Below, piece after piece: positions 1 to 64,000 of a DNA stretch of 64,000 nt. How positions within the stretch are numbered: position 1 is the stretch's first letter; every line of letters starts with the position of its first letter. The translations under genes were made by a program, and so were the position numbers. This stretch comes from Roseibacillus sp. (GTDB lineage: Bacteria; Verrucomicrobiota; Verrucomicrobiia; Verrucomicrobiales; Akkermansiaceae): assembly GCA_051251855.1 (NCBI GenBank), contig JBPOGI010000004.1, positions 352,001-416,000 of the forward strand, in the 5' to 3' direction. The notes under the pieces are model-generated. The model was given only the letters and a program-made list of their open reading frames with translations, had not been told where the DNA came from and ran no database searches.

Positions 1-523
1 CCCCGGCATCGACACCGTGCTTGGACCAGAGATGAAGTCCACCGGCGAAGTGATGGGCATCAGCGACGACCTCGGCATGGCCTACGCCAAAGCCCAAATC
101 AGCGCCTTCAACCCGCTCCCCACTGGAGGCAACGTCTTCCTCTCCGTCAACGACCGCAACAAGCCCGCTGCAGTGGAAGTCGCCAAAGACCTCGTCGCAC
201 TCGGCTTCACCGTCTACTCCACCGGAGGCACCTACCGCTTCCTCAAAGAAAACGAAGTCCCCGTCGAACGCGTCTACAAGCTCGCCGAGCAAAAGCGCCC
301 CAACGTCATGGACATGATGAAGAACGGCGACATCAGCTTCATCATCAACACCCCCTCTGGCCACGAAGCCCGCGCCGACGAAGTCACCATCCGCAGTGGT
401 GCCGTCGCCCACAAGATCAGCTACTGCACCGATCTCTCCAGCGCCTCCGCCTCCGTCCTCGCCATCCGCTCCCTGCAAACGCAAGACCTTACCGTCAAAG
501 CCATCCAAGACTACCACGCGTAG
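1..523 (+). CDS. carB: Carbamoyl-phosphate synthase large subunit, C-terminal part (5'-truncated by window)
   Basis: Open frame from base 2; LGPEMKSTGEVMG motif followed by MGS-like domain (VFLSVND, STGGT, IINTP). Confidence 0.96.
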   Translation, partial: PGIDTVLGPEMKSTGEVMGISDDLGMAYAKAQISAFNPLPTGGNVFLSVNDRNKPAAVEVAKDLVALGFTVYSTGGTYRFLKENEVPVERVYKLAEQKRPNVMDMMKNGDISFIINTPSGHEARADEVTIRSGAVAHKISYCTDLSSASASVLAIRSLQTQDLTVKAIQDYHA

Positions 524-647
524 GCCTGCAGATTCGTCACTGGGACCACCGGTCCCTTGACCACCGTAGCATTGGCGAAGGACGTTCGACCGGCCCCACT
601 GCCAAAACCAAGTCTAGCTAGCTCCAAATCAAACGGCCCGACCTTCC

Positions 648-1049
648 TCACCAAGCTAGGTGGGATGACTCTTCAGCCAGAACCATTGCGGCGAGCTTCC
701 GCTCACTCGTTTTTAGTTCTTTGTCCTCATTGAGAGACCATCCTCGAATGTTGGCGTGACGAGGTGGAGGCTCTTTTACTTCGAGGATTAGCTTTGCCTT
801 CTTTACCGCTGACGCAAGAAACACCGCCGCACCGTTCTTTGAGCGCTCTCTCACATGCTCGACCGCCAGAGCTTTAATCTCCTCTGTCTCCAATCCTTCG
901 ATTCGAAAAACCGAGGTGTCGTTATCAGGAGCTGGAGTGAAGGTATCGTGTCGAATCCGCCCACCTTTAGCATAGCGCGATTGCCTGACGAATCTAGCCA
1001 ACTTCTCGCGTCCAGCGACGGTTGCAGGCAAAGAAGATTCTAATGTCAT
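648..1049 (-). CDS. Hypothetical protein, possible ADP-ribosyltransferase/RES-like fold
   Basis: 133 aa ORF, last of three tightly coupled genes; LARF...F.P...SVFR...HANIRGW pattern. Fold is inference. Confidence 0.6.
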   Translation of the reverse strand: MTLESSLPATVAGREKLARFVRQSRYAKGGRIRHDTFTPAPDNDTSVFRIEGLETEEIKALAVEHVRERSKNGAAVFLASAVKKAKLILEVKEPPPRHANIRGWSLNEDKELKTSERKLAAMVLAEESSHLAW

Positions 1050-1056
1050 CGAGCGA

Positions 1057-1572
1057 CTATCCTAAAATTTCACGTACTGCCGAAAGAACGACTTGCGGAA
1101 GCTCCTCACGACTAAATCGATAGGCTCCATTGGAAATATCCGTCCCCTTCAAAGCTGCAAAAGCGAGTCGATTAGTACCATTGATACTAACGGAAGCCAC
1201 GCGACGGTAGCCTCCATACCACTCCATCGAAATCGAAGCGTCATCTGCCGAGACTGCCAACTCTGGATCGGGAATATCTTCAGGAAGAGCCTGAATAAAC
1301 TGCTTTGCCCGCGCAACAGTCAAACCACCCAAGGGAGGAGCTTGCGAACCATCCCAACCGAATTCCTGATGCTGCTTTACCAATTCGGACAGGTCATCCA
1401 AGAGAGTTCTACGGTATCCACTGAGAGAAATCGCAGTCAAGGCATAATGGCGATATTCTCCTGCTTGCTGACGAACATATCGTCCTGAGGTAGAAACCGC
1501 ACTACCCGGGCCATCGAAACCGCCCAACAAAGCGGTGCCTGCTGTTGTTAAGATTGGAACGATTGTAGACAT
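1057..1572 (-). CDS. Hypothetical protein (GWDG..A.P ... ISMEW type)
   Basis: 171 aa ORF overlapping the upstream gene by 25 nt and ending 7 nt before the next start. Confidence 0.65.
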   Translation of the reverse strand: MSTIVPILTTAGTALLGGFDGPGSAVSTSGRYVRQQAGEYRHYALTAISLSGYRRTLLDDLSELVKQHQEFGWDGSQAPPLGGLTVARAKQFIQALPEDIPDPELAVSADDASISMEWYGGYRRVASVSINGTNRLAFAALKGTDISNGAYRFSREELPQVVLSAVREILG

Positions 1573-2306
1573 TCTGAGGTAAGTGTAGTTCGGAAAACCC
1601 GATTTTTCAAGCTTCGGAGATTCTCCAAAATACCCATCAAATCATCCAAATCTTTCGGGGCCGAATCGAGAATTTGAAAACTCTCAATATCCAAAATAAT
1701 AGGGAGACCTTCTTCGTTACTTTGCTCAGAAGCAATTGTCAGTTGGGTCATAGCCTGAGTCTCCCTACAAACCATTCGCAACGTTTGGAAGACTCCCGCA
1801 AAGACCATTCCATAGTCCCCTAGAGTCTGGGGAGCATTCCTCAGGTAAGCGGGCAAATTTAGCGTCTTATTCTCATCAAAAGGAAGAACGATTCGATTGA
1901 TATTCCGAATGCTCAGTCGCTTCAAAATCGACGGCTCGGCAAGCTTACGATAGATATCCCAAAGACGCTCAATTTCTGGGAGGTAGTCTTCAAATCGCTC
2001 GTAAGGTTCAAGCCGATGAAATGAAAAACCCTCGGAGCTCAAGGTCGCGATTTCCAACTGATCCTCGCTCCTTACTTGGAACCCCTTAACAATTTTCTGC
2101 TTTGAAATTTGCTCTTCCTCTGGAGAAAAAGAGTGAAAATCAGCGACCTCTTCAACAGGGCGAACTTCGGGATAGCGCCCTTGGGCCTCTAATTTCTCGA
2201 AGCCTTCAGCATCAAGGTTCCAACCGGGCGGAAGCTCGCAATCGAAAGAGATAACTGCCTCGATAATCGGGGCATGAAAGCTCGTCTGTTCTGAATCCTG
2301 CTGCAT
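1548..2306 (-). CDS. TIGR04255-like family protein
   Basis: APIIEAVISF N-terminus, PYERFEDY, RLSIRNINRI, IILDIES and LRSLKNRVF..LT motifs typical of this family as I recall it. Confidence 0.8.
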   Translation of the reverse strand: MQQDSEQTSFHAPIIEAVISFDCELPPGWNLDAEGFEKLEAQGRYPEVRPVEEVADFHSFSPEEEQISKQKIVKGFQVRSEDQLEIATLSSEGFSFHRLEPYERFEDYLPEIERLWDIYRKLAEPSILKRLSIRNINRIVLPFDENKTLNLPAYLRNAPQTLGDYGMVFAGVFQTLRMVCRETQAMTQLTIASEQSNEEGLPIILDIESFQILDSAPKDLDDLMGILENLRSLKNRVFRTTLTSECLQSFQS

Positions 2307-2799
2307 CGCGTTGAAAAAAGACTATCGCCCAATTATCAGCCGTAAACCTCAATTCACCACAGTTTGCCTCGCCTACTCCCCCCTTCTCCCGCAAGCGAAA
2401 GAACTCCTTCGCCTCCGCTCCTGTCAACGAAAGCAACGCTTCCCCATTGACCAAGGTCGCGAGAGCGACATCCATCACCGACCAATCCGTGCCATCTAGA
2501 GTCGTGGAACCTTCAAGCTCCCAGCCTGTCGCGAGCGCTGGCCATTTCAGATGAAAGCCTTCCTCATCCTGAACAATCTCAACCTCAAGCTTCGTGAACG
2601 TTAAAAAACGAATCCCCTCCACAGCCACCTCGGCTCCGTTGGCGGTTCCTCCTAGCAGGCCAAAGAACATCTTCACCATCTGCCCGGACCATTGCGAAAT
2701 ACCGATCAAGTCCGTGCTACTCACCGATTCCGGCTCGGGAAAGCGGGCCTCGAGAGAAAAGACGGTCTCGTCCTCCACCGCACAAAAACTCAAGTTCAA
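2212..2799 (-). pseudogene. Probable 3' remnant of a secreted protein carrying the C-terminal FFRL domain
   Basis: Encodes LKWPA..GWELEGSTTLDGTDW...EFFRLR; no signal peptide, in-frame TGA upstream at 2842-2844, and frame runs on into the next gene. Confidence 0.45.
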
Positions 2800-2914
2800 C
2801 GGGCCAACAATTCGGAGAAGGCATCCACTCGGTGGGTCCGGTCACAGTGAAACGTTCACTCACCTCTAAAGACGACTTCCAAAAAATAGCACGGGGTGAG
2901 AGTCTTTGGAGCCG

Positions 2915-3805
2915 ATGCTATCTTCCCTTCCCACACTCACCAACCTTGGTCCCGAGAACCACCGTTTGCTCCATGGGCGGGGTGGGTGCTTTGAGGGATT
3001 AGAGCATGTAGCGATTGATTGGTTTGCTCCTGTGGTGTTGGTGACTTTCTATGTTGAGAAAGAAGGAAATCGTTCGCTCATCGAGAACTTGATTGGAGGA
3101 GCCAAAGCGAACTCTGAGATTGCAGCTATTGTGGTGCAGGAACGTCACCTTCCCAAAGGTCCAAAGAAAACGGTCTACGGCGAGCTCCCTGCTCAAGTCG
3201 TCGCTGCCGAGTCCGGACTCAACTTTCATCTCTCCCTCGATCGTAATCAGAACCACGGCTTCTTTCTCGACATGAAGCCGGGACGCGATTGGATTCGAGA
3301 TAGCGCGAAAGGAAAGCGGGTTTTAAATCTTTTTGCCTACACTTGTTCGCTCTCAGTAGCGGCTATCGCGGGGGGCGCCGAGGAGGTGATTAACCTCGAT
3401 ATGGCGAGCGGTGCGCTTGCCACCGGTCGCCGCAATCACCAACTCAACTTCGAGAACGAAGTCTGCCAGCGAGCGAGCTACCTCCCCCACGACCTCTTCA
3501 AGTCCTGGGGACGCCTCGTCCGTGGAGCACCCTACGACCTCATCGTCATCGACCCTCCCTCCAACCAGGGAAAGAGCTTTCGAGCCGAAACCCACTACCC
3601 CAAAATCCTGCGACGACTCCCCGAACTTCTCACCCGCGACTCCCAAATCCTCGCCTGCCTGAACGCGCCCCATCTCGACGAGTCGTTTCTGACAGAACTC
3701 TTCTCTGACTTCCAAAACCAAGGTCGCCTCCCCTGCGCCCCAGGCTTCCAAGACAAAAATCCTGCTGCGGCTCTCAAAAGCATGCTCTTCACTGAACCTG
3801 CCTAG
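2915..3805 (+). CDS. Class I SAM-dependent methyltransferase, RlmI/RlmK-like
   Basis: QNHGFFLDM, VLNLFAYTCSLS and DLIVIDPP motifs. Confidence 0.88.
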   Translation: MLSSLPTLTNLGPENHRLLHGRGGCFEGLEHVAIDWFAPVVLVTFYVEKEGNRSLIENLIGGAKANSEIAAIVVQERHLPKGPKKTVYGELPAQVVAAESGLNFHLSLDRNQNHGFFLDMKPGRDWIRDSAKGKRVLNLFAYTCSLSVAAIAGGAEEVINLDMASGALATGRRNHQLNFENEVCQRASYLPHDLFKSWGRLVRGAPYDLIVIDPPSNQGKSFRAETHYPKILRRLPELLTRDSQILACLNAPHLDESFLTELFSDFQNQGRLPCAPGFQDKNPAAALKSMLFTEPA

Positions 3806-3882
3806 TTCAAACCGCTCCTTAACTCTTTCTACGCAAACAAAGTTTCTTGGAAAAAGGTGGAAAACCTTCGATCCTGCTGAAG

Positions 3883-3910
3883 AAAAAAGGCCACCCCAAA
3901 ACGGATGACC
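3883..3910 (-). terminator. Intrinsic terminator of the PEP-CTERM gene
   Basis: Minus strand GGTCATCC-GTTTTG-GGGTGGCC stem (with G-U pairs) followed by T6, about 25 nt after the stop. Confidence 0.7.
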
Positions 3911-3935
3911 TCTCAAAAAATATTTTCCAGATGCT

Positions 3936-4796
3936 TTAGCGTCGGCGTCCGAGCAGAACCGACAATCCTGCCAATCCGAGGAAGACTGCGGAAGTGGGCT
4001 CAGGGATCACCGTAGCCGTCGTTCCATTGAACGACAGGAAGGAGTTGTCTTCCGTATAAGAGACACCATTGTAAAAAATTTGATCCCCTTCATCTTCAAA
4101 TAAAGAGAGGCTGCTCAATTTCAGCTGCGCCCCCAGCTCAAGGTTGACCACAGCGTTATCGTTAAAAGGATTAGCCGCATTAGTATTACCAGTGATCTCA
4201 AGAATACTCGTGCTATCAATGCCAATAGCGTAGCTGGAATTGATTGACCCCACGACGACTGAACCGCCATTGATGACGTCTATCGAAACAGTTCTTGCCC
4301 CAGCTCCCGTAAAAGCTCGTCCAGCATTAATCGTTCCGCCATCAACGTTAATCACAGTAAAATTGCGAACGTCACCCGTTGTCCGGACCGTCCCGCCAGT
4401 ATCGACAGTGAGCACCTGATTAGCAGTGTTCCATCCGGTAATTATTGAACCATTATTTCCTGAAACAGGAGCGGTCATATTAAGAGTCTTTCCACCACCC
4501 ACACTGAGACTCGTTCCAGCGGCGAATTGAAAAGCTGACCCAGCATTATTTGGCGTCCCGCTACCTGAGTTGATCTCAATCAGGCCACCTGATACACCAA
4601 GTGCAATCTGGGTAGCCCCATTAACTTCATCCGTCTCGGGCACCGTGTTGTCATCTTCCAGCCAGTTGTTTTCGGCATAGAGCGAGACTCCGTTGCCGCC
4701 ACCCGTCCAAACAAGAGCGGCTTGAGCCGGAAGTATCGCTGTCGCTGAGGCAATGACTATGAGATTTTTAATTGTCATGGGAGATAAGGTTTTCAT
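3936..4796 (-). CDS. PEP-CTERM sorting domain protein
   Basis: Signal peptide (..PAQA), Gly/Asn/Thr-rich body, C-terminal IPEPTS + hydrophobic helix + RRR. Confidence 0.93.
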   Translation of the reverse strand: MKTLSPMTIKNLIVIASATAILPAQAALVWTGGGNGVSLYAENNWLEDDNTVPETDEVNGATQIALGVSGGLIEINSGSGTPNNAGSAFQFAAGTSLSVGGGKTLNMTAPVSGNNGSIITGWNTANQVLTVDTGGTVRTTGDVRNFTVINVDGGTINAGRAFTGAGARTVSIDVINGGSVVVGSINSSYAIGIDSTSILEITGNTNAANPFNDNAVVNLELGAQLKLSSLSLFEDEGDQIFYNGVSYTEDNSFLSFNGTTATVIPEPTSAVFLGLAGLSVLLGRRR

Positions 4797-5110
4797 TTCG
4801 TTGGAACGCTACTGCACTAAGATTTAAGAATAACGGGATGAGATTCCCAAAAGGTTAGACCCGAGGATGCAACGAGTCTTTACAGCCTTTCAATCTTTTT
4901 CTGGAGAACTATGAAAAAGTAAAACCAGGTCGCTAAATTCCACTTAAAAAGAAGATTCACTAATCACCAAAGACTCCAAAAGATACACCAAACCGAAGGA
5001 ATAAACTTGGAGTGACGCGCACAGTATCTTGTCTGAGGAATTGAACTCTCCCTATGATTTCTACCGGAATGAAGTGTCCTTGCTTGTCCTTTTCGATAGT
5101 TTGGCAACTT

Positions 5111-6841
5111 ATGTGGTTCAAACGGGAAACAAAGTTCTTGCTCGTCGCTCTTTCGGCCGTGTTGGTCGGACTCGACTCCCTTCGCGCCGAGGATCCAAAT
5201 CCCAACGTGTTGTTCATTTCCATGGATGACCTCAACGATTGGATTGGCTGCCTAGGCGGACACCCCCAGACCATCACCCCTCATCTTGATCGTCTCGCGG
5301 CAAGCGGAACTCTTTTCACCAATGCTCATTGCCCGGCACCAGCTTGCAACGCCTCACGAACCGCTATCTTTTCAGGACGTTCTCCCCACGTCACCGGAGT
5401 CTATAGTAACCGCCAAGTAATGCGGGACGTCATTCCTGACGCGACCCTGATTCCAAAGCATTTTTCCAATCACGGCTACTGGGCCACGGGCTCGGGAAAG
5501 ATGCTGCACTACATCATCGACGCTCAATCTTGGAATGACTACTTCCCGAAGAGGGAATCAGAATGGGCCCTCCCCGAAACCCTCTATCCAGACCCACGCC
5601 CTCTCTCACTGCCAGTAGCAGGGCCTTGGCAATACATCGAAACTGACTGGGGTCCTCTCGACGCCACCGACGAGGAATATGGTGGCGACTACATCGTCAG
5701 CCAATACGTAGGTGACTACCTGTCCCAGGAACACGAGCGGCCCTTCTTCCTCGCCTGCGGAATCTATCGCCCGCACGAGCCCTGGTTTGTGCCCGCGAAG
5801 TACTTCGAAAAGTTCCCTCTCGAATCCATTCAACTTCCACCCGGCTACAAGAAGAACGACCTCGACGACGTCCCCGCCGAGGGAAAGAAACTCGCTCACA
5901 ACCGCTACTTTCCTCACATTCAAGAACAAGGCCAATGGAAGCAAGCAGTCCAATCCTACCTCGCTTCTATTCACTTTGCCGATGCCATGCTCGGTCGAGT
6001 GTTGGACGCCTTGGAAAAAGGACCCAACAGCAAAGACACCATTGTCGTGCTCTGGTCAGACCATGGATGGCATTTGGGTGAGAAAGAGCATTGGCAAAAG
6101 TTTACTGCTTGGCGGATGTGCACTCGAGTCCCGCTCATGGTCAAGGTGCCCGCCGGGATTTCTAGTCAACTCCCCGAAGGTACCACCGCCGGCTCCCAAT
6201 GCCACCAACCAGTCAATCTGTTAGGTCTTTACCCCACTCTCATCGAACTTTGCGAACTGCCAAAAATGCCCGGTTGCGATGGAGCCAGCTTGCTCCCTCA
6301 ATTGAAAGACCCTGCTCTCACCTCGGACCCGGTAGTCACTTACCTCCAGGATGGCAAAAGCGTGGGAATCAGCGGAAAAGAATGGCGCTACATCCAATAT
6401 TCCGGAGGAGCCCAGGAACTCTACCATATCACCCAAGATCCCTACGAATGGAGCAACCTCGCTGACGACCCAGAGAGTGCCGAACAACTCGCCCGCCTCA
6501 AAGCGTTTGTTCCAAAAATCTTCGCCCCCAAACCAAGGGTCAAGGTGGCGGATTTACCTGCCCTCCAATTGAAAGTAACCACCGAAGAATCCAAGCCTCC
6601 ACCGTCGCAACCCGATGGAAGCCCCATGCGATTGGCAATCATCAACCACCGGAAAGAAGCGGTGCAATTCCACTGGGTCAATCGGAAGGGACAACCCATC
6701 CTCAAGGGCAAAGTGAAGGTCGGTGAGACAGTTGAAACCAAAGCCCGACCGGGATCCGTCTGGGCCGTCACTGGGTCGGACAACCAACTTCTAGGCTACT
6801 TCACAGTAGGCGACCGCATGGCCAAGTGCGAAATCAAATAG
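5111..6841 (+). CDS. Sulfatase (iduronate-2-sulfatase-like) with C-terminal VHL-beta-like domain
   Basis: NVLFISMDDL, CNASR active-site motif, GKMLH, RPHEPW, SDHGWHLGEK, DPYEWSNLA; signal peptide from ATG 5111. Confidence 0.92.
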   Translation: MWFKRETKFLLVALSAVLVGLDSLRAEDPNPNVLFISMDDLNDWIGCLGGHPQTITPHLDRLAASGTLFTNAHCPAPACNASRTAIFSGRSPHVTGVYSNRQVMRDVIPDATLIPKHFSNHGYWATGSGKMLHYIIDAQSWNDYFPKRESEWALPETLYPDPRPLSLPVAGPWQYIETDWGPLDATDEEYGGDYIVSQYVGDYLSQEHERPFFLACGIYRPHEPWFVPAKYFEKFPLESIQLPPGYKKNDLDDVPAEGKKLAHNRYFPHIQEQGQWKQAVQSYLASIHFADAMLGRVLDALEKGPNSKDTIVVLWSDHGWHLGEKEHWQKFTAWRMCTRVPLMVKVPAGISSQLPEGTTAGSQCHQPVNLLGLYPTLIELCELPKMPGCDGASLLPQLKDPALTSDPVVTYLQDGKSVGISGKEWRYIQYSGGAQELYHITQDPYEWSNLADDPESAEQLARLKAFVPKIFAPKPRVKVADLPALQLKVTTEESKPPPSQPDGSPMRLAIINHRKEAVQFHWVNRKGQPILKGKVKVGETVETKARPGSVWAVTGSDNQLLGYFTVGDRMAKCEIK

Positions 6842-6871
6842 CTCAAATCCTCTGCGCATTCCCTCACCAAG

Positions 6872-9496
6872 CTACTCATTGGAAACAACCCTGACGCGGG
6901 CGAAACGACGGTCCACCAGAGGAAAACTGTCTCCCCCGATAACGATCTCCACCTCCTCCCAATGATCCCCGATGGACGTCACACGGTTCGGAGTAGCTGC
7001 CTGAAACTGCAAGTCGTCCTGGGCCACCTCTGGGAAATACTCGACACGAGGCGCGGCATCGGTGCGCCGAACGAAAACGTAACAAACCTCAAGATCGCCG
7101 GTCACCGGATCCGTCTTTGAAACAATCTGAGGTAACCCAAAGGGCTCCCCTTCGGTATCCAGAGTCACTCCAGAAACATAGCAAGGCGACTCGGCAACGG
7201 TCGGGTTGAGATTGAAAGCAAACTCAATCAAAACCGGAATCCCGTCACCATCGCCATCAGCATCACCCGCTCTCTCCGCAACAGAAAGACCATAGCTATC
7301 ACCGAAATCATCAAGAAGAGTATCGTCATTAACGATCGTCAGCTCGAGCTCGCTCTGAGCCAGAAGCAAACCCGATGGAGCAAAGAACTGAATGATAAAC
7401 GTCTCATCAGGTTCGATCACCGCGTCATCAACCAAGGTGAGCCAGAGCGTCTGCGAAGTCTCTCCTTGATTAAACACAACAAGTCCATCAACCCATGGAA
7501 CGAAGTCTTGGTTCGGACCCGCACTACCCGCCACAAGAGAGAAGCTAAACTGCTCCCCACCCTGAGCAGGCGCAGATAAACTCAGCTGAACGGGATATCC
7601 GATAAATCCTTCATTGATGGGAGACGCCGTTGCAGTAACGGTAAGAGGAGCTGGCGGGCCAGGAGTCGCAACAAAGACGCTGGCAGGAAGACCCGCAGAG
7701 TTCACTAAGTTGGCCATCGTAGGATCGGGGTTCCATGCATAACGAACCTCCGTTGGATTGGGCTTACTTGCAGCCGTTACAACTACTGTCTCGCCACTAA
7801 TCGTCGCGGAGGCATTGACCCAAGGACCAGACCCTTCGCGCAATTGAAATCCTCCTAGGGGAAGCGCATCCCGGGTCGAAAGACCCATTGAATAGTCAAA
7901 CTCAACCGTGACCGCACCTCCGGCAACAGTTGCGTTGCGATAGAGAGGACCCGAGGGCACAACGCTCGTCTGCCCATATTCATTCAGCAAAGGCCAGCGA
8001 ACAAATCGATCTGCAAAATTAGATTTGTTGGTGGGATGAATATCATTCGGATTTCCAATGTCGTTTCCGACCGTCATTCCCACCGAAGTCAAATTCTCCA
8101 GCGCAACCCGCTGCTCGTTCTGAACATTCACCCACAGGGGACGTTGAGAGGAGACGAAGTTCGCCAACTGCATGTAATAGAAAGGAAGCTCTTCCCCCCA
8201 AGCAGCACGCCAATCAGCGACGAGCGCTTCCATAAAATCGGCGTAGTTAGACGGACTGAAGAAAAAGCTATTGGCCTCTCCTTGATAGAACAAGATCCCG
8301 CGCACTCCATACCCAGCGAGGGGAGCGACCATTCCATTGTAAATTTGCCCAGCCAAACTCGGCTCGAAGCGTGGATCATCCCCAGGAGGCTGAGGCTCGG
8401 GCCCTTGCGGGTTAGCTAACCATGCCGCAAGCTCCGCCTCGTAGGCCGCGTATGCCGCGTAGTCCGCATTTTTGTCCGCGACGGCGTTAGATCCCTCAGG
8501 AAAGGTCAGAAGCTTTGTCTCACTAATGAAACCCTCGATACGCTGACCTCCCCAAGCGCACTCAATGATCGCAACTGGAACGCCCAACTCTGCACGCAAG
8601 CGTTTCGCGATGAAGTAGGGCAAAGCCGGCATGTCGGGCATGTCCCCCGGCACTGCCGATAGCCAATCACCCTCAATAGTATCAACCGGGTTCTCGCGAG
8701 CTTGTTCGGTAGGTAGATAAAGCCGCAGAAGCGGATCGTTCGCCGAAGCCACCTCGGCATCGTTTTCAGGAGAGGGCAGGAACGAGAAAGGAAACTCCAT
8801 GTTAGATTGACCGGCTCCCATCCAAACTTCCCCAACTAAAACACCTGTAATCGTCTCAATCTCTCCGTTGGAAGTAATGGTTAAGTCGCGCTCAACAGAG
8901 GAAGCCAACAAATTATCTAACACCACCTCGAAGCGACCATCGCTCGCCGAAACCGCGTTCCAAGTGCGCCCTGCGAAAGTCACCACTACGGGACAATTCG
9001 GACAAGCATACCCCCAAAATTTCGCCCCTTTTTCACGCTGTAGAACCATTCCATCAGAGAAGAAAGAAGGAAGCAAAGCCGCGCCGTCATCATCGAGAAT
9101 GGTGAGCGAATACGAAGAAGCCGCGAAGGTCAGGCCCGTCGGATTCGACAGCACCATCTGGAAAGTCTCATCCACCTCGGGAAAGGCATCGTCGGCTAAG
9201 GTGACGAACGTTGACTTGGTCGTCTCTCCTGCTGCGAATTCGATAACGGTCCCACTCGCAGAAGAGAAATCAGCCGTGGTGGCCGTTCCTTCAATTAAGT
9301 CAAAACTCAGGCTCTCCCCTCCGTCAGCTGCGGAAGAAAGTGAAAAGGTAACCTGCATCTCACTAAGACCTTCGTTAGTGGGTGCCGCCAGAACACTCAC
9401 AGTCGGAACAGCGGCGATCGTGGTTTGCGCCGAGAGGAGAGCCCCCAAGGTAACAGCGAGAGCTGGGGTGAAAGCAGGATAAACAAACCGTTTCAT
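6872..9496 (-). CDS. Sialate O-acetylesterase-like (SGNH) protein flanked by two Calx-beta domains
   Basis: GEVWMGAGQSNM, YQGEAN, DIHP motifs; Calx-beta motifs (F..GET.K...DD...E.DETF...TI.DDD) twice; signal peptide. Confidence 0.9.
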   Translation of the reverse strand: MKRFVYPAFTPALAVTLGALLSAQTTIAAVPTVSVLAAPTNEGLSEMQVTFSLSSAADGGESLSFDLIEGTATTADFSSASGTVIEFAAGETTKSTFVTLADDAFPEVDETFQMVLSNPTGLTFAASSYSLTILDDDGAALLPSFFSDGMVLQREKGAKFWGYACPNCPVVVTFAGRTWNAVSASDGRFEVVLDNLLASSVERDLTITSNGEIETITGVLVGEVWMGAGQSNMEFPFSFLPSPENDAEVASANDPLLRLYLPTEQARENPVDTIEGDWLSAVPGDMPDMPALPYFIAKRLRAELGVPVAIIECAWGGQRIEGFISETKLLTFPEGSNAVADKNADYAAYAAYEAELAAWLANPQGPEPQPPGDDPRFEPSLAGQIYNGMVAPLAGYGVRGILFYQGEANSFFFSPSNYADFMEALVADWRAAWGEELPFYYMQLANFVSSQRPLWVNVQNEQRVALENLTSVGMTVGNDIGNPNDIHPTNKSNFADRFVRWPLLNEYGQTSVVPSGPLYRNATVAGGAVTVEFDYSMGLSTRDALPLGGFQLREGSGPWVNASATISGETVVVTAASKPNPTEVRYAWNPDPTMANLVNSAGLPASVFVATPGPPAPLTVTATASPINEGFIGYPVQLSLSAPAQGGEQFSFSLVAGSAGPNQDFVPWVDGLVVFNQGETSQTLWLTLVDDAVIEPDETFIIQFFAPSGLLLAQSELELTIVNDDTLLDDFGDSYGLSVAERAGDADGDGDGIPVLIEFAFNLNPTVAESPCYVSGVTLDTEGEPFGLPQIVSKTDPVTGDLEVCYVFVRRTDAAPRVEYFPEVAQDDLQFQAATPNRVTSIGDHWEEVEIVIGGDSFPLVDRRFARVRVVSNE

Positions 9497-9997
9497 GACT
9501 TCCTATTATCATGCTTTTATAAGGAAAACCCAGAAGTTTTTATAAAAAATAAGAAGAAGCTGATATGAAGCTGGTGAATACAGTCTTCTTATTTTGAAGA
9601 ACACTTACCCTTGTTGATTAAGATCCCCTAAGCTTCCAGCAAACCCACCCTTCTCCACTCGCTAAGCATCAACCCATAAGGAAAGTCCCCAGAGGAAGAA
9701 CTCTGCTAGAAACTTCGATCCTAGCCTTCAAATCCCTTCATTTTACTTTGGGGAAATTAGCATTTCATTTTACGAGAAATTTTTAGCCAGCCATAATATA
9801 AACTTATATTTAATCAACTGATAATTAGGGCGTTACGAAGTATTTCCGTTAGGTCATTCATCAACGTTGATAATTTTTACTGAATCCGATTGATAAATTT
9901 AAAAACTAAATCATCAAGGGTCCAAGTTTACGAAGCAACAAGGAGGTTCATGCCTTCAACCTCGCACGTGAATCACCCCCTATATCATCCACCCTTT

Positions 9998-11269
9998 ATG
10001 CCGACTTTGTTCAATAACGGCGTCAAAAAACACGGAGACTCTCCGTGCAGAAAGGCGTCCTCGGGCAACCCAGCCAATCATGGCTTGGGACGCGAGAACA
10101 ACTTTGACCTCCTTCGTCTTCTTGCAGCCTTGCAGGTAGTCATTGCTCATGCCGTGCACCACAGCGGTCTCTACCACGGCCTAGAGGGAAGGACTTCGAC
10201 CGCATTCGAAGCTTTCATTCTCATTCCCGCTGTTCCCATCTTCTTCGTAATTAGCGGATTCTTGATCAACGCCTCCTTTGAACGTGCACCGAATAATCTC
10301 CGAGGTTACTTCTGGCGACGAGCACTTCGTATTTTTCCTGCCCTTTGGCTCGCCGTTCTTCTCGGAATCGGAACCGTCGCATGGGGTGGCTACTTACAGC
10401 GAGAATTCGTATCGTCCTCGACCTTCCTTACCTGGCTCATCTCACAGACGACTATCTTTCAGTTCTGGAACCCTGAGCACTTCCGTGGCTTTGGCATGGG
10501 AGTGGTCAATGCCGCGCTTTGGACCATTTCTGTCGAACTCCAGTATTACCTCTTTGTCCCCATCGCCTACTTTGTGAGTAAGTGGCTTAAACGCTTTAAA
10601 CATGGCCGCGCCACCTTAGAGCTTTCGCTCTTTGCAATCTCACTGGGCGCTCACCTATTCATGCGTTCGGGCATCAATTCTAGTGGTGATTTTGCTTCGG
10701 CTTCCATTGTGGTCAAAGCCCTCCACATGACCTTGCTTCCCCATCTCTGGATGTTTCTCTGTGGCGTCTTCCTCTATCGAAATTTGGAGGCTTTGAAAAA
10801 GGTGCTCGCGGGGAACTTCCTCAAGTGGGCAGTTGCTTGGGCCGCCATTGTGTTCGTCGGCGAATACCTTCTAGGCGACACCACCGCTGGAGGCACCGTT
10901 CTGTATGTTCTCAGCCGCCTCATACTCGCCTGCGCCACCATCTCTTTCGCCTACACCCTGCCTCGCCTTTCGGGCCAGTTCCTCAAAGGGAACGACATCT
11001 CGTACGGCATCTACATCTTCCATTGTCTCATCATCAACGTACTGATGGAGCTCGGTTACTTCAAGACCCTCGCTACCGTTCCCTTCGTTGTTGTCATTGC
11101 TGTTCTTCTGGGATTCTTGAGTTGGCGCTTCCTCGAAAAGCCTATTCTTCGATTTAAGGACTGGCCTCCCATGAACCCAGGCGGCGGAAGCCGAAGAGCC
11201 ACCAAGACACAACCTCTCCCCTCCGCGCCACCCCTCGTCGCGCGCTCGGAGTCCTTTTTCTCCAAGTAA
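9998..11269 (+). CDS. Acyltransferase family 3 (OafA-like O-acyltransferase); start uncertain
   Basis: NNFDLLRLLAA, FFVISGFLI, RRALRIFP, LWTISVELQYY, ISYGIYIFH, LEKP motifs. Confidence 0.93.
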   Translation: MPTLFNNGVKKHGDSPCRKASSGNPANHGLGRENNFDLLRLLAALQVVIAHAVHHSGLYHGLEGRTSTAFEAFILIPAVPIFFVISGFLINASFERAPNNLRGYFWRRALRIFPALWLAVLLGIGTVAWGGYLQREFVSSSTFLTWLISQTTIFQFWNPEHFRGFGMGVVNAALWTISVELQYYLFVPIAYFVSKWLKRFKHGRATLELSLFAISLGAHLFMRSGINSSGDFASASIVVKALHMTLLPHLWMFLCGVFLYRNLEALKKVLAGNFLKWAVAWAAIVFVGEYLLGDTTAGGTVLYVLSRLILACATISFAYTLPRLSGQFLKGNDISYGIYIFHCLIINVLMELGYFKTLATVPFVVVIAVLLGFLSWRFLEKPILRFKDWPPMNPGGGSRRATKTQPLPSAPPLVARSESFFSK

Positions 11270-11275
11270 GTTCCT

Positions 11276-14200
11276 CTACCTCACTCGGGCAAAGAGCCGA
11301 GGCAGCTCCCTCCAAGCTGTCCAAGACAGCTCAAAACGAGCCCGAATGTCTCGCAACATCAGCAACAACATCGGCAGGAGTAAAAGGGTAATCATGGTCG
11401 CAAACAAAACGCCAAACCCAACCGAGACCGCCATCGGCTTGAGAAACTGTGCCTGCACCGAGGTCTCGAAAAGCAACGGAATCAAGCCCACAAACGTTGT
11501 CAGAGTCGTGAGCAAAATTGCCCGAAAACGCTCTCGCCCTGCGCGCACAATATTTTCAGCATAGCTTGTCTCGGGAAAGGCGGCCGCCAGCTCGTTCACT
11601 CGGAACGTCAGCACCAAAGAGTCATTCACCACGATTCCACTCAAGGCAAGTATACCGAAGACCGAGAGAATCGAGACTGGAATCCCAATAATAAAGTGGC
11701 CCAACAAAGCTCCAATAATCCCAAAAGGAATCACCGACATAATCACCAAGGGACGGACATAAGACTTCAGCGGAATCGCCAGCAGAATATAAATCAAAAT
11801 CGCTGAGAACATGAACCCCCTCCCCAAAGAGGCCATCGACTTAGCGCGCTGCTCCGCCTCCCCTTCTAAACTGATGGAAACATCAGGATGCTCAGTCAGG
11901 AACCCTGGAAAATAGTCCTCACTCAAAAGCGAAAGCACTTCTTCTCCCGAAGTCAGCGACTTGTCCACCTCAGCCTTCACCGAGACGATCCGATTGAAGT
12001 CATATCGCTCAATGGACGCCAACGACTCCCCATAACGGGTATCAGCAACCAGCGAAAAAGGAATCGCCGTGCCAGAAGCATCTCGCACCCTCATTTCCCG
12101 CAATGTCTCCAAACTCTCACGCTCCTTAATAGGATAGCGCACCATCACCTTAACCTCATCTCGCCCTCGTTGAACCCGCTGCGATTCGATTCCGAAGAAG
12201 GCACTGCGCACCCCCTGTGCGAGGTCCTGCTTCGTAAATCCAGCCGCCTGCCCCGTGGGAGAAACCGCCACCTCAATCTCAGGCTTCCCTGAATCGAAAG
12301 TATCCGAGATATCGTAGACTCCCTGATAGGTCGCCACCTGAGCCTTCAAAGCCGTGGCCGCCTCTTGCAGCGCCTCGAGATTCTGAGAAACGAGTTGAAT
12401 CTCCAACCCTCGCCCCGGAGGCCCCGCCGTCCCCGAAAAAGTGACCGCTTTCGAACCCGGGATGGGCCGCATCTTTTTACGCCACGCCTTGACCACATCC
12501 GCAGTAGAAATCGACCGCGCCTCAGACACCGTCAGTTCAGCGGCAATAGACGCCTTGGTATTGCTCGAAGCATTGATCGAAAGGTGAGTCAAAATCTCAT
12601 CTCCCGACTCCTCTTCCAACTCCGCCACAGCGTCACGAAGTGCTTCCGCAATCGCCTCCGCATTTTCATGGAGGTAGCTCACCGGCAGACCTTGCTCCAA
12701 CTCAAGGTTCGCCGAAATTGAATCGCGAAAAATGTCGGGAAAGAAGACGAAGCGCAGCTTCCCCGAAGGAATCAAGCCCACCACAATCACAAGGACCGCC
12801 ACAAATCCTCCGAGGGTGAGATAACGGTAAGGAATCAGAAACCGCAGAATAGGCTGGTAAACTTTCCGCGTGAACCAGTCCAAGGACCCAATCACCGCCC
12901 CCTGCACCTTCCCCCAAATCCTAGCCAGAAAGAAGCGTGGCTTCTTGTTCACCTTAATATGCGCCAAATGCGAAGGCAGAATAATTTTTGATTCCACCAA
13001 TGAGAAGATCAGGCAAAAAATGACCGCGGTAGCAATTTGGCCAAAGACATTTCCCAACCGCCCAGAAACCCCAGTGAGAGGATAAAACGCCGCAATCGTA
13101 GTCAGCACTCCAAAGGCAGCCGGCACAAAGACCCGAGAAACGCCTCGCACCGTCGTTTTGATTTCATCTTCATCGGGATCGTCTTCCTTGGAAGAATAGA
13201 TCGACTCCGCAATCACGATGGCGTCATCAACGATAATCCCTAACACCACAATAAACGCAAAGGCAGTCAACTGGTTCAGCGAGATATCAAAAACAGGAAA
13301 CAGAGAAAGCGCCCCCGCAATCGAAATCGGTATCCCAAGCGCCACCCAAAAAGCGAGCCGTAGATTCAGAAAGAAAGCCAAAACCAAAAGCACCAAAAGC
13401 ATTCCTGTGAGCCCATTCTTGGCCAGTAACCCTAATCGCGCTCGAATCGGGGTCGCCCCATCATCCCAGCTCGTCAGACGAACTCCCTCAGCCAGATCGA
13501 CTGTCTCAGGATAGCCTGCAATAAAGGCCGCCACCATATCCGCAGTCTTTATGATATCCCCTTCTCCCGTGGTCTGTACTTCCAGTCCCACCGCAGGCTC
13601 TCCGTTGAAGCGGGCCAAAATCTCCTGGTCAACGAAGGCATCACGCACCTCCGCCACATCCCTCACGTAGAGCCGCACCCCGTCTGCATTCGTTCGTAAC
13701 GGCAGTTTTTCAAAGTCCTCAGCCACATAGGCCTGTGACCGCGAGCGCACTGCAATCTCTCCCCGTTCACTGCGCACCACCCCTCCCGAAAGGTCCAACG
13801 AGTTACCCGTAACCGCATTAGCTACTTCTTGAAAAGTCAGGTTGTAGAGCCTCAGTTTTTCCTCCGAGATCTCAATGGAGACTTCATACTCGCGCGTGCC
13901 ACTGGTCTCAATCAAAGAAACCCCCTCCAGCTTGAACAACTCATCCCGCAATTCTCGCGCCGTCTCTTTCAACACCGCATCCGGCACCTCTCCATGGACA
14001 TGCACCCGCAGAATCGTATTCAGCCTCTCATTCTCGGTCACCACCGGCTTCTCCGCCTGCTCAGGGAACGACGGAATCGCATCCACCTGAATTTTCACAT
14101 CATCAAGCAGCTTCTTCAGCGGGTAGTTCTCTTTCGACTCCACCGTAATCACCGCCGAGGACTCAGTCGACACACTGGAGATATGATCAATCCCCTTTAC

Positions 14201-14437
14201 GTCCACGAGAGCCTCTTCGATCTTGATCGCAACTCCGCGTTCAACATCCTCAGGTGTTCCCCCTCGGAAGGGCACCGTGATGGTCACACTCTCCGCATCG
14301 AAAGAAGGGAAAGCCTCCTTCCTCATTCGAAGCAGAGTAAAAACACCCCACGCCAAAATCGAAATCATCAAAATATTCGCAACCACTGGGTTGGAGGCAA
14401 ACCAAGTGATAATGGGATGTCTTGAGGTCGAGTCCAT
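11276..14437 (-). CDS. RND efflux transporter permease subunit (AcrB/AcrD/AcrF family)
   Basis: 1053 aa; GIIVDDAIVIAE, GIVVNDSLV, RFRAILLTTLTT motifs. Confidence 0.95.
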   Translation of the reverse strand: MDSTSRHPIITWFASNPVVANILMISILAWGVFTLLRMRKEAFPSFDAESVTITVPFRGGTPEDVERGVAIKIEEALVDVKGIDHISSVSTESSAVITVESKENYPLKKLLDDVKIQVDAIPSFPEQAEKPVVTENERLNTILRVHVHGEVPDAVLKETARELRDELFKLEGVSLIETSGTREYEVSIEISEEKLRLYNLTFQEVANAVTGNSLDLSGGVVRSERGEIAVRSRSQAYVAEDFEKLPLRTNADGVRLYVRDVAEVRDAFVDQEILARFNGEPAVGLEVQTTGEGDIIKTADMVAAFIAGYPETVDLAEGVRLTSWDDGATPIRARLGLLAKNGLTGMLLVLLVLAFFLNLRLAFWVALGIPISIAGALSLFPVFDISLNQLTAFAFIVVLGIIVDDAIVIAESIYSSKEDDPDEDEIKTTVRGVSRVFVPAAFGVLTTIAAFYPLTGVSGRLGNVFGQIATAVIFCLIFSLVESKIILPSHLAHIKVNKKPRFFLARIWGKVQGAVIGSLDWFTRKVYQPILRFLIPYRYLTLGGFVAVLVIVVGLIPSGKLRFVFFPDIFRDSISANLELEQGLPVSYLHENAEAIAEALRDAVAELEEESGDEILTHLSINASSNTKASIAAELTVSEARSISTADVVKAWRKKMRPIPGSKAVTFSGTAGPPGRGLEIQLVSQNLEALQEAATALKAQVATYQGVYDISDTFDSGKPEIEVAVSPTGQAAGFTKQDLAQGVRSAFFGIESQRVQRGRDEVKVMVRYPIKERESLETLREMRVRDASGTAIPFSLVADTRYGESLASIERYDFNRIVSVKAEVDKSLTSGEEVLSLLSEDYFPGFLTEHPDVSISLEGEAEQRAKSMASLGRGFMFSAILIYILLAIPLKSYVRPLVIMSVIPFGIIGALLGHFIIGIPVSILSVFGILALSGIVVNDSLVLTFRVNELAAAFPETSYAENIVRAGRERFRAILLTTLTTFVGLIPLLFETSVQAQFLKPMAVSVGFGVLFATMITLLLLPMLLLMLRDIRARFELSWTAWRELPRLFARVR

Positions 14438-14440
14438 AAA

Positions 14441-15640
14441 CTATTCAGGGGCGGTGGTCTTGGATGGTTTCTCAGCACTAAAAGGCTGTACTTTCTGACC
14501 TTCTTGAAAGGATGCCAGCGGTCGCATCGCGATTCGAAGCGGGTCCTCTCCAAGAGGATCTTCCAAGCCTACCAAGGTCAGTTCGTCACTTGAATAGAGA
14601 CGCTCAGCCTTTTGCCTCTGCAGCAGGTCCTCCTCATCGATGAGCCAGACAAACGAATCTTCCACCAAAGCCGTAGCAGGAATCTCGTAGCAATCAGTGA
14701 TGGGCTGCGCTGGAATTTCTAAATTTACAAATGCCCCTATCGGCAAAAATTTCTCTGGGTCCTCAAAGGGATTGTCAATCTGAGCAATCACGTAGATGAC
14801 CTGATTCTGAGGGTCCACCCCGGGCTCCGTCCGCACCAGACGAGCCATCCATTCCTGATTGGGTTGCGCTGGCGAAGTCACCATCGCTACCGGAGCCGAA
14901 TCTGTCGCCAACGAGCTTCCACTGGCCGGAATTTTAATAAGAGAGACTTGTTCGGGAGTCAAAGGCAACCGCACCTCAGCCTTATCACGCGAAATCAAAG
15001 TCCCTAAGGTGGACCCTACTGCAGCCACATTCCCCGGACTCGCACTTCGAGCCGTCACAATAGCATCGAAGGGAGCACGCACTTGAGTCCGCTCTAGATT
15101 GAGCCGCGCCTGCTGCAAAGCCGCCTCCGCTGAACTCACCATCGATTCCGCCGCCGCCAACTGAGGCTTGCGCAAGGTGAAATCCGGAGCTTTCACGAGG
15201 TCTCGCCCCGAAGCTACCCAATCCTCAGCCGCAATCGCCGAGCGCGTTTTCTCTTCTGCCAAAGTCTGCTTAGACTGCGTCAAAGAGGCTTCGCTTTGAG
15301 CAATAGCAGTCAGATAATCCGCGGCATCAATCTCTACCAAAAGGTCACCTCGGCGCACGGTGTTACCCGCATTAAAGCTGTTGCCCACCGTCTTGATTTC
15401 TCCTCCGACCTGAGCCGAGAGATTGGTTTCAAAGAAGCTCTGAGTATTTCCAAAAGTATGAATACTCGGCGACACTTCAGTTAATGCTCTTTCGATGTAT
15501 CCCGCCCTTGGAACAACAATGCGAGGCTTTTGAATTTCACGAGGTGGTTTGTCCGCAATCCACTTTTTCACGAGAAGAAAGGCCCCAGCAATGATGAGGG
15601 GCAAAAATAGAAGATTGAGAAATTGCTGCAGTCGAGTCAT
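14441..15640 (-). CDS. RND periplasmic adaptor (membrane fusion protein)
   Basis: N-terminal TM, lipoyl halves (LSAQVGGEI, LERTQVRAPFDA), between OMF and RND genes. Confidence 0.93.
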   Translation of the reverse strand: MTRLQQFLNLLFLPLIIAGAFLLVKKWIADKPPREIQKPRIVVPRAGYIERALTEVSPSIHTFGNTQSFFETNLSAQVGGEIKTVGNSFNAGNTVRRGDLLVEIDAADYLTAIAQSEASLTQSKQTLAEEKTRSAIAAEDWVASGRDLVKAPDFTLRKPQLAAAESMVSSAEAALQQARLNLERTQVRAPFDAIVTARSASPGNVAAVGSTLGTLISRDKAEVRLPLTPEQVSLIKIPASGSSLATDSAPVAMVTSPAQPNQEWMARLVRTEPGVDPQNQVIYVIAQIDNPFEDPEKFLPIGAFVNLEIPAQPITDCYEIPATALVEDSFVWLIDEEDLLQRQKAERLYSSDELTLVGLEDPLGEDPLRIAMRPLASFQEGQKVQPFSAEKPSKTTAPE

Positions 15641-15652
15641 GAGAAAAATCGG

Positions 15653-17029
15653 TTAAAAGGCCTTGCCCAGCGCCAGTGCCAATCCGACACGGTTGCTGTA
15701 ACGGCTAGCACGGACGGTAATAGTCTGCTGCTCAGTAAGAAACACACGTCGTTGAATCTCTAACAGCGAAAGCAAATCACTAACTCCGGTCTCGAAATCA
15801 CGGCGGGCTCGCGACTCAGCACTCTTGGCCGACTTCAGCGCCGTATCGCGCTCTTGCTGCTCGCGGCGTAGCCTGCCCTCGGCACTCAAAGCATTTTCCA
15901 CTTCCTGACAAGCCACCAACACCACCGCGCGATAACTTTGGTAAGCCTGCTTCGCTCTCGCGTTGGCCGCCCCCACTTCCGCTTGCCGAGCTCCCGCATC
16001 AAAAATCGGCCCCAAAAGCCCTGCTCCCAGCGACCACGTATTGGCGGAAGCCTTCGTCAAATTGATGAGCTGATTCGAGGAACGCCCCACTCCTGCAGTC
16101 AGAGAAAAGGACGGAAACAAGTCCGCATGAGCCACCGTCACTCGCGAGTCCGCTGCCCGAATCCGTTGATAAGCAGCATCAATATCAGGCCGATTGCGCA
16201 ACAGGCTCGCAGGCACCCCAGCCGGAACCGAACGCCTTAATGAGGGCCAGTTCCTCGCCCCCGCCAACTGCGCATCGGGATAGTCCCCCATCAAAACCTT
16301 CAGCGCACGCGCAGCCGTATCGCGGTCTTCCAAACGTTGCTGAATATCCGCCGCGGCATTGGTGGCGTCCGTGCGAGCCAATTCGAGCTCCGAAAGACTC
16401 GCTGTCCCTCTCTCGAACCGACGCTCAGTCAGAGCTACCGTCTTAGACAGACTGGCTGATTGCCTCTGAGCCAATTCGAGCAACTGGTTGCTCGCCACCA
16501 CATTGAACCAGGCCTGCATCGTCTGAGCCGCAATCGACTGCCTCGCCGATGCAAAATCCGCTGCAGCCGCTGCTTGGTCCGAAGAGGCCGCCGCAACCCC
16601 GCTGCGCAGACGCCCCCAAACATCCAATTCCCAAGAGGCATCCAACCCCAAGCTCCACACCGCCTGAGTCCCCGAAAACGAACCAACCGAACCGCTTCGA
16701 GTTCCTGATAATGAACCGTCAAGGGACGGAAACAGGGACGCGTGAGTCTGCTTCAAGTTGAAACCGGCTTCCTCCAACCGCGCGCCAGCTGCCGCAAGAT
16801 CAGGATTATTTTCTAACGCCCGCCGAGTGACAGCCTGAAGCTGAGAACTTCCAAACACGCCAAAAAGAGAACCACTCAGCTCTGGAGTCGGATACGAACT
16901 CGCATCGTAGCGAGCAGGCAAAGGCAATGCCCTCCCCGCCTGGGCCGAAGGACGCGACAAGGTGTGAACACACCCGCTCACGAAGAAAACGACGACACAA
17001 ATGATTGAAACTCTAATGAGCGGGAACAT
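15653..17029 (-). CDS. Outer membrane efflux lipoprotein (NodT/TolC family)
   Basis: Lipobox VSGC, ALENNPDL, SWELDVWGR, LLRNRPDI motifs. Confidence 0.93.
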   Translation of the reverse strand: MFPLIRVSIICVVVFFVSGCVHTLSRPSAQAGRALPLPARYDASSYPTPELSGSLFGVFGSSQLQAVTRRALENNPDLAAAGARLEEAGFNLKQTHASLFPSLDGSLSGTRSGSVGSFSGTQAVWSLGLDASWELDVWGRLRSGVAAASSDQAAAAADFASARQSIAAQTMQAWFNVVASNQLLELAQRQSASLSKTVALTERRFERGTASLSELELARTDATNAAADIQQRLEDRDTAARALKVLMGDYPDAQLAGARNWPSLRRSVPAGVPASLLRNRPDIDAAYQRIRAADSRVTVAHADLFPSFSLTAGVGRSSNQLINLTKASANTWSLGAGLLGPIFDAGARQAEVGAANARAKQAYQSYRAVVLVACQEVENALSAEGRLRREQQERDTALKSAKSAESRARRDFETGVSDLLSLLEIQRRVFLTEQQTITVRASRYSNRVGLALALGKAF

Positions 17030-17121
17030 GGGCGAAAAAAAGAGAAGCAGTTGGCTCACCAACCGGAACAAGGTCATTCTACTCGATTTCGAGAAAATCG
17101 ATAACCAATATTACCTCCTCT

Positions 17122-17325
17122 TTACAAACTGAAGATTCCCCACGCCAAAAACCCCAAGCCGATCATCAGCCAAAGGACCATTCCAAGCCAATAGAAGAAA
17201 GGCAGGTCCTTACGATTGACGCCCCACATATGGTCCACGGTGAGCAGTGGAATCTCAACTCGGCGCTTTCGCACCCCCGAAGTCACCGCGAGAAAGCAAA
17301 GCGCAGCCACCAGCATTCCAATCAT
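17122..17325 (-). CDS. Small hypothetical membrane protein
   Basis: Two hydrophobic segments; co-oriented upstream of the efflux operon; start uncertain. Confidence 0.5.
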   Translation of the reverse strand: MIGMLVAALCFLAVTSGVRKRRVEIPLLTVDHMWGVNRKDLPFFYWLGMVLWLMIGLGFLAWGIFSL

Positions 17326-17414
17326 AAAATTCCACACAAGCTGAGGAACAGCAGATCCTCATCCAAATGAAAATCCTGCGTGCTCTTCCTCGCACTCATG
17401 CTTAAAGTCCCGCC

Positions 17415-18587
17415 ATGATTTACCTCGATAACAACGCCACCACACCCGTCCATCCCGAGGTGCTGGAGGCGATGCTCCCCTTCCTCAAAGAACACTTTCA
17501 CAATCCCTCCTCCGGCTACCGAGCAGCAAAACCAGTCAAAGTCGCCCTCCAAACCGCACGCGAGCAAGTCGCTGCCCTCATCAACGCTCATCCTGACGAA
17601 ATCATTTTCACTTCCTGCGGAACCGAGTCCAACAACACCGCACTCAAGTCCCTCGCCCGCCTCATCGGGCGCAAACGCTCTCGCGTCATCACCTCCGCCA
17701 TCGAGCACTCAGCCGTCCTGCGCCCCATCGAAGCCATGGCCGCCGTCGGCTTCGAGACCCGCACTATCGGCGTCGACGAAAGCGGACGCTTCCTCCTCGA
17801 CGAGCTCTCTTCTCATCTCGAAAAAGACCTCCCCATCTTCGCCTCCCTAATGTGGTCTAACAACGAGACCGGCGTCACCCAGCCCATCGCCGAAGCCTGC
17901 GCTCTGCTTAAAGAAAGCGGTGCTGTCCTCCACACCGACGCTATCCAAGCCGTGAGCAAAGTCCCTGTCGACGTGCGCGAAGTCCCCGTCGACATGCTCT
18001 CCATCTCAGGCCACAAACTCTATGCCCCCAAGGGAGTCGGCGCCCTCTACCTCCGCAACGGATTCCGCCTCGAGCCCCTCCTCCGCGGTGGCGGCCAAGA
18101 ACAAACCCACCGCTCGGGCACCGAGAACGTACCCTACATCGTCGCCCTTGGCAAAGCTGCCGAAATCGCGATGAACTCTGAGCAAAGCCCCATCGCCACC
18201 TTGCGGAACCATCTCGAAACCCGCCTCACGTCCGAGATCCAAGGCGTGCACCTCAACGGCTCCCGCCAACATCGCTCGTCCAACATTTGCCACATCTCTT
18301 TCGACCAATGCGAAGGAGCCGGCCTCCTCATCCTGCTCGACGAAGCCGGGGTGCAAGTCTCCACTGGCTCCGCCTGCATGACCGGCAAGCAACAGCCTTC
18401 CCACGTACAAAAGGCCATGGGCTTCAGCGACGAACGCGCCAAGTCCTCCCTTCGCATCTCTCTCTCCCGCTTCACCACCCGCGAAGAAATCGACACCGCC
18501 GCCAACGCCATCATCAAGGCCGTCAAAAAGCTCCGCGCTATCCAATCCCCCCTCACTGGCCCCGTCCAAGTCTACAGCGAGAGCTAA
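17415..18587 (+). CDS. Cysteine desulfurase (IscS/NifS group I)
   Basis: IYLDNNATT, TSCGTESNN, SGHKLYAPKG (PLP lysine), STGSAC (catalytic Cys). Confidence 0.95.
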   Translation: MIYLDNNATTPVHPEVLEAMLPFLKEHFHNPSSGYRAAKPVKVALQTAREQVAALINAHPDEIIFTSCGTESNNTALKSLARLIGRKRSRVITSAIEHSAVLRPIEAMAAVGFETRTIGVDESGRFLLDELSSHLEKDLPIFASLMWSNNETGVTQPIAEACALLKESGAVLHTDAIQAVSKVPVDVREVPVDMLSISGHKLYAPKGVGALYLRNGFRLEPLLRGGGQEQTHRSGTENVPYIVALGKAAEIAMNSEQSPIATLRNHLETRLTSEIQGVHLNGSRQHRSSNICHISFDQCEGAGLLILLDEAGVQVSTGSACMTGKQQPSHVQKAMGFSDERAKSSLRISLSRFTTREEIDTAANAIIKAVKKLRAIQSPLTGPVQVYSES

Positions 18588-18638
18588 CGCCTGCCTCCTC
18601 ATTGACACCCTGCTCCAACAAACTCACAATCCTCTCCG

Positions 18639-19172
18639 ATGAAGTTCTTAGCTCTTTTCCCCCTTTTCCTATTCCTCGCCTCCTGTAGCACTCAAGTCGA
18701 ACAACCCACCATCACCAAACTCGACACTGCGAAATATGCCGGCCTCTGGCACGAAATCGGACGCCTTCCCAACCCTTTCGAGAAGAACGTCGTCGCTGCC
18801 ACCGCCACATACGGAGCTCTCCCCAACGGCAGCCTTTCAGTCAAAAATAACGGCCTCAAATCAAACGGCGAACGTACCGAAATCGAAGGAAGCGTCACCC
18901 AACCCGATCCCAAGCAACCCGGAAAACTAGTAGTCCGCTTCGACCGCTTCCCCGCCAGCCTCTTTGCAGGCGACTACTGGATTCTTGCTCTCAGCCAAGA
19001 CCACACCCGCGCCATGATTGGCTCTCCCAATCAAAAATACCTCTGGTTCCTTTCCAAGCGCGAAGGCTCTCAAAAGAACAACTTCGCCGACTTCCTCAAG
19101 ACCGCCGACAAACTCGGCTACAGCACCGCGGACGTCTATTGGAACCCAAAGAGACTATCAACCCACCCCTAA
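18639..19172 (+). CDS. blc: Bacterial lipocalin (Blc-like lipoprotein)
   Basis: Lipobox LASC; KYAGLWHEIGR, GDYWIL, KYLWFLS motifs. Confidence 0.88.
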   Translation: MKFLALFPLFLFLASCSTQVEQPTITKLDTAKYAGLWHEIGRLPNPFEKNVVAATATYGALPNGSLSVKNNGLKSNGERTEIEGSVTQPDPKQPGKLVVRFDRFPASLFAGDYWILALSQDHTRAMIGSPNQKYLWFLSKREGSQKNNFADFLKTADKLGYSTADVYWNPKRLSTHP

Positions 19173-19179
19173 CAATAGG

Positions 19180-19207
19180 GTAGGGCGTCGGCAGCCCTGC
19201 CGCGCCC
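19180..19207 (+). repeat. GTAG-type REP-like palindrome
   Basis: GTAG followed by imperfect palindrome GGCG.TC.GGCAG-CC-CTGCC.G.CGCC just after the lipocalin stop. Confidence 0.45.
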
Positions 19208-19324
19208 ATATCACTCCTTGAAAGGTCTCCAACCTTTCCGAATGGGAAATGAACTCGCTTCAACAATCGCATCGCCTGCTATTCTCCTTGCGAGAAGCCG
19301 CTCTTTTCTGTTTCCCTTCACAAT

Positions 19325-20302
19325 ATGAAGATTGTTGCCGCATTCCTTGTCTGCCTTGCATCCCAGTTGTTCGCAGAAGTCTCGCTTCCTGTTATCAAAG
19401 CCGCTAACGGAATCATCGAAAAGCTCACTGACGAGCAAAAAAAGTTAGCCCTCTTTGCTCTTGATGCCGACGAGCGCGAGAACTGGCACTACGTCCCCCT
19501 CGAGCGCCAAGGCATCCGTCTCGATGCGCTCAACGAAGAACAACAGCAAGCGGCCCACGAACTTCTTTCTCACTCCCTTTCAGCAGAAGGTCACACCACT
19601 GCCAAAGAGGTGATTCAATTGGAAAACATGCTCTACGAGCAAAGCGACAAATCCGAGTTCCGCAATCCCGGCAAATACACCGTCGCTATCTTTGGAACCC
19701 CATCGAAGGAAAAGCCTTGGGGCTGGCGTTTCGAGGGCCACCACCTCTCGCTCAACTTCACTGTCATTTCCGACAAAGTCACTCTCACCACCCCCTTCTT
19801 CTTCGGGACAAACCCCGCCGAAGTGCGCGAGGGCACCCTCAAAGGACTCCGTCCCCTCGGCACCATCGAAGATGCTGCGCGAAAACTCGCCCGCGCCATC
19901 CACGGCGAAGGTCAACACGTCCGCTTCACCAACGAGCCCCCTCGTGAAATCCTCACCGGACAGGACCGAACCGCAAAAACTCTCGCCAAAGAAGGCGTCC
20001 TCTTTTCCAATCTAAACGATGAGCATAAGAACGGCCTGCTCAACCTCGTCAAAACCATCGCCGCAAAGCAGCGCCCCGAATTCCTCTCCATCACCGCCGA
20101 AAAACTCACCGACGCCCAACTCGCATGGGCTGGCGAATTTGAAAAAGGAGAGCCCCACTACTTCCGCATCCAAACGTCTGACTTCCTTATCGAATACGCC
20201 AACACCCAGAACAAAGCCAATCACGCACACCTTGTCTGGCGCGACTTTAAAAACGACTTCGGCCGCGACCTCCTCAAGGAACACCTCGAGCACAGCCACT
20301 AG
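19325..20302 (+). CDS. DUF3500 domain protein
   Basis: Signal peptide; NWHYVP, WGWRFEGHHLSLN, HAHLVWRDFKNDFG motifs. Confidence 0.88.
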   Translation: MKIVAAFLVCLASQLFAEVSLPVIKAANGIIEKLTDEQKKLALFALDADERENWHYVPLERQGIRLDALNEEQQQAAHELLSHSLSAEGHTTAKEVIQLENMLYEQSDKSEFRNPGKYTVAIFGTPSKEKPWGWRFEGHHLSLNFTVISDKVTLTTPFFFGTNPAEVREGTLKGLRPLGTIEDAARKLARAIHGEGQHVRFTNEPPREILTGQDRTAKTLAKEGVLFSNLNDEHKNGLLNLVKTIAAKQRPEFLSITAEKLTDAQLAWAGEFEKGEPHYFRIQTSDFLIEYANTQNKANHAHLVWRDFKNDFGRDLLKEHLEHSH

Positions 20303-20304
20303 AA

Positions 20305-20322
20305 TTTGGAGCGCACTCCAAA
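20305..20322. terminator. Short palindrome between convergent genes (possible bidirectional terminator)
   Basis: TTTGGAG-CGCA-CTCCAAA perfect 7-bp stem. Confidence 0.4.
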
Positions 20323-20328
20323 ACAGAC

Positions 20329-21093
20329 CTACCACTCATCTGCCCGCGAACTCCGACCTTCCACAAAGTCGCGCAAGAGCTTGTCATCACTGCTCTTTAG
20401 CTCATCAGGTGTGCCCTCAAAGTAAATCTGGCCCTCCTTCATAAACACCACTCGATTCGCAATTCGAAAGACACTCCGCATCTCATGAGTCACCACTACA
20501 TTGGTGATCTGGTGATCGCATTGCAGGTCTTTAATTAAATGGTCGATCGAGTCCGCCGTCACCGGATCCAACCCTGCGTGAGGTTCGTCATAGAGAACCA
20601 TACAAGGCATCTCTACAATTGAGCGCGCAAGAGCTACTCGCTTCCGCATCCCCCCGGAGAGATCCGACGGCATCTTATCGGTTTGACCCGCCAAGCGCAC
20701 AATCTCGAGCGCCTTCTCCACTTTCTCAGCAATGACAGCCTCGCTCTTTTCCCCTGCTTCCCGCAGCGGAAAGGCAATGTTTCCTCCCACCGAGAGCGAG
20801 TCGAAAAGCGCTCCCCCCTGAAACATCATCGACACCTTCCGCCGCACCTCCTCCATCTCCCGTTCACCTTTACAGCTGATTTCCTCGCCATCGACCACGA
20901 TCGTTCCTTCCATTGGACACAACAACCCGCAGATGTGCTTCATCAAAACGCTCTTTCCGCCCCCAGATCCTCCCAAAAGCACTACCGTCTCCCCACGATA
21001 AATATCCAAGTCCACTCCGCGCAGAACATGATTGCTCCCAAAGCGCTGGTGCACATTGCGCATCGAAACGAAAACCTCTCGCGAACCACTCAT
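20329..21093 (-). CDS. ABC transporter ATP-binding protein, MlaF/Mkl family
   Basis: Walker A GGSGGGKS, FQGGALFDSL, LSGGMRKRVALAR, YDEPHAGLDP, VVTH. Confidence 0.92.
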   Translation of the reverse strand: MSGSREVFVSMRNVHQRFGSNHVLRGVDLDIYRGETVVLLGGSGGGKSVLMKHICGLLCPMEGTIVVDGEEISCKGEREMEEVRRKVSMMFQGGALFDSLSVGGNIAFPLREAGEKSEAVIAEKVEKALEIVRLAGQTDKMPSDLSGGMRKRVALARSIVEMPCMVLYDEPHAGLDPVTADSIDHLIKDLQCDHQITNVVVTHEMRSVFRIANRVVFMKEGQIYFEGTPDELKSSDDKLLRDFVEGRSSRADEW

Positions 21094-21162
21094 CGACCAC
21101 AAGTTGACCTCAGAACAAGGGGAGACAACAAGGCATTTCCCCATCGCCTCTTAACTCGCCTA

Positions 21163-21594
21163 TCAATCCTTCGTAAGAGCCAATCGATTGAACGGCAAAA
21201 GGGCAATCAATAGAGAGGAAACCAGCAAGAGCATCATTTGCGAGTCCAACGGCCCCCAGTTCTCAATGAGGCAGCATCCCGTGATCAACACCATCATCAG
21301 CAACGAGACCCCTATAAGCGCGAACTTCGTCTTCAAGCCCAAGAGAAGCATTAGCCCCACCACCGCTTCTACAATCGGGATGGCATAAGCCATCGGAGTG
21401 ACCAAAAATCCAGGAAGTAAACTCTCCGCAAACTGACCTTCCATGTAGCCTACAAACCCGGACAGCTTCGGCAGGCGCACCAAGCCGTGGAAAAAGAGAT
21501 TCACCCCGAGCCCGATCCTCAGTAGCAGGTAGGCCAACTCCTTATTATCGAGACCAAAAATCTTATCTGGGGCTTCGCTAGCGCTATCGTTCAC
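21163..21594 (-). CDS. DoxX family membrane protein
   Basis: LLRIGLG..FFHG..RL, E..VGL.LLLGL.T motifs; four hydrophobic segments. Confidence 0.85.
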   Translation of the reverse strand: MNDSASEAPDKIFGLDNKELAYLLLRIGLGVNLFFHGLVRLPKLSGFVGYMEGQFAESLLPGFLVTPMAYAIPIVEAVVGLMLLLGLKTKFALIGVSLLMMVLITGCCLIENWGPLDSQMMLLLVSSLLIALLPFNRLALTKD

Positions 21595-21752
21595 CTCTTA
21601 AGATGATGCACCCCCAACGAACCGCAAATATTTTTCGAGATAATACTCCAACAGCGAATTCAAGGGCCTCCCTCGGAATCACACCATGCTATAGCCTCAC
21701 CTTCAACCTTCCGACTTGATTCCCCTCTCTTCACCAGAGAACCTATCCCTAG

Positions 21753-22547
21753 ATGAAACTCCTCCAAAACACCCTTCCCGCTCTCGCCACCCTCTTTTGG
21801 GGCGGATCGATTGTCTGGCTCTACGCCGCCGGACGCATGGGAGAGTTCCTCGTCCCCAAGTTTCACAACATCACCCTCTTCGGCGGATTGGGGATGATCG
21901 TTCTCGGCCTCTTCGTTCTTCTCACCCTGCGGGAAAAATCAGACTGCGGCCACGACCATTGCGAACATGGCCACGACCACCACGACCAAAACCCCTTCGT
22001 CGTCCTTCTCCTCATGGTCATTCCCCTTTCCGCCTCACTCGCCACCGACACCTCCGCCGGCTACTCCCTCGACGTCCTTGCGCGCAAAGGTCTCTACGAC
22101 AATCAAGTCGACACCTCCGCCTACGCCATTCCCCCCTTCACCAAAGAAATGTTAGAAGAGTCCACCCCTCAGAACGAGGACGGCCGCTTCCAACTTCCCC
22201 TCAGCCAGATCTTCTTTTCCGCTGGAGACGAATCCATGATGGAAGTCTTCGGCGAGATCGAAATCGAAACCGAAGGCCAGATCGTCGCCGAGCGTGACAA
22301 TAACGAAGCTGGCAACCGCCTGCGCATCTACCGAACTCTCATGACCTGCTGCGCCGCTGACGCCATGGTCCTCGCCTTTCCTCTCGAATTCGAAAATCCC
22401 CCCGCCACCTTTGAAGAACGCTCTTGGGTCAGAGTCGGAGGCACCCTCCGCTACGAAACCCTCGAAGTGGGAGACTCTCCCGTCCTCCACGTCGAGAAAA
22501 TGGAAGCCATCCCACCCCCTTCGCAAGGAGGCTTCACAGGCTGGTAG
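21753..22547 (+). CDS. DUF1980/TIGR03943-like membrane protein with His-rich loop
   Basis: Three TM segments, CGHDHCEHGHDHH loop, MTCCAADA motif. Confidence 0.85.
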   Translation: MKLLQNTLPALATLFWGGSIVWLYAAGRMGEFLVPKFHNITLFGGLGMIVLGLFVLLTLREKSDCGHDHCEHGHDHHDQNPFVVLLLMVIPLSASLATDTSAGYSLDVLARKGLYDNQVDTSAYAIPPFTKEMLEESTPQNEDGRFQLPLSQIFFSAGDESMMEVFGEIEIETEGQIVAERDNNEAGNRLRIYRTLMTCCAADAMVLAFPLEFENPPATFEERSWVRVGGTLRYETLEVGDSPVLHVEKMEAIPPPSQGGFTGW

Positions 22548-22609
22548 CACACCTTTCCTTCCCCAAAAAAACAGGCTGGATTCTCAGGCCTCCTCTCCGA
22601 AGCTACGTC

Positions 22610-23473
22610 ATGAACCTCAAGCTCCCTAACCGCACCCTCTCTTGGCCTCGGCGAGGTTGTGTCATGGGCATTCTCAACATCAACCACGACTCCTTTTCTG
22701 GAGACGGCAAAGTAGATCAAACTTGGGCCGCCCAGCGTGCTCGCCAAATGATCGCCGACGGAGCCGACTTCATCGACATCGGGGCCGAGAGTGCGCGCAC
22801 CAACCGCGACGCCATCTCCATCGACGAAGAGATCGAACGCTTCGCTGGGTTCTGCAAAAATTGGCCCGACATCATCGCCCAATCGCAACCTCGCGATGAG
22901 AGCCAAGTCTGGCCCCCTGTTCTTTCTGCCAATACTTGGAGACCCGAGGTCGTCGCCACCGTCGTCACCATGGGAGCGGAACTCGTTAACGACATGAGCG
23001 GCCTCCCCGACAATCAAAACGCCCAGCACTGCTCAGATTCCGAGGCAGCCCTCCTCATCATGCACTCCGTCGGTGCCCCCAAAGTCGATCATTCTCACGT
23101 GCGCTGGCCTGACATCCTCGGCTCGATGGAAGACTTTTTCGCCGAAAAACTCGCCCAATGCGATCAAACTGGTCTCTCTCGCAACCAAGTCATTCTCGAT
23201 CCTGGCTTCGGCTTTGCAAAGACTCCCGAAGACGACCTTACCGTTCTCTCCCATCTAGACCGACTCACTTCCTTCAAACGCCCCCTTCTTCTCCCCGTGG
23301 GACGCAAAGGCTTCATCGGCGAAACCCTCGACATCGAAGACCCCACCGCTCGCGACGCCGCCACCCTCGCCTGCGTCACCGCCGGCCACACCCGCGGCGC
23401 TTCTATTTACCGCGTCCACGAGGTCAAAGGCTGCTTCGAAACCCTGAAGGTTTTGCACGCGCTACACCCCTAA
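22610..23473 (+). CDS. folP: Dihydropteroate synthase
   Basis: VMGILNINHDSFSGDG, IDIGAESAR, ILDPGFGFAK, GRKGFIG, RVHEV. Confidence 0.93.
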   Translation: MNLKLPNRTLSWPRRGCVMGILNINHDSFSGDGKVDQTWAAQRARQMIADGADFIDIGAESARTNRDAISIDEEIERFAGFCKNWPDIIAQSQPRDESQVWPPVLSANTWRPEVVATVVTMGAELVNDMSGLPDNQNAQHCSDSEAALLIMHSVGAPKVDHSHVRWPDILGSMEDFFAEKLAQCDQTGLSRNQVILDPGFGFAKTPEDDLTVLSHLDRLTSFKRPLLLPVGRKGFIGETLDIEDPTARDAATLACVTAGHTRGASIYRVHEVKGCFETLKVLHALHP

Positions 23474-24283
23474 CAGGCGGAAAAACCGTTGGGTATCACT
23501 CGACAACAAAGCAGGGTGAACAATTCGAATCACCTGCGTCGTCCCATCATCACTCACCACCGACGGACTCGCCACCACGTCAATCCAATCACTTTCCAAA
23601 AGAGTGTCTCCCTCAGATTCCTGCAGCACAAATTGCACCTGCCCTGCCTGTGCAGTTGGAAACTCGAATTCAATTCCTGGTCGACCAGCTGAAATCACAA
23701 AACAAACCGAAGGAAGCACAAGAGGCTCTGGCTCCGCAACAGCAGTCAACTGAATCGAATTAAAAACATCGTTCCCTGCACTCAGGGTATCAGGGGAACC
23801 GGCAAAATATTGGTCAACAGCAGGTAAAGAGATACTCACACTCGCATCGAGCTCAGAGACCGGAAAAGTCCACGAACTCAAACTCGAAGAGAAAACCGCA
23901 AACTGAGTCGCGGTGGAAATATTCAAGCTATCCGTAACCAACAGATAGATTTTGGATGACGGCAAACCTCCTAGGTCTCCCGAAAATTGTCCTGCCGAGA
24001 AAAAACCACTCGCTCCACTGGGGTTCGTAGAGAGTGATCCAAAGAGAGTGAAATCGGCTAGGAGCTCGGCGTTCGTCGCAGCTTCGTCCGGAAGAGACGC
24101 ATAGGTCCCCGCGAACAAATACCCGCCCGCAAGAGGGGCTTCGTCCTCCAACTCGAATAAAACGAAGCTCTCAACGGTCCCCGCACTTGGGCTAAAATTA
24201 AAGGAAGCAGAAGCCTTAAGCTCGCAAAACGACGCGCAAAAAAGACTCAATAAGGAAACAGGAAAAGCTGAATTCAATTTCAT
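23462..24283 (-). CDS. Secreted protein, paralog of the adjacent PEP-CTERM protein, ending in an FFRL domain
   Basis: Signal peptide; shares IYL.VTD...ATQ.AVF...SWTFP with 24350-24949; ends QRFFRLLGV. Confidence 0.82.
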   Translation of the reverse strand: MKLNSAFPVSLLSLFCASFCELKASASFNFSPSAGTVESFVLFELEDEAPLAGGYLFAGTYASLPDEAATNAELLADFTLFGSLSTNPSGASGFFSAGQFSGDLGGLPSSKIYLLVTDSLNISTATQFAVFSSSLSSWTFPVSELDASVSISLPAVDQYFAGSPDTLSAGNDVFNSIQLTAVAEPEPLVLPSVCFVISAGRPGIEFEFPTAQAGQVQFVLQESEGDTLLESDWIDVVASPSVVSDDGTTQVIRIVHPALLSSDTQRFFRLLGV

Positions 24284-24349
24284 GAGAAAATCGATGCCCC
24301 CAAGTAAACCGAGACCTCTCCCCCGTAGCACCTTTCCCGAAGTCCCTTG

Positions 24350-24949
24350 CTATCGGCGACGTCGCACGACCCCAAAGACGGCAACAAATCCTAATAGCGT
24401 GATAGAAGGCTCCGGAACCGCAACAAGTCCAATCGCAGGGCCACCGCTTGTCAAACTAGAGGTGGTCTCTAACCCAGCCAAGAGACTCGCTCCTGAGGCT
24501 CCAAGCACCACATCATCCAAAGAAATTGAGGGACTGAGCGCAATGTCACTCCCAGGAAACGTCCAGCTCGCGTCGCTGGTGTTGGTGAAGACTGCAAGCT
24601 GTGTTGCATCACCGATCGATGCCGTATCAGTAACCATCAAATAGATGGGAAGACCCGCTTCGGCTCCAATCACTGTGTCGGGAAAATCAGGATCTCCAAA
24701 ATAGCCGCTGGCAGCACTATCATTTCCGAGAACGGCCCACTCCATGAAATTCTCCTGCAAATCGGCAGCACCCAAACCGATTGGACTGGTAGCATAGTAA
24801 CCAGCATGAAGAAAACCATTCTGAAGAGGATCTCCTGAAGCCACCTGAAAGAGCACGAAATTGGTTCCGGAATCAAAGCCGACTGTAGCGGCCGACGCTT
24901 CGAAAATGAGTGATACAGCAACCGCTGGAAGTAATGTTGATAAGCGCAT
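24350..24949 (-). CDS. PEP-CTERM sorting domain protein
   Basis: Signal peptide; C-terminal VPEPS + hydrophobic helix + RRRR. Confidence 0.93.
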   Translation of the reverse strand: MRLSTLLPAVAVSLIFEASAATVGFDSGTNFVLFQVASGDPLQNGFLHAGYYATSPIGLGAADLQENFMEWAVLGNDSAASGYFGDPDFPDTVIGAEAGLPIYLMVTDTASIGDATQLAVFTNTSDASWTFPGSDIALSPSISLDDVVLGASGASLLAGLETTSSLTSGGPAIGLVAVPEPSITLLGFVAVFGVVRRRR

Positions 24950-25013
24950 GAAGTAATTTAGGTTTGAAATATTGTTTTAGGAGAAAAGAAACTGTGTGAA
25001 TGAAGCCGAAGAC

Positions 25014-26141
25014 TTATGGAGCCATAACAGTGGGAAACACCCAATCTAAGGGAGGATTTGGAGCCTTTCTTTGGATAAAGAAGGCGCCATCAAGCGGGGT
25101 GCTGCTGACATCAACTGTGTTATCTGCGGAGCTGACCCAGCCCATCACATCGTTAGGATCAAGAAAGTCGGGGACATTCTCGTCTTTGTAAAAATACTGA
25201 ACGTAGCTAGTTCCATTCCAAGCAACAACCAGCTCGGCATTACTTGCATTCAAACCCGGTTGAAGCGAAGTGAGAAAAGTTGTATCCGCTGCATCATAGA
25301 GACCAGAATTGCCTAAGGTCACTTGCCCCTCAATTGGATAGGGCACGTTCACTAGATTGTAGCCTTCTACAATCTGGACATTGATTGAATCATCAATGAC
25401 ATCACCATACACGACGACCTCGTAGGCAGAAGCGGTCGAACGACGCATAACGATGAAGCCTTGGTTGGGGGCCAGAGTCAGACTACTCACGTCGATAGTA
25501 TTATCGGCAGAAGAGACCCATCCGATGACATCGTTGGGATCAAGAAAATCGGGAACGTTCTCATCCTTGTAAAAATAAGTTTGAAAGGAGCCTCCTTCGA
25601 AAAAGATGACTTGGTCTGCAACTCCTGCATTCAAGCCGCCTTGAAAACCTTTTGCAGTTGGGTCCGCTCCAAAAACTGACGCCAATGTATTGTGCTGATA
25701 GATACGGAAGGACTCGCCAACTAACGCAGAAGTATCACCTGAGCCCGTGGCCAGAGTGAGCGTGTCAGCCGTATTCGAATCGATGTCGTAAATCTGCCCT
25801 TCCAACGAACCAGTCGTGATCAGGACGAAGTGAGGTCCCTCACTCCCCGCAAAATCATCAACTCCCCAGGTAGAAGCGCTTGCGGAAATCACGTCAGTCC
25901 CTCCTGCGGTAATCTCACCCACAGATTTTCGCTTCTGAGCAAGGGCATGGTTCACAAAGTTGTAACTTGGACTGTCGGACGAAGCTGCAGCAGTTGCTTT
26001 TAATTTCACATAACCCGCAGGCGACGTGAAGACGGTCTGCCCCTGAGACGAAGTGAGCAATGCAAGGCCACCGACAATCAATGAAGTCGTTCGCAAAGCA
26101 CGGGGAATTCGAATGGAAAAACAAGAGGGATCGAATTGCAT
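25014..26141 (-). CDS. TIGR02597-like Verrucomicrobial secreted protein with internal duplication
   Basis: TVFTSPAGYVKL N-terminus, TLASVFG, YFYK repeats; family name from recollection. Confidence 0.75.
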   Translation of the reverse strand: MQFDPSCFSIRIPRALRTTSLIVGGLALLTSSQGQTVFTSPAGYVKLKATAAASSDSPSYNFVNHALAQKRKSVGEITAGGTDVISASASTWGVDDFAGSEGPHFVLITTGSLEGQIYDIDSNTADTLTLATGSGDTSALVGESFRIYQHNTLASVFGADPTAKGFQGGLNAGVADQVIFFEGGSFQTYFYKDENVPDFLDPNDVIGWVSSADNTIDVSSLTLAPNQGFIVMRRSTASAYEVVVYGDVIDDSINVQIVEGYNLVNVPYPIEGQVTLGNSGLYDAADTTFLTSLQPGLNASNAELVVAWNGTSYVQYFYKDENVPDFLDPNDVMGWVSSADNTVDVSSTPLDGAFFIQRKAPNPPLDWVFPTVMAP

Positions 26142-26290
26142 TCCAACTTTTTGCCTGCCCAGTAAGGAAAGCGCAATCATAAAGTAATCAAAGACTTTGA
26201 ACAAATCCCTAAAAATCAACCACTCTCGAGAGGAAATAGTTCAGCTGAACACTTTTATCTTGCCAAGGAAATCACCATTGGAAAAACTCT

Positions 26291-27646
26291 TTGGTGGCTA
26301 GCGAATATGTCCATCTCCTTGAAGCACTGCGTTCTGGTTGGCTCGCTGAACAAGTTATCGCCCTGCCGAGCGAGATTGAACTCCAATCCCTCTTCTTCGC
26401 CGGTCATTTCGGGCGATGCTTCCAGACCCTTGATGGCAAGAACGTCGAAATTCGTCAGTTCGGAGAGTGGAACCACGGCCCAGGACCGGACTTTCTCAAC
26501 TGCGCCATAACGCTCGATGGGCACCCCTCCCACGGCCCCGTTGAACTCGATACTCGCCCCAGTGACTGGGAGGCCCACGGCCACGCCACTAATTCGGCCT
26601 TTAATGAAGTTGTCCTCCACCTCTCCGTCGAGCCCGCCCAGCGCACCACCTTCATCCGGACCCTCGAACATCGCGAAGTCCCCCAAGTCTGCATCCCTCC
26701 CGAACGCCTTGAAACCATTCTCCCTCCCCCTCTCTATCAAGCACCCGTCACCCTAGGTCGCTGCTATCAGCCTCTCGGCCAAATACCTGTTTCCCGAGTC
26801 GAAGATTTACTCAAAAAAGCCGCCCTGCATCGCGCACTGCAAAAGGCGAAACGCTTCCACTGTGTCGCCGACATCCACGGCTATCCCCAAGCCCTCTGGC
26901 AAGCACTCGCTAATGCCCTTGGTTATCATCAAAACCAACTCGCAATGACCCTCCTCGCCCAGCGAGCTCCCCTCAGCCAGATGCGCCATCTTTCCCCCAC
27001 CGAACGAAGCAGCTATCTTTTTGGCCTCGCCGGTTTCCTCTCTCCCGACCTCCCCAACAGCGCTCCCCCAGAATCCCACGAATGGTTATGCGAGCTCTGG
27101 TCCAGTTGGTGGAAAAACCGCCCCCACCCCGAACCACGGACTCTGCCTTGGAGGTTCGCCGGCATCCGCCCCACCAACCACCCCCAACGCCGCGTCGCCG
27201 CCCTCACCACCCTCCTCTCCTCTTGGCCCACCTTAGAAAAACTCTCCCAAGGCTCCTTGTCCGAGTTTGCCAAAAAGCTTCAGCAAGGCACCGACCCCTT
27301 CTGGAATCATCACTTCACTCTTACCTCCTCCCCAACGGAGAAGCCCATCTCCCTCTTCGGCAAACAGCGGGCCCAAGACTTCCTCGCCAACGTTCTGCAC
27401 CCCTTACGTCTCGCCGAAGACCCCGAACAGCACTGGCCCGCCTACGCCCAACTCCCTGGCGGGACTCCATCAGAGCGTGTCCAACGCGCCGCCTACCGCC
27501 TCTTCGGCGACCGCGAGGAAAAATCCTCCTTTCTAAAAAAAGCCTGGCACCACCAAGCCCTCCTCCAAGTCTACCAAGATTTCTGTCTCAAGGATCACAG
27601 TGACTGCGAAGAATGCCCCTTCCCCGAACAACTCCTCAATTGGTAA
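26291..27646 (+). CDS. DUF2851 family protein
   Basis: GEWNHGPGPDF, DWEAHGH, VVLH, IRPTNHPQRR, FWNHHF, C-terminal FC...C..CP. Confidence 0.88.
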   Translation: MVASEYVHLLEALRSGWLAEQVIALPSEIELQSLFFAGHFGRCFQTLDGKNVEIRQFGEWNHGPGPDFLNCAITLDGHPSHGPVELDTRPSDWEAHGHATNSAFNEVVLHLSVEPAQRTTFIRTLEHREVPQVCIPPERLETILPPPLYQAPVTLGRCYQPLGQIPVSRVEDLLKKAALHRALQKAKRFHCVADIHGYPQALWQALANALGYHQNQLAMTLLAQRAPLSQMRHLSPTERSSYLFGLAGFLSPDLPNSAPPESHEWLCELWSSWWKNRPHPEPRTLPWRFAGIRPTNHPQRRVAALTTLLSSWPTLEKLSQGSLSEFAKKLQQGTDPFWNHHFTLTSSPTEKPISLFGKQRAQDFLANVLHPLRLAEDPEQHWPAYAQLPGGTPSERVQRAAYRLFGDREEKSSFLKKAWHHQALLQVYQDFCLKDHSDCEECPFPEQLLNW

Positions 27647-27676
27647 AAAGCACTCACCCCCATCTCTCACTCAGCC

Positions 27677-28789
27677 ATGCTCACCGCCCTCTTAACCCTC
27701 AATGCCCTCCCCAAAGTTGGTCCCATTCGCATTCGCCGCCTTCTTGCGAAGTTCGGAAACCCCGAAACCATCCTTCGCCAATCAACCGGCTCCCTCCAAT
27801 CCGTCTCAGGCGTCGGTCCCGAAGTCGCCGCCATCATCACCGACTGGAAAAAACTCACCGATCCAGAAGCTGAACTCGCCCTCTGTGAGCGCCACCAAAT
27901 CACCATCCTCACCCCTCAATCTCCCTTCTGGCCGCGCCAACTTGCCGAGAGCCCTGACGCACCCCTGCTTCTCTACATCAAAGGCGAAATCACCGCCGCC
28001 GACCAACACACCATCGGCGTCGTCGGCTCTCGTCGTTGCACCCACTACGGCAGAAGCATCACTCGCACCTTCTCCACCGGCCTCGCAAACTCCGGCTATA
28101 CCATCATCTCCGGCCTCGCCCTCGGCATTGATACCGAAGCCCACCTCGCAGCTCTCGATAGCGGTGGTCGCACCATCGCTGTACTCGGCTCTGGCCTCCT
28201 AGACATCTATCCCTCCCAGAACCGCGAACTCGCCGAGCGCATTGCCGATGGTCACGGCGCCGTCGTCTCCGAATTCCCCCTTCGCTGCCCACCCGACAAA
28301 CAAACCTTCCCCCAACGCAACCGCATCGTCGCCAACTGGTCCACCGCCCTACTCGTCGCCGAATGCCCGCGCCGTTCTGGTTCCCTCATCACAGCCGGAA
28401 TGGCCACCGAATCCGGTCGTCCCGTCTACGCCATCCCCGGCCCCATCGACCGTCCTCAGTCCGAAGGCTGTCATGATCTCATCCGTGAAGGCGCCACTCT
28501 CGTCACCCAACCCAGCCAAATCCTCGAGGACCTCCAAGAACTTCCTCTCTTCAAAAACAAGAAACCCAGCCCTCAAAACCCAGCCCGAAAAACTCCTGAG
28601 CCCCACAACCTCAACGAACTCGAGACCCTCGTCCTCGGACACCTCGACAGCACCGAGCGTACCATGGACCAACTCGCCGACCTCTCTCAGGAACCCATCC
28701 ACATCGTTTCGGCCACCCTTCTCGGCCTTGAGATGAAGGGCCTTGCCAAACAAATCTCTGGCCAACGATACGTCAAAGCTCTTAGCTAA
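27677..28789 (+). CDS. dprA: DNA-processing protein DprA
   Basis: VVGSR, ISGLALGID..AH, FPQRNRI, SGSLITA, C-terminal winged helix (LEMKG). Confidence 0.96.
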   Translation: MLTALLTLNALPKVGPIRIRRLLAKFGNPETILRQSTGSLQSVSGVGPEVAAIITDWKKLTDPEAELALCERHQITILTPQSPFWPRQLAESPDAPLLLYIKGEITAADQHTIGVVGSRRCTHYGRSITRTFSTGLANSGYTIISGLALGIDTEAHLAALDSGGRTIAVLGSGLLDIYPSQNRELAERIADGHGAVVSEFPLRCPPDKQTFPQRNRIVANWSTALLVAECPRRSGSLITAGMATESGRPVYAIPGPIDRPQSEGCHDLIREGATLVTQPSQILEDLQELPLFKNKKPSPQNPARKTPEPHNLNELETLVLGHLDSTERTMDQLADLSQEPIHIVSATLLGLEMKGLAKQISGQRYVKALS

Positions 28790-28798
28790 CTACTTATC

Positions 28799-29068
28799 GT
28801 GCAAGTCAACCCAATCGAACTATCATTTCCCTGCCCCGCCTGTGGAATTCGGCTGACGATCCAGCAAACCGTCGCAGATGGTCCTTGCCCCCACTGCCAC
28901 ATCCCAATTCAAGTTGAGCTCAAGGCCGGTCTCCGCGAGGTCGACGCCCTGCCCAAAGAGGACATAACTGCCCTCAAAAACACCTTTGATCGCCGTCGCT
29001 TCCGTCCTGCCAGCCAAGGAGCGAAGGTCAACGTTAAGTCTCACCATCGCCTTTCTGACCATCAGTAA
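28799..29068 (+). CDS. Small zinc-ribbon protein
   Basis: CPAC...CPHC; starts 9 nt after dprA stop. Confidence 0.6.
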   Translation: MQVNPIELSFPCPACGIRLTIQQTVADGPCPHCHIPIQVELKAGLREVDALPKEDITALKNTFDRRRFRPASQGAKVNVKSHHRLSDHQ

Positions 29069-29209
29069 GTGAGCGAAGATCGGCTTCTTGCCCCTAATAA
29101 ATAGCCTCCCAAAGGCTCCCTCTACCCATCTCAGAAGGATTATATTAAAGGGTTCGGATCAAAAAACCCTTGGCAAACGGCCCAATTCGTCCGTTAGTCC
29201 CCGCTCAAG

Positions 29210-31795
29210 ATGGCTAAAATTCTAATCATTGCCGAGAAACCCTCGGTCGCAACAGACCTCTCCCGCGCCCTCGCACCCGAGCTCGGAAAGTTTGAAAAGA
29301 AGGGCAAGTCCCGCGACGCGCAATACTTCGAAAACGACAAAGCCGCCATCACCTCCGCCGTCGGCCACCTTGTCGAGCTCAAGATGCCCACCGGCCCCAA
29401 CGGCAAGAACCTACCTTGGAAATTCGACGTCCTCCCCGCCATCCCCAGCGAATTCGAGCTTCAGCCCATCGAGCAATCCGAAGGCCGTCTCAAACACGTC
29501 CTCTCCCTCGCCAAAAAGAAGGAATTCGACCTCATCGTCAACGCTTGTGATGCCGGCCGCGAAGGTGAACTTATCTTCCAATACATCATCGAGATCGGCA
29601 AAATCAACAAGCCCATCAAGCGCCTCTGGATGCAATCGATGACCACTAAGTCCATTCAGGACGCCTGGAAAAAGCTCCGCGAAGGCGAAGACATGGCTGA
29701 CCTGCGCGATGCCGCCAAGTGCCGCTCCGAATCCGACTGGCTTGTCGGCCTCAACTCTACCCGCGCCCTCACCTGCTTCCGCTCCCGCCACGGTGGCTTC
29801 AACATCACCGCCGCTGGACGCGTCCAAACCCCCACCCTCGCCATCCTCGCCAAGCGCGAACGCGAAATCGCCGCCTTCGTCAGCGAGGACTACAACGAAG
29901 TCCACGCCACCTTCGACGTCAAAGCCGGCCAATACGAAGGCAAATGGGTCGACCTCGATTTCCAGAAAACTGAAGCCCAGCCCCACGGACGTGCCGAGCG
30001 TATTTGGAAGAAAGAAGACGCCGATGCCATCGTCGAGCGCTGCAAAGACAAAACGGGCACCGTCTCAGAAGAGACCAAGCCTCAGAAGCAAATCGCCCCC
30101 CAACTCTACGACCTCACCACCCTTCAGCGTGAGGCCTCCAGCCGCTTCGGCTTCTCCGCCCGCCGCACCTTGCAGCTCGCACAAGCCCTCTACGAGCGCC
30201 ACAAAATGCTCACCTATCCCCGGACCGACTCCCGCTATCTGCCCGAGGATTATCTCCCCAACGTCAAAACTACCACTCAGGATTTACGCGACTCCTCCCA
30301 CCCCCTCGCCCAGTGGGCCGGTGACTCCCTCAAGAAAGACCTCATTCGCTTCGACAAGCGCGTCTTCAACAACGCCAAGGTCTCCGATCACTTCGCCATC
30401 ATCCCCACCGGCCGCGTCGTCAAACTCTCCGAAGAAGAAGGCAAGCTCTACGATCTTGTCACCAAGCGCTTCCTCGCCGTCTTCTACCCCCACGCCATCT
30501 TCGAGGTCACTAAACGCCTCACCACCATCGAGAACCCAGGCCACAAAGACACCTTCCGCACCGACGGTAAAGTCCTCGTCGAACTCGGCTGGCTCGCCGT
30601 CTATGGTCGCGCCCTCGGCGTCGCCTCCGGCAAAGACGAACTCGTCCCCGTCGAACAAGGCGAAGACGCCAAGGTTTCCGAAGTCTATCGCGAGGACAAA
30701 CAAACCAACCCACCCGCGCGCTACAACGAAGCCACCCTCCTCTCCGCCATGGAGGGAGCGGGCAAACTCCTCACTGACGACGATCTCCGCGAAGCCATGT
30801 CCGAGCGAGGTCTTGGAACTCCCGCCACCCGCGCCAACATCATTGAAGGTCTCATCCGCCAAAAGTATGTTGCTCGCGAGGCTCGCGAACTTTTCGCCTC
30901 CGGCAAAGCGCTCCGCCTCATCGAACTTCTCGAAGAGATGGAAGTCGAGCCCCTTATCTCCCCTTCCATGACCGGCGACTGGGAAGCCAAGCTCCGTCAG
31001 ATGGAGCAAGGTAAACTCACCCGCCCCGTCTTCATGAAGGAGATTACCGACTTCACCGAAGACCTTGTCGGCCGTGCCAAAAAACACATGGACATCATGG
31101 TCAATCGCGTCTTCCCCGACCTCGATTGCACCTGCCCCAACTGTGGCACCGAAGGCCTTAAGACCACCGACGCCACCTACGAATGTCGCACCCCCGACTG
31201 CGGCTTCCGCATTAGCAAATACATTGCCGGCAAGGAACTCACCCCCGACCAAGCCAAAACCCTCTTCACCACCAAGTTCCTTGAAGAGCAGGACGGCTTC
31301 ATGTCCCGCTTTAACAAGCCCTTCTCCGCCGCCATCAAGATCGAACAACAGGTCTCCAAGACCGGTAAACTCGGTAAATGGAAAACCGGCTTCGTCTTCG
31401 ATAGCGACGAGCCCGAGTCCGCCGAAGACCTCACCGACGACATGCTCGCCGGCACCGTCACCATCTCTGGCGAAAAAGACGAAATCAAAGTCTACGAGAC
31501 CGAGAAAGCCTACCACGTCCCTGAGTTCAAACCTTCCGAATCTCCCGACGGCTTCCGCCTCGGAAAAACCATCCTACAAAAGGAACTCCCTAAAGAAGAA
31601 GTGATGAAACTCTTAGCCGAAGGCAAAACCGGACTCCTCCCCGGCTTCGTTTCCAAGCGCACCAAACGCCCCTTCTCTGCTCACCTCACTCTCGACTCGA
31701 GCAACGGAAAGATCGGCTTCGAATTTCCCCCACGCAAAACTGCGAAAAAAGGAGCCAAGAAAGCCGCCAAAAAAACCACCGAAGACAAGGAATAG
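29210..31795 (+). CDS. topB: Type IA DNA topoisomerase (topoisomerase III-like) with C-terminal repeats
   Basis: [44 protein letters not shown]-terminal GF.S...+.FSA repeats. Confidence 0.9.
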
Positions 31796-31847
31796 GCCCA
31801 ACTTGGAGCGCTAGGCTTCAACATAACACCCCTGCCTCGGCACACTC

Positions 31848-32390
31848 CTACCGGAACGCCCGCCAAACCTTGGGCACCAGCACCCAGCGTCCGTTCAAAT
31901 GGATGAAGGCATCGAAGCGCATCCCGCTGTCCTCGCCCGGCTCCACGTAGCTCACCTTCCATAAGGTCAGCGCTGGACCAAAGTGCTCCGCCTCCTGCGA
32001 GTAACCACCCGCCATCTCCATCTCAGTCCCCGCCTTCATCGCATCCGTCGTTCCCGACCCCACCAGCACCTCCGTCTGGCTGTCATTCCCGCCAATCCCT
32101 TCCGCTGGCAACTCCTCCTTGAGGGTCTCTACATAGGCCTCAATCAATTCCGCATCCACTGGACCAGCACCAATGAGAGCACACTCTTCATTCGTCGGCA
32201 AAAGCTCCCGCAAGAGCTCCCCGTTGTGGTTCAAATCTTTCGCCAACTTCTTAAGACCTTCTTCACTATTCGGGTATTTAATCTCGACCGCAGCGACCTC
32301 TTCCAACCTAGAATCCCCCGAATCCTTGCAACCAACACACAGCCCTAGCAACAAACCCACAGACAATAGTAATCCAATCTTCTCAGCCAT
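31848..32390 (-). CDS. Hypothetical lipoprotein
   Basis: Lipobox-like CVGC after hydrophobic stretch; ends FIHLNGRWVLVPKVWRAFR. Confidence 0.7.
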   Translation of the reverse strand: MAEKIGLLLSVGLLLGLCVGCKDSGDSRLEEVAAVEIKYPNSEEGLKKLAKDLNHNGELLRELLPTNEECALIGAGPVDAELIEAYVETLKEELPAEGIGGNDSQTEVLVGSGTTDAMKAGTEMEMAGGYSQEAEHFGPALTLWKVSYVEPGEDSGMRFDAFIHLNGRWVLVPKVWRAFR

Positions 32391-32446
32391 AATCCCAAGA
32401 ATACAAAAACCATCCGCAACGGAAAGCTCACACTTCAAAGCCAGCC

Positions 32447-34309
32447 TCACTCCGCAAAAGCCATCACCTCAGACAAGCGGCTAAACGAAGGAAAAGTCAG
32501 TTCTTGGCACCCCGAAGTGACAATCTTAATCACCCTCACCTCCCTCGGCTCAAAGGAGTGATTCACAAAGCTCGCCTCTCCCCGAGTCTCTTTCTTTGTC
32601 GAACCTACCGAAATAAACTCTTCCCCATCACCCGAGACCAAGACTTCATACTCCTCCCAGCTCTGTCCCTGGGCTCGTTCGAAAATTTGAATCCTCGAAA
32701 TCGAAGCAGGCTTCTTTAATTCAATCAAAATTTCCAAAGGCTCCGGCACGGTAGGATAGCCCAGAAAGTGATCGAACCGATCCGGAATTCCATTCGTCAA
32801 TCGCTCCGGCCCAAAGTGCGGCTGACTCGCGCTATCCGAAGACGTCACTTTCGCCAAATAAGCGAGATTCTTTCCCTGACTCTCCGGAGTAGCCACGGGA
32901 GTCTCCGGCAATACAAAGCCAGCTATCTTTTGCAAGCGAGGCAACAATCTCTCTTGCCGTCCCTGATAACCCGCAAAGTCACTCTCTCCTTCACGGTTCC
33001 AAGCCGCAGCTGCAACCGCCGCAAGGCGAGGCACGCATAACGGCAAGAGATTTTGCTCCCGACCCTCCCACCAAGGCATACAAAACCCCAACATACCGGC
33101 CTTCGATTTCGTTAGATGCGGCGTATTGTATGTCGCAAACTCGTGATTGATATGAGCAAACCTCTGTAGATCGAACTGATAACAACGTTTCACATCCACC
33201 GCCGTAAACATCGTGCGCGGATAGTGGTCCACAATATAGAGCGGGTCCCAAGAAGCATTCACTACCTGATAGCCTGCATCCAACGCCTGTTGTGCTAAGA
33301 CCTCGTTGCAACGCCAAATCATGTGAACCACATCTTCTGCCACCTTGTTCTCGCCCTCACCCAAATGCGGCCCCTCCCAAACTAAAGTTTGCTTGCCCTT
33401 CGACTTAATGAAGACATTCAAGCGATTGATAAAGTCGCGCTGAATCTCCTCGGGCACCCCGTAAGCTTCGTCCCCTCCCATGTGGTAATATGGCGTGCTC
33501 TTGAAGACCGAGAGCAGCTCCGAGATGAGAGTCTCTACCCCCTTCTGAGCTTCCGGCAGGGATGCCAGCTCAGTAGTGGTCTCCCCAAAAACCTTCGGAT
33601 AATACTTTCGTAAGATCGTCGAATGCCCCGGTACATCGAGTTCCGGAATAATGGTCACCCCGCGAGCTTGCGAATAGGCCTCTAACTCCTCGAAGTCCTG
33701 CCAAGTCCATCCCGCTTGCTCGCTGTAGAGTTTGGGAAAAGCCTTCGAAGGCCATGAAAACAGCTGATCGTCTGTGAGGTGAAGCTGGAGATAGTTCACC
33801 TTGTAAAACCACATCGTATCGATGACATCACGTAGCATTTTAGGCGAGTGAGGATTGCGCCCCATATCGACCATAAAGCAGCGGAAACGCTGATCAGGCC
33901 CATCGCCAATTATCCCTTCTGGCCACGCAATAGTATTGTCTTCAAACTTCGCCAATTGCAGCAAAGTGGCGGCGGCTTGAGCTGCCCCCGCAACATCCTC
34001 GGCCGTCACATCTACTCCCTTCTTGCCAATCACGATTCGATAACTCAATCCCTCGCCGACCTCCCCCTGACTAAAAGTCATCTGAGAGCATTCTCCCTCG
34101 GTGATAAAAAACGACTGGTCCCCCCGAGAAAGACTCTTCACCGCCGGCACCAAAACCGAGAAGCAGACCTCTTGAAACTCCGGGTCCACACTCAAGACCA
34201 CCTGCCGAAACTCCATCACCTCTTCGGTTAAATCCATCATCTTGGGAATCGGAACAACTTGAGAAAAAACCAAAACCTGACTGGCAAAAAGGAACAAGAA
34301 GAAGCGCAT
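32447..34309 (-). CDS. GH20 beta-N-acetylhexosaminidase with C-terminal discoidin (F5/8)-like domain
   Basis: LHLTDDQ, IPELDVPGH, HMGGDE catalytic motifs; C-terminal NLA....VTSS ... LSEVMAF. Confidence 0.92.
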   Translation of the reverse strand: MRFFLFLFASQVLVFSQVVPIPKMMDLTEEVMEFRQVVLSVDPEFQEVCFSVLVPAVKSLSRGDQSFFITEGECSQMTFSQGEVGEGLSYRIVIGKKGVDVTAEDVAGAAQAAATLLQLAKFEDNTIAWPEGIIGDGPDQRFRCFMVDMGRNPHSPKMLRDVIDTMWFYKVNYLQLHLTDDQLFSWPSKAFPKLYSEQAGWTWQDFEELEAYSQARGVTIIPELDVPGHSTILRKYYPKVFGETTTELASLPEAQKGVETLISELLSVFKSTPYYHMGGDEAYGVPEEIQRDFINRLNVFIKSKGKQTLVWEGPHLGEGENKVAEDVVHMIWRCNEVLAQQALDAGYQVVNASWDPLYIVDHYPRTMFTAVDVKRCYQFDLQRFAHINHEFATYNTPHLTKSKAGMLGFCMPWWEGREQNLLPLCVPRLAAVAAAAWNREGESDFAGYQGRQERLLPRLQKIAGFVLPETPVATPESQGKNLAYLAKVTSSDSASQPHFGPERLTNGIPDRFDHFLGYPTVPEPLEILIELKKPASISRIQIFERAQGQSWEEYEVLVSGDGEEFISVGSTKKETRGEASFVNHSFEPREVRVIKIVTSGCQELTFPSFSRLSEVMAFAE

Positions 34310-34433
34310 TTCACCAGTCTACGATGCCGAGCGAGGAGATTCTCCCAACCAAAAGCAAAAATCATGCGTAGGAACGTTTTTGTGGCTTGCTTTTTCACGC
34401 TAGGAAAGAGAAGGTCCGCGCCCGCGAGCAACT

Positions 34434-34641
<208 letters not shown>

Positions 34642-34644
<3 letters not shown>

Positions 34645-34667
34645 ACCGCTGATAATTCAGCGGTTTT
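34642..34667 (+). terminator. Intrinsic terminator after the tRNA locus
   Basis: AAAACCGCTGA-TAAT-TCAGCGGTTTT perfect stem. Confidence 0.8.
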
Positions 34668-34688
34668 CGTATTTCTAGCGATCTCCTC

Positions 34689-34791
34689 GGAGAGGTGGCC
34701 TTTACTGCCGCCCACCCAACCTCGTCGATCCAACCCCGTCATTTTCCAACTACGGTCACATCACCCTAGCGGCAATCAAAGCCGCCGCTCC
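34689..34791. repeat. MITE/REP-like element copy 1
   Basis: Ends GGAGAGGTGGCCTTTACTGCCGC ... GCGGCAATCAAAGCCGCCGCTCC; homologous to copies at 38250, 39696, 47374, 49687. Confidence 0.75.
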
Positions 34792-34940
34792 AAAACAAAG
34801 CGGCCGCCGAATCCTTTCGAATCCGGCGGCTGTCAAAACATTCCGATTCCGCACTCGCGGACGAAAGAAACTGACGTGCTATTACCCTTGTTATGAAGAC
34901 GAACCACGGCGTTCAACTCGCGGTTCACAGGTTCAGACTC
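34792..34940 (-). ncRNA. Candidate structured sRNA, copy A
   Basis: Paralogous to 39416-39565; three minus-strand hairpins with compensatory changes; terminal GAAA-loop stem plus T-rich tail. Confidence 0.6.
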
Positions 34941-35228
34941 TTCACATCACAAACTGTTCAACTTTTATGAAGTATTTTTTCACGATCCCCAAAAATGAGT
35001 TTGTGATGGTGACAAAATGGTCCAAGTCACTCAATTATGGCTACAGCTCGCCCACCTCAAATTGAGGAAAGCCTGCATTCTCTTATCCGATGATGAGAGT
35101 AAAAACCGTAACCGCCGCCCAAAACCTCGGTAATCCTGATACCTGCTCATTCTCGAATGCCTTTGAAGAGCTCATAAGCTTCACACCTTCCCTGATGTGC
35201 TAGACCGATCTCCTACAAGCCCTCAATC

Positions 35229-36509
35229 TCACGACTTAGCCGCTGCCTCAATCTTCTCCTCGCGCTCATGCTGTTTTCCGAGATAAATGGCGAGGATCCC
35301 CCAAACCACCGCAATGCCAGCTCCTACTAACAGCTTGGCGGACAGATCTAACTTTAGAACACCCTCTGTGCCGAGAAAGACGAAAAACCAGACCCAAAAC
35401 ACGTCTCCCCCTCGATAGATAGTGACGTCAATGAAGGGCTTCGTTTTAAAGCGGGCCTCTTGGTCGACTCCCGTAAAGAGAATCTCCCGCGAAGGCCGTG
35501 TAATCGCGTAGTTTCCGGACTTTCGAAGGGTCTCCAAAATCAAGAAAACAGCGACGGTAGGAATAGTAGAAAAGAGAATGAGCGCACACGCCATAATGAA
35601 AGGGACCATCGCCAAAGCGGTTGCCAGCCCGAACTTGGCAGCAATTCGGTTCGTGGCAAAGAGACCAAGAAAGAAGGTCAACACGTTGACGATGATGTTC
35701 AGAGTCCCGAGAATCTTCTCTCGTTCTGGTCTCTCGTAGACAGAGAGAATATCTTTCTGCGCCAGGTAAAAGAAGGTGCCAATCCCTACGAAAATAAAGA
35801 TAAAACCCGCGATTCCAATCAGACGTTTGTGAAGCAAAAATTCGTTGAATCCTGAGAAAGGATTTCCACTCAGCTTCGTGAACTCTGCAGCCTTGGCACC
35901 AGGCTTGGTATTTTTATCTCTATCAAGAATCCCAATCAAAGGAATCACCACCAATAGAACCGCACTCGTAATGAGCAACTTCACTTCCAGTGGATACGCA
36001 TTGAGATATTTGGTCACCGCAAGAGAGCCTAAAATGGCGCCCGCACTCGCTCCCAAATTGATGAACGCAAAAATTCTTTTGGACTCTGACTTGGAATAGA
36101 GCTGGGACATGAAGCTCCAAAACACCGAAATGTGGAAGAGAGAGAAAACGCTAATCCAAACATAGAAAAACTTCCCTAAAAGCACCCGATCATAGCCGGA
36201 ATACAAGCCCAAGGCAGTCGCAATAAAGGTGAATGCGAAGAAGAGGAAAACCCCAGGAATCAGCCTCTTGAGAGACAAGCGAGCCGCAAAGACATTGTAG
36301 ATGAAGACCGCAACGATTGAAGAAAGAAAGGTGTAGGTCCAAAGCCTGGCCAACTCCGTATCGGTGAATTCACTCGATAACGAGTCCCTCACCGGTTTCG
36401 CGATCATGTAGGATGCCATCAGTAGGAAAATGAAGGCAAAGGAGATGATGGCTCCTTTGAACTCGCTAGGCTCAATCTTGGTAAGCCGTGTGAAAAAGTT
36501 TGGGTGCAT
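35229..36509 (-). CDS. MFS-fold transporter, NTP/NDP exchange (TLC)-like family
   Basis: About 12 TM; AKPVRD, ISVFWSFM, YAITRPSREILFT, KTKPFIDVTIYRGGD motifs. Confidence 0.85.
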   Translation of the reverse strand: MHPNFFTRLTKIEPSEFKGAIISFAFIFLLMASYMIAKPVRDSLSSEFTDTELARLWTYTFLSSIVAVFIYNVFAARLSLKRLIPGVFLFFAFTFIATALGLYSGYDRVLLGKFFYVWISVFSLFHISVFWSFMSQLYSKSESKRIFAFINLGASAGAILGSLAVTKYLNAYPLEVKLLITSAVLLVVIPLIGILDRDKNTKPGAKAAEFTKLSGNPFSGFNEFLLHKRLIGIAGFIFIFVGIGTFFYLAQKDILSVYERPEREKILGTLNIIVNVLTFFLGLFATNRIAAKFGLATALAMVPFIMACALILFSTIPTVAVFLILETLRKSGNYAITRPSREILFTGVDQEARFKTKPFIDVTIYRGGDVFWVWFFVFLGTEGVLKLDLSAKLLVGAGIAVVWGILAIYLGKQHEREEKIEAAAKS

Positions 36510-36547
36510 TATTGGATGTTTCTTAAGGGCTAAGCTATGGGCAGAAT

Positions 36548-37327
36548 TTACCAAGGAAGCTTCGAGCCATCATAGTACCAAAGCTGGCCTGACTGCTTGG
36601 GAGTCAGCTCTTCAATGACCTTTTTCAACTTCGGCATCGAATCCTCAGGCTTCAAGTTGCCCCGGTTCGTTCCCATGTCTGTCTGATTGTGCCCCGGCGC
36701 AACCACCGCCACGATGAATCCCTTTTTGTGGAGCTCAAAGTGCAGCGTGCGGGTGAACATATTCAGCCCCGCTTTCGAAACCCGGTAGCCATAAGCACTG
36801 CCCCCCTTTCTGCTGAGGATGCTCGAGCGAGTCGACATATTGATGATCTTCTTCCCCTGAGAAGCGTGCAGGTTCGGCATCAGCGCTTGCGTGACAAAAA
36901 TAGGCCCCATGGTGTTGACCGCGTAGCAGAGCTCCATCTCCTTACGAGTCAGGCTATCGATTCCATTCATCTTCGTCCCAATAGGATTGGGCCCAAAGTA
37001 ACCCGCGTTGTTGATCAGGATATCGAGAGGCTTCCCCTCCAAGGTCTTCGCCATCGCCGCAATGCTCTCTTCCGAGGTCACATCCAACGCCACCACAGTC
37101 GCGCCCGCCTCCTTCAGCTCAACCGCCTCCTCAGGCTTACGAGCAGTTCCGTAGACCAAGTAACCATCGCCCAAGAACTGCTTCGCCAACTCCAAACCCA
37201 AGCCTCTGTTTGCTCCGGTGATTAAAACAGATTTTGGATTCTCGTCAGTTTCCGCTGAATCTTGGCCATGTGCGAGAAAAGGCAGCGAGAGGAAAGCAAG
37301 AAGGCCGCAGAGGTAGGTTTTCATCAT
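36548..37327 (-). CDS. SDR family oxidoreductase (CsgA-like) with N-terminal signal-like sequence
   Basis: TGANRGLG, LINNAG, YRVSK, PG.NQTDMG. Confidence 0.92.
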   Translation of the reverse strand: MMKTYLCGLLAFLSLPFLAHGQDSAETDENPKSVLITGANRGLGLELAKQFLGDGYLVYGTARKPEEAVELKEAGATVVALDVTSEESIAAMAKTLEGKPLDILINNAGYFGPNPIGTKMNGIDSLTRKEMELCYAVNTMGPIFVTQALMPNLHASQGKKIINMSTRSSILSRKGGSAYGYRVSKAGLNMFTRTLHFELHKKGFIVAVVAPGHNQTDMGTNRGNLKPEDSMPKLKKVIEELTPKQSGQLWYYDGSKLPW

Positions 37328-37507
37328 TTTTAAGGTTCTGATTCACTCTACGTGACTGGGATGCGAAAACCTACCCACATTTTCCTGTGAAAAACCCACA
37401 TCCCGCTCCAGACCTGCTTCGCTGTCGAATTGAGAGGAAGGAATGAAGCCGCCCCGCTTGCACAATTCGACATTGGACTCCCTCTCTCCCTGCGCCAGAC
37501 TTCCGAC

Positions 37508-38245
37508 ATGCTTACCCCCTTTCGCACAGTCTTACTTCTCAGCTTACTCATCCTCCAAGCTTGCTCGCAAAGTAACACCACAACCTCAGCCGCCGCCAAA
37601 CTCCTCGGAGCCAACTGGACTACCATCGAGTCCTCCATCGCAGCCCAACGTCAAGCAGGCCACCCCAACTACGACCCCACTTGGCTCTACGTCGTCGATC
37701 CCCGCGCCCAACGCATGCACATCATCAACCGCAAAACCGGCCAGGTGAAAGAAACCTTCCGCTGCGGCACCGGCAAGCGTGGCCTCGGCATCGAAGACGC
37801 TCAAACCCCTCCTGGCTTCTTCACCATGGGCGGAGTCCGCATCGCCAAAAACGGCAACACCGCCATCCAAACCGGCGACTCCAAAAAAGGCGTCAGCGGC
37901 ATCTACGCCGAAATGCTCTATCCCCCTACTCACCCCGATCCAGAACTTCGAGGCATGGTTCCCAACGGAGTCGTCATTCACTCCTACAACCCCGCCGCCA
38001 GCGAAATGCTTCGCCAACGCCGCGCCCAACGCCTCATCGGCCGCGTCCCCTGCACCACCGGCTGCCCCGTCCCCGACCTCGAAGACGCCCCCAAACTCAT
38101 CCCCTACCTCAAGCAATCCGCCGGAAAATTCGATCCCAACGCCAATCCCAACGCCAATCTCCAAGCCCTCATTAACAGCGGCCAAGTGAAGCAATACCAA
38201 CGCAACCAACTCGGAGCCGCCATCTACATCCTCAACCGCCAATAG
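37508..38245 (+). CDS. L,D-transpeptidase (YkuD)-like lipoprotein
   Basis: Lipobox LQAC; VVD...Q.M, CGTG...TPPG.F, VIH...TTGC catalytic-type spacing. Confidence 0.7.
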   Translation: MLTPFRTVLLLSLLILQACSQSNTTTSAAAKLLGANWTTIESSIAAQRQAGHPNYDPTWLYVVDPRAQRMHIINRKTGQVKETFRCGTGKRGLGIEDAQTPPGFFTMGGVRIAKNGNTAIQTGDSKKGVSGIYAEMLYPPTHPDPELRGMVPNGVVIHSYNPAASEMLRQRRAQRLIGRVPCTTGCPVPDLEDAPKLIPYLKQSAGKFDPNANPNANLQALINSGQVKQYQRNQLGAAIYILNRQ

Positions 38246-38249
38246 TAAC

Positions 38250-38351
38250 GGAGCGGCGACCTTTACTGTCGCCTGCCCAACCTCGTCCCAAACCACCCCG
38301 TCCTATCCAACCACTGGCCAAAAATCCGACCGCAATAAAGTCCGCCGCTCC
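38250..38351. repeat. MITE/REP-like element copy 2
   Basis: GGAGCGGCGACCTTTACTGTCG ... CGACCGCAATAAAGTCCGCCGCTCC imperfect terminal inverted repeats. Confidence 0.78.
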
Positions 38352-38470
38352 CTCACTCAAAAACTCAAATCCACCCCAGTCCGTCCTCCGTGTTCACTCC
38401 CCGACCTCTGCGACTCTGCGTTGAAACTTCCAACCCCGTCCACCCCACCCAACCCTTCAAACCCAGCCCC

Positions 38471-39391
38471 ATGAAATATCTCTTCTCACTTCTCCTCATC
38501 CTCCCAACCTCTCTTCTAGCCCAGGGTTGGGAGAAACTGGAGCGCTGCAAACTCGAAACAGATCGCTACGTGAACGGCGATAGTTTTTTCGTAAGCCACA
38601 AAGGCGACACCCACAACTTTCGTCTCTATCTCTGCGAAGTTCCCGATAAAACCAATAAATACCCAGACCGGATCGAAATGCAGGAAAACATCTTTGGAGC
38701 CGAGGAAAAACACCTTCTCGAAATTGGCGAAGAAGCCGCCGAGTTCACCGAGAAGACTTTGCGCCGATCCTTTACCGTCTACACCCAATGGGAAGATGCT
38801 GGCGGAGCCAATGACCGCTACTATGCCTATCTCATCTCGCGCGACGGCAAAGACCTCACCAAAGAACTCACCAGCAATGGCTTTTCGACCGCTTATCAGG
38901 AGCAGAGCGAATACTTTGATGGCACCAGCGCCGGTAAACTCTTCCGAGAAATCAAACGCCTCCAGCAAGAAGCCCGAAAAAAGAAAGTCGGCATTTGGGA
39001 ATTCTCCACCCTTCCCCAAGAAGCCCCCCTTCCTCCCGCCCCCTCTGACCCCGTCGTGTTAGAAGGGTCCATTCCAGCCACCGAAATCGAAGCTATCAAG
39101 GAGATGCTGGGCCAAACCGCACTTATTTCCGGAGAAGTTTCGGGCGTAGGCCAGACCCCATCAGGATCGATTACCTTCATCAATTTCGAAGGCAGTGAGT
39201 TCACCGCCGTAGTATTCGCAGATGACCGCGAAGCGATAGAAACGGAACTAGGAACTACCATCAAGGAGGCTCTTAAAGGAAGAGCCATCACTCTTCAGGG
39301 TGAAATTTCCACTCACCGAGACATCCCCCAAATCAAGATCACCGACAAGGCTCAGATTAATCCAGAGGCCAAAGTTGTAGAGTCAGAGTAA
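38471..39391 (+). CDS. Secreted thermonuclease (SNase)-like protein with C-terminal OB-fold
   Basis: Signal peptide; NGDSF, FRLY...PD, RYYAY, L...G, QEARKKKVGIW; OB-like G.V..V...FINF...FTAVVF. Confidence 0.8.
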   Translation: MKYLFSLLLILPTSLLAQGWEKLERCKLETDRYVNGDSFFVSHKGDTHNFRLYLCEVPDKTNKYPDRIEMQENIFGAEEKHLLEIGEEAAEFTEKTLRRSFTVYTQWEDAGGANDRYYAYLISRDGKDLTKELTSNGFSTAYQEQSEYFDGTSAGKLFREIKRLQQEARKKKVGIWEFSTLPQEAPLPPAPSDPVVLEGSIPATEIEAIKEMLGQTALISGEVSGVGQTPSGSITFINFEGSEFTAVVFADDREAIETELGTTIKEALKGRAITLQGEISTHRDIPQIKITDKAQINPEAKVVESE

Positions 39392-39415
39392 CTTCATTCT
39401 TAGACTCCTCCCCCT

Positions 39416-39565
39416 AAAACAAAGCAGCCGCCGGACTCTTGCGAATCCGGCGGCTTGTCAAAACATTCGATTCCGCACTCGCGGCCGAAAGAAACTGACT
39501 TGCTACTTACCCTTGTTATGAAGACGAACAGCGGCGTTCAACTCGCTGCTCAAAGGTTAAGACTC
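39416..39565 (-). ncRNA. Candidate structured sRNA, copy B
   Basis: Paralogous to 34792-34940; terminal GCAA-loop stem plus T-rich tail on minus strand. Confidence 0.6.
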
Positions 39566-39638
39566 CCAAGTAGCCAACTCGTTCAAACAATTGGAAACTT
39601 TTTCATTTTTCCAACCCGAAGAGCCAAATGGCCCCCAT

Positions 39639-39798
39639 GGAGGGGCGACCTTTATTGTCGCCCACGCAACCTCGTCCTCTCCAACGATATCCCTCGGAGC
39701 GGCGACCTTTACTGTCGCCCATCCCACCCCGTCGAATACAACCTCGTCATTCTACAGCCACCATCACACGACCCCGCTTCAATCAAAGCCGCCGCTCC
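39639..39798. repeat. MITE/REP-like element copy 3, with two left ends (39639, 39696)
   Basis: GGAGGGGCGACCTTTATTGTCGCCC, GGAGCGGCGACCTTTACTGTCGCCC and right end CAATCAAAGCCGCCGCTCC. Confidence 0.75.
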
Positions 39799-39942
39799 GT
39801 CACTCAAACTCAAAAACCATCGGTCCGTCCTCTGTGTTCACTCCGCGACTCTGCGTTGAAAAAAGTCCAACCCAGTCCAGCCATCCCACCTAAAAAGACA
39901 TCACCTCGGCGACAATCAAGTCCGTCTCTTCAACGCGATTCT

Positions 39943-41121
39943 TCACTCCGCAAAGAGTCGAAACGCCACCCCCAGCGGAGCAGCTTCCTCATCGTCCCAG
40001 CGAAAATTAAACTCTGCCGCCCCACTCCGCTGACCCACCGCCACAACATCGAACCGAGTGAAATTCTCTTGAGCTAGGTCGTATTCCAAACGCCCAAAAA
40101 CCGTCGGCTCAAAAGTCTGTCCTCCCCCTTCAAGACGAGACACACCCCGCAACTCGATGACCTGTTTTCCACCTTCACGCGACACCTCCCTCACCGTCCA
40201 ACTCCCCTCTCGAAAATACTCTTTTCCTGCATTGCACTGCCCACGCGCACAATCCTTCAACGCCTGCTGCGAAATCTTCTTCACCAAAGATTGCGGCAAG
40301 GTCTTCGTCTCCCCTTTTGCCACTCGAAACAAGTCCACTTCTTCTCGTTTCAAATCAAGGAACCCCAAGTTCACCGGTCGTTGATTCCTCTCTGTATGCG
40401 GCAATCGATTCTCGCCACGTGGCAAATCTCGATACCCCAACTGCAACTTCAACCCACCCTTTTTCGGTTCTGCCCCCACAAAAAATGGCAGCTCATTTTC
40501 GGGCACGGCCTTCATCGCCTCTCCCCGCTTTCGGAATTCTAACAACGCCTTTTTCAGAATCTCAATGGTCCGGTCTCGATCCACCCACGCAAAACCACCC
40601 GCCAGATACTCTCCCTCCGCCGTCATACAGTAGGTCCCCTGGCAAGTAGCAGGCTTCTCCGGAATCAAATTATCAGGAGCATTCCGCCAATACGTCTCAA
40701 AGAGATTCGTGCTCTCAATCGTTTTCAACCACTGGCGATTAAACCAATCCGGTGGACGGAGATCCCAACACTCATCCGCCACACACACGAACTCCTGCGC
40801 CAACTTCTGAACCTGCGGGTCTGACCAGACCTCCCAGCGTCCCACGATACCATTATTTCAAGTCTCCCCCGCCGGATGCCCATTCATGGCCCACAACAGA
40901 ACCGGCCGCCCCAGCTCCCGTGCCTCCTCCGCCGCAAATTCCAACTCCCGATGCCAGCGAATCTGCCGCCAAGCCAGCTCATCCCCCTTCGGAAAAATGA
41001 ACTCCTGCCACTTGCTCAAATTCTCCGCATCCACCTCAGGGACCTCCCACTTCTCGCCTGATTCCTTTCCAAAAAGAACACCCACCAACAGGAGCCAAAA
41101 AATAAGAAATCGTCTCAACAT
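39943..41121 (-). CDS. Putative selenoprotein (thioredoxin-like, SelN-like motif), in-frame TGA at 40858-40860
   Basis: ORFs 40858-41121 and 39943-40845 are in one frame: ...LLWAMNGHPAGET-TGA-NNGIVGRWEVWSDP...; 392 aa with signal peptide if read through. Confidence 0.75.
40815..40838 (-). promoter_or_regulatory. Candidate bacterial SECIS hairpin
   Basis: mRNA GGUCU-GGUC-AGACC stem-loop; G-initiated apical loop begins 31 nt after the UGA. Confidence 0.5.
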
Positions 41122-41370
41122 CTCATCACCTTAGCTAACCCCGATTTTCGTTCAAGTGAAGAGCGCCGCCACAATCCCTCGGCAGGGATGCCCTCTCACC
41201 TTTCCTAAACCACCACAAATAACCTCGCGCTCTTCCCTCTGCCCATTATGATACTAATCATTCGACTGTCAGGAAAATCATCACTCTTGTTTTGCGGGGA
41301 AACAGATAGCTCCCCCAAACCCCAACCGCTTCTTCCCATAAAATCGCGCATCTTCCTTAGCCTTACCTGC

Positions 41371-43566
41371 ATGCTGACAATGGTGTCTCCCAGCCTCGCA
41401 GCGCCGCTCAGCTCAATCGATGGACTGAGCCAAGAAGCACTAGATTCACTCGTCGCTCATTACGATGCCAGCATTGGCGTCGCAACCAGCGGTCTCATGA
41501 AGGAAGTCGCGACATGGAACCCGGTTGATGAGGACGGCAACCAGCTCTCGAACAACCTAGGCCAGCTGATTCTCCAGGATAATTACGGTGCCCCAGTTGC
41601 AGGCCAAATCACCCAAAACTCAACTGGGAACATCGTCCAGTTCGCTGATCCTGAAACCGGACCACCTTACGAGGGTCAGCGCCTCGAAGGTCTACTTCCT
41701 CAGCTCGCAAACACCTCCAATTACACCATTTTCTGGCGCGGGCACTATGAAAACGAACACCACTTCCAGCACCTCGGCATGTATGCCTACAACCTCGGAC
41801 CTAACGTCATCTTCCACCAACGTGGCTATCATGGAAGCCCTTCGGAATTTAACATTCACGTGAGTAATAGCCCTAGCCCATTCGGCGATAGCATCACCCG
41901 CTTCGATGATCAGGACACCGTGTGGAGCACCGTTGTCTCGGGAGGCTCGCTCGCAGCCTACGCCAACGGAATCAATCTGAATGTGAGTGGCCGGGGAAAC
42001 CAATTTCATTCTGCCCCAGAAATCACTCTAGGAGCTATCGGCCCAAGCGGCTTCGACTTTGTGGGCGAAATCAAAGACCTCATCATTTTCCGCAGCGCCC
42101 TCAGTGATTCCGACCGCGCCCTCATTCGTACACACCTCTCCCCTCCCAAAGTCATCGTCACCAATACCAATGACTCTGGCTCAGATACACTGCGCCAAGC
42201 TGTCTATGATTCTCCGTCAAACACCACTATTACATTTGCCCCGAACCTCTCCGGGCAAACAATCACCATCCACGGGGGCGAACTATCGATCGGCAAAAAC
42301 CTCACCATCGACGCCTCTTCCCTCCCCGAGGGGATCACCATCAATGTGTCTGGCCAAAAGCGCATCTTCCACATCCAACCCAATAATGAAGTCTCTATGG
42401 TTGGCCTTACTCTTACCGGCGGCATCGCCTCTGGGAACGGCTTCCCCAACGACGTTGGGGGAGCGATCTACAACGAACAGGCGTCCTTGAAACTCACGGG
42501 CTGCACTCTCTTCGATAATTCCGCCACCTTTGGAGGTGCCATTTACAGTGATGGAGATTCCGGCAGCGTAACCCTAAGGCTGAGCCAATGCACAATCTCC
42601 GACAATTCCGCATCCGAGAGCGGCGGCGCCATCTACAGCAACGGCGATTTCGGGAGCGCGAACCTGAGCCTAAGCACATGCACCCTCTCAGGTAATTCCG
42701 CATCCAACAGCGGCGGAGGCATCTACAGCAACGGCTTAGAAGGAAGCGCGATCACGAGTTTAAGCGCCTGCACTCTTTCAAATAATACTGCCAACTTCGG
42801 TGGCGGCGTCTTCAGCCATGGCACAAGTGGCAGCGCGCCCTTGAGTTTGAACAACACCATTCTCGCCGGAAATACCGCCGCGATCTCCGGACCAGATTTG
42901 AAAGAGCTTCTCTCCGGAGCCACGACCACCGCCATTGGCACCAATCTCATGTCAGCCCTCAACGACGGACATGATCCTATCGATCTGAGTGAGGGCGGCA
43001 CCATCATCACTGGCGACCCAAATCTCTCCTCTCTCGGCCACTATGGCGGCCCCACTATGACTATGCCACCACTCCCTGGCTCCCCCGCGATCAATCCTTC
43101 CAATGATACGACCACCGACCCCGGAGGTACCGATCAACGAGGTTTCCAACGTTTCATTGGCGGAACACTCGATATCGGGGCGGTGGAGTTTCAAGGAGAA
43201 GCAGGTGAACTCGCCCTCACCTTCGATCTCGATCCCGATAACGACGGAATCTCTAATGGTCTCGAGTTCGCTATCGGCACCAACCCTATCCTTGCCGATG
43301 CCGGAGATTCAAAAAACCTTCGCATCGCTTCCGGAAACCAACCTCTCTTAACCTTCGGCGTCGATGACGAACAACAGAGCAGCATCATCCTGCGTCTCAT
43401 GCGTTCAACTGATTTGATGAGCTTTGATGAAGTGCTATCGAATGAGCAAACAGAATTTGTGGTCTTCTCTAACCAGCTTCTCAACTTCTTCGGCCTTATC
43501 CCACCACCAGGACAAAGAGAAAAAGCCTTCTACCGTCTCGAAGCTGAATTGAGACCCATTCCATAA
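41371..43566 (+). CDS. Secreted beta-helix protein with LamG-like N-domain, GGAI repeats, choice-of-anchor Q-like domain and FYRL C-terminus; start uncertain
   Basis: [16 protein letters not shown], repeated N.A...[59 protein letters not shown]. Confidence 0.85.
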
Positions 43567-43768
43567 TCCCTCTGTAGGCGCGACAAGACGCGGAGCTGCG
43601 TTGGTAACAACGCGGGCGGGATGGACTTCGATGCGTGAGCAGCCCGCTTGCTCACAAAAGCAGCTCCGGTGCACGGCAACGGTATCAACCCCGGCGGCAA
43701 TAAACGCTCCAGTCAAATTCTTCACTTCAACGTTGGACGTTCGGCGTTCGATGTTGGACGTTCTCCCC

Positions 43769-44160
43769 ATGCCTTTCGAACTTGCCAGTGACTACGAGCC
43801 AGCCGGCGACCAGGCCCAGGCCATCGCCAAGCTCACCAAGTCCATTGAGGCCGGCAACAAGCACCAGACCCTCCTCGGGGTCACGGGCTCGGGCAAGACT
43901 TTCACCATGGCGAACGTGATCCGGAACATCGGCAAGCCGACCCTGATCATGTCGCACAACAAGACCCTCGCGGCTCAGCTCTACTCCGAGTTCAAGAACT
44001 TCTTCCCCAACAACGCGGTCGAATAATTCGGCTACTACCAACCCGAGAACTACATCCCGCGCTCCCACATCCTATTCGCAGCCAAAAAGTTCGTCACCAA
44101 TAGCAACAGACTGAAGGACTCGGTGCGCGCCATTAAAAAAGAGTGCGCCGAACAAGTAGG
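43769..44160 (+). pseudogene. uvrB: Truncated uvrB 5' duplicate
   Basis: First 85 codons identical in protein to 47487 copy, TAA at 44024-44026, then degenerate fragments (YYQPE.YIPRS; H..F.AK.FVT...AIKKECAEQV) with internal deletions. Confidence 0.9.
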
Positions 44161-44300
44161 TCCCAAAAACTGCCCAATCCACCGCATTCATGTCCTCACC
44201 CGATGCAAGAACCAGTCCAACCGCAAGCGCAAACTCACCCAGCCTTCACCGAGACCTTCCTCCTTGAAAAATCTTGAATTCCAGCTACCAGAAAGTAGGT

Positions 44301-47075
44301 ATGAAATCGCTCGTCTCCTTTCTCGCTGTAGCTTCTCTCACCGCTACCCTCGCCTTTGCGGGCCTCCCCCTCCCCACGAATATTATGGTCACCAACACCG
44401 ACGACTCTGGCGTCGGTTCCCTCCAACAAGCGATTTTTGACTCAGTCCCGGACGGCTCCATCACCTTCGACCCCGCCGTCTTCAACACCGAGGCTAACAA
44501 GACCATCACCCTCACCTCCGGCCAACTGGTCCTTTCTGGAAAAGAGCTCACCATCGATGCCTCCTGCGTCTGCGGTATCACCCTCGACGGCAACGACAAC
44601 AGCCGCCTCTTCTCCCTCCAGTCCTCCGCTACCCTTACCCTCAACGCCTTTAACCTCACCCGCGGGAATGCGATCGATGGCGCAGCCATTCACGTCGATT
44701 CCGGATGCACCCTCACCCTGACCAATTCCGCTCTCTACAACAACGCGACCCCAGACGATGGAGGCAACTCCGGTGGAGGTCTCTACAACGCCGGAACTGC
44801 CACTGTTGAAAACTGCACCTTCTACCGCAACTTCGCCTGGCTCGGTGGTGCCATCCAAACAAACTTTGGAGGAGAAACCACTTTGCGCCACTGCACCATC
44901 GTCGACAACAGCTCCACCGACATCGCCGGCGGGGTCACTAACGGCGGCACTCTCACGATGGAAAACACCGTCCTCGCCCACAACGTCAACAACGCAGGTG
45001 GCAACCCCAACTTGGCCAGCTCCGGCCCCTTCACCTCTCTCGGCGGCAATTTCGTGAGAGACAATACCGGTGAAGCCTCAAAATTCCCCCTAAGCCCATT
45101 CGGCACCACAAACGCGAACGGCGACTACGCCGGCACCGCAGCTCAACTCCTCAATCCAGGCTTTATCACTTCCGGCGAAGCCTTCGGCACCACCGGCTAC
45201 CTCACCAACCACGGCGGCCCCACTCTCACCTTGATGCCCCTTCCTAACTCTCCCCTTATCGATAAGGCCAAACCCACCACCACTCCCACTCCGGACCAAC
45301 GTGGTGTCGCCACCCTCGCCCTCCGCGACATCGGGGCCGTCGAGACCACTTGGGACCAATTCCTGACCATTACCAGCCCCGGCACCACTCTCGATATCAC
45401 CGTCCCCACCGACTCCATCATCACCTTCCCTGCCGGAAATCCAATCTCATTCACCATCCCCGCAAGCTACGCCATCGACAACACCAATGCTGACGTCGTC
45501 TTGCCCAACGAAGTCAACTCCGGCTTCACCATCTCCCCCGCTCTCGGCTCGACTCAAGTCCTCGGCCTCTCCATCCAAAGTGGACCGTTCTCCGCCGATC
45601 TCAACGGAGCCCCCTCCTCCTTCATCCTCCTCGGCTCGTCAGACCTCAACCACTTCACCCCCCTGACTGCCGGACCAATTCCTCCCTTCACAGGCCAGAG
45701 CCAAACCCAAACCATCTACTTCACCCACTACCTCCCCACCTACGTTCACTACCGCCTCATCTTCCCACAAAACCACTTCGACAACGACCTCACTATCGGC
45801 GAAATCCAACTCCTCGGTGTCCCCGCCGGCATTCCTTGCCTTACCGACGTCACTCTTGCGCACGATCCAAACGGCGAGTCCGACATCATCATCGAGGCCC
45901 AAGTTCGCCCCGACCGCAGCTACAAAGTCCTTGCTGGAGACTCTCCCGACAACCTTGTGGAAGATGGAAACTTCAGCCCTGACTTGAGTAACGTCGAACC
46001 TTTCGCCTCCACCTACGTGCAAACTTTTAATAGTAGTCAAACCGTCCCCCAAAAACAATTCTTCCGCCTCCAGGAGCAGACCACCTGGCAAGCCACCACC
46101 GCCGATTCCACCCCCAACGTTGGCCAATTCACCTCCCTCGCCTTTTCCCCAGCCGGTCTCCCCGCCATCTCCCACTTCGACAATTTCGACCCCGGCCTCA
46201 AGTTCGCCGCCTTCGATGGCACTTCCTGGCAGAACACCACCGTCGATTCCACCGGTTCATACACCTCTCTCGCCTTCTCCCCCGCCGGACTCCCCGCCAT
46301 CTCCTATACTGACGAAACCAACTTTTCCAATGCAGCCCTCAAGTTCGCCTCCTTCGATGGTTCCTCTTGGCAAACTGAAACCGTCGATTCCTCCGGCAAC
46401 GTCGGCTGGGATACCTCCCTCGCCTTTTCCCCCGCCGGTCTCCCCGCCATCTCATACAGGGACAGCACCAACGAAGACCTCAAGTTCGCCTCCTTCAATG
46501 GCTCCTCTTGGCAAATCGAAACCGTCGATTCCTCCAGCAACGTCGGCTTGGACACCTCCCTCGCCTTCTCACCCGCCGGTCTCCCCGCCATCTCCTACTA
46601 CGACGTCACAAACGAAGACCTCAAGTTCGCCACCTTCGACGGCTCCTCTTGGCAAACCGAAACCGTCGACTCCTCCGGCAACGTCGGCAGATGGCCCTCC
46701 CTCGCCTTCTCCCTCGCCGGTCTCCCCGCCATCTCTTACTACGACGTCACCAACGAAGACCTCAAGTTCGCCTCCTTCGATGGCTCCTCTTGGCAACCCG
46801 TCACCGTCGACTCCCTCGGCAACGTCGGCTGGTATACCTCCCTCGCCTTCTCCCCCACCGGTCTCCCCTCCATCTCCTATACTGACGTCAGCAGCACCAA
46901 CCTTAAATACGCCTCCTTCGATGGCTCCTCTTGGCAACCGACCACCATCGATTCCACCGGCAACGTCGGCTTGGACACCTCCCTCGCCTTCTCCCCCGCC
47001 GGTCTCCCCGCCATCTCTTACTTAGACCTCACCAACATCAACGGCGTCCTCAAATACATCGAACTCACCCCCTAA
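44301..47075 (+). CDS. Secreted choice-of-anchor Q-like protein with C-terminal seven-repeat beta-propeller
   Basis: Signal peptide; VTNTDDSGVGSLQQAI, HGGPTLTLMPLPNSPLID, DQRG, DIGAVE; internal QFFRLQ; 7 x ~47 aa repeats. Confidence 0.87.
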   Translation: MKSLVSFLAVASLTATLAFAGLPLPTNIMVTNTDDSGVGSLQQAIFDSVPDGSITFDPAVFNTEANKTITLTSGQLVLSGKELTIDASCVCGITLDGNDNSRLFSLQSSATLTLNAFNLTRGNAIDGAAIHVDSGCTLTLTNSALYNNATPDDGGNSGGGLYNAGTATVENCTFYRNFAWLGGAIQTNFGGETTLRHCTIVDNSSTDIAGGVTNGGTLTMENTVLAHNVNNAGGNPNLASSGPFTSLGGNFVRDNTGEASKFPLSPFGTTNANGDYAGTAAQLLNPGFITSGEAFGTTGYLTNHGGPTLTLMPLPNSPLIDKAKPTTTPTPDQRGVATLALRDIGAVETTWDQFLTITSPGTTLDITVPTDSIITFPAGNPISFTIPASYAIDNTNADVVLPNEVNSGFTISPALGSTQVLGLSIQSGPFSADLNGAPSSFILLGSSDLNHFTPLTAGPIPPFTGQSQTQTIYFTHYLPTYVHYRLIFPQNHFDNDLTIGEIQLLGVPAGIPCLTDVTLAHDPNGESDIIIEAQVRPDRSYKVLAGDSPDNLVEDGNFSPDLSNVEPFASTYVQTFNSSQTVPQKQFFRLQEQTTWQATTADSTPNVGQFTSLAFSPAGLPAISHFDNFDPGLKFAAFDGTSWQNTTVDSTGSYTSLAFSPAGLPAISYTDETNFSNAALKFASFDGSSWQTETVDSSGNVGWDTSLAFSPAGLPAISYRDSTNEDLKFASFNGSSWQIETVDSSSNVGLDTSLAFSPAGLPAISYYDVTNEDLKFATFDGSSWQTETVDSSGNVGRWPSLAFSLAGLPAISYYDVTNEDLKFASFDGSSWQPVTVDSLGNVGWYTSLAFSPTGLPSISYTDVSSTNLKYASFDGSSWQPTTIDSTGNVGLDTSLAFSPAGLPAISYLDLTNINGVLKYIELTP
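46086..47072 (+). repeat. Seven in-frame tandem 141-bp repeats
   Basis: TGG (Trp) starts at 46086, 46227, 46368, 46509, 46650, 46791, 46932; core TSLAFSPAGLPAISY. Confidence 0.93.
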
Positions 47076-47289
47076 TTCCCGTCCCCTAGGTCCTCCGAAG
47101 ACCTCAAAGACTCACAATCGAATCTTCCGCGCTCCTCAACTCGGAAAAGAGCCTTCTTGTCCACTCATCGGCCCCCAAGCAATTCAGAGCCAAGACATCC
47201 GCAGTCGAAAAGCCCTCCTCTCTTTCTCCGCTTCTTGCCAGGTAAGAGCCCTCTAGACGTTACCGCGTAAAATCAGAGCGTATTCAAAA

Positions 47290-47361
47290 AACAGCGTTCA
47301 AATGAAGGAATGCCAGCGCAACCAACTCGGCGGTGCCATCTACATCCTGAATCGGCAGTAG
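47290..47361 (+). pseudogene. Duplicated 3' end of the L,D-transpeptidase-like gene
   Basis: NSVQMKECQRNQLGGAIYILNRQ* versus NSGQVKQYQRNQLGAAIYILNRQ* at 38174-38245 (72 nt, colinear). Confidence 0.85.
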
Positions 47362-47373
47362 CTGGAAGGATGA

Positions 47374-47429
47374 CCTCGTCCTATCCAACCACAGGCCAAA
47401 AATCCGACGGCAATAAAAGCCGCCGCTCC
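47374..47429. repeat. Right half of MITE/REP-like element (near-copy of about 38296-38351)
   Basis: CGTCCTATCCAACCAC(A/T)GGCCAAAAATCCGAC..CAATAAA..CCGCCGCTCC shared. Confidence 0.8.
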
Positions 47430-47486
47430 GTCAAATTCTTCACTTCAGCATTGGACGTTAGGCGTTCGATGTTGGAAGTTCTCCCC

Positions 47487-49685
47487 ATGCCTTTCGAACT
47501 TGCCAGCGACTACGAGCCTGCCGGCGACCAGGCCCAGGCCATCGCCAAGCTCACCAAATCCATTGAAGCGGGGAACAAGCACCAGACGCTTCTGGGAGTC
47601 ACGGGCTCGGGCAAAACCTTCACCATGGCGAATGTGATCCGGAACATCGGCAAGCCGACCTTGATCATGTCGCACAACAAGACCCTCGCGGCTCAACTCT
47701 ACTCCGAGTTCAAAAACTTCTTCCCCAACAATGCGGTCGAGTACTTCGTTTCCTACTTCGACTACTACCAACCCGAGGCCTACATCCCTCGTTCAGACAC
47801 CTACATTGAGAAGGACTCTTCCATCAACGAGGAAATTGAACGAATGCGCCTCTCCACGATGGGCTCCGTCCTCACCCGCGAAGACGTCATTGTGATCGCC
47901 TCCGTCTCCTGCATTTATGGTTTAGGCAGTCCCGATGATTACGAAAGCGCAATGCTTCCCGTCTGGGTCGGCAAAGAAATCGGCCGCGACGAATTCCTCA
48001 AAGAGCTCGTCAACCTCCTCTTCGAGCGCAACGACATCGCCTTTGGCCGTGGCAAATTCCGCGTGCGGGGCGACGTCGTCGAGATCCATCCCGCCTACCT
48101 CGACGAGACCGCTATCCGCGTGGAATTCTTCGGCGACGAAATCGAACGCATCTCCAGCATCGACTCTCTGCGCGGCACCGTCATTGACCGCATCGAGTCC
48201 CACACCTTCTTCCCCGCTAAGCAGTTCGTCACCGACCGCGCCAAACTCAAGGACGCCATGCACGCCATCAAGAAGGAATGCGCCGAGCAGGTGGCTGCCT
48301 TCGAAAAGGCAGGAAAACTCATCGAAGCCCAACGCCTCAAGATGCGCACCGACTACGACCTCGAGATGATGGAGGAGATGGGATTCTGCCAAGGTATTGA
48401 GAACTACTCCCGCCACCTCACCGGCCGCCCACCCGGCGCTCGACCCTACACCCTGTTAGACTTCTTCGCCTCCAAGGACTTCATGCTCATGGTGGACGAG
48501 AGCCACGTCTCCATCCCTCAAATCGGCGGCATGTATGAGGGCGATCGCAGCCGCAAGACCGTCCTCGTCGACCACGGATTTCGCCTCCCCAGCGCCCTCG
48601 ACAACCGCCCGCTCAGATTCCCCGAATTCATGGAACAGACCATGCAACGTCTCTACGTCTCCGCCACTCCCAAGGTCTTCGAACTCGCCAACTCCCGACC
48701 CGACAACCACAGCTACCTTGACATCAAACGCCAAGCCCAGGAAAGCGGCCTCGACATTCTCACCTTAAAAAAGATGAAAGTCCGCACCAGCGGCAGCGAC
48801 GAATCCGTAGAAGACTTCGACCCCACCAAGCGCAGCACCCCTCTCGTAGTCGAACAAATCATTAGACCTACTGGACTCCTCGACCCCATCCTCCACCTCA
48901 AGCCCCTCAAAGGCCAAATCGACGAAACCATCGAACTCTGCCGCCAACGAGTCGAAAAAAACGAGCGCGTCCTCGTCACCACCCTCACCAAAAAAACCGC
49001 CGAAGACCTCACCGACTACCTCGTTGGAGTCGACCTCAAGGTGCGCTACCTTCACTCCGACATCGACGCCGTCGAACGGGTCGAAATCCTACGCGCCCTC
49101 CGCGCCGCCGAGTTCGATATCCTCATCGGCATCAACCTTCTCCGCGAAGGACTCGATCTCCCCGAAGTTTCCCTCGTCTGCATTCTCGATGCCGACAAAG
49201 AAGGCTTCCTCCGCAACGAGACCTCCCTCATCCAGACCGCGGGCCGCGCCGCCCGCCACGTCAATGGCGAGTGCGTCCTCTTCTGCGACAAGATCACCGA
49301 CTCCATCCAAAAACTCATCGACGTCACCGAATACCGTCGCGCCAAACAACAGGAATACAACGAGAAGCACGGCATCACCCCCCAAAGCGTGATCCGCAAA
49401 GTGCAAGAGAGCCTCCACACCTACGACGAGACCGCCAGCAAAGGTCGCAAAATCAACGCAGGACTCGTCGCCGAGGACGACATGCTTTACAACGTCACCG
49501 AGGTCCTCAACGAACTCGAAGGCGAGATGCAAGAAGCCGCCAGCAAACTCGAATTCGAACGCGCCGCCCACCTCCGCGACCAAATCAAACAGCTCAAAGA
49601 AAAAGCCGGCCTCACCGACAAACCCCGTCCTGACAAGTCAGTCACCTTCAAAAAGCCAAAGGCCAAACGAGCAAAAAAGAAGTAA
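47487..49685 (+). CDS. uvrB: Excinuclease ABC subunit B
   Basis: [50 protein letters not shown]-terminal UVR (FERAAHLRD). Confidence 0.98.
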   Translation: MPFELASDYEPAGDQAQAIAKLTKSIEAGNKHQTLLGVTGSGKTFTMANVIRNIGKPTLIMSHNKTLAAQLYSEFKNFFPNNAVEYFVSYFDYYQPEAYIPRSDTYIEKDSSINEEIERMRLSTMGSVLTREDVIVIASVSCIYGLGSPDDYESAMLPVWVGKEIGRDEFLKELVNLLFERNDIAFGRGKFRVRGDVVEIHPAYLDETAIRVEFFGDEIERISSIDSLRGTVIDRIESHTFFPAKQFVTDRAKLKDAMHAIKKECAEQVAAFEKAGKLIEAQRLKMRTDYDLEMMEEMGFCQGIENYSRHLTGRPPGARPYTLLDFFASKDFMLMVDESHVSIPQIGGMYEGDRSRKTVLVDHGFRLPSALDNRPLRFPEFMEQTMQRLYVSATPKVFELANSRPDNHSYLDIKRQAQESGLDILTLKKMKVRTSGSDESVEDFDPTKRSTPLVVEQIIRPTGLLDPILHLKPLKGQIDETIELCRQRVEKNERVLVTTLTKKTAEDLTDYLVGVDLKVRYLHSDIDAVERVEILRALRAAEFDILIGINLLREGLDLPEVSLVCILDADKEGFLRNETSLIQTAGRAARHVNGECVLFCDKITDSIQKLIDVTEYRRAKQQEYNEKHGITPQSVIRKVQESLHTYDETASKGRKINAGLVAEDDMLYNVTEVLNELEGEMQEAASKLEFERAAHLRDQIKQLKEKAGLTDKPRPDKSVTFKKPKAKRAKKK

Positions 49686-49686
49686 C

Positions 49687-49756
49687 GGAGGGGCGGCCTT
49701 TACTGCCGCCCGCACCGGTCTATCAAAACCCCAGCGGCAATAAAGGCCGCCGCTCC
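49687..49756. repeat. MITE/REP-like element copy between convergent genes
   Basis: 23-bp inverted repeats with 2 mismatches: GGAGGGGCGGCCTTTACTGCCGC / GCGGCAATAAAGGCCGCCGCTCC. Confidence 0.82.
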
Positions 49757-49764
49757 ATGAAGCC

Positions 49765-50289
49765 CTACGGACTCCAACGCACAGCCGCACCCATCGCAAT
49801 CAGCGCTCCTCGCCGATGCCATTTCAACAGAGAATCTGGCATCGCCGACTCCTTCCCTTCCAGTGGCAACCGAATCAAAAGCGCCTCGGTACCATCCCAA
49901 CTGTAAAGCTTCAACCGAGCATAACCGCCTTCAGCATCGTGAAAGAAAACAACCAACCCATCAGGATTCCCCATTTTTTCGAAGAGCGCTGACATCTGCT
50001 TCTCTCCCTTCGTATTCAGCAACCGATCAAAAGAAATTTGAACCGCGTCGGACTTAAGAACCTGCAGCTCGAGGTCCTGCTCACTCCAGGGAAAAGCTTC
50101 CGCCAATTGAGGATCGAGATAAAGCGAACGCATGTCTTTCTCGAGCAGTTCCGCCAAACGCAAACTGGCCTTCGAGCGCTCTCCTGTGGTGGCATCAAGA
50201 AACGCCAAACTCACTCCCCTCGAACCGGCCCAAAGTGAAGTAGGCAGCAGAATCAACAACGCAAAGAGCCAGAATCGATAATTTTTCAT
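49765..50289 (-). CDS. Hypothetical exported protein
   Basis: Signal peptide MKNYRFWLFALLILLPTSLWA; fills the gap between neighbours. Confidence 0.65.
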   Translation of the reverse strand: MKNYRFWLFALLILLPTSLWAGSRGVSLAFLDATTGERSKASLRLAELLEKDMRSLYLDPQLAEAFPWSEQDLELQVLKSDAVQISFDRLLNTKGEKQMSALFEKMGNPDGLVVFFHDAEGGYARLKLYSWDGTEALLIRLPLEGKESAMPDSLLKWHRRGALIAMGAAVRWSP

Positions 50290-50383
50290 CAGGCGGACGC
50301 TACTGGACATCGCTTAAAAACGCGAGGCCCTAAGCTCACTCTTTCTTGTCAGAATGGCCCCCAGCCCCTACCTCTCACAACCG

Positions 50384-50665
50384 ATGCCCTCTCGCGGACG
50401 CCACCAATCCACCTCCAAAGAATGCCGAGCGCTCCTCAAAAGGATCGAAGCGCTCGACGGAGTCGTCGCGGTCATTATCGGGCGTTCCTACGGCGGAAAA
50501 TCACTCGGCAATGGCCGCGCCACCGGAGCAATTCGCATTCAACGCACCGTCAGTGGTGGCTTAAAGGCCGTAATGCAGTCCGAGAAAGGCCTGCAAGAAA
50601 TCTACATCCGCACCCACCCCGACAAAGAAGACGATATCACCCAAGCCATCGAAAACTTTACCTAG
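50384..50665 (+). CDS. DUF2103-like small protein
   Basis: H.ST...GV.AVIIG...GGLK....GLQEIYI pattern. Confidence 0.6.
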   Translation: MPSRGRHQSTSKECRALLKRIEALDGVVAVIIGRSYGGKSLGNGRATGAIRIQRTVSGGLKAVMQSEKGLQEIYIRTHPDKEDDITQAIENFT

Positions 50666-50728
50666 GAGCGGCTTCAAAAATACCAAAAAGAAACGGACAA
50701 AGAGCGCCGTATAGTTTCCACTGCTTCC

Positions 50729-52168
50729 ATGACTCTCATCAAACACTCAGCGCTCGCCTTGCTGCTCACCCTCGCCAGCCTCTCGGCAGAAAAACTCCCT
50801 AACTTCCTCGTCATCGTTGTCGACGACCTCGGTTACATGGACATCGGAGCCAACAACCCTGACTGCTTTTACGAGACTCCACATATCGACGCCCTTGCCA
50901 AATCAGGGATGCGCTTCACTGACGGCTACGCCTCCAACCCCGTCTGTTCACCCACCCGCTACAGCCTCATCACCGGCAAATATCCCACCCAGGTCGATGC
51001 CACCAATTTCTTCAGCGGCAAGCGTGGCGGCAAATTCAATCCCGCCCCTCTCAACGACAAAATGCCCTTGGAGGAAGTGACCGTTGCACAAGCCCTCAAG
51101 GACAAGGACTATAATACTTTCTTCGCTGGAAAATGGCACCTTGGCCCCTCCAAAGAATACTATCCGCAAAACCGCGGCTTCGACATCAACATTGGCGGTT
51201 ACCACAAAGGAGGACCCTACACCGGAAAGAAATATTTCGCCCCCTTCAAGAATCCCGAAATCGAAGAAGAAAGTCCTGATGGCGAGCATCTCCCGACTCG
51301 CCTCGCCCGCGAGACCACCCAGTTCATCGACGAAAACAAAGACTCCCCTTTCCTCGCCTATCTCGCCTTCTACTCCGTCCACACCCCTCTGATGGGACGT
51401 CCCGACCTCGTCGAAAAATACAAGAAGAAGGCTGCATCCATCACTGGAAAAGAATTCGGAAACGAAGAACAAGTCTCTGGTAAAGGTGATCGGAAAGTCC
51501 GTATCCTACAGAATCACGCAGTCTACGGAGCGATGGTGGAAGCCATGGATGAAGCCATCGGCACCGTCCTTCAACACCTCGAAGCAACCGGCCTCGACGA
51601 AAACACCGTCGTCATCTTCACCTCCGACAACGGCGGCCTCTCCACTTCCGAAGGCCTCCCCACCTCCAATCTTCCTCTTCGTGGCGGCAAAGGCTGGGTC
51701 TACGAAGGCGGCATTCGCATCCCGTGGATTATTCGTTATCCCGGCGTCACCCAACCCAACACCACTAACGCCGAGCCCATCTCCTCCATCGACCTCTACC
51801 CCACCCTCACCACCGCTGCCGGCATCACCACCGAGCACTCCATCGACGGCATCGACTTGGCACCAGCACTCAAAGGCGAAGACCTCGGGCGCAAATCCCT
51901 CTTCTGGCACTACCCTCACTACAGCAACCAAGGAGGAATCCCCGGCGGAGCCATTCGCGAGGGCGACTACAAACTCTTTGAACGCTACGAAGACGGAAGC
52001 GTCCACCTCTACAACCTCAAAGAAGACATTGGTGAACAAAACGACCTATCCAAAGAGAACCCCGAACTCGTCAAGGAAATGCGCTCTCGCCTTCATCAAT
52101 GGTATCAGGACGTCGACGCTAAATTCCTCCAGAAAAAGAAAGGCAGCCCCGAGCCCTGGAAGCCGTAA
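50729..52168 (+). CDS. Arylsulfatase-like sulfatase (S1 family)
   Basis: PNFLVIVVDDLG, CSPTR, GKWHLG, SVHTP, TSDNGG, LRGGKG..YEGGIR. Confidence 0.95.
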   Translation: MTLIKHSALALLLTLASLSAEKLPNFLVIVVDDLGYMDIGANNPDCFYETPHIDALAKSGMRFTDGYASNPVCSPTRYSLITGKYPTQVDATNFFSGKRGGKFNPAPLNDKMPLEEVTVAQALKDKDYNTFFAGKWHLGPSKEYYPQNRGFDINIGGYHKGGPYTGKKYFAPFKNPEIEEESPDGEHLPTRLARETTQFIDENKDSPFLAYLAFYSVHTPLMGRPDLVEKYKKKAASITGKEFGNEEQVSGKGDRKVRILQNHAVYGAMVEAMDEAIGTVLQHLEATGLDENTVVIFTSDNGGLSTSEGLPTSNLPLRGGKGWVYEGGIRIPWIIRYPGVTQPNTTNAEPISSIDLYPTLTTAAGITTEHSIDGIDLAPALKGEDLGRKSLFWHYPHYSNQGGIPGGAIREGDYKLFERYEDGSVHLYNLKEDIGEQNDLSKENPELVKEMRSRLHQWYQDVDAKFLQKKKGSPEPWKP

Positions 52169-52220
52169 GCTTGGGATTATCCTTGCGGCCCCACGATGCC
52201 CTTTGCTTAGCTGCTAGGGT

Positions 52221-52973
52221 ATGAAAATACCTTTCTTCGCCCTTTGTTCACTAACTTTCACAGGCCTCTCTCTAGCTCAAGCACCCTCCGACTTCGATCC
52301 TCTTGGTGAGAACCTCAACCTCCCGAAGCAAATTCGAGTGATGGTGGAGTTCATAGAGGTCCCCCTTCCCGAACTCACTAAACTCCTCGCCGATCCGCGA
52401 AAGTCCGCCAATGACGGCGACCTCCGTGAGGCGGTTGGCAAGCTCATCACAGCCGGAACCGCAAAGCACTACGACACCCAACTTGTCATTGCACGCTCTG
52501 GTGAGACCGCAACCGCAGAAGCTATTCTAGAATACATCTATCCCACCGAATACGACCCCTTCGGCGCCACCAGCGGAAAGACTTCTTCAGAGTCATCTGA
52601 GAAGAACTCACCCACCCCTTCGGTCATCGTTCCTCCGACTCCCACCGCCTTCGAAACCCGAAACACCGGCGGCACTCTTGAAGTTCAACCCACCATCGGA
52701 GCCAACAATCATATCATCGACCTGCGCTTTGCCCCGGAGATTGTCGAACATGTCAAAAACGAGCTCTGGGGCGAGTGGAAAGGCCCTGATGGCGAAGTCC
52801 CCATCCAGATGCCCTCCTTTTTCAGCTCTCGCTCGAATAGCGGTCTTACCATGATTGACGGCCAATATTCTCTCGCTGCCACCGCCTCCATGCTCGGTGA
52901 AGACCAAAAGCCTGATCATCAGCGCAAGCTGCTCTTCTTTGTGCGAGCCGATATTCTGACCGTTGGCCGCTAA
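52221..52973 (+). CDS. Short secretin-core-like protein
   Basis: Signal peptide; QIRVMVEFIEV, EYIYPTEYDP, AFETRNTGGTLEVQPTI, LLFFVRA resemble the secretin C-terminal domain. Confidence 0.65.
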   Translation: MKIPFFALCSLTFTGLSLAQAPSDFDPLGENLNLPKQIRVMVEFIEVPLPELTKLLADPRKSANDGDLREAVGKLITAGTAKHYDTQLVIARSGETATAEAILEYIYPTEYDPFGATSGKTSSESSEKNSPTPSVIVPPTPTAFETRNTGGTLEVQPTIGANNHIIDLRFAPEIVEHVKNELWGEWKGPDGEVPIQMPSFFSSRSNSGLTMIDGQYSLAATASMLGEDQKPDHQRKLLFFVRADILTVGR

Positions 52974-53000
52974 CAGCACGACAACAAAGGCCCCTGTCTC

Positions 53001-56000
53001 ATGTTTCGACTACTTCTCTTCGCCCTTCTATGCGGCCCTCTTTTCGCGGCCGATGGACAACTCCCCCAAATCGTCTGCCGCGATGCCCGAGGTCAGTCCT
53101 TTCCGCTCGACCTCGAACGCTTCGAGATGAAGGTAGCCATTCACGAGGACCTTGCCGAAACCACCCTCACCCTCACCTTTCGAAATGACACCAGCCGCCA
53201 ACTCGAAGGGGACTTCCTCCTTCCATTGCCCCCAAACTCCAATATTTCAAGCTATGCCCTCGAGGTGAATGGCGCTTTTCGCGAAGCCGTTGCCGTCGAA
53301 AAAGAGCGGGCCAAGCTCGCCTACGAAACCATCAAGCGCCGCGGAATCGACCCCGGCATCGTCGAGAAAGAACCCGACAACCTCTATCGCACCCGCATCT
53401 TCCCCATCGAACCCCGCAGCACCAAAAGCGTGCGCATCTCCTACCTCGAATATCTCTCCATCAACGGACCTCCTCCCTATCGCCCCACCTATCGCTACCC
53501 CTTCAACTTCACCTCCGAAGTTGGCACCATCTCCATTCGCATCGAAGAGCCCAATGAAGCCCTCATCGACCACCCCGATTTAAAGTTCATCGAAACAAGC
53601 GAAGGAGCCATGCAAGCCACCCTCCAAAACCAGACCCTCGCCGGGGAACTTACCATCGAGTCGAAAGACCCTCATCGTCCCAGCCTGCTGCTATCGAAAC
53701 AAACCAACAAGCAACAATTCGGCTACCTCACTCTCAGCCACAGCTCCCTTCACACCGCCGAATCACCCCTCGCTACTCAACACAATATTCCAAAAGACCT
53801 AAAAATCATCTGGGACGCTTCTCGATCCATGAAAGGAACCGACTTCACGAAGGTGCACGCCTACCTCGATGCCTTCTTCGAAAAATGCCCCGAAGTCATG
53901 GTGCAGTTGATTCTTCTTCGCAACACCGCTCAAGAAGCCGGGACCTTTTTTGTCAAAGAGGGCGATTGGAGCCTCCTCAAAAAGGCTCTTGAAGCCATCT
54001 CTTACGATGGAGCCAGTGACTTACAAAACTTCCTTGAGAAGGACCACGACCTCACCTTTCTAGTCACCGACGGCAAAATCACTCGTTGGCCTAGTAACAT
54101 CGCGGGCCTCGTTCCAGCTCAACCCATCGTCGCCCTGCTCACTGGCAACCACCATAACACCACTCTCAACCAACTCACCATTCGCTCTGGAGGCCACACC
54201 CTTTCATTACAAAACACTCCAACAAAGGCCGCTATCACACAATCATTTCAAAAGAACTTTCACGTAAGCTCCTCCCAACGTGGAATCACAATTCTCCCCC
54301 TTCCATCAAATAAGCCTCACGTCTCTCGCTATTTGCTTCGAGGCCGCTCCCTCGCCAATGCCAATCTTCAAGTCGCATTCGGAAAGAGCACCCTTCAACC
54401 CCTCGTCATTGAAAACTCCTCCGCTCCGTTCGATCTCCTGAATCGCCTCTCAGGAATCGCCACCCTCAGTCTACTCGAAGACCAAGCAGCATCCCCTTTT
54501 GAGATTATTGAACACTGTAAGAAGCACACCCTCGCCTCCGATCACACCTCCCTCATCGTCCTCGAACGCTTTCAAGATCATATCACTTTCCGCATCCCTC
54601 CTCCTGAACCCGATCTCTTGGTCAAGTATCAGGGTGCTCTGAGAAAGGCGGACTCCCGCATGCAAAAGGCTCTCACCCAGAACTGGGCGCATACTCTCCG
54701 CCTCCATCGACATCATTTTCCCGGAGCTGAATTCTTAGTCTTAGAAGACCTCCAAAGACTAAGAACCTTTACCGAAGCCCAAGATCAAGCCTTTGACCCT
54801 AAGGACCTAGACCCCCAAGTGACACAATCACTGGCTGACTGGAAGAAAGAGGCACACCAACTCCTCAAAAAACAGCAGATGAAGCCCATAGACGAAGAAT
54901 GGCTTAAAGAGACCTCCGCTTTGCGAGCGAAAGCAGCCGAACTTGGCAAGTTGACAGCAGCCCCCCGAGACACCGTCGCCATTTCCGTGCGAGGTTTTGT
55001 CAAATCTCCTGGCACCTTTCGCTATTCCAGCCCCATCACTCTGAAAGAAGCGGCCGAAAAATCGCGGCCCTTTTCTCAGGACAACCTCGGTAGGGTTGCA
55101 CTCTACCGATCGGGCACCAAGACGGTCTACAACACTCTCTCAAAAAACTACCAAGACCTTTCCCTACTCCCCGGTGACATGGTCGTCGTTGAAGAGTTGC
55201 ATCGTCGTTGGGCCGATTCGGATCCGTTTTTTGGGGGCGACCTACCCAGCCTAGAAAACGAACCAGCCGTGATCTCGGCTCCCCCGAAGGAACCCATCCC
55301 CTTACAAATCCCCACTTTCTCATCCGACCTCAGCGGAGAAAGTCATGCCTTTGGAAACCCCACCTCAGATAAATCGCAAGCCTCCCCCAACGAGCCTATC
55401 CCCATCGCTCTTCGTGCTTTGACCCTTCACAAAAAAGGCCAAGTTGAAGAAGCCCAGCAACAGCTCTCGAACTTGAGAGAACTCTTCCCCGGTAACCTCG
55501 CAGCACGGCGAGTCGAGGGCTTTGTCTTGGCGCATTGGGGAGATGCTCAGGCCGCTGAAAGCATCTACCATCAGCTCATCTCTCTCAACTCTGAAGACTC
55601 ACTCACCACCAGCCTTCTTGCACAACTCATGGTCACTCGGGATGAAACAGCGGAAGCCCTTGAAGTGTATCAGACCTTTATCGACGGCTTGACCCAATAC
55701 CAGAGCCTTCCCGCGACCTCCATCCTCCTCTCTGATCGCAACAACCTCCTTACGAATTCATCTGGAAATGCTCAACAAGAACCCCTCCCCCAAGACCTGA
55801 GAATCGTCATCACCAACCTCCACCCTGCACCGTCTTTCGCTATCTCGGTCACCGACCCTTTCGGACTCACTTCAGATCGACATAAACCTTCCCTTACCGG
55901 CGTCCTCATCAAGTCCACCATTGGACTGACTGAGGTCATTGACCGCGAGGCGAGCAAAGGCACCTACAAACTTGCAGCTCGCTGCAATCGAAAGCAATTG

Positions 56001-56123
56001 TTAGAAATCACCATTTACCGTAACTTCGGAAAAGCAGAAGAAAATGTTACTCGGCGAATCGTTTCGCTACCAGCAAGCGGTGGAAGCGAACTCACCCTCC
56101 TCGAGTCAATCGAGATACAATAG
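53001..56123 (+). CDS. VIT-domain protein with vWA-like, SLBB-like and TPR-like regions
   Basis: TLTFRN...LEG...PLP....SYALEVNG, DPGIVE, RIFPI; IWDASRSM, TDG; VRGFVKSPG..LLPGD. Confidence 0.8.
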   Translation: MFRLLLFALLCGPLFAADGQLPQIVCRDARGQSFPLDLERFEMKVAIHEDLAETTLTLTFRNDTSRQLEGDFLLPLPPNSNISSYALEVNGAFREAVAVEKERAKLAYETIKRRGIDPGIVEKEPDNLYRTRIFPIEPRSTKSVRISYLEYLSINGPPPYRPTYRYPFNFTSEVGTISIRIEEPNEALIDHPDLKFIETSEGAMQATLQNQTLAGELTIESKDPHRPSLLLSKQTNKQQFGYLTLSHSSLHTAESPLATQHNIPKDLKIIWDASRSMKGTDFTKVHAYLDAFFEKCPEVMVQLILLRNTAQEAGTFFVKEGDWSLLKKALEAISYDGASDLQNFLEKDHDLTFLVTDGKITRWPSNIAGLVPAQPIVALLTGNHHNTTLNQLTIRSGGHTLSLQNTPTKAAITQSFQKNFHVSSSQRGITILPLPSNKPHVSRYLLRGRSLANANLQVAFGKSTLQPLVIENSSAPFDLLNRLSGIATLSLLEDQAASPFEIIEHCKKHTLASDHTSLIVLERFQDHITFRIPPPEPDLLVKYQGALRKADSRMQKALTQNWAHTLRLHRHHFPGAEFLVLEDLQRLRTFTEAQDQAFDPKDLDPQVTQSLADWKKEAHQLLKKQQMKPIDEEWLKETSALRAKAAELGKLTAAPRDTVAISVRGFVKSPGTFRYSSPITLKEAAEKSRPFSQDNLGRVALYRSGTKTVYNTLSKNYQDLSLLPGDMVVVEELHRRWADSDPFFGGDLPSLENEPAVISAPPKEPIPLQIPTFSSDLSGESHAFGNPTSDKSQASPNEPIPIALRALTLHKKGQVEEAQQQLSNLRELFPGNLAARRVEGFVLAHWGDAQAAESIYHQLISLNSEDSLTTSLLAQLMVTRDETAEALEVYQTFIDGLTQYQSLPATSILLSDRNNLLTNSSGNAQQEPLPQDLRIVITNLHPAPSFAISVTDPFGLTSDRHKPSLTGVLIKSTIGLTEVIDREASKGTYKLAARCNRKQLLEITIYRNFGKAEENVTRRIVSLPASGGSELTLLESIEIQ

Positions 56124-56124
56124 C

Positions 56125-58353
56125 TTAAACCGCCCTATGCGTCTCACTCTGTGGCGCTGGGGCAGGAGCCGGCATAGGCTCATTCTCACCTTTGGGTGAT
56201 ACTTCGCGAACTTCGGAGGGGTAGCTCACTGGTTCGATAACAGGACCTCGGTCTCCACGACGACGGCGGCGCCCGCCATCGTTCCAAATAAAACCAGTGA
56301 CATTCGCACCTGCCGAAACAAGGATTTCTCCCGTCTCTTTAAGGTGACGATACTTTCCTTTGCCCTTCTGAGCCACAAGATAGGTTGCTCCAATATGGCG
56401 AGCCACCGCCTGCACATCATCGCACTCGAGGGCCGAAGACATATCAAAAATCACACGATCAACCATGGGCGTAATCGCCGACAAAAGTTGGCGTAAGCCA
56501 GGACCAGAAAGCAGGTCCCCGCTATCTCCCTCAACGCCTCCAGTCGGCAAAAACCAGAGACCAGGCAAGCCCGTCTCAAAGAGAACCTCGGCAGGTTCCG
56601 CTTCGCCCATCAGATAAGCAGCTAATCCATGCCTCCCCGCGCGCTGTCGGGAATACTCACGACTCAATCCAGGCGAACTAAAGTCGGCATCGATCACCAA
56701 AGTACGGTAACCTTGCTTCACCATCGTTCGGGCACACTTCATCACGCAAAGCGTTTTGCCATCACCATCGAACGGACTTGCAAAAAGAAGGCTCTGCATT
56801 TGCTCCTCACCCTCGCGAGGAGTGGGAGTATAGCGCGCAAGGTGAGCTGGCCGATTGAGCATCGCCATTCCATCACCCGACACGCTCAGATCATTGATAA
56901 CATCTCGTCCATAGACAGGAAGGCGAGCCAGCATCGGCACACGCAACTTCCTTTCCAACGCACTTGGCTCCCGAACACGTGGATCCGATATTGCAAATAG
57001 AAGAGCAAGCCCCGTCCCTAACAGACCTCCAAGAAAACAACCTACCAAGACCAATCCCAATTTATTAGGCGCACTTGGCTCTACCGGCACTAGTGGGTGG
57101 GCATCCCAACTCAAGAACGAGGCACTGAGAGCTGCTCCAATCTGAGTTTCCTGCAACTGCATCGCAACCCGGGAATGCAAATTGCGATCAATCTCAGCCG
57201 CTCTTGTGAGCTGTGAGAACTCCTCCCTAATTCCCTCATCATTAATGGCATCAGTCTTCGCCTCCTCAACCAACCCTTTCAGCTCTTTTTCGCGAGAAAG
57301 CGAAACTTTCAAGTCGTTCTCGAGGCCCGCTTCAGCCTCAGCCAACACCTGAGCTAGGCTTTGCTCCAAGCGCTTCAATTCATTGTCGGCCTCAATAAAA
57401 GTGGGATGCTTATACTTGTAGCGCTCCTTGATTTTCGCAAACTCCGCCTTCTTGGCCGCAATGTCCCCTTCTAGCGCTAGCACCAATTGACCCCGCTCTC
57501 CTCGCGCTGCCAAATTAGGTGCAGAGACTCCATCGGGCCTTGCCGCCAATGCTCGAAACTGAGTATCCAGACGTAGCCGCTCATTTTCCGCTGTCGAGAG
57601 TTCCTGATTCAGCAATTCAAGCTTACTCGTCTGTAATCTTTCTTGGTCTCCGCTCAGTCCAAGGACCGAGTTCTCTGCTCGAAATTCTTGCAGACGCTTT
57701 TCAGACTCCACCATCTTCTCCCGCATCCGCTGCTCTTGCGCTGCCAACTGGGCAGTCGTCTTGGTGACCAAATCACTCCGGCCTCCATCCTGCCAATCCT
57801 CGTATTCTTCGACGATACTCTCCACAATGAGAGAGGCTCTTTGCGGGTCGGTATCTTTTACCTGAATATCCATCAGGCGAGTGCCCTTTCGCAACTCAAT
57901 CGAGACCCGAGAACTCAGCGTATCCAGAATCGCCTGAGGCTCGAGTCCGCCCGCTTGAAAAAGTGGGTCCGAAGCCAAATTATGTTTCTCCGCAACGCGC
58001 AACAGGACAGTTGCGGAGAGAAGACCTTGCTCCACCGTCTTCATCTTCTCCAAGTCGTTCGATCCTTCTTGCGCAAGAGGATTGCCCGAGAACACCTCTG
58101 GAGCCTTGGTCTTAATGTAGAGACTACCATACGACGTGTAGAGCACTGGCAGTGTGGAGACGTAATAGAACATTCCAATTGCGCCTATGATGAAGCAAAC
58201 CACAGGTATCCAACACCAGCGGATGACCGCATTTAGAACCTCTCGAAAATCAATCTTGGGCATCTTCGCAGCAGCTGGGGGCAAAGCCTGAGTAGGCTCT
58301 TGCGCCGTCTGCTCCGAAGGAAGCTGATTGGATTGTGGAATTAGTGAACTCAC
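56125..58353 (-). CDS. Polysaccharide co-polymerase / tyrosine autokinase-like (Wzc/GumC)
   Basis: Two TM, coiled coil with YKYKHP, PVEPSAP; cytoplasmic SPFDGDGKT, VIDAD, VIFD. Confidence 0.88.
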   Translation of the reverse strand: MSSLIPQSNQLPSEQTAQEPTQALPPAAAKMPKIDFREVLNAVIRWCWIPVVCFIIGAIGMFYYVSTLPVLYTSYGSLYIKTKAPEVFSGNPLAQEGSNDLEKMKTVEQGLLSATVLLRVAEKHNLASDPLFQAGGLEPQAILDTLSSRVSIELRKGTRLMDIQVKDTDPQRASLIVESIVEEYEDWQDGGRSDLVTKTTAQLAAQEQRMREKMVESEKRLQEFRAENSVLGLSGDQERLQTSKLELLNQELSTAENERLRLDTQFRALAARPDGVSAPNLAARGERGQLVLALEGDIAAKKAEFAKIKERYKYKHPTFIEADNELKRLEQSLAQVLAEAEAGLENDLKVSLSREKELKGLVEEAKTDAINDEGIREEFSQLTRAAEIDRNLHSRVAMQLQETQIGAALSASFLSWDAHPLVPVEPSAPNKLGLVLVGCFLGGLLGTGLALLFAISDPRVREPSALERKLRVPMLARLPVYGRDVINDLSVSGDGMAMLNRPAHLARYTPTPREGEEQMQSLLFASPFDGDGKTLCVMKCARTMVKQGYRTLVIDADFSSPGLSREYSRQRAGRHGLAAYLMGEAEPAEVLFETGLPGLWFLPTGGVEGDSGDLLSGPGLRQLLSAITPMVDRVIFDMSSALECDDVQAVARHIGATYLVAQKGKGKYRHLKETGEILVSAGANVTGFIWNDGGRRRRRGDRGPVIEPVSYPSEVREVSPKGENEPMPAPAPAPQSETHRAV

Positions 58354-58390
58354 GAGTAAAATGGGGGGAAATCGATAGCGATCGCGACGA

Positions 58391-58969
58391 TTAAAAGAAA
58401 CCTTCTGGCACCCAAATGAAATCGTCTTTCTTCAAAACGATGTCGTTCTTTTTACCAGAAATAATATCCTTCAAATTGATGAATTGAGCTTTGCCCGTCG
58501 AACCAGACGTCAGAGTAATTTTTTTGAGGTTGGCAACATCATTAGCGCCCCCCGCCATACTGATGACTTGCCTGAGAGTGAGAGACTGACCATGAGGCAG
58601 TGTGAAAACCCCAGGCCGGTTCACCTCACCATCAACACTCACGGTATGGATCTGCCGTTTGGTGATTCGAACAGTGACCTCAGGGCGGACCAAATAACCA
58701 TCCAACAACTTCTTCTCAATGAGAGTCTCCGCACTCGAAGTCGTCTTCCCCGCCAAGCTCACCGAACCAATCAAAGGAATCGTAATCGAGCCATCCTTCG
58801 CCAATTGCACATTTGTATTCAAATCCGGCTCGCGATGAACCGAAACACTCACCGTATCCGAAGACGAAATAAGGCCACTCATTCCAGCGTTAGGTGCCTC
58901 AACCTGCGCCACTACCGAACCCAGCAGGACAGTGAACATGAATAGACCCAGCGTAAAAAAATTTCTCAT
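58391..58969 (-). CDS. Polysaccharide biosynthesis/export protein (Wza-like, Poly_export + SLBB)
   Basis: D.V.V.V..EPDL, DGSITIPLIG, GEVNRPG, DDFIWVPE. Confidence 0.9.
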   Translation of the reverse strand: MRNFFTLGLFMFTVLLGSVVAQVEAPNAGMSGLISSSDTVSVSVHREPDLNTNVQLAKDGSITIPLIGSVSLAGKTTSSAETLIEKKLLDGYLVRPEVTVRITKRQIHTVSVDGEVNRPGVFTLPHGQSLTLRQVISMAGGANDVANLKKITLTSGSTGKAQFINLKDIISGKKNDIVLKKDDFIWVPEGFF

Positions 58970-58974
58970 TATTG

Positions 58975-60234
58975 TTAGAATCGGTAGTTCATTGAGACAC
59001 CCAGCTGCTGATTACTGTAGCCAAAGTCCGAGTCGGTGGAGTCACTCTTGGACCACTGATAGAGAACGACGAGCTCTGAGTCCTCACCAAAGGAGTAACG
59101 CAAAGACGGTCGCACATAGGTGATGGTATCCTCTCGTCCCGACTCAGGGAGTCCTGCAATACCAAAGTAATCTGTCGTCTCACGACCAACCTCGAGTCCA
59201 ACACTCCAACCATCTCGCAATCGCTGGTTGACTCCTGCCCGAATCCCCATGAGTTGGAAGTTCTCCCCTTCCAACGCAGCTGACGCCTCTTCCCGTCGAT
59301 AAGCTTCGAGGTAGAGAGCAGTCTTGGCCCGAGGTGTCCAATCTACGCGTGCCGCCAAATACGGCTCAACTCCCGATCCAACTTCATAATTGCGATACTC
59401 CATCCCTCCCTCTAAAGAAAAACTCACTTTGGAACGTGGACTCCAAAGAGCCTGTAATCCTAGCCGGTGAAACGTCTGCTTGCCCGAGCCATCGACCTCT
59501 ACTTGTCCGAAACGGTAAGCAGCTTCCACCTGCGTCTTGCGCGAGTGACGATAGCGAGCTGCGATCCCTGCAGATGATTGATAGAAGTCAAAGAAGGCTG
59601 GCTCTACCTGATCCACTACAGCCCGATCCGCAAAAAACTCATAAGACACCTTTCCCTTGGGGGTGTATGTCACTCCTGCGCGCCCCCCCCATTCGTGTCG
59701 ATCAGAAGCGCCTCCAATATCAGCACTGGGACTTCCAACCTTCGCCCAGCCTGCCGAATACGCGAGGGAAAGCGTCTTCCCTTTGACTCCGCCATCGACC
59801 GAAACACGATGGTCAATACGGCTATCTTCGGTTTGAGCAAAATAAACAATCGCTGCCGCCTCATAGGCGAGTCTGACCCAAGTGCCGTCTTTCGAGCCTG
59901 CAGTCCAACCTACGGAGGGCTCCAATTGAGCAACCAGACTACTGGTCTCGTTATCAGGAGTCTGAAAAATGTTGTTGTCGTAGGCGAGGGAAGAAACGAG
60001 GGAAATGTCTAACCCCTTCTTGAAGGAGACCTTTTCAGCTCCCTGACTCCGCACCGCACGACGATCCAGCTTATTATCCATGCGTTGGTCAGTACGACCT
60101 TGACCTATTGCCATGATAGAGGACCCCGCCAAACAGACAGAGACGATACCTGCACCACGAAAAAAGAATATTTTTTGGAAAAACGCCACGAAGATGGCCC
60201 AGATTATAAAATATCGCTCAAAAAAACAAATCAT
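58975..60234 (-). CDS. Outer-membrane beta-barrel of EPS locus; start uncertain
   Basis: YDNNIF, alternating beta strands, C-terminal MNYRF; upstream of wza-like gene. Confidence 0.82.
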   Translation of the reverse strand: MICFFERYFIIWAIFVAFFQKIFFFRGAGIVSVCLAGSSIMAIGQGRTDQRMDNKLDRRAVRSQGAEKVSFKKGLDISLVSSLAYDNNIFQTPDNETSSLVAQLEPSVGWTAGSKDGTWVRLAYEAAAIVYFAQTEDSRIDHRVSVDGGVKGKTLSLAYSAGWAKVGSPSADIGGASDRHEWGGRAGVTYTPKGKVSYEFFADRAVVDQVEPAFFDFYQSSAGIAARYRHSRKTQVEAAYRFGQVEVDGSGKQTFHRLGLQALWSPRSKVSFSLEGGMEYRNYEVGSGVEPYLAARVDWTPRAKTALYLEAYRREEASAALEGENFQLMGIRAGVNQRLRDGWSVGLEVGRETTDYFGIAGLPESGREDTITYVRPSLRYSFGEDSELVVLYQWSKSDSTDSDFGYSNQQLGVSMNYRF

Positions 60235-60481
60235 TTCACACGACTTGATTAGTTTTCCGAATCAATATGTAGTTCACACCAAAACCAAACCGCCTAAAAT
60301 AATGCTTAACCAACTATAAACAAGTGATTTACAAACCCCACGGAAAAGGACAAGAACAAGGAAAACTGTTAACCAAATTTACGTATTTCTCACAACCTCG
60401 AAGTCTGTTCACTAAAAATAACAAGAATTATTTCCCGTTTCGCTTTACCCTACGAACCCTCTCTGGCAGTTCTAAGTAGCC

Positions 60482-61768
60482 GTGGATTACGTCCGATTTC
60501 ATTGCCCAGCTTGCAACCACCTCCTTGTCGTTCCTCCGGAAGCGGCCGGCATGACTGGTCCCTGCCCAAACTGCCAGACCACCATTCAAGGCCCCAATCA
60601 TTTCAATCCCCCCCAACCCCAGCCTTTGAATCCTCCGCAGGAGGACGTTCCTACTCTCTATCCCCAAGATCCTTCCGAAGTCGCTCTCTCCTCACCAGTT
60701 GCAGAATCGTCTCCTCCCGAAAGAGCTCCTATCGAAGTCAGTTCGCCTGCCCCGATACAAGAACAACCCGAGCCTGACCCCTCCCCCATCAGAGAACCTC
60801 TTCCAGCTTCGAAGCCTTATCCCAACCCTCTTTCCTCCAACCAACGACCATCAGGACTCACTTTTGCGCAGGCCTTTGCTCTCTGCTTCGTCTCTTCTCT
60901 CATCTTTTTCGCCCTTGGCTTTGTTTTGGGCAAGTCCGGCGCCGTCAAGTGGGACCAAATCCTAGAAAAAGCGAAAGCCCAACAACCTACAGCCTCCTCC
61001 GATACCAATCTCTCGACTGATAGGAAAGCTGCCGTCGACACTCCAATCATCCCTTTGGAAGTCAAACCAGCAGACCCGACCCAAGAACTGAGCACAGCCC
61101 AAGCTACCTTGGAAGCATTCCTCGCAGCAGATACTTGGGGTGCCCGCAATGCCTACGCCCTCAATTCGAAAGCAGTACTTCCCATGATGGCAGCGAACGC
61201 AACCGTTCATGGTGACGGCCCCATCCCTTTCGAATCCATCACCTTGCATACCGAAGGCCCCAATATGCGCGTGTTTTGGGTGAAGACCAACAACCACCCC
61301 CTTCCTTTCAGTGTCGTGATGCTCAAGGAAGACGACTGGTGGCTCGTAGATTGGCCTGGCTTTGCTGACTTTTACTATGACCGACTCGGCGCATTTTCTC
61401 GAGGTCGTGAAGGCCCGATGAAGGGCGTCTTCCGCGTTCTTTTGAAGGCTGCACCGGGTGAGACCTCGCCACTGAGCCCCTCCCGATGCCTTGTCCGAGC
61501 TCCTCACTCTCCCACATCGTATCAGGTCAACTCTCTTGCTGAATCGCCTGCCCGCCGCAAACTCGCCGAAATCTTCCAAGCCTACCAGCAAGGAGAACCC
61601 GAACGCTTCAAGGATGCAATCACCGGCGATGGAATTCCTCTCATCTTGGAGATTTCCCGCAGCGGGGCCCAGAATCCCACCCTACAACTTGAGCAGGTGA
61701 TAACAACCGGATGGCCTCCTCTCTCTGCACAGCAAACTGAAAAAGATACTTCATCACGCTTTTATTGA
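60482..61768 (+). CDS. Membrane-anchored protein with N-terminal zinc ribbon and Pro-rich linker
   Basis: CPAC...CPNC, Pro-rich segment, single TM, C-terminal domain with VDW..F. Confidence 0.75.
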   Translation: MDYVRFHCPACNHLLVVPPEAAGMTGPCPNCQTTIQGPNHFNPPQPQPLNPPQEDVPTLYPQDPSEVALSSPVAESSPPERAPIEVSSPAPIQEQPEPDPSPIREPLPASKPYPNPLSSNQRPSGLTFAQAFALCFVSSLIFFALGFVLGKSGAVKWDQILEKAKAQQPTASSDTNLSTDRKAAVDTPIIPLEVKPADPTQELSTAQATLEAFLAADTWGARNAYALNSKAVLPMMAANATVHGDGPIPFESITLHTEGPNMRVFWVKTNNHPLPFSVVMLKEDDWWLVDWPGFADFYYDRLGAFSRGREGPMKGVFRVLLKAAPGETSPLSPSRCLVRAPHSPTSYQVNSLAESPARRKLAEIFQAYQQGEPERFKDAITGDGIPLILEISRSGAQNPTLQLEQVITTGWPPLSAQQTEKDTSSRFY

Positions 61769-61827
61769 TCTTAAAATTGTGTTAATGAAAGGCCTCCCAG
61801 TCGATTTTCTTCACAAATCGATGTCCT

Positions 61828-63186
61828 ATGAACGAGGCCCCACTAGAACCTGGTGACGAAAACTCCCACCGCCGCAACCGCGCTATCACCAGCGCGGTTT
61901 TCACGTCTCTTGCTTCCAAAGTGGGAACCGTGGTCTTGCAGTTCGTGTCCATTCCTATTGCTTATCGCGCCTTAGGCGAAGAAATGTTCGGCCTCTACGC
62001 CACGATCGCCGTTTCTATCGGAACCATTATTCTCTTTCAGATTGGAATTGGACCAGCCCTGACGCATGGCATCTCTCGCGCTCTCACCGCCAAGGACAAA
62101 CTACTAGAGAAACAGTATTTCTCCACCTCTTGGTTTCTTCTGGTGCTCCTCACCCTGATCGGCGGTCTAGTTGCCGCTCTGGTTCTGAGCTTCGTCCCCC
62201 TCACCTTCTTCTTCGGAGACAAATACGCTGGTCTCGAGTCAAAACTTCTTCCCGGCCTATGGCTGGCCCTAGGCATTGTCCTCCTTGAGTTCATTCTCAG
62301 TCACACTGAGCGCGCTCGCGAAGGCTTTCTCCAAGTTCACATCAACAATCTCTTTGGAGCTGCTGGAAACATCCTTGGCGCAATTACGATTGCAATTGGT
62401 ATTCACTTCTTTCAAACCATTGAGTTCCTGATCCTCGCCATCTTCGGAACGCGCGCACTAGTTCGCATCGCCAACACCATCTACCTGTTTATCCAGAGGC
62501 CCGACCTCTTCCCGAAGATCAGCCTATTTGAAAAGCCACTTGCTCGTGAAATGCTCTCCGATGGTTTCGCCTTCACCGTCTCTCAGTCCTTAACAGGAAT
62601 CATTGAAATAAATGGCTGCGGCCTACTTGTAGCTCGTTTCGGAGGCCCTATTGCCGTAGGTCACTTCCAGATCCTCATGCAACTATCTACCTTGATGCTT
62701 GGGATCATCATCATGTTCACCACACCCACTTGGCCTGCGGTCGTCGACGCTTTCACCCGCCGAGATTTCGACTGGGTCAAGCGCGTCACCAAACGCCTCT
62801 GGCTTCTGGTTGGAGGATACTGCGGCGCCGTAGTCATTGGTCTTCCTCTCGTTGGTTCGTTTGTTCTCCCTCTCATTTTTGGCCCAGAATTTCAGGTGAC
62901 ATGGCAAGTGCTCCTCGCCTTCGCTCTCTACTTCTCGATCTCCTCATGGGGACACACCAACAACGCCCTCCTCATCGGTGTAGGCCTCGTCAAGCGAGCC
63001 GCCGTCTTCTCCCTTCTGGAAACCAGCATCCTGCTCATTCCCGCCGCGCTTGGCATCTACTTCTTTGGGCTTCCCGGCTTATTCACTGGCATGGCTATCG
63101 CGATGGTCGCCATCACAGGCTGGCTCTTTCCTCTCATGCTCATGAATCGAATTCGGAGCAAGTCTCTCACCCTCGCGACAATCTAA
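61828..63186 (+). CDS. Oligosaccharide flippase (Wzx/MOP family)
   Basis: About 12 TM; ALGEEMFGLYA, IGIG.AL, PTWPA motifs; EPS context. Confidence 0.85.
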   Translation: MNEAPLEPGDENSHRRNRAITSAVFTSLASKVGTVVLQFVSIPIAYRALGEEMFGLYATIAVSIGTIILFQIGIGPALTHGISRALTAKDKLLEKQYFSTSWFLLVLLTLIGGLVAALVLSFVPLTFFFGDKYAGLESKLLPGLWLALGIVLLEFILSHTERAREGFLQVHINNLFGAAGNILGAITIAIGIHFFQTIEFLILAIFGTRALVRIANTIYLFIQRPDLFPKISLFEKPLAREMLSDGFAFTVSQSLTGIIEINGCGLLVARFGGPIAVGHFQILMQLSTLMLGIIIMFTTPTWPAVVDAFTRRDFDWVKRVTKRLWLLVGGYCGAVVIGLPLVGSFVLPLIFGPEFQVTWQVLLAFALYFSISSWGHTNNALLIGVGLVKRAAVFSLLETSILLIPAALGIYFFGLPGLFTGMAIAMVAITGWLFPLMLMNRIRSKSLTLATI

Positions 63187-63198
63187 TTCTACATCCTT

Positions 63199-64000
63199 AT
63201 GTCTAACTCCCCAAAGCTTCACCTTGCCTGTGGACGACGCTTTCACCCCGATTGGCACAATCTCGATTTCAGCCCTATGGTCGAGGGGGTAATTGTTCAC
63301 AACCTCACCGAGCCTCTCCCCTACGAGACCAGTAGCGTTGCCTGCTGCCACTCGGCCCACGTCTTAGGGCACTTTCGCAAGGAGCAAGCCGAAGCCTTCC
63401 TGAGCGAACAACTTCGTGTCCTCGAGCCGGGCGGCATCGCTCGCTTCGCCGTACCTGACCTCCAACAAGTGATCCACGAATATAGAGAACTGATTGGCCC
63501 CCTTTGCGAAGGCGACTACGACCGTGCAGCCGACTATGAATGGAATCAAATCGAACTCTATGATCAGGTTGACCGATCGTTCTATGGCGGAAAGATGGCG
63601 AAATTTCTCGCGCAAGATCCCGTCCCCAACCGTGACTACGTTATCAAACGTATCGGCGAAGAGGGGCGTGAACTCATGGACGCGCCGCATGATGGAAAAA
63701 TCGTTCAAACCAAGCTGAAACTCGAACATCTTGGCTACTACTTTAAAAAAGCTCGCCTCAAACTCACTCGCGGAGTCGTTCAAATCTTAGCAGGTAAAGA
63801 GGCAGCCCTCGCCTTCCACGAAGGCTGCTTCCGACGCTTCTCAGGCGAAGTCCAGTGGAAGGTCTATGACCAATATTCCCTCACACGCGACCTACTCGCA
63901 CTTGGATTCACTGACATCCGTCGCTGCCATCACGACGAAAGCAGAATCCCTGACTTTAAAGATTTCAGCTTCGACAGCGATGAGCAAGGCAACGAACGCA
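63199..64000 (+). CDS. Class I SAM-dependent methyltransferase (3'-truncated by window; absent from ORF track)
   Basis: ATG 63199: MSNSPKLHLACG...WHNLD...PLPY...HSAHVLGH...RVLEPGG.ARFAVPDL; frame appears open to the window end. Confidence 0.88.
   Translation, partial: MSNSPKLHLACGRRFHPDWHNLDFSPMVEGVIVHNLTEPLPYETSSVACCHSAHVLGHFRKEQAEAFLSEQLRVLEPGGIARFAVPDLQQVIHEYRELIGPLCEGDYDRAADYEWNQIELYDQVDRSFYGGKMAKFLAQDPVPNRDYVIKRIGEEGRELMDAPHDGKIVQTKLKLEHLGYYFKKARLKLTRGVVQILAGKEAALAFHEGCFRRFSGEVQWKVYDQYSLTRDLLALGFTDIRRCHHDESRIPDFKDFSFDSDEQGNER

Follow-up and report, generated by a model that had tools for sequence, protein, structure and literature searches.

A multi-copy, apparently undescribed gene for a putative small regulatory RNA in one family of Verrucomicrobia

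What are the two near-copies of an intergenic element in this Roseibacillus sp. DNA, and what might they do? Within the window, the whole stretch of 64,000 nucleotides that we analysed, the original prediction placed colinear copies at 34792-34940 (copy A) and 39416-39565 (copy B). Both were found there on the minus strand, ~149 nt at 89% identity (E 6.4e-49), and no other BLAST-level match exists genome-wide. The positions hold, but the first ~10 nt of each interval is promoter DNA with the -10 box inside it (34935-34938 and 39560-39563), so the sRNA itself would be ~135-140 nt long. The parts are as follows:

34956..34961, minus strand: copy A promoter -35 box TTGAAC, sigmaE/ECF type, kept in 10/10 aligned copies
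34933..34938, minus strand: copy A promoter -10 box GTCnnA, 17 nt past GAAC
34792..34928, minus strand: copy A putative sRNA, ~137 nt, 5' end placed by promoter geometry
34901..34926, minus strand: copy A P1 hairpin, from predicted fold and covariation
34876..34900, minus strand: copy A single-stranded linker, putative seed, with core AAGGGU at 34884-34889
34832..34875, minus strand: copy A P2 stem with apical CCGC-GAGU-GCGG hairpin, from predicted fold and covariation
34792..34830, minus strand: copy A predicted intrinsic terminator and U tail
39581..39586, minus strand: copy B promoter -35 box TTGAAC
39558..39563, minus strand: copy B promoter -10 box GTCnnA
39416..39553, minus strand: copy B putative sRNA, ~138 nt, 5' end likewise placed
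39526-39551, minus strand: copy B P1
39500-39525, minus strand: copy B linker, with core at 39509-39514
39457-39499, minus strand: copy B P2
39416..39455, minus strand: copy B predicted intrinsic terminator and U tail

REP-like repeats flank copies A and B, which are both directed toward convergent genes.

The two copies had been read as a structured RNA under selection. As claimed, one base pair of P1 has changed on both sides between them (C-G to A-U) and two further differences are G-U-compatible; the predicted folds of both copies contain P2 and the terminal stem. The terminal stems are the region's top terminator-like sites, giving each copy an intrinsic terminator. Folding z-scores for the whole element are -3.0 (A) and -4.1 (B). 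Without the terminator they fall to -0.07 and -1.56, so the thermodynamic support is mostly that of the terminator, and the case for P1 and P2 rests on covariation. Selection on RNA structure is supported here: the stems covary over 14 and 30 homologs, and between genera the P2 apical hairpin covaries as CCGY/GCGG versus CCAU/GUGG. The GNRA loop described for the terminal stem is present in A and B but not conserved across homologs, among which the P1 loop is also unconserved. The linker, thought near-invariant, has a family-wide core, AAGGGU(G/A)AACA, between P1 and P2; its remainder does not share this constancy.

No Rfam family was matched, whether by gathering threshold or by E-value, which places the element outside known Rfam families, as had been suspected. 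Rfam 15 gave a tRNA as its sole match over the window and none to the element at E values up to 10; eight homolog loci yielded just two weak matches, far under threshold. Model R2 matches copy A, which is part of that model, at 34794-34931 (E 1e-16).

Model searches, along the lines of one check originally proposed, found further homologs in genomes of the same family. The Roseibacillus sp. genome holds five paralogs, A and B plus C, D and E, the last two found by tracing TTGAAC-N17-GTCT sites. Strong matches occur in 63 of 149 same-family (Akkermansiaceae) genomes, including Luteolibacter, Haloferula and other Akkermansiaceae, with up to six copies per genome under a strict pattern that undercounts RNA-bearing genomes. 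Several paralogs, each with its own promoter and terminator and a common putative seed, would make up a sibling base-pairing sRNA family. The conserved promoter and terminator at each copy, together with the covarying stems, support the view of an independent, self-terminating, structured RNA gene that would lie outside Rfam.

Two readings dispense with a trans-acting RNA or relocate its function. In the first, the element is a cis-acting leader or attenuator, or else a REP- or MITE-like selfish repeat. One subfamily is located upstream of a surA-like gene, and A/B-type copies occupy varying loci, also in tandem, with the REP-like repeats beside A and B. However, A and B face convergent genes, and a cis leader is argued against because in 25 of 70 assignable loci the downstream gene runs on the opposite strand. 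A terminator ends 148 of 163 promoter-plus-core sequences, only five copies are present in the Roseibacillus genome, all with a promoter, and the stems covary while the loops drift; we regard this reading as very improbable. In the second, a small ORF, or the AUG-UAA start-stop of the consensus linker, is the functional part of a mini-mRNA. Many copies read CAUGUAAGGG, but neither paralogs A-E nor several copies in genus g8 have AUG-UAA, and the five Roseibacillus paralogs have no ORF in common, making such a function very improbable.

What would transcribe a sibling sRNA family of this kind? Each Roseibacillus copy is preceded by a sigmaE-type promoter, TTGAAC-N17-GTC, which we liken to the motif GTCWAA/AAC given for sigmaE in the cited part of PMC9546586. 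The same promoter stands upstream of all 13 remote weak matches of model R1, which was built without it, and TTGAAC-N17-GTCT has 10 intergenic sites versus 0-3 for each of ten other spacings. A sigma-70 promoter scan of the region did not pick up the RNA promoter. Like paralogs C-E and the breadth of the family, this promoter was absent from the original prediction. A conserved sigmaE-type promoter is characteristic of sigmaE-dependent sRNAs, the class to which these RNAs would belong.

The genome also holds candidates for the cognate genes of that class: an RpoE-like sigma, an anti-sigma-like protein and a protease. The RpoE-like gene, G000:C1:1686792-1687394, is the first of a sigma/membrane anti-sigma-like/trypsin-PDZ operon. 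Its product has Sigma70_r2/r4_2 domains and RpoE TIGR02939 as best NCBIfam match, below that model's cut-off; a 141-aa membrane protein without a Pfam match and the trypsin-PDZ gene follow. The sigma is present in 57 of the 63 genomes that have a strong RNA match and in 40 of the 86 that have none, a count that supersedes a co-occurrence table by the strict pattern (51/54 versus 78/147). Among sampled genomes, the RNA promoter is intact in 10 of 13 with the sigma and in 0 of 6 without it, where the RNA is nevertheless kept. Because the RNA persists in genomes that have lost the sigma, it cannot serve rpoE control alone. Upstream of sigma orthologs, the same promoter is found in genera g11 (19/21), g15 (4/6) and g12 (2/2), and it is absent there in g1 (0/7), g5 (0/10) and most of g8 (present in 2/21).

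Our first guess at the cognate sigma was a second ECF gene. At 6 of 8 loci in g1 this gene adjoins paralog E, and at 29 of 30 loci it is itself preceded by a similar promoter, TGAAT-N17-GTC. That candidate is weakened because the gene is kept where the RNA promoter is lost and the adjacency is limited to g1.

With moderate confidence, we favor the explanation that these are sigmaE-induced, Hfq-independent, base-pairing sibling sRNAs that may damp their own stress pathway. Trans-acting and ~110-160 nt long, they would serve the Akkermansiaceae envelope-stress response under an RpoE-like sigma (sigmaE) as its non-coding arm. Comparison supports well a first step in which each copy would be transcribed from its own TGAAC-N17-GTCnnA promoter to its intrinsic terminator, and the RpoE-like gene above probably supplies the sigma. 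It is likely that the G-rich linker seed then base-pairs, independently of Hfq, to C-rich UUCACCC(U) sites at most ~40 nt upstream of start codons in mRNAs that lack a Shine-Dalgarno (SD) signal. There is about an even chance that the targets include, across genera, the mRNAs of a membrane-anchored HtrA-type protease and of rpoE and, in particular genera, those of a sugar epimerase, a WcaJ-like transferase and a PhoH-like gene. Ribosome loading at these leaders would be blocked and the stress response damped.

The conserved single-stranded stretch had been proposed as a seed or a protein-binding site. We prefer the seed to the protein site because mRNA leaders hold complementary sites. GTTCACCC, the exact complement of GGGUGAAC, is in the top 30 of 44,190 8-mers in Roseibacillus leaders (10 observed, 2.2 expected; antisense 3 versus 1.5). 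In single-sequence folds the seed is just partly unpaired (mean 0.34-0.71). An unconstrained duplex ranking gave no clear target; gene starts came from a simple purpose-made caller. The mRNA leaders are C-rich generally.

Among individual candidate targets, the HtrA-type gene, with the core complement upstream of its start codons, has the stronger case. Over 40 new orthologs, pairing reached the top 5% in 10 of the 22 genomes that bear the RNA (7 of 9 genera) and in 1 of the 18 that do not; composition shuffles gave 10/22 versus 0/18. The core complement also appears, less securely, to lie upstream of rpoE start codons. There the pairing ranks 4th of 3,061 leaders in Roseibacillus, and an 8-bp GUUCACCC site is present in 12 of 21 g8 genomes. 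A held-out rpoE test was not significant (11/24 versus 7/15, p 0.14), its RNA-negative labels coming from the undercounting strict pattern and one locus without a start being dropped. The rpoE and other candidates were chosen after viewing the Roseibacillus ranking, and related genomes are not independent.

Other candidate sites are genus-specific. The sugar epimerase has a site over its start codon in 4 of 5 g1 genomes and 0 of 9 non-g1 genomes (two loci without a 5' end dropped), once as an unbroken 18-bp match to the paralog E linker. The PhoH-like site occurs in 6/6 g1 genomes with the RpoE-like sigma and 0/2 without. Neither it nor the WcaJ-like site (one locus without a placed start dropped) was found in the g8 and g11 orthologs examined. 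CUUCAU, considered as an anti-start-codon motif, is mostly accounted for by P1 pairing and relevant to the epimerase site alone.

Copies A and B themselves have weaker predicted targets and a variant seed. Predicted net energies for A and B are -4.7 and -6.1 kcal/mol for rpoE, -7.2 and -5.9 kcal/mol for the PhoH-like gene, and +2.5 and -3.1 kcal/mol for HtrA; paralog C gave no convincing energy within this set. Under the explanation we favor, A and B would be a recently duplicated subfamily of the genus with the variant seed AAGGGUAA, and their target set is probably shifted.

Could the RNAs instead act mainly on abundant proteins that are exported or sit in the outer membrane, as MicA, RybB and FoxI do, with the htrA and rpoE sites a side effect of C-rich leaders? 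Described sigmaE-dependent sRNAs repress envelope proteins in every case, as far as the cited parts of the sources go. In Roseibacillus, AACC/ACCC words, which complement GGUU/GGGU in the RNA, are over-represented in leaders of signal-peptide genes, and sites of 9-10 bp for paralogs D and E occur in several genes for secreted proteins. However, the top 60 predictions show no excess of signal-peptide genes (16, 18, 22, 13 and 13 for A-E versus 16.6 expected), the sites with the best conservation fall on htrA-type, rpoE and sugar genes, and the htrA site withstands a composition shuffle and tracks RNA presence. We hold this alternative to be rather unlikely.

We judge it distinctly unlikely that the RNA is a protein-binding sponge or decoy, its GGGU/GAGU words binding an RRM-type protein or its UGAAC words sequestering sigmaE-RNA polymerase. 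GGGU or GAGU does occur in two or three unpaired places (linker, P2 loop, terminator loop), all five genomes searched encode 2-5 RRM proteins, and a 16-nt core near-invariant over many paralogs is consistent with a protein site. Against this, paralogs D and E are without the loop words, leaders carry the core's complement and not the core, and genus-specific linker variants are paralleled by genus-specific leader sites. CsrA was found in 0/5 genomes, with controls detected, and loops with GGGU/GAGU differ from the repeated GGA loops of CsrB/RsmZ-type sponges. Hfq was likewise found in 0/5, controls again detected, setting these RNAs apart from the Hfq-dependent class.

A more specific version of the base-pairing explanation is tentative, with somewhat less than an even chance: as many as six siblings, Hfq-independent and forming a family new to the phylum, through which sigmaE limits itself directly via the SD-less rpoE and HtrA leaders. 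The HtrA protease would possibly be a pathway activator, and the direct loop would replace the indirect, porin-based feedback of enterobacteria. Paralogs whose seeds have drifted would gain cell-surface targets particular to a genus, with up to 18 bp of perfect pairing across the start codon.

The cited parts of reports on known systems offer several parallels. FoxI/FoxJ of Fusobacterium nucleatum (PMC9546586, PMC11005410) share a sigmaE-type promoter (GTCnnA -10, AAC -35), a host without Hfq, more than one sRNA per sigma and seed pairing by the start codon. They show no Rfam-level or visible sequence relation to the Akkermansiaceae RNA, and their seed is C-rich with the porin FomA as main target, whereas here the seed is G-rich, leaders are SD-less, up to 5-6 siblings are homologous, and the predicted targets are HtrA-type, rpoE and cell-surface sugar genes. 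Enterobacterial MicA, RybB and MicL (PMC5736990, PMC1851643) are likewise a sigmaE repressor arm with a short contiguous seed and intrinsic terminator, but are described there as Hfq-dependent and mutually non-homologous, with porin/Lpp targets and indirect sigmaE feedback. FopS of Bacteroides thetaiotaomicron (PMC11697453) resembles our family in its paralogous multi-copy sRNAs, common seed, start-codon pairing and RRM-protein host; it differs in housekeeping-sigma promoters, a length of ~65-70 nt and polysaccharide-utilisation targets, and we found no sequence link to it. Negative loops are described for StsR of Rhodobacter sphaeroides (PMC8307010), which pairs with rpoE mRNA, and for OmrA/B (PMC5736990), which feed back on their own regulator. 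StsR is RpoHI/II-driven, one step below RpoE, single-copy and Hfq-bound, whereas the loop here would be direct and multi-copy.

In the literature we found no regulatory sRNA family described for these Verrucomicrobia, and the gene appears to be undescribed. If the favored explanation is true, the sigmaE non-coding arm would reach into another phylum, sRNAs would be seen to act on SD-less mRNAs free of Hfq, and direct feedback of an sRNA on sigmaE would have an example. The family is directly testable because it comes with a predicted promoter, sigma, seed and ranked targets and occurs in the culturable genera Luteolibacter and Haloferula. It would also provide natural experiments, in which the sigma has been lost, promoters have decayed and seeds have drifted between siblings.

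Outside Akkermansiaceae, the strict pattern matched 0 of 114 genomes and model R2 gave weak matches in 9 of 92; the 10 such loci examined were without seed and promoter. Two patterns had 0 matches in viral contigs. A pattern search of genus g3 matched 10 of 61 genomes versus 7 control matches, and one g3 genome carries two loci bearing the promoter and a partial core.

Two look-alike elements, copies A and B, occupy the minus strand of the window (contig C8, 352001-416000):

34792-34940, minus strand: copy A, interval as first stated, BLAST-level match to B
39416-39565, minus strand: copy B, interval as first stated, BLAST-level match to A

They are colinear and 89% identical, with no other BLAST-level match in the genome, and their hairpin stems P1 and P2 and terminal stem are as the original prediction described them. 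Each terminal stem was recognised as an intrinsic terminator. The folding z-scores of the whole elements, -3.0 (A) and -4.1 (B), become -0.07 and -1.56 after removal of the terminator. An Rfam check gave no match, and the element is a member of none of its families. Copy A has an MFS gene on one side and a convergent tRNA on the other; B and a neighbouring nuclease-domain gene point towards each other. The final 29 nt of a plus-strand tRNA gene (window 34434-34507) recur exactly 124 nt downstream (34616-34644, plus strand); this repeat beside copy A is either an attachment-site-like scar or a tRNA-linked repeat. REP-like palindromic repeats, present in high copy in the genome, flank A and B (window 34685-34791, 38249-38451 and 39640-39890).

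The motif TTGAAC-N17-GTCT lies upstream of all 10 first copies examined. The interval first assigned to them therefore begins inside the -10 box of this promoter. Across the source genome, 10 intergenic sites carry the motif, compared with 0-3 for ten other spacings. These sites include A, B and a diverged third copy, C, recovered by profile search (contig C1, 1011383-1011536). Two more belong to further paralogs: D lies upstream of a surA-like gene, and E has an ECF sigma gene next to it. Other sites are upstream of OmpA-domain, NlpC-like and kinase genes; in front of an ankyrin-repeat gene there is a GTCA variant. Of 152 sequences, 105 have GTCnnA as their -10 box. This is close to the Fusobacterium sigmaE motif, whose resemblance to the E. 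coli one is noted by the authors who described it (PMC9546586).

Family members share a variable P1, a core (UUCA..AAGGGU(G/A)AACA), a variable P2 and a terminator, with a median length of 134 nt. Because A and B have this architecture, the core and the promoter, their membership is firm. In 14 genus-level sequences, both-sided changes occur at 12 of 29 pairs (2 in P1, 4 in P2, 6 in the terminator) and 97% of cells pair, a level reached by 0 of 500 shuffles, although kinship inflates this control. Thirty cross-genus sequences, aligned by sequence only, show such changes at 16 of 22 pairs, 9 of them in the terminator. The conservation profile of pattern-found copies is biased because the pattern itself selected for the core. 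Unbiased support comes from a promoter-free covariance model: the core was present in 13/13 of its weak, remote matches, which also carried the promoter.

Of 8 other genomes of the genus searched at the DNA level, 3 carry A/B-type copies and 6 carry the C type. With a promoter-plus-core pattern, matches appeared in 54 of 201 genomes of the bacterial family (at most six each; three control matches in total) and at 123 or more loci in a named collection. Among the 80 matches listed from that collection, 76 had Verrucomicrobia titles, mostly Akkermansiaceae, Luteolibacter and Haloferula; the other four had no terminator. The covariance model built without the promoter matched 17 of 149 genomes, and a broader model matched 91 at E <= 0.05 and 63 at E <= 1e-5, with exactly five loci in the source genome. 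Pattern and model searches of other families of the order gave no credible member. Judged from sequence, the element is a real feature, a multi-copy sRNA family undescribed as far as we searched. We found no published account in literature outside subscription papers; the candidate lists of PMC5737381 and PMC8040213 could hold the RNA. Two loci of one g3 genome (L408 and L411) combine an intact promoter, a leading P2-like hairpin, a partial core and a terminator, and are possibly a permuted remote homolog.

Which sigma factor might read this promoter? The ECF gene next to E keeps this position in 6 of 8 loci of genus group g1, and in g1 only, and has its own motif, ATGAATT-N16-GTC, at 29 of 30 loci. 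Of the two conserved ECF genes, the one at C1:1224830-1225490 (L054, L253-L282) has a family-wide promoter of its own that ends about 9 nt before the start codon, which probably leaves the mRNA with hardly any leader. The second, C1:1686792, has RpoE as its best match, though below cut-off, and is the first gene of an operon that also contains a membrane anti-sigma-like gene and a trypsin-PDZ gene. GAAC-N17-GTC precedes its orthologs in groups g11 (19/21), g15 (4/6) and g12 (2/2), and in 0/7, 0/10 and 2/21 cases in g1, g5 and g8. In some genera rpoE (L283-L322, L345-L384) is apparently self-promoted; in others, which are among the richest in RNA copies, its promoter appears to be of housekeeping type. 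Of the 63 genomes with a strong RNA match, 57 encode the RpoE-like sigma, as against 40 of the 86 others. Among RNA-bearing genomes inspected, the RNA promoter is intact in 10/13 with this sigma and 0/6 without it; the six are incomplete assemblies (absence rechecked in five), and four belong to one genus, giving about three independent losses. At L391-L394, L403 and L405, in genomes lacking the RpoE-like sigma, the putative seed is kept and the promoter decayed or replaced, which may represent natural regulatory rewiring.

The core's complement, GTTCACCC, ranks within the top 30 of 44,190 8-mers in 2,808 leaders of the source genome (10 seen versus 2.2 expected; antisense, 3 versus 1.5). These leaders are C/A-rich without Shine-Dalgarno enrichment, in agreement with the scarcity described for Verrucomicrobia (PMC10783764). 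Five genomes searched yielded no Hfq or CsrA; each encodes 2-5 RRM proteins. From site position alone, we infer repression as the putative mode of action.

Candidate targets were chosen from pairing rankings in the source genome and then followed into others; the evidence comes mainly from D, E and the consensus-type seed. The seed of A and B is AAGGGUAA, and their predicted net pairing energies with candidate targets are modest. An HtrA/DegP-type gene had a predicted site in the first 6/6 genomes. In 40 new orthologs, pairing reached the top 5% in 10 of the 22 from RNA-bearing genomes and in 1 of the 18 from other genomes; when judged against composition shuffles, the counts were 10 and 0. 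The site was absent in both tested genomes whose RNA had lost its promoter. Its N-terminal membrane segment invites the guess that the protein is a DegS-like sigmaE activator, although by sequence it is nearer DegQ/DegP. A site in rpoE appeared in 12/23 RNA-bearing versus 2/16 other genomes initially, and in 11/24 versus 7/15 (p 0.14) in a held-out set, four of whose "negatives" later showed model matches. The remaining candidates had sites within g1: an epimerase in 4/5 genomes, one with 18 unbroken pairs spanning AUG (0/9 outside g1); a PhoH-like gene in 6/6 genomes with the RpoE-like sigma and 0/2 without (absent from three g8/g11 orthologs); and a WcaJ-like gene in 4/5 with a placed start (absent from two g8 orthologs). 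Secreted proteins were not enriched among predicted targets in the source genome.

This predicted action resembles that described for the sigmaE-dependent sRNAs MicA, RybB, MicL, FoxI and FoxJ, and for sibling families such as FopS. MicL feedback on sigmaE is described as indirect (PMC5736990, PMC1851643); direct pairing to rpoE mRNA is reported for StsR, which another sigma drives (PMC8307010). Three tandem sRNA-like units behind another ECF operon (C11:235090-235500) have a TGTGAC-type promoter, lack the core, do not match the family profile and are unrelated to this family. Another intergenic 12-mer occurs three times at C12:28091-28430, spaced 190 and 147 nt apart.

Follow-up and report, generated by a model that had tools for sequence, protein, structure and literature searches.

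An uncatalogued and widespread bacterial selenoprotein family that appears to be a permuted sister lineage of the SELENON core

A stretch of 64,000 nucleotides of Roseibacillus sp. (contig JBPOGI010000004.1), referred to here as the window, was analysed. Its minus strand from 41121 to 39943 almost certainly carries one selenoprotein gene that gene callers have split, and this gene belongs to a real, uncatalogued and widespread selenoprotein family. Taken as a whole, the evidence makes it likely that the product is one exported two-domain selenol oxidoreductase and a permuted sister of SELENON. The features of the gene are listed in Table 1.

Table 1. Features of the selenoprotein gene and its surroundings (window positions)
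Feature	Position	Strand	Remarks
Whole gene, 392 aa, Sec at 88	39943..41121	-	annotated as an 87-aa plus a 279-300-aa ORF
Signal-peptide-like N-terminus, aa 1-18	41068..41121	-	hydrophobic segment, Kyte-Doolittle window
Thioredoxin-fold domain, aa 49-201, DsbD-gamma/DsbH/DUF255/ERp19-like branch	40519..40977	-	
In-frame UGA, putative Sec88, just before helix 89-98	40858..40860	-	register of the N-terminal (attacking) Cys of CxxC
Arg95 (Sec+7)	40837..40839	-	invariant in alignment A1; common to the SELENON-type set, 15/15
SECIS core hairpin GGUCU-GGUC-AGACC	40818..40831	-	loop 31 nt after the UGA; extended stem 40842-40809
C-terminal beta-sheet domain, aa 224-389	39955..40452	-	matches the domain preceding the Trx/Sec domain in SELENON; hhalign and AF2 element order
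Sigma-70-like promoter match, 10/12	41245..41272	-	consensus match only, ~125 nt upstream
Weak ribosome-binding-site-like AAGGUG ahead of the ATG	41127..41132	-	sequence only

The original prediction held that two ORFs, listed separately by the ORF finder as 87 and 300 amino acids, are one gene joined by an in-frame UGA. The translation agreed with this: a single frame of 392 codons and a final TGA was found, with one internal TGA at codon 88, after which AAT AAT GGT ATC GTG follows in frame. This TGA is intact in contigs from two other studies, one of which shows 29 differences at other places; this rules out an assembly error. Protein databases hold the halves only, apart from one full-length match (P0014), and every family gene examined here was annotated as two hypothetical proteins. 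The closest named homologue of the read-through protein in the protein search was from Roseibacillus persicicus (67%). A hydrophobic N-terminal segment was present in 22 of 26 aligned rows by the Kyte-Doolittle window, and two sigma-70-like matches were seen where 0.6 were expected. The selenoprotein gene is solitary, flanked by a nuclease-domain gene in convergent orientation and a PMP-repeat gene in divergent orientation, and no recurring gene neighbourhood pointing to a substrate was found among the family loci compared. Elsewhere in the window, a UvrB-like helicase gene was recognised by eye at 43601-44068 and 47310-49685; its first part occurs a second time, as a fragment, some 3.7 kb upstream, and both copies come after a PMP-repeat or similar surface-protein gene.

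Homologues were inspected for Cys or TGA at the Sec column. Of 61 related genomes, 18 gave a match to the read-through protein, and 31 of the 32 places among the matches listed had exactly one TGA. TGA stood at the Sec column in 28 of 29 non-self aligned loci (about 19-67% identity), and the single aligned locus without it was a different Trx-like protein; the family members among these 29 loci carried TGA throughout, and TAA or TAG never occurred. A scan of GTDB was performed with a family motif in which the column was left free as TGN, so that TGC, TGT and TGG were equally allowed. It gave at least 120 loci, with TGA in 120 of the 120 matches listed, although a motif built from TGA-bearing members could overlook distant Cys forms. 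The 80 titles among these listed matches came mostly from Planctomycetota and Verrucomicrobiota, and also from Armatimonadota, Latescibacterota, Marinimicrobia and Gemmatimonadota. The frame remained open for 296-374 codons past the TGA in 66 of the 72 loci where it closes, and ended early in the other six. No Cys form was found at the Sec column among the 120 listed motif matches or the 31 + 30 protein matches, in searches that favour close subfamilies; one Trp was seen, in P0014. Up to about seven copies were present per genome. Three to seven divergent TGA-containing copies were observed in each of G052, G056, G049 and G042, two of them on one contig in G056 (C200). In some proteins (L013, L014, P0030 and P0188-P0193) an extra N-terminal domain of about 170 aa precedes the Trx domain, and its carriers are mostly GET-type.

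The distribution of the family follows the selenocysteine machinery. Among the 61 genomes, selA was matched in 30; 17 of these selA-positive genomes had full-length TGA-bearing members (E < 1e-30), and the 31 selA-negative genomes had none, giving three weak Trx-only matches without TGA. This co-occurrence is partly circular, since 16 of the 17 positive genomes supplied alignment A1 and related genomes are not independent. The Roseibacillus genome itself carries selA, selB, selD and tRNA-Sec (selC, anticodon UCA), each over the cut-off, so that all four genes looked for were present, and its selD also contains an in-frame TGA. A crude scan of this genome (G000) returned further TGA-joined candidates at C8:303832+, C11:42440+, C1:1584111+, C1:1812084+ and C6:712145+; a minus-strand frame on C1 was found besides. 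Their kinds were peroxiredoxin-like (U-x-x-C), two thioredoxin-like (W-U-P-P-C), a VPGU-family gene that immediately follows selA, an HMA-like protein, and a Trx7-like protein with G-V-F-U-P-G (the C1 minus-strand frame). Several have similar G-initiated hairpin loops, and these additional genes are probable unannotated selenoproteins. A tRNA array of ten genes was also observed at C10:114076-115599, and a second tRNA at C1:686953-687039, unusually long (87 nt), was called Trp-CCA by ARAGORN.

A SECIS-like hairpin with its loop 31 nt after the UGA had been proposed from the DNA alone, and it stood up to the comparison of family loci. Bacterial SECIS elements are described in the legend of Fig. 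2 of PMC13188914 by a loop of 3-9 nt, a stem of 4-16 bp with G in the first two loop positions, a spacing of 16-37 nt and an MFE of at most -7.5. The hairpin here, with a loop of 4, a stem of 5, GG, 31 nt and -13.5 kcal/mol, agrees with all four published criteria in that legend. Its folding energy was not above that of shuffles (z -0.08 to -1.09 in four folding windows); the support for the hairpin is comparative. The UCU-GGUC-AGA core was invariant in 10 of 10 GET-type loci, and the next pair (28-39) was G-C in four of them, A-U in four, G-U in one and mismatched in one. In 141 de-duplicated family loci, synonymous codons showed a strong skew over nt 13-39 past the UGA (for example, CGT in 77 of 139 against 0.13 expected) and beyond that only sporadically, with p-values that are overstated because of kinship among the loci. 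Outside the GET group, most members seem, from their sequences, to use another hairpin register nearer the UGA.

The AF2 model of the read-through chain (pTM 0.84) consisted of a thioredoxin domain and a C-terminal beta-sheet domain, with the UGA falling after strand 1 and ahead of the active-site helix in a single Trx fold, so that Sec takes the nucleophile position. This model and the signal-peptide-like start fit the earlier proposal of a thioredoxin-fold protein that would be exported. Gly was found at Sec+3 in 139 of 149 sequences and Arg at Sec+7 in 147 of 149. The motif of the window protein is GET-U-N, without a neighbouring Cys. The original prediction of a single Sec with no vicinal Cys thus described this protein and its same-genus relative correctly, but it is not typical of the family: G-C-[TV]-U was found in 110 of the 120 listed motif matches, C-U occurred in 9 of the 29 aligned loci, and a Cys stands at -4 in the majority of the other GET members. 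C-x-U is the commonest form in the sequences compared, and the Cys-less site is read from them as a derived state of this lineage.

A resemblance to the Sec domain of animal selenoprotein N (SELENON) had also been suggested. To obtain SELENON-type sequences for comparison, 56 loci were fetched from metagenome contigs by a degenerate motif scan. They included intron-free SELENON-type frames with a signal anchor, an EF-hand-like loop, a middle domain and a C-terminal Sec domain, as well as prokaryote-looking genes with the same order as SELENON. The label SELENON rests on the motif, on features described in PMC12839072 and on the Atlas name of the cluster nearest the ORF of one bacterial locus, L188 ('Putative selenoprotein n 1 (Fragment)'). 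When the Trx domains of 92 family rows and 10 animal-type rows were aligned by hhalign, the probability was 91.3 and E was 9.4e-7, with Sec on Sec. However, the family Trx profile gave 19-30 bits on other Trx7-like proteins of this genome versus 3.5-21 bits on animal or protist SELENON-type sequences. Because these other proteins score as well, the Trx resemblance alone is not specific to SELENON.

The specific link was found in the C-terminal beta domain, which flanks the Trx domain on the other side from its counterpart in SELENON and had no place in the original prediction. Shallow profiles of 10 to 20 rows gave probabilities of 0.6, 1.9 and 11 between this domain and the SELENON pre-Trx domain. 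The SELENON profile was then deepened by the best 150 of 670 representative hits, which cover the SELENON-order bacterial family together with eukaryotic SELENON. The match reached a probability of 85.1, a score of 42.9 and E 6.2e-6 over 124 columns (153 rows), and in a second version with 87 short rows a probability of 88.4, a score of 44.9 and E 2.8e-6 over 131 columns. As controls, the reversed profiles scored 15.7 and 16.1, the best of 25 block shuffles 28.7 and 26.7, and cross-domain pairs 12 and 17, so that the match exceeded 50 of 50 shuffles. It is colinear and takes in the helical insert and the G-x-x-W turn beyond the meander, at an identity of about 8-9%. Plain HMMER was weak on this domain, giving at most 13.8 bits and more than 5 bits in 12 of 155 sequences versus 1 of 155 reversed. 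The family and L188 domains were also compared by the element order of their AF2 models (pLDDT 94.6 for L188); both read E-H-E-H-e-H-E-E-E-E...E, with one extra hairpin in L188. Hence, both domains are quite probably homologous to those of SELENON, with Trx-Sec followed by beta in this family and beta followed by Trx-Sec in SELENON.

In a tree of 54 Trx-domain rows, eukaryotic SELENON-type rows grouped with bacterial SELENON-order proteins, while 29 of 32 family rows formed a separate group (94/85) apart from SELENON; deep forks are open in this tree and several branches are long. Since the tree sets the family apart and joins SELENON to the SELENON-order bacterial proteins, the family seems, from sequences and models, to be a permuted sister lineage of the SELENON core, neither its orthologue nor its direct source. 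A locus with a third architecture, L028:733-1971 (-), has a TGA-containing Trx domain, a more SELENON-like loop (KLDEEFC-U-ANG) and a different C-terminal region.

Like SELENON of animals and some algae, the family has a Trx-fold domain, which we infer to be extracytoplasmic here also; Sec stands in it at the same register after a long loop, with Gly or Ala at +3 and Arg at +7. It would likewise possess a second beta-sheet domain, as judged from profile and predicted element order, and it is mostly Sec-only, as reported for algal SELENON in PMC7539508. Besides the swapped domain order, it differs in its motif, GET-U-N or G-C-T-U-N against the SCUG of SELENON (PMC12839072), in an 18-aa hydrophobic start that leads straight into the Trx region instead of a long signal anchor, and in a bacterial in-frame SECIS. 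A Pfam match to an EF-hand was not found in the window protein.

The bacterial SELENON-order proteins (Poribacteria/Planctomycetes; L188, L177, P0033-P0039) resemble the family in being bacterial, split at the Sec column and built of the same two domains. They differ in having SELENON's own order and an LDD[QE]SC motif (83 of 155 sequences end so), in including a few Cys-type forms (P0156, P0185), and in grouping with eukaryotic SELENON, to which they are closer. Members were observed at L188:601-1899 (-), L177, L197 and P0033-P0039, with many short matches among P0040-P0187. A doctoral thesis reportedly studied a Poribacteria SelenoN, with SELENON's own order. The SELENON-order family was not recognisable in the inventory of 119 families in Table 1 of PMC13188914.

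Proteins of the VPGUxxT models (NF041382, NF041383) and the Trx7/PDZ selenoprotein (NF041199) belong to the same Trx7-like branch, and VPGU has the same Sec register. Unlike the present family, they have a short loop and a UxxC/T or CxxU motif, and the family scored 12-23 bits on these models against cut-offs of 275-350, on the Trx part only. The DsbD-gamma, DsbH, DUF255 and ERp19-AGR domains are Cys-based (CxxC or CxxS); their matches were limited to residues 46-202, leaving the beta domain outside.

We infer Sec incorporation in vivo, export, reductase chemistry and a role for the beta domain as follows. SelB bound to the hairpin 31 nt downstream would deliver Sec-tRNA to UGA88, and the signal peptide would export the product, which may work outside the cytoplasm as a two-domain selenol oxidoreductase. 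Sec88 would occupy the attacking position of a thioredoxin CxxC, where Gly replaces the resolving Cys and the invariant Arg follows one helix turn on. The selenolate would most likely attack disulfides or oxidised cysteines of an extracytoplasmic protein partner, probably held by the curved beta-sheet domain. Most members have a neighbouring Cys (C-x-U or C-U) with which Sec would form a selenenylsulfide; in the Cys-less lineage, resolution would fall to an outside thiol or a distant Cys, for which C160 and C165 at the start of strand 162-166 of the model are candidates. The analogy is the redox activation of SERCA by SELENON (PMC12839072). A thiol-reductase role is fairly likely.

Three other explanations were weighed against this reading. 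It is hardly credible that the UGA is a true stop, of two genes or a pseudogene, or a Trp codon in a variant code, even though the databases contain mainly the two halves and P0014 shows a Trp here. A stop would cut one Trx fold just ahead of its active-site helix, the codon is always TGA in the aligned family loci, never TAA or TAG, and the link to selA is strict. Translation of the gene itself ends at a TGA, which shows that this genome uses the codon as a stop. As for P0014, it shares 78% identity with a locus that has TGA at the column, and its Trp is most simply taken as an automatic code-4 gene call. Sec88 could serve mainly as a metal or metalloid ligand (extracellular sensing or scavenging of Hg, Cu or As) instead of as a disulfide reductase, as the missing resolving Cys at +3, the C-x-U and C-U motifs of metal-binding selenoproteins in Table 1 of PMC13188914 and the HMA-like TGA candidate of this genome might suggest. 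This is quite improbable: Sec is predicted where a Trx fold canonically has its catalytic residue, this lineage does without the adjacent Cys, and metal-resistance neighbours do not recur.

A less distant possibility, still unlikely, is that the exported selenoprotein belongs to the wider Trx7/VPGU-like group and carries an unrelated beta-meander domain as a fusion, its likeness to SELENON being generic or convergent. The family Trx profile gave 29.8 bits to a TGA-containing Trx7-like protein and 18.7 to VPGU, as high as to SELENON-type sequences; 8 of 21 members had weak NCBIfam matches to VPGUxxT models, the VPGU protein and L028 lay near SELENON on long branches of the 54-row tree, and beta-domain identity is low. 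The colinearity of the beta match over 124-131 columns through insert and turn, its margin over every shuffle and the agreement in element order argue against a fusion to an unrelated domain, and chance is unlikely to have put the partner domain of one Sec-Trx family beside a related Sec-Trx domain. A two-domain selenol oxidoreductase related to SELENON is therefore the reading that we prefer.

None of 22 read-through proteins passed an NCBIfam or Pfam cut-off, including those of the VPGUxxT, Trx7-PDZ, TsoC and TsoX models. Table 1 of PMC13188914, with its 119 prokaryotic selenoprotein families, contains none named SELENON-like or with this motif when compared by names, motifs and model identifiers. 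According to PMC12013277, its method can miss selenoproteins without Cys homologues, and this may be why a family with at least 120 GTDB loci could not be recognised in the inventory. A bacterial SELENON was not found in the literature covered, most subscription journals and theses lying outside that coverage, and no SELENON entry surfaced in PDB searches.

We lean towards the view that a large, apparently Sec-obligate exported family of Planctomycetota, Verrucomicrobiota, Armatimonadota and several other phyla is a circular permutant of the SELENON catalytic core and that, together with the SELENON-order family, it shows that this two-domain module arose and diversified in bacteria before it passed to eukaryotes. 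The chemistry of SELENON is described in PMC12839072 mainly by analogy with the thioredoxin-reductase motif. Mutations in SELENON lead to congenital myopathy. If the relationship is true, the family offers a soluble bacterial stand-in for finding SELENON's reaction, and a soluble two-domain bacterial protein would open its structure, substrate trapping and the roles of the beta domain and of the Sec+7 Arg to direct tests.
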